Shown one piece after another: positions 1 to 20,250 of a stretch of 20,250 nt of DNA. This DNA is from Verrucomicrobiales bacterium. GTDB taxonomy: Bacteria > Verrucomicrobiota > Verrucomicrobiia > Verrucomicrobiales > V1-33. The stretch is from NCBI GenBank assembly GCA_046155625.1, contig JBJXFS010000101.1, positions 1 to 20,250 of the forward strand, read 5' to 3'. A program made the translations under genes and the position numbers. Position 1 is the first letter of the stretch, and each line of letters begins with the position of its first letter. Under the pieces are notes generated by a model that saw only the letters and a list, made by a program, of their open reading frames with translations, did no database searches and was not told the DNA's origin.

Positions 1-51
1 GATGAACGTGCGCTGGTGGCTGAGGCTATTCTCGAAAAGCACCAACGCTGA
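1..51 (+). CDS. C-terminal fragment of an upstream ORF, truncated by the window start. Possibly the antitoxin partner of the PIN toxin.
   Basis: Frame 1 is open from base 1 and reads ...DERALVAEAILEKHQR* with TGA at 49-51. The stop lies 5 nt upstream of the PIN-domain gene start at 57, a typical tight toxin-antitoxin spacing. Too short to assign a family. Confidence 0.3.
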   Translation, partial: DERALVAEAILEKHQR

Positions 52-56
52 AGCTC

Positions 57-476
57 ATGGATCGTATTCTGCTGGACACCAATGTCGTACTAGACGTGCT
101 GGCGGCCCGCGTGCCGTTTCTCGACGATTCTCGGTCGGTTTGGGAACTATGTGAAGGTGGTGTCGTGGATGGATGGATCTCGGCGATCACCTTCAACAAT
201 GTGTTTTACGTGCTCCGCAAATTTAGCAACTTGACCTCAGCCCGCCGGCATTTGCGTGACTTGCGGCGGGTGTTTCAAGTGGCCCCCGTAAATGCCGGGC
301 TCATCGACTCGGCACTCGCTTCCTCCCAGTCCGATTTCGAGGACGCGCTCCAATATGGGAACGCCATCTCCATCAAAGCCAAATTCCTGATCACACGAAA
401 CACCCGAGATTTTCCCAAAACCGGGCCAGTTTCGATACTCTCGCCACGGGCGTATCTGAAAGCGCGCAGCGTTTGA
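57..476 (+). CDS. PIN-domain ribonuclease, VapC-like toxin
   Basis: 139-aa ORF. The N-terminus ILLDTNVVLDVL carries the conserved first acidic residue of PIN domains. Size and tight linkage to the upstream ORF end fit a type II TA toxin. Confidence 0.75.
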   Translation: MDRILLDTNVVLDVLAARVPFLDDSRSVWELCEGGVVDGWISAITFNNVFYVLRKFSNLTSARRHLRDLRRVFQVAPVNAGLIDSALASSQSDFEDALQYGNAISIKAKFLITRNTRDFPKTGPVSILSPRAYLKARSV

Positions 477-516
477 GAGTCGGTGCGGCGGTCCCTCACC
501 CTGAGGACCGGATGGG

Positions 517-643
517 AACCACGAAAAACACGAAACACACGAAGAACCAAGGCGTTGGCCAACAATTGCCGTCCACCTGATGGATGACAAAGTCGCTTGT
601 TCTATCTCAATGATTTTTTGTGTGGTTCGTGATTTTCGTGGTT
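517..643. repeat. Long imperfect inverted repeat (24-nt arms, 79-nt spacer) in an AT-rich convergent intergenic region. The arms contain tandem ACGAAAMAC 9-mers.
   Basis: Left arm 517..540 is AACCACGAAAAACACGAAACACAC. Right arm 620..643 is GTGTGGTTCGTGATTTTCGTGGTT, which matches the reverse complement of the left arm at 22 of 24 positions. The spacer holds palindromes TTGGCCAA and CAATTG. Local GC is well below the window average. Confidence 0.5.
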
Positions 644-662
644 GTAATGTCCCTTTCTAGGC

Positions 663-1451
663 TCACCTGCCCGAGCTGACTTTCAGCACCGTGACCATCC
701 ATCGTCCGTGTTCCGGATGCCCCAGCGGGGCGGGGGAGGGGTCGATGGCGAGGATCTGGGGGTGGCCGTGGGTGAAGTCGAATTCTCCAGCGACGGTGAT
801 GAGGTGGATCGTCGGAGCGGGCACCACCTTGCGTTTGCTGTCGAGGGCGACTTGCATTTCTTCGACGGTCCGAAGGGTCGGGTTCGCGATGTGGTGGTGG
901 AATTCGAGGTTTATCGTTCCGCTCTCGCTTCGATCACCTGAGATTACTTCCGCTCTCAAACTCGTGCCGGATTGGATCATTTCCCATGAGATTGGAACAA
1001 TAGCTTCAGGATCGCTCTTTGCGGCTTCGGCTTCTATAAGCACACCGAGGTTCGTCGTTTCGAATGCGGAGGGCATATGCAAGAAGCGATCTTCAATCGG
1101 CTCAAACTCCGTGGGCCAGATGTACTCGGATCGCGCTTCCGATTTCACGCGCTGGCGCGATCGCGTCACGATGCGTTGGTCGAGCACGATCTGGGCTTCT
1201 CCCAGGCCGGCCAGGCGGACCAGGCGTTCGTACAGGGCGGCATCGTCGTTGATCGACTGGCTCCAAGCCTCCAATCCAATGGTGAGCTCCGGCACTTGGA
1301 AGGCAGTGACTTGCACCGTGACTTCCTGGGCGGTCGTCGGGGTGGCGGTGATGAGGGCGACGAAGACGAGGGCGGAGCGGTGCAGCAGCCTCCCGATTTG
1401 AACGAGCGGTGTTCGCAGCGGACGGAGGTGGCTTGTGAGAGCCGGTCCCAC
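663..1451 (-). CDS. Hypothetical secreted/exported protein
   Basis: 262-aa ORF with a GTG start. After a long Arg-rich leader, the hydrophobic stretch SALVFVALITATPTTAQ ends in an AxA-like TAQ site followed by E, as expected at a signal-peptidase cleavage site. No recognisable catalytic motifs. It overlaps the 3' 285 nt of the sigma-like ORF on the same strand in another frame, so its true start and boundaries are uncertain. Confidence 0.45.
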   Translation of the reverse strand: MGPALTSHLRPLRTPLVQIGRLLHRSALVFVALITATPTTAQEVTVQVTAFQVPELTIGLEAWSQSINDDAALYERLVRLAGLGEAQIVLDQRIVTRSRQRVKSEARSEYIWPTEFEPIEDRFLHMPSAFETTNLGVLIEAEAAKSDPEAIVPISWEMIQSGTSLRAEVISGDRSESGTINLEFHHHIANPTLRTVEEMQVALDSKRKVVPAPTIHLITVAGEFDFTHGHPQILAIDPSPAPLGHPEHGRWMVTVLKVSSGR

Positions 1452-1819
1452 AGGGCCTCCGGGTCGTCCTCCGAGAAAGAAAGTGAGGAATAATCCGTCA
1501 TGGTGGCGGCACGGGTGGCAGTGTGGGCCTCGCGGGTGCGACGCCGCGCTTCGGAACGGACGGCTTTGCGCGCCGTGAAAAAGGCATGTCGATGCAGCCA
1601 GCCGCCGAGCGGGGTGGTCCGGGGAATGGACCGCGCTTTGGCGGCCAGATCGGTGAAAACCAGCTGGGCGACGTCCTGAGCCAGCGCATGGTCGCCGTTG
1701 GTCACCCGGCGGGCACAGGACCAGACCACGGGCAAGTGACGCTCGACCAACGTGCGGAATGCCGTTTCACGCCGGTCTCGGGCGAAAAGAGCCAGCAATT
1801 CGTGATCGGTCTCGGGCAT
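1166..1819 (-). CDS. ECF-type sigma factor-like protein (sigma-70 region 2 present, no recognisable region 4). Possibly truncated or frameshifted.
   Basis: The N-terminal ~100 aa align to the ECF sigma region 2 pattern LVERHLPVVWSCARRV...DVAQLVFTDLAAKARSIP...GWLHRHAFFTARKAVRSEARRR (regions 2.1-2.4). After ~aa 125 the ORF becomes an S/P/R-rich low-complexity tail typical of out-of-frame GC-rich sequence, and no helix-turn-helix region 4 is found. The functional CDS is probably about 1440..1819. Confidence 0.5.
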   Translation of the reverse strand: MPETDHELLALFARDRRETAFRTLVERHLPVVWSCARRVTNGDHALAQDVAQLVFTDLAAKARSIPRTTPLGGWLHRHAFFTARKAVRSEARRRTREAHTATRAATMTDYSSLSFSEDDPEALWDRLSQATSVRCEHRSFKSGGCCTAPPSSSSPSSPPPRRPPRKSRCKSLPSKCRSSPLDWRLGASRSTTMPPCTNAWSAWPAWEKPRSCSTNAS

Positions 1820-2086
1820 GGTGGTGGATGGCTAAGCTCGGTGGCACAGTGTCCACCAAACAGAACCCGCTCGATCATTATCCGGACAAAAATTCTTGGC
1901 GGATTAAGGAAATCGAAGCGGCGACGGACTGGATAGCATTGGGTTGGTGAGTGCCGTTCTCATGATTGCCTTTCTGCCCGGGCTCCGCGAGACTGGAGGT
2001 TCATTTTTCATCGCAACCGCGTGGCGAGCCCCGCACGCTCCACAACCTCTTGAAAATTATCATCGACCCGCGGGCGCGGGCTCGTC

Positions 2087-2674
2087 ATGATGCTCGGCGT
2101 GATCGAGTGGTGGACGACTCTAAGCCAAGCGAGCCAGTTTTACTGGACAGTGGCGCTCGGCGCCACGGCGCTGCAGTTATTGCTTTTGTTGGGGGTCATG
2201 ATCGGCGGGGCGCCGGACTTGGACCACGGCGCGGACATGTCGGACTCGCCAGGGGATCTGGCCTCCGGGGTAAAACTCTTGTCGCTGCGGGCGCTGGTGG
2301 CATTCGCGCTGGGGTTTGGTTGGGCCGGGGTCCTGACGCTTCGAGAAGGATGGCCGCTGCTGCAGGCGACTTTGGTGGCGATGGCGAGCGGGACCGTCTT
2401 CATGGGACTGGTCTTCGGAGCGATGCGGTTGCTTTACTCGATGCGCGACGACGGCACTCTCGATTATCAAAATGCGGTCGGACTGACGGGAAAAGTATAT
2501 GTGACGATTCCCCCGACTCGCGGCGGCATCGGCCAAGTCGAGATCCTGCTGCAAGGGCGGTTGGTCACCGCCCAGGCCATCACCGACGCCGACCGGGCGC
2601 TCCATCAGAACGAATTCATCAAAGTATCCGCGATCGAGGGCATGACGACGCTGGTGGTCGCGCCGGCCCATTAA
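2087..2674 (+). CDS. NfeD-like membrane protein (YqiJ-like), partner of flotillin
   Basis: 195 aa. The N-terminal half is multi-pass hydrophobic. The C-terminal segment GLTGKVYVTIPPTRGGIGQVEILLQGRLVTAQAI matches the NfeD OB-fold beta-barrel. It sits 29 nt upstream of an SPFH/flotillin gene, the conserved yqiJ-yqiK arrangement. Confidence 0.8.
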   Translation: MMLGVIEWWTTLSQASQFYWTVALGATALQLLLLLGVMIGGAPDLDHGADMSDSPGDLASGVKLLSLRALVAFALGFGWAGVLTLREGWPLLQATLVAMASGTVFMGLVFGAMRLLYSMRDDGTLDYQNAVGLTGKVYVTIPPTRGGIGQVEILLQGRLVTAQAITDADRALHQNEFIKVSAIEGMTTLVVAPAH

Positions 2675-2703
2675 ATCATTCACGATTCCCGTTTCATTTG
2701 CCT

Positions 2704-4209
2704 ATGACACTTCCCGCTCCACTCCTCGCGTCCAATTTCAGCCTGATCTGGCCGATCCTCGGTGTCATTGCCGCCGCCACTTTGTTTGGCACCCTGATGT
2801 TCATCGCCTCACGGTATCGCCGATGCCCGTCAGACCGCATCCTGGTCGTCTATGGCAAGGTGGGGGGCCAGAAGTCGGCCCGCTGCTATCACGGGGGAGC
2901 CTCCTTCGTGTGGCCGGTGATCCAGGACTTTGCCTACCTCAGCCTGACGCCGATTCCGATCGACATCCAGCTGCGCGGCGCGTTGTCGCAGCAGAACATC
3001 CGGGTCAACACCCCGAGCACGTTCACCGTGGGTATCAGCACGGAGCCTGGGGTGATGGAAAATGCCGCGGAGCGCTTGCTTGGACTTTCGCTCCCGCAGA
3101 TCCAGGAACTGGCGAAGGACATCATCTTCGGCCAGATGCGCGTGGTCATCGCCACCATGCCGATCGAGGAGATCAATGCGGATCGCGACAAGTTGATCAG
3201 CAAGATTGCCGATGGGGTGGAGGTCGAGCTGCGCAAAGTCGGCCTTCGTCTGATCAACGTCAATGTCCAGGACATCACGGATGAGTCCGGATACATCGAC
3301 GCGCTCGGACGCGAGGCCGCCGCTCGCGCCATCAACGAGGCCAAGATCAAGGTGAGCCAGCAGGAGCGCGACGGCGACATCGGCGCGGCCGAGGCCGATC
3401 GAGAGAAGCGGATCAAGGTGGCCCAGGCCCACTCGATCGCGGTGCAAGGGGAAAACCTGGCCGCGGTGGAAATCGCGAACTCGACGGCCAGCCGGCGCGA
3501 GCGGGAAGCGGAGGCATCGCGGCTGGCTACTGCGGCCGAGAAGGTGGCCGAGGCGAAATCACTGGAGGAATCGTACGTGGCGCAGCAACTGGCCGAAGTG
3601 CAGCGGGCGAAAAAGGAGGAGGCCACCCAGATGGCCAGCGTCATGGTGCAGGCGGAAATCGAACGGAAGAGGATTCAGGTGATGGCTGAGGCGGAGAAAA
3701 CGAAGATCCAATTGCAGGCCGAGGCGGAAAAATTACGCATCGAACTGACCGCAAAAGCCGAGGGCGAGAAGCTCAAACTGCTCAAGCAGGGCGAGGCCGA
3801 CGGCTTGCGCGCCTACATGGAAGCCCAGGCCCAGGGCACGCTGGCGCAACTCACGGCCCGCGCCGATGGCTTTAAACAAATCATCGCCTCCGCCGGTGGC
3901 GCAGAACACGCCGCCCGCCTCATGGTCACCGAACAATTGCCAAAACTCGTCGAGGAACAGGTCAAAGCGGTTTCCAACCTCAAGATCGACAAGGTCACAG
4001 TCTGGGACAATGGCAAGGGTGCCGACGGAAAAACCAGGACGGCCGACTTCCTCAGCGGCCTGGTCGGCGCGGTGCCGCCGCTGCACGAAATCGCCAAAAA
4101 TGCCGGCGTCGAGCTTCCCGGCTATCTCGGGTCGATGACCGCGCCACCAGCCTCCCAGACACCACCTCCGGCCACCCCCCCGAAGGCGAAGCCGGAAGCG
4201 TCGGAATAG
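2704..4209 (+). CDS. Flotillin-like SPFH/band-7 domain protein (YqiK/FloT family)
   Basis: Internal ATG at 2704 gives MTLPAPLL followed by an N-terminal transmembrane helix. The SPFH core is DRILVVYGKVGG...NIRVNTPSTFTVGIS...VQDITDESGYIDALGREAAARAINEAKIKV. A long Ala/Glu-rich coiled-coil flotillin region follows. The six-frame ORF extends in frame upstream to 1966 with no stop. That stretch is Arg/Gly-rich nonsense and overlaps the NfeD-like gene, so it was rejected. Confidence 0.85.
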   Translation: MTLPAPLLASNFSLIWPILGVIAAATLFGTLMFIASRYRRCPSDRILVVYGKVGGQKSARCYHGGASFVWPVIQDFAYLSLTPIPIDIQLRGALSQQNIRVNTPSTFTVGISTEPGVMENAAERLLGLSLPQIQELAKDIIFGQMRVVIATMPIEEINADRDKLISKIADGVEVELRKVGLRLINVNVQDITDESGYIDALGREAAARAINEAKIKVSQQERDGDIGAAEADREKRIKVAQAHSIAVQGENLAAVEIANSTASRREREAEASRLATAAEKVAEAKSLEESYVAQQLAEVQRAKKEEATQMASVMVQAEIERKRIQVMAEAEKTKIQLQAEAEKLRIELTAKAEGEKLKLLKQGEADGLRAYMEAQAQGTLAQLTARADGFKQIIASAGGAEHAARLMVTEQLPKLVEEQVKAVSNLKIDKVTVWDNGKGADGKTRTADFLSGLVGAVPPLHEIAKNAGVELPGYLGSMTAPPASQTPPPATPPKAKPEASE

Positions 4210-4320
4210 GTTGATTTGCAACCGGAAGCCTTTTGCGAAAAGCATTGAGCCGGAAGGCTCCGCGCCCCGGGTGAACCCGGTACACCAACTGGAAGCTGTT
4301 TTGGAACAGGCTCACAGTTT

Positions 4321-5160
4321 CTATCGCCCTGTTTTTTCCTGAGCTTCCTGAAGTTTTTTGATCTCCGGGATTTCGCCGTCGTCGGTGGCGGGCGCGGGCG
4401 CGGGCTCGTCTGGGGAGGCGGGATCGATTTCTTCGGGAGGTGGCTCTGAGGTAGCGGGGTCGGATGTAAGCGGTACGTCAATGGGGACTGGCGGGTCCTC
4501 CGTGGGGTCGGCGGGATCGCTGGAAGCGCGTGGCTGGACGAGCGGGCGGTCGCCGCGGCCGGAGTCTTCGACCGCCAAGCGGCCATTGGGAAGGCGGCGC
4601 ATCCAGACGGTGCGGAGCATGCGGCCTGAGTCGGCGGAGATGTGCACGCTGCCGACGATGGTTTCCTCGCGATCGAGGAGAGTGAGTGTCCAGACGGGTT
4701 CGTCGGAGTATTCACGGCAGTGGAGCTTGTAGTTGACGGCGTCGAACCCGATGCCGGCGTCGCGGGCGACCTGTTCTGCCATGGCGAACGCCTGGGTGGA
4801 GTCGAGTTTGACGCGGTCGAGCGAGAAGAACCCCTTGGGGAGACGCTCGGGATAAAAGTCGTCATCCAGACCTTCGTCGGTGACGCGGCCGTCCCCGATC
4901 CAAAATTCGCGGAGCAGGTCACTGCGACCCGGGGCGCTGGCGGTGACGCGCCACTCCTGCGGCTGTGGATCGCCGGAAGCGCCGGTCATTTCGACGATGT
5001 GGCGGACCGACGGGCGACCGAAGCGATCGGCGAGTTGTTGCAGTCCGACGCGCGCGGGCACCTGATCGGTGTCGCGGGCGACGAGGGTGGCGGCGCACGC
5101 CCAGGCGAGCGAGGCTCCGAAAAATCGAGTGAGATGAGTCATGGGTGGATCGTCAAACAT
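4321..5160 (-). CDS. Hypothetical secreted protein with an acidic Pro-rich C-terminal tail
   Basis: 279-aa ORF. The N-terminus MTHLTRFFGASLAWACAATLVA is signal-peptide-like. The C-terminal ~80 aa are a D/E/P-rich low-complexity region. No family recognised. Confidence 0.5.
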   Translation of the reverse strand: MFDDPPMTHLTRFFGASLAWACAATLVARDTDQVPARVGLQQLADRFGRPSVRHIVEMTGASGDPQPQEWRVTASAPGRSDLLREFWIGDGRVTDEGLDDDFYPERLPKGFFSLDRVKLDSTQAFAMAEQVARDAGIGFDAVNYKLHCREYSDEPVWTLTLLDREETIVGSVHISADSGRMLRTVWMRRLPNGRLAVEDSGRGDRPLVQPRASSDPADPTEDPPVPIDVPLTSDPATSEPPPEEIDPASPDEPAPAPATDDGEIPEIKKLQEAQEKTGR

Positions 5161-5180
5161 CGCCCAATTATCCGCCTGGT

Positions 5181-7481
<2,301 letters not shown>

Positions 7482-7529
7482 ATTCCGATGAGGGATGAGC
7501 CCGGTCCCGGGCCGGTCACCTGCCGGTCC

Positions 7530-7541
7530 GGCCGTACGGCC
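7530..7541. promoter_or_regulatory. Perfect 12-bp palindrome GGCCGTACGGCC in the upstream region of the fusion gene. Candidate operator.
   Basis: Exact self-complementary 12-mer lying 49-60 nt upstream of the 7481 start codon on the minus strand, within the 99-bp intergenic gap. Function not demonstrable from sequence. Confidence 0.2.
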
Positions 7542-7580
7542 GACCAGTCCACCGCATACAAGCCGCCTGTCGGCACTTGG

Positions 7581-8270
7581 CTAGTCGTTTTTCTCCGCGC
7601 GAGGCGGCGGCGGTTTCGGGAGGTACTTCGCGGAGAGGTCGGCCAGCACGTCATCGGGCAGCACTCCGGCGGCATGGAATTGGCGAATCACACCGAAGTT
7701 GGCTTGTTCAACGATGTCTTGCTGGAGTGCCCACGGGGTGGCGGGTTGGAGGACAAAATTTCCCGGATGATTGCGCAGCTGGGGGATCATGACGGGGGAC
7801 AATTGGTAGCCGATGCGCAGCGGTTCTCCAACGAAGTTGCCCTGGGTACAGACGGGGGGCTTGCCATTCAGGATGGCTTCCCGCTGCTCGGGTTCGACGA
7901 GCTGACGATGCCTTTGGAGTTCGAAGTAAGCCTGCTGCAAGGCCCGGCGGATCAGGGAGGCTTCCTTCTCGTTGGTATCCAGCTCTTTCACCGCCTCCTC
8001 CAGATACCAATCGAGGCTGATTTCCTTATTCCGCCACCAGCCCAGGGTGCGTTCGGCGTCGAGCGACTCGTACAGACGGACCAGCGCCTGCATAAATCCT
8101 TTGTGCACCGACGTCGATGGGACGGTCGGAGAGAAATCGCGCCTTTGGAAGCAATCGCGCAAATCCTGAATTCTCACCGAGCGGTCGCGTGATTCGACGT
8201 GTTTGACGTACGAAAACCAAGTGATGGCCACGACAATGGCCACAAGCAAAGAACGAAAGAGAAAGGTCAC
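7581..8270 (-). CDS. Hypothetical membrane-anchored protein (N-terminal TM helix)
   Basis: 229-aa ORF with a GTG start. The N-terminus LLVAIVVAITWFSYV is a single hydrophobic helix and the remainder is soluble with no recognised motif. It lies between the lipoprotein pair and the fusion gene on the same strand. Confidence 0.45.
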   Translation of the reverse strand: MTFLFRSLLVAIVVAITWFSYVKHVESRDRSVRIQDLRDCFQRRDFSPTVPSTSVHKGFMQALVRLYESLDAERTLGWWRNKEISLDWYLEEAVKELDTNEKEASLIRRALQQAYFELQRHRQLVEPEQREAILNGKPPVCTQGNFVGEPLRIGYQLSPVMIPQLRNHPGNFVLQPATPWALQQDIVEQANFGVIRQFHAAGVLPDDVLADLSAKYLPKPPPPRAEKND

Positions 8271-8342
8271 GGAAGCAAACGGGGCGGCGATGAAGTGTTC
8301 GGTATCTGAGGAGGTGCCTGACGGGGCAGCCCGATACGGGGG

Positions 8343-9431
8343 TCAGTCGATGCGGCGCGGGCGCGGCGGGGTTGGATCGAGTTCGTCAGGTGTCTCCTCG
8401 CCGTCGCCCTCCTCCGCTTCTTCTTCACCGTTGAGTCCGGGCAGCGAGAGCCGCAACGACGATTTTTTGGCGGGCTTTTTGGCGTCCTCAAGCAGGGCGC
8501 GCAACTCCGGGGATTCGTCGGCCTTGGCTTTGGCCACCGCCGCCGCATAGTCGAAGGCGGGATCGCCTGGCTTCATCTTCAGGCGCATTTTGCCGTCCCC
8601 GCCGAATATGACTTTCATGAGCTCACTGGAACCGCCGGTCTGGTCGGTCGGACTGATTCCCCGGCGGATGAGAGCTTTCGCTTTGTCATCGTCCTGGAGG
8701 ATGGCATCGAGCCCCGCGAGGAGTTTTTTGCCGGTGAACTCGAAGGTGGCCGTGCGATCGTCCTTCTTCTCGAACAGTTGAGTGTCGACAATGGTCCCGC
8801 CTCCCTGGACGGTCATGCCGATCCGGAAACTCTCCAGGAACGCGTTCATAAAAACCTTCATGGCAGCCCACTGCTGGCGTTCCTCGTCAAGCTTGTCCTG
8901 CACTTCCTCATCGCTCAGGGGCGCCGTGGCTGGAAGGGCCTCCTCCGCTTCATCAGGCTTTTCATCCGGGTCGTCTTCCAGGCTGTCCTCCAGGAGCCAA
9001 TGGCCGTCGGATGTCCGGCTCACGCCCAAATCGTCCTTTTCTCCATCCTCGTCCATAGGGGTGCTGAGCCGCACTTTGGTGACATCCGGAAACAGGCCGG
9101 TGACGGAGGCCCGGGTCTTGCCGTCCTTGCCAACGCCGTAACTGACATCGCTCCACGCTTCGATTCCCTCGGCGCGAAGCAGGGTCACCGCGACCTCCCG
9201 GGCTTGTTCGCGCGGCTTCAGCTTTTTCTCCGACTCCTTGCCACCAGTGTCGCCCAGCCCGCCCAGTCCTTCGAGGCCGCCCATGGATAGGGCGGCGGTA
9301 AGCGTCACTTTGCCCGATCCGTCTGGATTCAGGATCAGGTTTTGGTCGATGTCCAGACATGACGACAAGCCCGCAGCGAGGCCCAGGATCGCGACGGCCC
9401 TCAGGCCGCGAACGAATGGGGATGGGGACAT
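8343..9431 (-). CDS. Lipoprotein, paralog A of a tandem pair (unknown family)
   Basis: The internal ATG at 9431 gives MSPSPFVRGLRAVAILGLAAGLSSC, a signal peptide with an LSSC lipobox. It shares NPDGSGK, G-DGKT and AKAKA-SP-L-ALLE-A blocks with the upstream paralog. Acidic C-terminal tail. Confidence 0.6.
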   Translation of the reverse strand: MSPSPFVRGLRAVAILGLAAGLSSCLDIDQNLILNPDGSGKVTLTAALSMGGLEGLGGLGDTGGKESEKKLKPREQAREVAVTLLRAEGIEAWSDVSYGVGKDGKTRASVTGLFPDVTKVRLSTPMDEDGEKDDLGVSRTSDGHWLLEDSLEDDPDEKPDEAEEALPATAPLSDEEVQDKLDEERQQWAAMKVFMNAFLESFRIGMTVQGGGTIVDTQLFEKKDDRTATFEFTGKKLLAGLDAILQDDDKAKALIRRGISPTDQTGGSSELMKVIFGGDGKMRLKMKPGDPAFDYAAAVAKAKADESPELRALLEDAKKPAKKSSLRLSLPGLNGEEEAEEGDGEETPDELDPTPPRPRRID

Positions 9432-9510
9432 GAAACGTGATGAGAATGCTCCGATTCCGCGTTCAGTCAGGCCGCCGCCAGCTCCGGGTGTCATGCCGTG
9501 GAAAGGCCGA

Positions 9511-10497
9511 TTACTTCACCGGAGCGGGCTGCGCCGGCTTTCTGGGAGCGGGAGCGGGCGGACGAATCACGGCACCTCCCTTCGGTTTGCCGGCCTCTTC
9601 GAGGAGCGCCTTGAGTGCCGGGGATTGGCCGGCCTTGGCCTTCTCCACTTCGGCGTCGAAATCGATGGTCGGCTGTCCCGGAGTCAATTCGATCGAGGGC
9701 ATGCCCTTGCCATCCGTGAGGGACTCCATGATGGCTTTTTGCATCCGCTTTTGGTCGCGCAACACGGCCATAGGATCACCCCCGGCCAGCGCATCCTCCA
9801 TAACCTTGGTGTCATTCATCATTGCGTCGATCGCGGCAATCACCTTGGCGCCGCCAAAACTGAGGCTGGCCGTCCGTTCATCCGACTTCACGAATCCCAC
9901 CGTCTCCTTGATCGTGCCACCCGCCTTGACCGTCGTCGTCAATTTCGCGCCTTCGATCATCGGGGCGACCAGCGATTTGCTCGCCTCCCACTGGGCCTTC
10001 GCCTGCTGAATGGCCGCTTTGACCTGGTCGCTCGGCGGTTTGGCGCCCGATCCGGTCGGCGGTTTGGCGTCGCCCTCGGGTAATCCTATCGCCACCGTCC
10101 ATTTGTCCCCGTCACGTTTGGATAACAGCGTGCCCGCAGAGGCGCCGCCAGCCTGCTCACCCGCGTTCATTTTTAATTTGTTGATGTCTTTGAAAAACGC
10201 AGTCGCCTGAATCTTGGTTTTCCCGTCAGCCCCCGTCTCCTGCTTCAGGTCCGCCCAAGTATCGATGCCTTCAGTCCCCCGGAGCAATTGAAGCACCACT
10301 TCTTTCCCCATGTCCTGCCCGGCCGCCGCCCCTCCGCCAAAGGCTCCCATCATGGTGGTGTCCACGGTCATGGCCAATTCAAACTTGCCACTGCCGTCAG
10401 GGTTCACGTGAAACGTCTGTTCCTGCGTCAGGCAACCGGTCAGCGTGGCGGCCACCGCGGCCAGGGCCAGGGCCACGGAGAGTAAGCGGAATTTCAT
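9511..10497 (-). CDS. Lipoprotein, paralog B of a tandem pair (unknown family)
   Basis: The internal ATG at 10497 gives MKFRLLSVALALAAVAATLTGC, a signal peptide with an LTGC lipobox. Collinear similarity to paralog A runs from the start (VNPDGSGK..., TGADGKT...) through the C-terminus (EVEKAKAGQSPALKALLEEAGKP). The ORF extension upstream to 10728 is Pro/Arg-rich and was rejected. Confidence 0.6.
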   Translation of the reverse strand: MKFRLLSVALALAAVAATLTGCLTQEQTFHVNPDGSGKFELAMTVDTTMMGAFGGGAAAGQDMGKEVVLQLLRGTEGIDTWADLKQETGADGKTKIQATAFFKDINKLKMNAGEQAGGASAGTLLSKRDGDKWTVAIGLPEGDAKPPTGSGAKPPSDQVKAAIQQAKAQWEASKSLVAPMIEGAKLTTTVKAGGTIKETVGFVKSDERTASLSFGGAKVIAAIDAMMNDTKVMEDALAGGDPMAVLRDQKRMQKAIMESLTDGKGMPSIELTPGQPTIDFDAEVEKAKAGQSPALKALLEEAGKPKGGAVIRPPAPAPRKPAQPAPVK

Positions 10498-10771
10498 GGG
10501 TATGCGGGGATGGGGATGAGTGCGGTCAAACCTAGGGCGCGGGAGGCTAGCCGCGACCATCATCCCCGGCAATTGAGAATTTATGCCGCTCCAGAATAAG
10601 CGGTCCGGCGGCCGGCGGGAGGGGATTTTGGGTTTTGGATTTTGGAAATGGAGGGCGAAACCGAAAACCGAGTATCGCCGATCCAAAATGGGAGGGCGGC
10701 GGGGTGGTGGTTCCACCGCGGGCGGCACTTCGTACTTGGCGAACGGTTAATTTCCGATACCGGGCAGGGGG

Positions 10772-11188
10772 ATGATGGAACGATTTTTTGATCAGAACGG
10801 CGAGTGGCTCTTGTATATGGGAGTGGCCTCGGCGGTGATGTTCATGGCCTCGCTGATAGTGATTCCGATATTGGTGATCCGGATGCGGGCGGACTATTTC
10901 GTGGATCGCGAGAGTCACCAACCGGCGCTGACCGGCCTGCACCCGGCGCTCCGCTGGACGCTTCTGATCGGAAAGAATGTCTTGGGCATCCTCCTGCTGC
11001 TCCTGGGGTTGTCGATGCTGATCGGGCCGGGGCAAGGAGTGATCACGGTGCTGCTGTCGCTGTCGTTGCTGAATTTTCCGGGAAAGCGGCGTCTGGAGAT
11101 CCGGTTGTTGCGGGTACCCGGCATGCTGGCGGGGATCAATCGGTTGAGGCGCCGCGCGGGCCGTGATCCGGTGTTGCTGCCTGACTAA
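10772..11188 (+). CDS. Small integral membrane protein (hypothetical)
   Basis: 138 aa. Two strongly hydrophobic segments (AVMFMASLIVIPILVI and LGILLLLLGLSMLIGPG...VLLSLSLL) are separated by a short loop, followed by an Arg-rich C-terminus. It is divergent from the lipoprotein genes. Confidence 0.5.
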   Translation: MMERFFDQNGEWLLYMGVASAVMFMASLIVIPILVIRMRADYFVDRESHQPALTGLHPALRWTLLIGKNVLGILLLLLGLSMLIGPGQGVITVLLSLSLLNFPGKRRLEIRLLRVPGMLAGINRLRRRAGRDPVLLPD

Positions 11189-11252
11189 CCGGGCCCCAGT
11201 ATGGCGCTGCGTCTCGAGTTCGCGGTGATCCGAGAGGCTGCCCGATTGTTCC

Positions 11253-12008
11253 ATGCGCCGACTCACCACTGTCCACACCGGATTGCAGAAAATCGATGTC
11301 TGGGGGGATGGTGCGCCCAGCGAGGCGCGTCAGGTCGAGTTCCGTGTGGCTGGCGCCGCACATGCATGGTGGCATCGCGATCGGTATCTCACGGGCCTGG
11401 CTTGGGACAATATTTGTGCCGCCTGTCTGCTCCGGCCAGCGGGGCCGCCGCATTCGGTCTTGATGCTGGGATTGGCCGGAGGCACCAGCCTGCGGGCGCT
11501 GCGTCATCTGGTGCCGAACATTCGTGTCACGGCGGTCGATTATGACCCGGGCATTATTCAACTGGCTCGCCGTTACATGGATCTCGACTCGCTCCGCGCG
11601 ACAATTCATCCCGGCGACGCGTACGCTTTTGTGCGGACGTACCGGGGTCCGCCGTTCGATGTCGTGGTGGACGACGTGTACCAGGCCCTCGACCATGATG
11701 TGGCGCGCCCCGGGGCGTGGTCGGATGACTTATCGCAGTGCTTGCGCCGATTGGTGGCCCCGGGCGGACTTCTCGTTGTCAATTTGGTCACTGGCTTCGG
11801 TCACCGCGCGCTCCAGAGCGATTTCCGTCGCATGTTGCGTCGTCAGTGGCCTGAAGTGCGGAGCGTGACGACGCCGCGCGGAATGAACGAAGCCCTCACC
11901 GCTGGCGAGCGCGTGCTCGGGGGCCGCGCCCTCGGCCGCTGGCGGAATCATTGGGCTCTGGAGCAGGATCGTGCCCACTGGGATAGACTGCGGGTGCGGC
12001 GGCTCTGA
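11253..12008 (+). CDS. Spermidine-synthase-like / class I SAM-dependent methyltransferase-fold protein
   Basis: 251 aa. The glycine-rich nucleotide-binding loop VLMLGLAGGTSLRAL, then the acidic strand VTAVDYDPGII and later GDAYAF...FDVVVDDVY fit the spermine/spermidine synthase (aminopropyltransferase) Rossmann-fold pattern. Substrate cannot be assigned. Confidence 0.5.
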   Translation: MRRLTTVHTGLQKIDVWGDGAPSEARQVEFRVAGAAHAWWHRDRYLTGLAWDNICAACLLRPAGPPHSVLMLGLAGGTSLRALRHLVPNIRVTAVDYDPGIIQLARRYMDLDSLRATIHPGDAYAFVRTYRGPPFDVVVDDVYQALDHDVARPGAWSDDLSQCLRRLVAPGGLLVVNLVTGFGHRALQSDFRRMLRRQWPEVRSVTTPRGMNEALTAGERVLGGRALGRWRNHWALEQDRAHWDRLRVRRL

Positions 12009-12147
12009 GGGAGGGGGTGGATAGGGGCTGAAGGGACGAAAGGGACGCCAGGGACTGAAGGATGCGCAGCGAGTCCCTCCTCCAATCCGCCACTGACCTC
12101 CGACCTTCGACCTCCGACCGCCGATTCGCACTGGCGTTTTCACGTCA

Positions 12148-13728
12148 GTGGTGCTAATCCGGTCGCTGATGTCGGATTCACGGCCAACGCGCAAATCGTA
12201 CTCTGAAGCCATGAACGAGTGGGCCTCGCGAGAAGGGCGGGCGTCGTTTTCCCAGCGATCCCGCGTTTCCACGCTGGTTCCGGATCCGTTCGCGCATCCT
12301 ATGGTGAAAGTCCTCGGGTACGTTTGGCGCTTGGGATTGATCGTGCTGGTCGGCATGGCGGCCTATTGGCTGATGTTTCGTTCCCATTTGGGGGGCAAAG
12401 AGTTTGCGGCGCGCATGGCCGAGGCGGCGAGAACGTATCTGGGAGCGCAGAGTGCTCAATTGACTCCCTTGGTCTGGAACGGGGACCAGGCGACCGGGCG
12501 ACAATTCTCAGCCACGGGCGGCCCGGATGCGGCCTACCAGTTGGTGACGGCGGACGACGTTTCGTTTCGTGTTCCATTTACCATGTTTTGGGAGCCGGAG
12601 TGGCGGCTGAGCCGCGTAACGGTCCGGGCCCTGCAGGTTGAGTTCCACTCGGACCTTCGGACGGGGGCCACAGCGGCGGCGGAAAACGACAAGATCGAAG
12701 CGGTGCTCGATTCCTTTTCGCCGCCGGTGCTGACGGCGCCGGGCGACGCGGTGGAACTCGATGTGTCCGCGCCCGATCCGTCGCTGATCCCGGAGCCGAA
12801 AGGGCGTGATGCGCGCGTGCTCGATCTGGATCTGCGGAAGGACGGGCTCGATGTGTCGCCGAGATTCAACAGTGTGCGCATTGCGGGCGTGGATGCCGCG
12901 CGATTTGAAGCCGGCTGGGGAGTCGAGGGAAATGGGCGTGGCGAGTTGCGTCTGGCGTCGCTGCAGGCGCGGCTCGGCGCCGATGGCACGTGGGGCATCG
13001 AGGTGCCATCGGGCGTCCTGTCGCAGAACTGGCTGCGCGGGATCAAAGTGACCCGATTGCTCGCCAGGCTGCGGGGGAGCGAATTGGCGATCGAGAATAC
13101 GGCGGTGCAGTTGGGCGAAGCCGCGGCCGTGCTGAGCGGGAAGATTCGCGGTGGCGGCGCACCGGATTTCGACCTGACGCTGCAAGGGGAGAATTTCGCG
13201 CTGGAGAGTTTCTGCGGCGAACCCTTTGACCGGTTCATCGATCTCAAGGCCAATGGATCCTTGCGTCTCACCGGCTCGCCCAACCTCGCGACCGGCGTGA
13301 CCATCGAGGGCACGATGCAGGTTCTGGAAGGGGCGATTCGCGGACTGGCCATCCAGCAGGCGTTGGCCAGCGCCACCACGAGAATTCGCTTCCGTGAATT
13401 CGGCATCACCGGCGGTACCATCGCGTTCACCACCAGTGGCGGGCGGTTGCAGGTGACTTCCTTCAATCTGGCGTCGCGAATGGATGTCACGGTGCGCGGG
13501 CGGCTCGATTTCGAGCAATCCGCCTTCAAGGGTGAACTCGAAATTGGCGTGGACCCGGCGCTGTTGTTCAAAGTGACCCCCGAGGTGCAGGAGCGGTTTT
13601 TTGGCCGCCAGGAGGATGGCAAACGCTGGATGACAGTGCCGCTTGAGGGCGGCTACGAACAGCTGTCGGCCGACTTGGCCCGCGAGTTCACCGAAGCGCA
13701 TGAGGCCGCCGTCAAGGACGAGCCGTGA
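12148..13728 (+). CDS. Hypothetical large membrane-anchored protein. The start is uncertain and may be the ATG at 12301.
   Basis: 526-aa ORF. A TM helix (VWRLGLIVLVGMAAYWLMF) is followed by a ~450-aa soluble domain with weak AsmA-like character. The ATG at 12301 (MVKVLGY...) would place the TM helix at the N-terminus. The stop overlaps the next gene's GTG start (GTGA at 13725-13728). Confidence 0.5.
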   Translation: MVLIRSLMSDSRPTRKSYSEAMNEWASREGRASFSQRSRVSTLVPDPFAHPMVKVLGYVWRLGLIVLVGMAAYWLMFRSHLGGKEFAARMAEAARTYLGAQSAQLTPLVWNGDQATGRQFSATGGPDAAYQLVTADDVSFRVPFTMFWEPEWRLSRVTVRALQVEFHSDLRTGATAAAENDKIEAVLDSFSPPVLTAPGDAVELDVSAPDPSLIPEPKGRDARVLDLDLRKDGLDVSPRFNSVRIAGVDAARFEAGWGVEGNGRGELRLASLQARLGADGTWGIEVPSGVLSQNWLRGIKVTRLLARLRGSELAIENTAVQLGEAAAVLSGKIRGGGAPDFDLTLQGENFALESFCGEPFDRFIDLKANGSLRLTGSPNLATGVTIEGTMQVLEGAIRGLAIQQALASATTRIRFREFGITGGTIAFTTSGGRLQVTSFNLASRMDVTVRGRLDFEQSAFKGELEIGVDPALLFKVTPEVQERFFGRQEDGKRWMTVPLEGGYEQLSADLAREFTEAHEAAVKDEP

Positions 13729-16493
13729 GGGCGGTCATCGGCTTGCCAAGGGGATGGGCTTGCGCATGGTCTTGCTTCATGCCTCCATCCCCTGGTGTTG
13801 AAACTCGCCTGAATCACCGGCGCGCCGTCCACGTCGGACTTCTGGCCGCAGCCTGTCTTCGATCCATTCCATCGGCGCCCGCCCTCGAGCCGGTGCCGCC
13901 CTCGATGTTTCACCTCTCGGATCCGAACTTGGAGGTTACCATTTGGGCGCAGTCCCCCCAATTCTTAAATCCCACCAACATCGACATCGATGCGCGAGGC
14001 CGGATTTGGGTGGCTGAAGGTGTGAACTACCGCAAACACCTGAATCGAAAGCCGGAGGGCGATCGCATCATGGTGCTTGAGGATACCGATGGCGATGGGA
14101 AGGCCGACAAGTCATGGCCCTTCGTGCAGGATCCCTTCCTCCGCGCGCCCATGGGAGTGGCCGTCATCGGAAACAAAGTGGTGGTTTCCATGGCCCCGGG
14201 TCTCGTCGTGTTCACCGATGCGGACGGGGACGCCGTGTTCGACCTTTCCAAGGGCGACACCCAGGATGTCCTGCTCGTCGGCTTCAATGGCCGCAATCAC
14301 GATCACTCGCTCCACAGCGTGACGGTCGGGCCGGATGGAAAATGGTACTTCTCGGTCGGCAACTGCGGCGCCGTCTTCACCGACAAGGATGGAAAAACCT
14401 GGCGCATTGGGGCGGGCTCCCAGGACGTTTCGTGGTGGCCGAAAGATCCCGCGCATCCCGATCGCGATCCCAAGGATTTTGGCGGGCAGAAAAGCGACGA
14501 CGGGCGGGTCTATGTCGGCGGATTCATCGCGCGCATGAATCCCGACGGCACCGGCGTCGAAATCCTCGCCCACAACCTCCGCAATTCGTACGAGAATTGT
14601 GTCACGTCCTTCGGCGACATCTTCGCCAGCGACAACGACGACCAGCCCGCTTGCCGGACGTTCGCCGTAATCGAGGGCGCCAACTACGGCTTTGCCTCCC
14701 GCGACGGATGGCGGTCGTGGCAGGCTGATCGCCGGCCCGGCCAGAGCCTCATGACGGCCTCGTGGCGCCAGCACGATCCCGGGGTGGCGCCGGCTGGAGA
14801 CATCTACGGCGGTGGCGCGCCGACCGGCATCGTCTTCTACGAAAACGGCGCCCTCGGCCCCCACCATGAGGGCACCTTACTGCTCTGCGAATCCGCCCGC
14901 AATACCATCTTCGGGTACAAACCGGAGCGCCAGGGCGCCGGCTGGAAGCTCGAACGCTTCGATTTTCTCACTACCAACAAAGACGGCAAAGCCAGCGGCA
15001 CTGATTACACCGGCGGCGACCGATCGGCCCGCGCCGAGGACGTGAAAACCCTCTTCCGGCCATCCGACATCGCCGTCGGCCCGGACGGCGCGCTCTACAT
15101 CGCCGATTGGCTCGACCCGCGCATCGGCGGGCACAACGACCTCGATGACTCGCTCGGCGGAACCATCTACCGCGTCGCCCCCAAGGGGTTTCGCGGCGTG
15201 GTGCCGAAACTCGATCTCACGTCGGTCGAGGGAGCCATCAAGGCGTTGAAAAGCCCCGCCGTCCACGTCCGGGCGCTCGGCGCTGCTGCCCTCGGGCCGC
15301 GGGGGAAGCCGGACAACCTTAATGCAAATGGTGTCCGCTGGAGAGACGCCCTCGAGCACCTGCGCTCCGACGATTCCCCAGGCAATCGATTCCCCGCGGC
15401 GCGCGCGTTTCAACTCCAGGATTTGCACGGCATGTGGCATGGGTCAAACCACCCGAGTCAGATCTCGATGCGGAGCCCGCGAACTCCGATCCCAGGGACC
15501 CGGCATACCGTGGAAAACCTAGCCGGGTTTCCGCGATTGCCCACCTACTCGGTCGGCTACACCGATCGCCATGCGTTGGAAGCCTGGGGGCTGGCCTGCG
15601 AAGGCAAGGAGTCAGAGGTGTACGACGCTGTCCTGGCGTCGCTCGGCGATCCCGATCCGCTCAAATGGTCGGTCCAGTTTGCCGCCCTGGCATGGCGGCT
15701 GCATCCGCCCCAAGCGGTCCCCGGTTTCAAGGTCCGAGCCATGGCCAGTGCCCTCCCGGAACGAATGCGCCTGGACGCCTTGACCGCCATCGCCTTTAAC
15801 GACTCCGCCGAAGCCGCCGCCGCCATGCTGGGAATCGCGGTCGCCACCAAGGGCGAGTCTCCCGCGGGAGAGGGAAGCCAGAACCCTTCCGTCACGCCCA
15901 CACCCACGCCCCCCGTCCACGCCACCGCGGTCTGGTGGCTCATCAATAAAAAGGATGCCGCATGGAAAGCGCATGGCGTGGCCGCCGCCCTGAAATCGCA
16001 GGGGCTTTACGATCCCGAGACGCTGGCACTCACCGCCGTCACCCAGCCCGATCCGCCGCCGGCCGGTTTCGCCGTGGAGGATGTGTTGAAGCTCACCGGC
16101 GACACCGTGCGCGGCGCGACCACCAGCCAACGCTGCCTGATGTGCCACCGCATCGGAGAGGCCGGCGTCGATTTCGGGCCCGACATGACAGGGTGGGGAA
16201 AGACCCAGCCGGCCGAAGTCATCGCCCGCGCCCTCATCGACCCGGGCGCCGATATCGCCCATGGCTTCCATGGAACACGGCTGGATACCCGCGATGGCGT
16301 GGTTATCGAAGGCCTGCTCATCAACGATGCCGATCCGGTGATCATCCAGTCGATGGGCGGCCTCACCCAGACCGTGCCGCGTGACCGGATCAAGTCGAAG
16401 GCCCCGCTCCCGCGCAGCCTCATGCTCTCGGCCGCCGCCCTGGGTCTGACCGCCCAGGACGTCGCGGATCTCGTCAGCTTCCTGCGGCTGTGA
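13725..16493 (+). CDS. PVC-type haem-binding CxxCH protein: beta-propeller 'membrane-bound dehydrogenase' domain + HEAT-like repeats + C-terminal mono-haem cytochrome c domain
   Basis: 922-aa ORF. The N-terminal signal-like region is followed by the propeller signature IDIDARGRIWVAEGVNY...DGKADK...GPDGKWYFSVGNCG typical of the Planctomycetes/Verrucomicrobia-specific dehydrogenase-like domain. The C-terminal region has the single CLMCH haem-binding motif (RCLMCHRIGEAGVDFGPDM). The start may instead be the internal ATG at 13779. Confidence 0.8.
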   Translation: MRAVIGLPRGWACAWSCFMPPSPGVETRLNHRRAVHVGLLAAACLRSIPSAPALEPVPPSMFHLSDPNLEVTIWAQSPQFLNPTNIDIDARGRIWVAEGVNYRKHLNRKPEGDRIMVLEDTDGDGKADKSWPFVQDPFLRAPMGVAVIGNKVVVSMAPGLVVFTDADGDAVFDLSKGDTQDVLLVGFNGRNHDHSLHSVTVGPDGKWYFSVGNCGAVFTDKDGKTWRIGAGSQDVSWWPKDPAHPDRDPKDFGGQKSDDGRVYVGGFIARMNPDGTGVEILAHNLRNSYENCVTSFGDIFASDNDDQPACRTFAVIEGANYGFASRDGWRSWQADRRPGQSLMTASWRQHDPGVAPAGDIYGGGAPTGIVFYENGALGPHHEGTLLLCESARNTIFGYKPERQGAGWKLERFDFLTTNKDGKASGTDYTGGDRSARAEDVKTLFRPSDIAVGPDGALYIADWLDPRIGGHNDLDDSLGGTIYRVAPKGFRGVVPKLDLTSVEGAIKALKSPAVHVRALGAAALGPRGKPDNLNANGVRWRDALEHLRSDDSPGNRFPAARAFQLQDLHGMWHGSNHPSQISMRSPRTPIPGTRHTVENLAGFPRLPTYSVGYTDRHALEAWGLACEGKESEVYDAVLASLGDPDPLKWSVQFAALAWRLHPPQAVPGFKVRAMASALPERMRLDALTAIAFNDSAEAAAAMLGIAVATKGESPAGEGSQNPSVTPTPTPPVHATAVWWLINKKDAAWKAHGVAAALKSQGLYDPETLALTAVTQPDPPPAGFAVEDVLKLTGDTVRGATTSQRCLMCHRIGEAGVDFGPDMTGWGKTQPAEVIARALIDPGADIAHGFHGTRLDTRDGVVIEGLLINDADPVIIQSMGGLTQTVPRDRIKSKAPLPRSLMLSAAALGLTAQDVADLVSFLRL

Positions 16494-16582
16494 GCCGCCA
16501 AGTGCGGTGTTGCAGCGCGATCACGGATGCGCACACTCACCCGAATTCGCATCATTCATCCCTTATCCACCCCGACGACCCC

Positions 16583-17104
16583 ATGAAACTCATCCCCGCC
16601 ACCCTGGCCGCCCTCGCCCTCCTCCTCGCCCCCGCCTCCCCTCTCCCCGCCGACACCCTCAAGGCCGACGCCCAGGCCGCCGGCCTCGACTGGATCATCG
16701 GTACCTGGGGCGACAAGGCCACCAATGGCTCCGCCGTCAAACTCACCTACGAATGGCGCCTCGACGGCCACGTCGTCGGCGTCAAGCTCTCCACCCCGGA
16801 CCGCAACGCCGAAGGCCTCATCGCCCGCAATGCCAAAACTCAGGAAATCGGCTACGTCTCGGTCGACAACCAAGGCGGCGGCGCCATCGGCAAAGTCGAA
16901 GCCGATGCCGGCAACATCGTCATCAAAGTCGCCTACACCGGCGGCGGCAGCGAAGAAGGCAAAATGGCCGTCACCCACGAACAGCGCGGCGCCAATACCA
17001 TGAAACTCGTCGTCAGCTCACTCAGCGACTCCGGCGAGATCCTCGAAACCAAGTTGGAAATCGAACTCGTCAAAATCAAGGAATCCGCGGCCGCTCCCAA
17101 ATAA
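16583..17104 (+). CDS. Secreted lipocalin-like domain protein (hypothetical)
   Basis: Internal ATG at 16583 gives MKLIPATLAALALLLAPASPLPA, a signal peptide. The mature N-terminus WIIGTWGD resembles the GTW start of bacterial lipocalin-like beta-barrels. Extreme NNC codon bias is shared with the next gene. Confidence 0.45.
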   Translation: MKLIPATLAALALLLAPASPLPADTLKADAQAAGLDWIIGTWGDKATNGSAVKLTYEWRLDGHVVGVKLSTPDRNAEGLIARNAKTQEIGYVSVDNQGGGAIGKVEADAGNIVIKVAYTGGGSEEGKMAVTHEQRGANTMKLVVSSLSDSGEILETKLEIELVKIKESAAAPK

Positions 17105-17120
17105 GCCGCCCGCCTGCTCC

Positions 17121-17492
17121 ATGACCGTCAACGCCCTCGCCGAGCAGCCGCCGTTCACCACCAAAGACGGCAGTACCATCCGCAGCCTGCTCGACCGCAC
17201 CAACGCCCCCGTCCAATTCCAGTCGCTCGCCGAAGCCACCCTGCCCGCCGGCCACGCCACCCAACGCCATTACCACAAACTCAGCGAGGAGTTTTACTTC
17301 ATCCTCGAAGGCAACGGATCCATGGAAATCGACGGCCAAACCCGCCCCGTCTCCCCCGGCGACGCCATCCTCATCCCCCCACACGCCTGGCACCAAATCA
17401 CCGCCACCCACCCCCTCCGCTTCCTCTGCTGCTGCGCCCCGCCTTATTCGCATGAGGATGTTTACTTTCAGGAAAAGTTGAATTTCAAGTAA
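17121..17492 (+). CDS. Cupin-domain protein
   Basis: 123 aa. The two cupin motifs are HYHKLSEEFYFILEG (G(X)5HXH(X)3,4E(X)6G-like) and PGDAILIPPHAWHQI (PxGxxHxxxN-like). It is 17 nt downstream of the previous gene and shares its codon usage. Confidence 0.75.
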   Translation: MTVNALAEQPPFTTKDGSTIRSLLDRTNAPVQFQSLAEATLPAGHATQRHYHKLSEEFYFILEGNGSMEIDGQTRPVSPGDAILIPPHAWHQITATHPLRFLCCCAPPYSHEDVYFQEKLNFK

Positions 17493-17569
17493 CTTTAGAC
17501 AATTAGACTCAGAAAGTTGGTGGCAGCGCTGGGCATAAAAAAGAACTGGCCTCTTCGCCGCCACACGCA

Positions 17570-17920
17570 TTAGCTTGTTGCAATTCCCATCGCGACCACC
17601 TGACCATCAGCCCTATTGACCTTAACAACTAGGAATAGCGGCGGCATTTTCTCGATTGTAAAAGCATAAATTACGAAGGTTGCCGGATCGTCTAACGGAC
17701 CAATCAAGGTCTCCCCCAGCTTTGGGGGATAGTCAGTGTAAACGCCGTATGGTGGTCCAAGAATCGCGATAATCTCTTCAATAGTCTTGCAGGGTTGAAC
17801 CTGCGCAAGTGTGCTGCGAACTCGCGATTCTGAATGCAATTTCTTCCACGCAAAAACGGCTAGGCAACCAGCAAAGGCGAATATCACGGTCCATATAAGA
17901 CATTGAAATAGGACTTTCAT
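17570..17920 (-). CDS. Small lipoprotein, putative immunity protein for the adjacent Rhs C-terminal toxin
   Basis: The ATG at 17920-17918 overlaps the TGA stop (17919-17917) of the Rhs gene, giving an ATGA translational-coupling junction. The N-terminus MKVLFQCLIWTVIFAFAGC carries an FAGC lipobox. The gene is AT-rich relative to the window. The six-frame ORF extends to 17941, which would add 7 aa. Confidence 0.5.
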   Translation of the reverse strand: MKVLFQCLIWTVIFAFAGCLAVFAWKKLHSESRVRSTLAQVQPCKTIEEIIAILGPPYGVYTDYPPKLGETLIGPLDDPATFVIYAFTIEKMPPLFLVVKVNRADGQVVAMGIATS

Positions 17921-20250
17921 CGGACTGTACCGCATGGGCATTCTTTATGGTTTTTCGGCCACAGGAGCCAGTGGGGACAGCAATGCTCCTCAACCAGTAG
18001 TTCGTAGCGATCGTTGCACAGCGTGACGCATGATACCCATCGCCCGTGTGCTTTTGCAGCATCAATGCCCGCCTGATTCGCAGCAACATCGGCCGGGTCG
18101 CGGGCAGGATTCCAAGGGAAGTCATTTCCATGTGCTTGTGCGGCCAGTTGGGTCAACCAACCCAACCCAGTCTGGTGTTGAAGAATGCATGAGTTGACGC
18201 AATGTCGCGTCCAACCATCATTGAGACATGCCGGATAGGGGTCATCTATAAACTCTCCAAGACGGCTCGGATCATTATCTGGATGGCGCGGCGGAACAGA
18301 GCTGGTCGGAGTTCCTGTGGGCGGAACTATTACTCCTACGCTAAGACCGAGATAGTCAGATTTATTGACCACTCCGTTCTGTAACATCTCATAGAGATTC
18401 AGCCCCCCTTCTTCCATAATGGGATCTCTATTCAACCACCTCCCATCGATCGGGTCGTAGAACCGGTAACCGTAATAATTGAGCCCTGATTCGCGGTCGG
18501 TGAATTTGGTGCTGAAGTGGAAGGGGAGGTTATCGACCCAGGGGTCGTTGGGGGCGAGGGCTGGGGGCGGGTTGGTGGCGGGTATTTTGGGCCCGGTGGC
18601 GCGGACTTCGCGGCCGAAGGCGTCGTAGTCGAGGTTGGCGGTGAGCTGGCCGGTGGCGGTGGCTGGGGACGGGCCGGCGCCGGCGGTGGTTTTGATTTGG
18701 TAGTAGTGCCGGATGTTGCCCATGTGGTCCATCATAGGGATGTGGACTTCGCCGTTGCCGCTCACTTCCTGGTAGCTGAACATGGCCACCGTCTGCGCAA
18801 TGCCCGTCTGCATCCAGGCCAGCCCCCCGACGCCGCCGGCCGCCTCCCAGGAACCGCGGGCGTACAGGCGACTCCCGATGTCCGGGCGCCAAACGCACGA
18901 CCACTTCCGCGCTGGAGGCGCCTGGTTCGCGGGATCGAGGTTCGAGATCATGACGACGTTCCAGCCGTCGTAAAGGTACCCCTCCATCGTGGCCGTACCA
19001 CCGATGATCGACTTTTTCTGGACCCGGCGGGAAAGGCCGTCGTAGGTGAACTCCAGTGTGACGGCGGGGAAGGTGGCATTGGCGAGGTAGCCCCCGGCGG
19101 GTTGGGTCCACGCGACGCTGACCATTTTCACCAACCGGTTTTCGCCATCCCAGGTGTACGACCAGCGGCCGTCGCTGAGCAGGTTGCCATCGAGGTCGTA
19201 GCGCGGCGGGCTGGCGGTGACGCTGGGCGGGACGAACTGGGTGGGCTCGTCGGTGAGGTCAACTGTTGTGCCGCCGGTTGTCTGGGAGACGGTCACTGGT
19301 TCAAAGATATCGCCGGGAACGGAGGATGGTGTATTGGCGACCTCCTTACGGAAGTAGAGGCCGGTGCCGTTCGGCTGATATCCATTGTTGGGAAGCAAGA
19401 CGGTATTGATGGTGATTTGGGCGTTGGTGCTGCTCCGTTTTCCGCTGACGTCGAACGCCTGCGGCCGGGTGATGGTGTCGTATTGGTTGAGCGAATTGGC
19501 GGTGTAGGTGGTGGAGCGGAGGCCGCTGCCCAGAGTGCTGCCGCCCCCTTCCTGGAGCTGGGTGCGGTTGCCGATGTCGTCGTAGGCGTACACGCTCTGG
19601 CTGCCGGCGAGAACTTCCGTGGCATTGAACCGCCGGTGGGCTCCGGTCACCTGGCCTTTGGTGTCGTAGTCGTAATTCCAAGTGGTATCGCCCTCGCCGC
19701 GGGTGGCGAGGCGGTTGGAATCCCAGGTGAACGGATTGTCGCGGATGGTATAGGTCCACGGGGTTCCACCCAAATAGAGCGTATAGGAAGCGAGGTGGCT
19801 CTGTGGCTGGCCGTAGCTGTTGCGCAGGATGCGGTTGTAAGTGCTGTACGGGCTGTAATAGAGACCGGTGAAGTTCACGGTGAGAGCGTCCTGGCTGGAA
19901 GTACGCGTAATCGTGCCGGTCATGCCGCCGGAAGCGACGGAACTCAGCCGATCCGCCGAGGAATAGGTGTAGGTGATGGCCGGAGAGACTTTGTCGCTGC
20001 CGGTGGTGCTGACGGCGCCGAGTTGAATGCCCCACGACGATTCGAACCGCAAAAGGCGACCGGAAGCATCGTAGGTGCGACGGAGGTGGCGGCCGGCGGC
20101 GGCGGAGGCGTCCTCCGTGAGCGGGCTGCCGTCAAAGCGCCAGGTCATGAGGTTGGTGCCGGTGGCGTCGGTGCGAGTGTTCACGAGGCCGCTGGGATGG
20201 TAGGTGTAGGTCACCGAAGGGGTGTGGAGGGCGTGGCCCGGGGCGAACGA
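17917..20250 (-). CDS. Rhs/YD-repeat polymorphic toxin. The N-terminus lies beyond the window end; the C-terminal ~140 aa are a Cys/His-rich toxin domain of unassigned family.
   Basis: Numerous YD repeats (YTYDxxG..., WNYDYDTKGQVTG, FTYDGLSRRV, ANLDYDAFGREV). The canonical Rhs core terminus YRFYDPIDGRWLNRDPIMEEGGLNLYEMLQNGVVNKSDYLGL ends near 18343. The variable C-terminal domain is 17920..~18342 and contains CLNDGWTRHC, VNSC, SCVTLC, HCCPHW and ECPCG clusters. GC content drops at the core/toxin boundary. The ORF is still open at base 20250. Confidence 0.85.
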   Translation of the reverse strand, partial: SFAPGHALHTPSVTYTYHPSGLVNTRTDATGTNLMTWRFDGSPLTEDASAAAGRHLRRTYDASGRLLRFESSWGIQLGAVSTTGSDKVSPAITYTYSSADRLSSVASGGMTGTITRTSSQDALTVNFTGLYYSPYSTYNRILRNSYGQPQSHLASYTLYLGGTPWTYTIRDNPFTWDSNRLATRGEGDTTWNYDYDTKGQVTGAHRRFNATEVLAGSQSVYAYDDIGNRTQLQEGGGSTLGSGLRSTTYTANSLNQYDTITRPQAFDVSGKRSSTNAQITINTVLLPNNGYQPNGTGLYFRKEVANTPSSVPGDIFEPVTVSQTTGGTTVDLTDEPTQFVPPSVTASPPRYDLDGNLLSDGRWSYTWDGENRLVKMVSVAWTQPAGGYLANATFPAVTLEFTYDGLSRRVQKKSIIGGTATMEGYLYDGWNVVMISNLDPANQAPPARKWSCVWRPDIGSRLYARGSWEAAGGVGGLAWMQTGIAQTVAMFSYQEVSGNGEVHIPMMDHMGNIRHYYQIKTTAGAGPSPATATGQLTANLDYDAFGREVRATGPKIPATNPPPALAPNDPWVDNLPFHFSTKFTDRESGLNYYGYRFYDPIDGRWLNRDPIMEEGGLNLYEMLQNGVVNKSDYLGLSVGVIVPPTGTPTSSVPPRHPDNDPSRLGEFIDDPYPACLNDGWTRHCVNSCILQHQTGLGWLTQLAAQAHGNDFPWNPARDPADVAANQAGIDAAKAHGRWVSCVTLCNDRYELLVEEHCCPHWLLWPKNHKECPCGTVR

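Follow-up and report, generated by a model that had tools for sequence, protein, structure and literature searches.

Classical Rhs/YD cassettes, such as RhsA/RhsI and the cocoons of the Tc-toxin type, combine a YD-repeat shell, closed by a DPxGL-type core end, with a variable C-terminal tip and an adjacent immunity gene. They are found as low-GC exchanged cassettes, and orphan tip/immunity arrays are also part of the picture. The majority of the Rhs tips characterised so far work in the cytoplasm, as nucleases, ADP-ribosyltransferases or deaminases, and are paired with soluble immunity proteins.

A different class of toxin tips was described recently within the Lipocone superfamily, whose enzymes cut lipid head groups and have the fold of Wnt and serum amyloid A proteins (Burroughs, Nicastro & Aravind, eLife 2025, PMC12419801). 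Wnt and serum amyloid A have their bacterial ancestors in its SAA-Wnt (SAW) clade. Min-Wnt (DUF6973, PF22322; Wnt's progenitors in bacteria) and prok-SAA are polymorphic toxin tips, with RHS repeats among their usual delivery domains and with immunity proteins that are all transmembrane proteins or lipoproteins (PMC12419801). The SAW fold is a four-helix cone, H1 to H4, to which a fifth helix is added that packs in between H2 and H4. The Lipocone active-site triad consists of a His in helix 2, a Glu in helix 3 and an Asp in helix 4, with secondary changes in some families; in the SAW clade, helix 3 has an acidic or polar residue at its end or close to it, and sNxxGR surrounds the helix-4 active site (PMC12419801). 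One Lipocone toxin has been characterised, TelC of Streptococcus intermedius, which belongs to the prok-TelC family. It cuts lipid II between undecaprenol and diphosphate; its activity is confined to the outside of the cytoplasm, and TipC, its immunity protein, acts on the extracytoplasmic side (PMC12419801). No experimentally characterised toxin of the SAW clade was found in the literature searched.

In this study, we analysed a stretch of DNA of 20,250 nt from a Verrucomicrobiales bacterium, hereafter named the window. One of its ends carries a locus that shares with classical Rhs/YD cassettes the YD shell, the type of core end, the variable tip, the adjacent immunity gene, the low-GC exchanged cassette and the orphan tip/immunity arrays. 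It differs from most characterised Rhs tips in that a periplasm-acting, lipid-directed enzyme and a membrane-anchored immunity protein are predicted. As a whole, the locus is best explained, in our view with reasonable though not high probability, by an Rhs-borne Lipocone toxin of the SAW clade that would attack extracytoplasmic lipid head groups, together with its membrane-anchored immunity protein.

All genes of the locus lie on the minus strand. The YD/Rhs repeat shell (18343..20250; RHS_repeat PF05593 and TIGR01643 YD repeat) runs on without a stop codon as far as base 20250, so that its ORF is cut by the contig end, which clips the 5' part. The last ~95 aa of the shell form the Rhs-associated core (nt 18343-18627, aa 530-624; TIGR03696 Rhs_assc_core, E 6e-16). 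This match ends exactly on the last Leu of DYLGL, encoded at 18357-18343, which bears out the core boundary that a preliminary description of this DNA had placed near 18343. The boundary is of the DPxGL type, with Tyr at the place of the Pro, and reads DFLGL, DKLGL or DYLGL in relatives. The whole tip beyond it comprises 141 aa (17920-18342) and exactly 9 Cys, as compared to the ~140 aa and at least 9 Cys first reported. Between DYLGL and the toxin domain, the sequence reads as a Pro/Thr-rich linker, SVGVIVPPTGTPTS (18301..18342), outside the conserved family alignment. The Lipocone-like toxin domain itself, of 127 aa, occupies 17920..18300; it is supported by the family alignment, AlphaFold2 (AF2) and hhalign. 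Its TGA stop (17917-17919) overlaps the ATG (17918-17920) of the candidate immunity gene, a 116-aa ORF at 17570..17920, and both this ATGA (17917..17920) and the ORF were found where they had been described. The same 4-nt overlap is present downstream of the toxin family member P0021, and it suggests that the toxin and immunity genes may be translationally coupled. No secretion genes were found elsewhere in the 20,250 nt, a tRNA scan for a possible integration site found none, and promoter and terminator scans, with folding of the intergenic region past the immunity gene, gave nothing above chance.

Pfam, NCBIfam and PDB sequences contained no match to the tip, even at E<=1-10, and nothing significant came up when the 24 family members were each scanned with Pfam. 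The PDB sequences were queried by the single sequence and also by the family profile, and a lone RHC match in a sodium channel was dismissed as chance. The toxin domain is rare. An exhaustive HMMER search among 1.84 billion representatives yielded 37 matches, 4 of which are Cys-repeat false positives; the remaining ~33 related clusters, defined at 50% identity, are all Rhs tips. Conservation was counted over 24 sequences, 29-46% identical to the tip of the window. The columns C25, G29, H33, C34, C38, D60, D71, G78, C91 and C95 are invariant, and R32 and N75 nearly so. That R32, H33, D60, D71, N75 and G78 are kept across members as divergent as these argues for an enzyme. The last ~30 aa of the toxin form a Cys-rich tail (CC...CxC) with four Cys.

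Profile-profile comparisons revealed homology to the SAW clade. With hhalign, the family matched prok-SAA with a probability of 97.2% (E 2.9e-11) and Min-Wnt with 96.4% (E 1e-9), as compared to 98.1% for one reference against the other, and to at most 1.1% for the controls, which were the reversed alignment and 20 column-shuffled versions. In a database of 65 sequences, the family HMM picked up single Rhs tips of the Cys type, from prok-SAA and from Min-Wnt, with E values of 1e-10 to 1e-11. The Min-Wnt Rhs tips MBU1043189.1 (1e-10) and MCA1791646.1 (3e-9), both Cys-containing, were matched, as was NCC62280.1 (2e-10), where the match lies after a 'YGL' motif in a listed fragment that shows no Rhs core. 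The best pairwise BLAST links, at 1e-7 to 1e-5, were to prok-SAA, and at BLAST E<=1e-8 the family forms a cluster of its own. As to curated profiles, PF22322 (DUF6973) did not match the tip of the window at E<=10 and hit 1/24 members at a non-significant E of 0.32, with 30/30 Min-Wnt control sequences matched; PF00277 (SAA) matched 0/24 members and 16/35 prok-SAA controls. In an hhalign alignment to a provisional sequence of human SAA1 alone, only D..AN..G was paired, with a non-significant probability of 0.5%. None of the family motifs that were looked for occurs in the sequence lists of PMC12419801. The profile-profile comparisons place the toxin domain within the Lipocone superfamily, in its SAA-Wnt clade; judged by its profiles, it represents a new branch in a class of toxins described recently, and not a wholly new kind of toxin. 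The family had been presented as unrecognised and possibly novel, which holds insofar as it has its own cluster and no curated HMM match, but the profile-profile comparisons do give it a place.

The alignment assigns the conserved residues to active-site positions of the clade. H33 (R32-H33 codons, 18207-18202) falls on the helix-2 His, D60 (18123-18121) on the acidic residue with which helix 3 ends, and D71 (18090-18088), N75 (18078-18076) and G78 (18069-18067) on the helix-4 D...sNxxG. D60, present in 24/24 members, comes right after helix 47-57 of the model, and its aligned counterparts are the Asp in 'KExxD' of prok-SAA and the Asp in 'HEMD' of Min-Wnt. In the segment A74-N75-x-x-G78-I79, the first residue is small in 21/24 members (17 Ala, 2 Gly, 2 Ser), Asn is found in 20/24 and Gly in 24/24, and the residue following G78 is Ile in 17/24 and Arg in only 2/24. 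The position of the helix-3 Glu is taken by a Gly, Gly58 (18129-18127), in 23 of the 24 members.

Prok-SAA, and in particular its Cys-stapled 'KHCxxSC...D..AN..GI...C...C' members, is the best profile-profile match of the family. Both have a helix-2 His followed by CxxxC, D..(A)N..G in helix 4, and CxxxC in the fifth helix. They differ in that prok-SAA has an invariant Glu in helix 3 ('KE') where the family has Gly, with an invariant Asp two residues on, and in that the family has no helix 1 and carries an extra tail of ~30 aa with four Cys. With Min-Wnt, the family has in common the 'RH' that forms part of (F)RH, an identical D-x3-N-x2-G spacing within helix 4, and membrane-anchored immunity proteins; the Glu of the Min-Wnt 'AHE' is replaced, helix 1 is absent, and Ile rather than Arg follows the helix-4 Gly. 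Because Gly58 has taken the place of the ancestral Glu in helix 3 and the model lacks helix 1, the catalytic pocket may be a different one, or an impaired one. It is conceivable, and we propose it only tentatively, that these tips make up a previously uncatalogued fifth SAA-Wnt family: a helix-1-less, disulfide-stapled 'mini-Lipocone' with a rewired His/Asp/Asp centre and a four-Cys tail, found so far in Verrucomicrobiota only and possibly endowed with another substrate or chemistry than TelC, Min-Wnt and prok-SAA.

A structure prediction of the tip, which the preliminary description had proposed, was run on the domain alone. With the family alignment, AF2 returned a confident, all-helical model (pLDDT 94.4, pTM 0.87); with the single sequence, pLDDT was 36. 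The model has four long helices (30-44, 47-57, 69-85 and 91-106), helix 1 is missing, and a helix that may correspond to the fifth one of the SAW clade is present. A Foldseek search with the model against PDB and BFVD found nothing. A disulfide-stabilised helical protein of this kind might also be a non-enzymatic, saposin-like one, which would bind or permeabilise the target membrane. We consider this quite improbable: at the active-site positions of the superfamily, this divergent family keeps His, two Asp and Gly in every member, and Arg and Asn in nearly every one, which would be unexpected of a pore former, and saposins matched no better than many unrelated helical proteins.

We then turn to the gene downstream. 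NCBI annotates the immunity ORF as a hypothetical protein and starts it at a GTG (105 aa); an ATG at 17941 is another alternative start (123 aa). The protein has a hydrophobic anchor followed by a domain of ~85 aa with the conserved motifs EI..(L/I)G.P...(Y) and (F/Y)L(V/I)VK..(D/N)G. An N-terminal hydrophobic stretch is found in 4/4 immunity homologues, and extends over 23 residues in the protein of the window (~17846-17914); two unrelated partners recovered with DNA also have an N-terminal hydrophobic segment. The ORF had been described as a 116-aa lipoprotein. Its length is as described, but lipoprotein identity is not established, and we did not retain it: the F-A-G-C of the protein is followed by LAVFAW, so that the hydrophobic stretch runs past the Cys where a lipobox ([LVI][ASTVI][GAS]C) with a non-hydrophobic mature N-terminus was looked for, and this Cys is not conserved in the homologues. 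Nor is the lipobox conserved, since locus L001 has no acceptable one, L009 has no N-terminal Cys, and L006 (LLAC) is a loose fit only. 'Membrane-anchored' is a defensible description of the predicted protein. Lipocone toxins may be paired with Imm-BamE proteins, which have a membrane anchor or lipobox, a two-helix hairpin and three beta-strands (PMC12419801). The motif layout seen here (EI..LG.P..., then three hydrophobic strand-like runs) resembles Imm-BamE by eye only, and hhalign against E. coli BamE gave a probability of 0.3%, with a shallow 4-sequence profile set against a single sequence. The immunity profile had no match in PDB or Pfam.

The 9 Cys and several His of the tip, and its odd Cys count, would fit a Zn-binding enzyme acting in the cytoplasm, for example a nuclease or a deaminase, and Zn binding had initially been suggested along with disulfide stabilisation. 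Such an enzyme is extremely unlikely. No HNH, deaminase or other nuclease profile matched the tip, in line with the lack of HNH and deaminase motifs first reported, and hhalign favours membership in the Lipocone superfamily. The HCxxxC...CxxxC pattern is common to secreted prok-SAA and Min-Wnt toxins, which favours the disulfide half of the suggestion and not the Zn half. Finally, the N-terminal hydrophobic segments in the four immunity homologues and in the two unrelated partners speak against a cytoplasmic site of action.

The pair of toxin and immunity genes is met again in other Verrucomicrobiota. In a Verrucomicrobiaceae MAG (L006), the toxin is 67% identical and the immunity protein 43%, for Rhs proteins that are 35% identical overall, tip included. 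In L006, L001/L007 and L009, the toxin homologues have an immunity homologue directly downstream; the toxin and the downstream protein are also kept together in Spartobacteria-type loci and in a JGI contig, and altogether the immunity ORF is co-conserved with the toxin in four lineages. Collection scans found two loci in genomes and one in metagenomes. Word-index homologue searches returned nothing beyond orphan copies that are truncated, the protein of the contig itself and, when the family profile was used, four members, and tblastn of toxin and immunity protein against plasmids gave no match. In the Spartobacteria-type loci, the orphan toxin is a nonsense-mutated pseudogene, and the adjoining immunity ORF is intact. 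It is well supported that the module consists of an Rhs tip toxin with its cognate immunity gene, coupled to it, and that the two are exchanged as a cassette. This is also how it had first been read, and the co-conservation, the identity of 67% for the tip against 35% for the Rhs protein, and the intact immunity gene beside a dead toxin all back that reading. A clearly dead orphan copy, a replaced helix-3 Glu and an absent helix 1 could also describe an inactive relic, a Lipocone decayed by loss of its Glu and kept solely as recombination material. The chances of this are very slim in our opinion, since the replacement, Gly-x-Asp, is a conserved feature in its own right, kept by 23 to 24/24 divergent members, and since the copy of the window is full length, with every invariant residue present, an intact Rhs core and a coupled immunity gene.

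In the mechanism that we propose, the disulfide-rich, all-helical C-terminal toxin of 127 aa, presumably delivered by the Rhs shell, would be freed from it at the DYLGL autoproteolysis motif. In the target cell, it would act outside the cytoplasm, at the inner membrane's periplasmic face, against a phosphate-linked lipid head group, either that of a polyprenyl-phosphate carrier such as lipid II or that of a phospholipid. His33, Asp60, Asp71 and Asn75 are the proposed catalytic residues, and the coupled membrane-anchored protein would neutralise the toxin in the periplasm of the producer, perhaps by direct interaction. Extracytoplasmic action on lipid head groups is suggested by analogy with TelC, a polymorphic toxin tip of the same superfamily and our template here, and by the chemistry predicted for the clade. 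With the same fold and the same module, the toxin might be devoted to phospholipid head groups (phospholipase-D-like, or a transphosphatidylase, as in PTDSS) and not to polyprenyl carriers. The altered active site, with Gly for Glu and an Asp two residues on, could mean a substrate unlike those of the reference families; nevertheless TelC, the only characterised Lipocone toxin, acts on lipid II, and we regard a strictly phospholipid-directed enzyme as unlikely.

If the locus does encode an extracytoplasmic SAW-clade toxin, as we favour, its 127-aa domain, with a confident model, few invariant polar residues and a cognate immunity gene, would be a compact test case for lipid action in the SAA-Wnt clade. 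It adds a verrucomicrobial Rhs example, with an active site that departs from the published consensus, and indicates that curated HMM libraries still miss entire families of the Lipocone superfamily. For annotation, a 'hypothetical' tip and its neighbour become a predicted periplasm-acting toxin/immunity pair.

The base composition of the locus is uneven. GC is 64.3% in the Rhs body and 45.9% at the end of the Rhs core (18343-18490); the tip has 55.1%, the immunity ORF 47.1% and the remaining contig 62.8%. The low-GC cassette extends over 17570..18490 and takes in the immunity gene, the toxin tip and the end of the core. The GC drop reported earlier is real, but it had been placed at the core/toxin junction, and its onset lies ~150 nt before that point.

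The window is one complete contig (20,250 bp) from a MAG listed at NCBI as Verrucomicrobiales bacterium. On its minus strand, the YD/Rhs reading frame shows no stop codon between base 20250, where the contig ends, and the TGA at 17917-17919. The protein contains RHS/YD repeats and the Rhs-associated core, and its TIGR03696 match (E 6e-16) ends on the final Leu of DYLGL, encoded at 18357-18343 (minus strand), i.e. at the core boundary that the preliminary description had placed near 18343. As read from the sequence, DYLGL is followed directly, on the same strand, by 14 aa of Pro/Thr linker and then by the 127-aa toxin domain. Together they form the tip, described earlier as ~140 aa with at least 9 Cys; the count is exactly 9. 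The next gene does start inside the toxin stop: the ATG at 17918-17920 overlaps it (ATGA) and opens a 116-aa ORF ending at 17570 (minus strand), with which a cupin gene is convergent. The Rhs ORF (18343-20250, minus strand) reaches the contig end, and its N-terminal delivery domain is missing.

GC content is 64.3% in the Rhs body and 62.8% in the remaining contig, against 45.9% over the last 150 nt of the core, 55.1% over the tip and 47.1% over the downstream ORF. The drop that had been assigned to the core/toxin junction is real (64.3% to 45.9%) but lies ~150 nt upstream of DYLGL, within the end of the conserved core, where tip-replacing recombination would be expected in an Rhs locus. Third-position GC is 0.54 in the Rhs body vs 0.82 in the neighbouring cupin gene, so that the entire rhs locus, beyond the tip alone, appears compositionally foreign.

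Pfam and NCBIfam scans of the tip gave no match even at E<=1, PDB sequence searches gave none with either the single sequence or the family profile, and no significant Pfam match was found for any of 24 family members. A word-indexed search of 5.8 billion proteins returned only two relatives, both truncated, and an exhaustive HMMER search of 1.84 billion representatives returned 37 matches, four of which are Cys-repeat false positives. The tip domain is rare. It comes after the Rhs core end in the family sequences long enough to show it. In the 24-sequence family alignment (hereafter A2), the remaining members share just 29-46% identity with the window sequence; C25, G29, H33, C34, C38, D60, D71, G78, C91 and C95 (toxin-domain numbering) are invariant, and R32, A54, G58, N75 and C107 nearly so. 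Polar residues fixed across so divergent an alignment would be the pattern expected of an enzyme. With A2 as input, AlphaFold2 yielded a confident predicted model (pLDDT 94.4, pTM 0.87; pLDDT 36 from the single sequence), with four long helices (30-44, 47-57, 69-85 and 91-106), preceded by ~29 residues without long helix and followed by a short, hairpin-like tail.

The SAA-Wnt (SAW) clade of the Lipocone superfamily comprises Min-Wnt, prok-SAA, Met-Wnt and Met-SAA, and is characterized by a helix-2 His, a helix-3 Glu, a helix-4 Asp and an extra acidic position close to where helix 3 ends, as well as by a helix-4 sNxxGR motif and a fifth helix (Burroughs, Nicastro & Aravind, eLife 2025, PMC12419801). 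Reference alignments of prok-SAA (n=35) and Min-Wnt (n=30) were built from the source data of that paper and compared with A2 by hhalign. A2 matched prok-SAA with a probability of 97.2% (E 2.9e-11) and Min-Wnt with 96.4% (E 1e-9), the two reference families matching each other at 98.1% (E 6e-14). Controls, i.e. reversed A2 and 20 column-shuffled versions, were not significant (<=1.1%, scores of 6-14 vs ~60 for the real alignments). A plain A2 HMM run against the 65-sequence set matched single Cys-containing sequences from each of the two families at 1e-10 to 1e-11, among them the Min-Wnt Rhs tips MBU1043189.1 and MCA1791646.1, and pairwise BLAST linked the tip family to the Cys-type prok-SAA group (1e-7 to 1e-5). 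In the profile alignments, H33 falls on the helix-2 His and the Arg before it matches the Min-Wnt 'FRH', while D71, N75 and G78 correspond to the helix-4 D...sNxxG motif, and D60 to the acidic residue at the helix-3 end. The tip's HCxxxC and CxxxC pairs likewise align on the Cys pairs of secreted SAA and Min-Wnt toxins. Together, profile comparisons, HMM and BLAST links and aligned conserved residues make homology to the SAW clade well supported. The family is thus unrecognised, as first described, with respect to curated libraries, but not at the level of profiles.

The tip family nevertheless differs from its relatives. In 23 of 24 members Gly58 stands in for the ancestral helix-3 Glu, and Asp60, two positions further on, is invariant; the residue following the helix-4 Gly is Ile instead of the Arg of sNxxGR; and helix 1 is neither modelled nor aligned. 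All 30 Min-Wnt controls match DUF6973 (PF22322), against a single tip-family member (1/24, at E 0.32), and PF00277 is matched by 16/35 prok-SAA controls and 0/24 tip-family members. BLAST clustering at E<=1e-8 leaves the 24 sequences in a cluster of their own, apart from Min-Wnt and the two prok-SAA sub-clusters. The family's hallmark strings RHCVNSC, RHCVSSC, RHCLSSC, RHCVNTC, RHCVNNC, ANQAGID, GDLPW, NDLPW and GNDFPW are absent throughout the supplementary files of PMC12419801, in which HPDN, SDLPW and DLPF occur only scattered in unrelated sequences. Given these differences in residues, HMM matches, clustering and motif strings, we regard the tip as a variant at the family level that is new but falls within a known clade; in the strict sense it belongs to neither Min-Wnt nor SAA. 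The novelty suggested for the domain is more modest than hoped: instead of a new kind of toxin, it represents a branch, so far uncatalogued and with an altered active site, of a known superfamily. The description of that superfamily is purely computational to date, and the literature searched contained no SAW-clade member characterised by experiment. The family also has a ~30-aa tail with four Cys (CC...C(x)C; 17920-18015, minus strand, in the window), which with five core Cys makes the typical, odd count of nine; three members ending in 'CG' have one tail Cys each, without the last Cys pair.

In three other settings, toxin homologues are directly followed by homologues of the 116-aa protein: a Verrucomicrobiaceae MAG (L006; toxin 67% and immunity protein 43% identical to those of the window), a JGI contig (L009; immunity protein 21% identical) and Spartobacteria-type loci (L001-L005 and L007; immunity protein 40% identical, BLASTP E 6e-22). 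The latter, from Spartobacteria-type genomes and lake metagenomes, carry an orphan copy of the cassette (L001 4167-5383; L007 1634-2676; also L002-L005): in the toxin, 'LTQ' is followed by an in-frame TGA in place of the Leu of the window, and the C-terminus has diverged and has lost its Cys-rich part; the immunity ORF beside it is intact. This is the classic orphan arrangement, and an intact immunity ORF next to a broken toxin in an orphan array speaks for selection of the small protein for its protective role. Contigs from several samples share that in-frame TGA, and the cassette sits among further Rhs-tip fragments in an array bordered by RelB/YafQ and PIN modules. The original finding is real and the module call right. 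Cassette exchange, also proposed earlier, is supported by the Rhs proteins of the window and L006 being only 35% identical overall, even with the 67%-identical tip counted in. More distant family members pair with unrelated small membrane proteins (L008 669-962, L010 616-963), one with two hydrophobic segments, the other with an N-terminal anchor and a different domain, which suggests one toxin family with several immunity types, as expected of polymorphic immunity.

All four immunity homologues begin with a run of hydrophobic residues, 23 long in the window protein, but the lipobox Cys is not conserved among them, so that 'membrane-anchored' is safer than the earlier 'lipoprotein'. Three starts are available, ATG 17941 (123 aa), ATG 17920 (116 aa, ATGA overlap) and the NCBI GTG (105 aa); the last would cut the conserved anchor. 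Min-Wnt and prok-SAA occur as tips of polymorphic toxins, in which RHS repeats are one of the usual packaging domains, and their immunity proteins are all transmembrane or lipoproteins, most commonly membrane-anchored BamE-like (PMC12419801). The ectodomain of the window protein had no Pfam or PDB match, and its shallow profile did not match E. coli BamE (sequence checked against PDB entries).

In sum, the tip is carried by an Rhs protein and released at a DPxGL-type site. Its Cys pattern is of the disulfide type, it is homologous to SAW-clade Lipocones and keeps conserved pocket residues, and its partner is coupled, co-conserved and membrane-anchored. Once delivered, the tip probably attacks a phosphate-linked lipid head group at the periplasmic side of the inner membrane in the target cell. 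By analogy with TelC, a characterised Lipocone toxin acting on lipid II, the simplest substrate would be a polyprenyl carrier such as lipid II; a phospholipid is the rival candidate. The partner would block the tip in the producer's periplasm. Three further readings, namely a saposin-like membrane toxin without catalysis, a Zn enzyme acting in the cytoplasm and an inactive relic, are disfavoured: the invariant polar residues, the shared extracytoplasmic Cys pattern with anchored immunity proteins, and the conservation of the Gly-x-Asp replacement itself speak against them.

Elsewhere on the window, a 766-aa ORF (5181-7481, minus strand) encodes three full Pfam domains with no stop in between: a low-molecular-weight phosphotyrosine phosphatase (aa 5-146), ribose-5-phosphate isomerase B (aa 218-353) and serine hydroxymethyltransferase (aa 363-736). 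Either a genuine fusion or neighbouring genes in the same frame could explain this. Unrelated to the toxin, a 922-aa protein (13725-16493, plus strand) has DUF7133 and a CxxCH motif near its C-terminus; it resembles heme-binding proteins of a type common among PVC bacteria, in keeping with a Verrucomicrobial origin.
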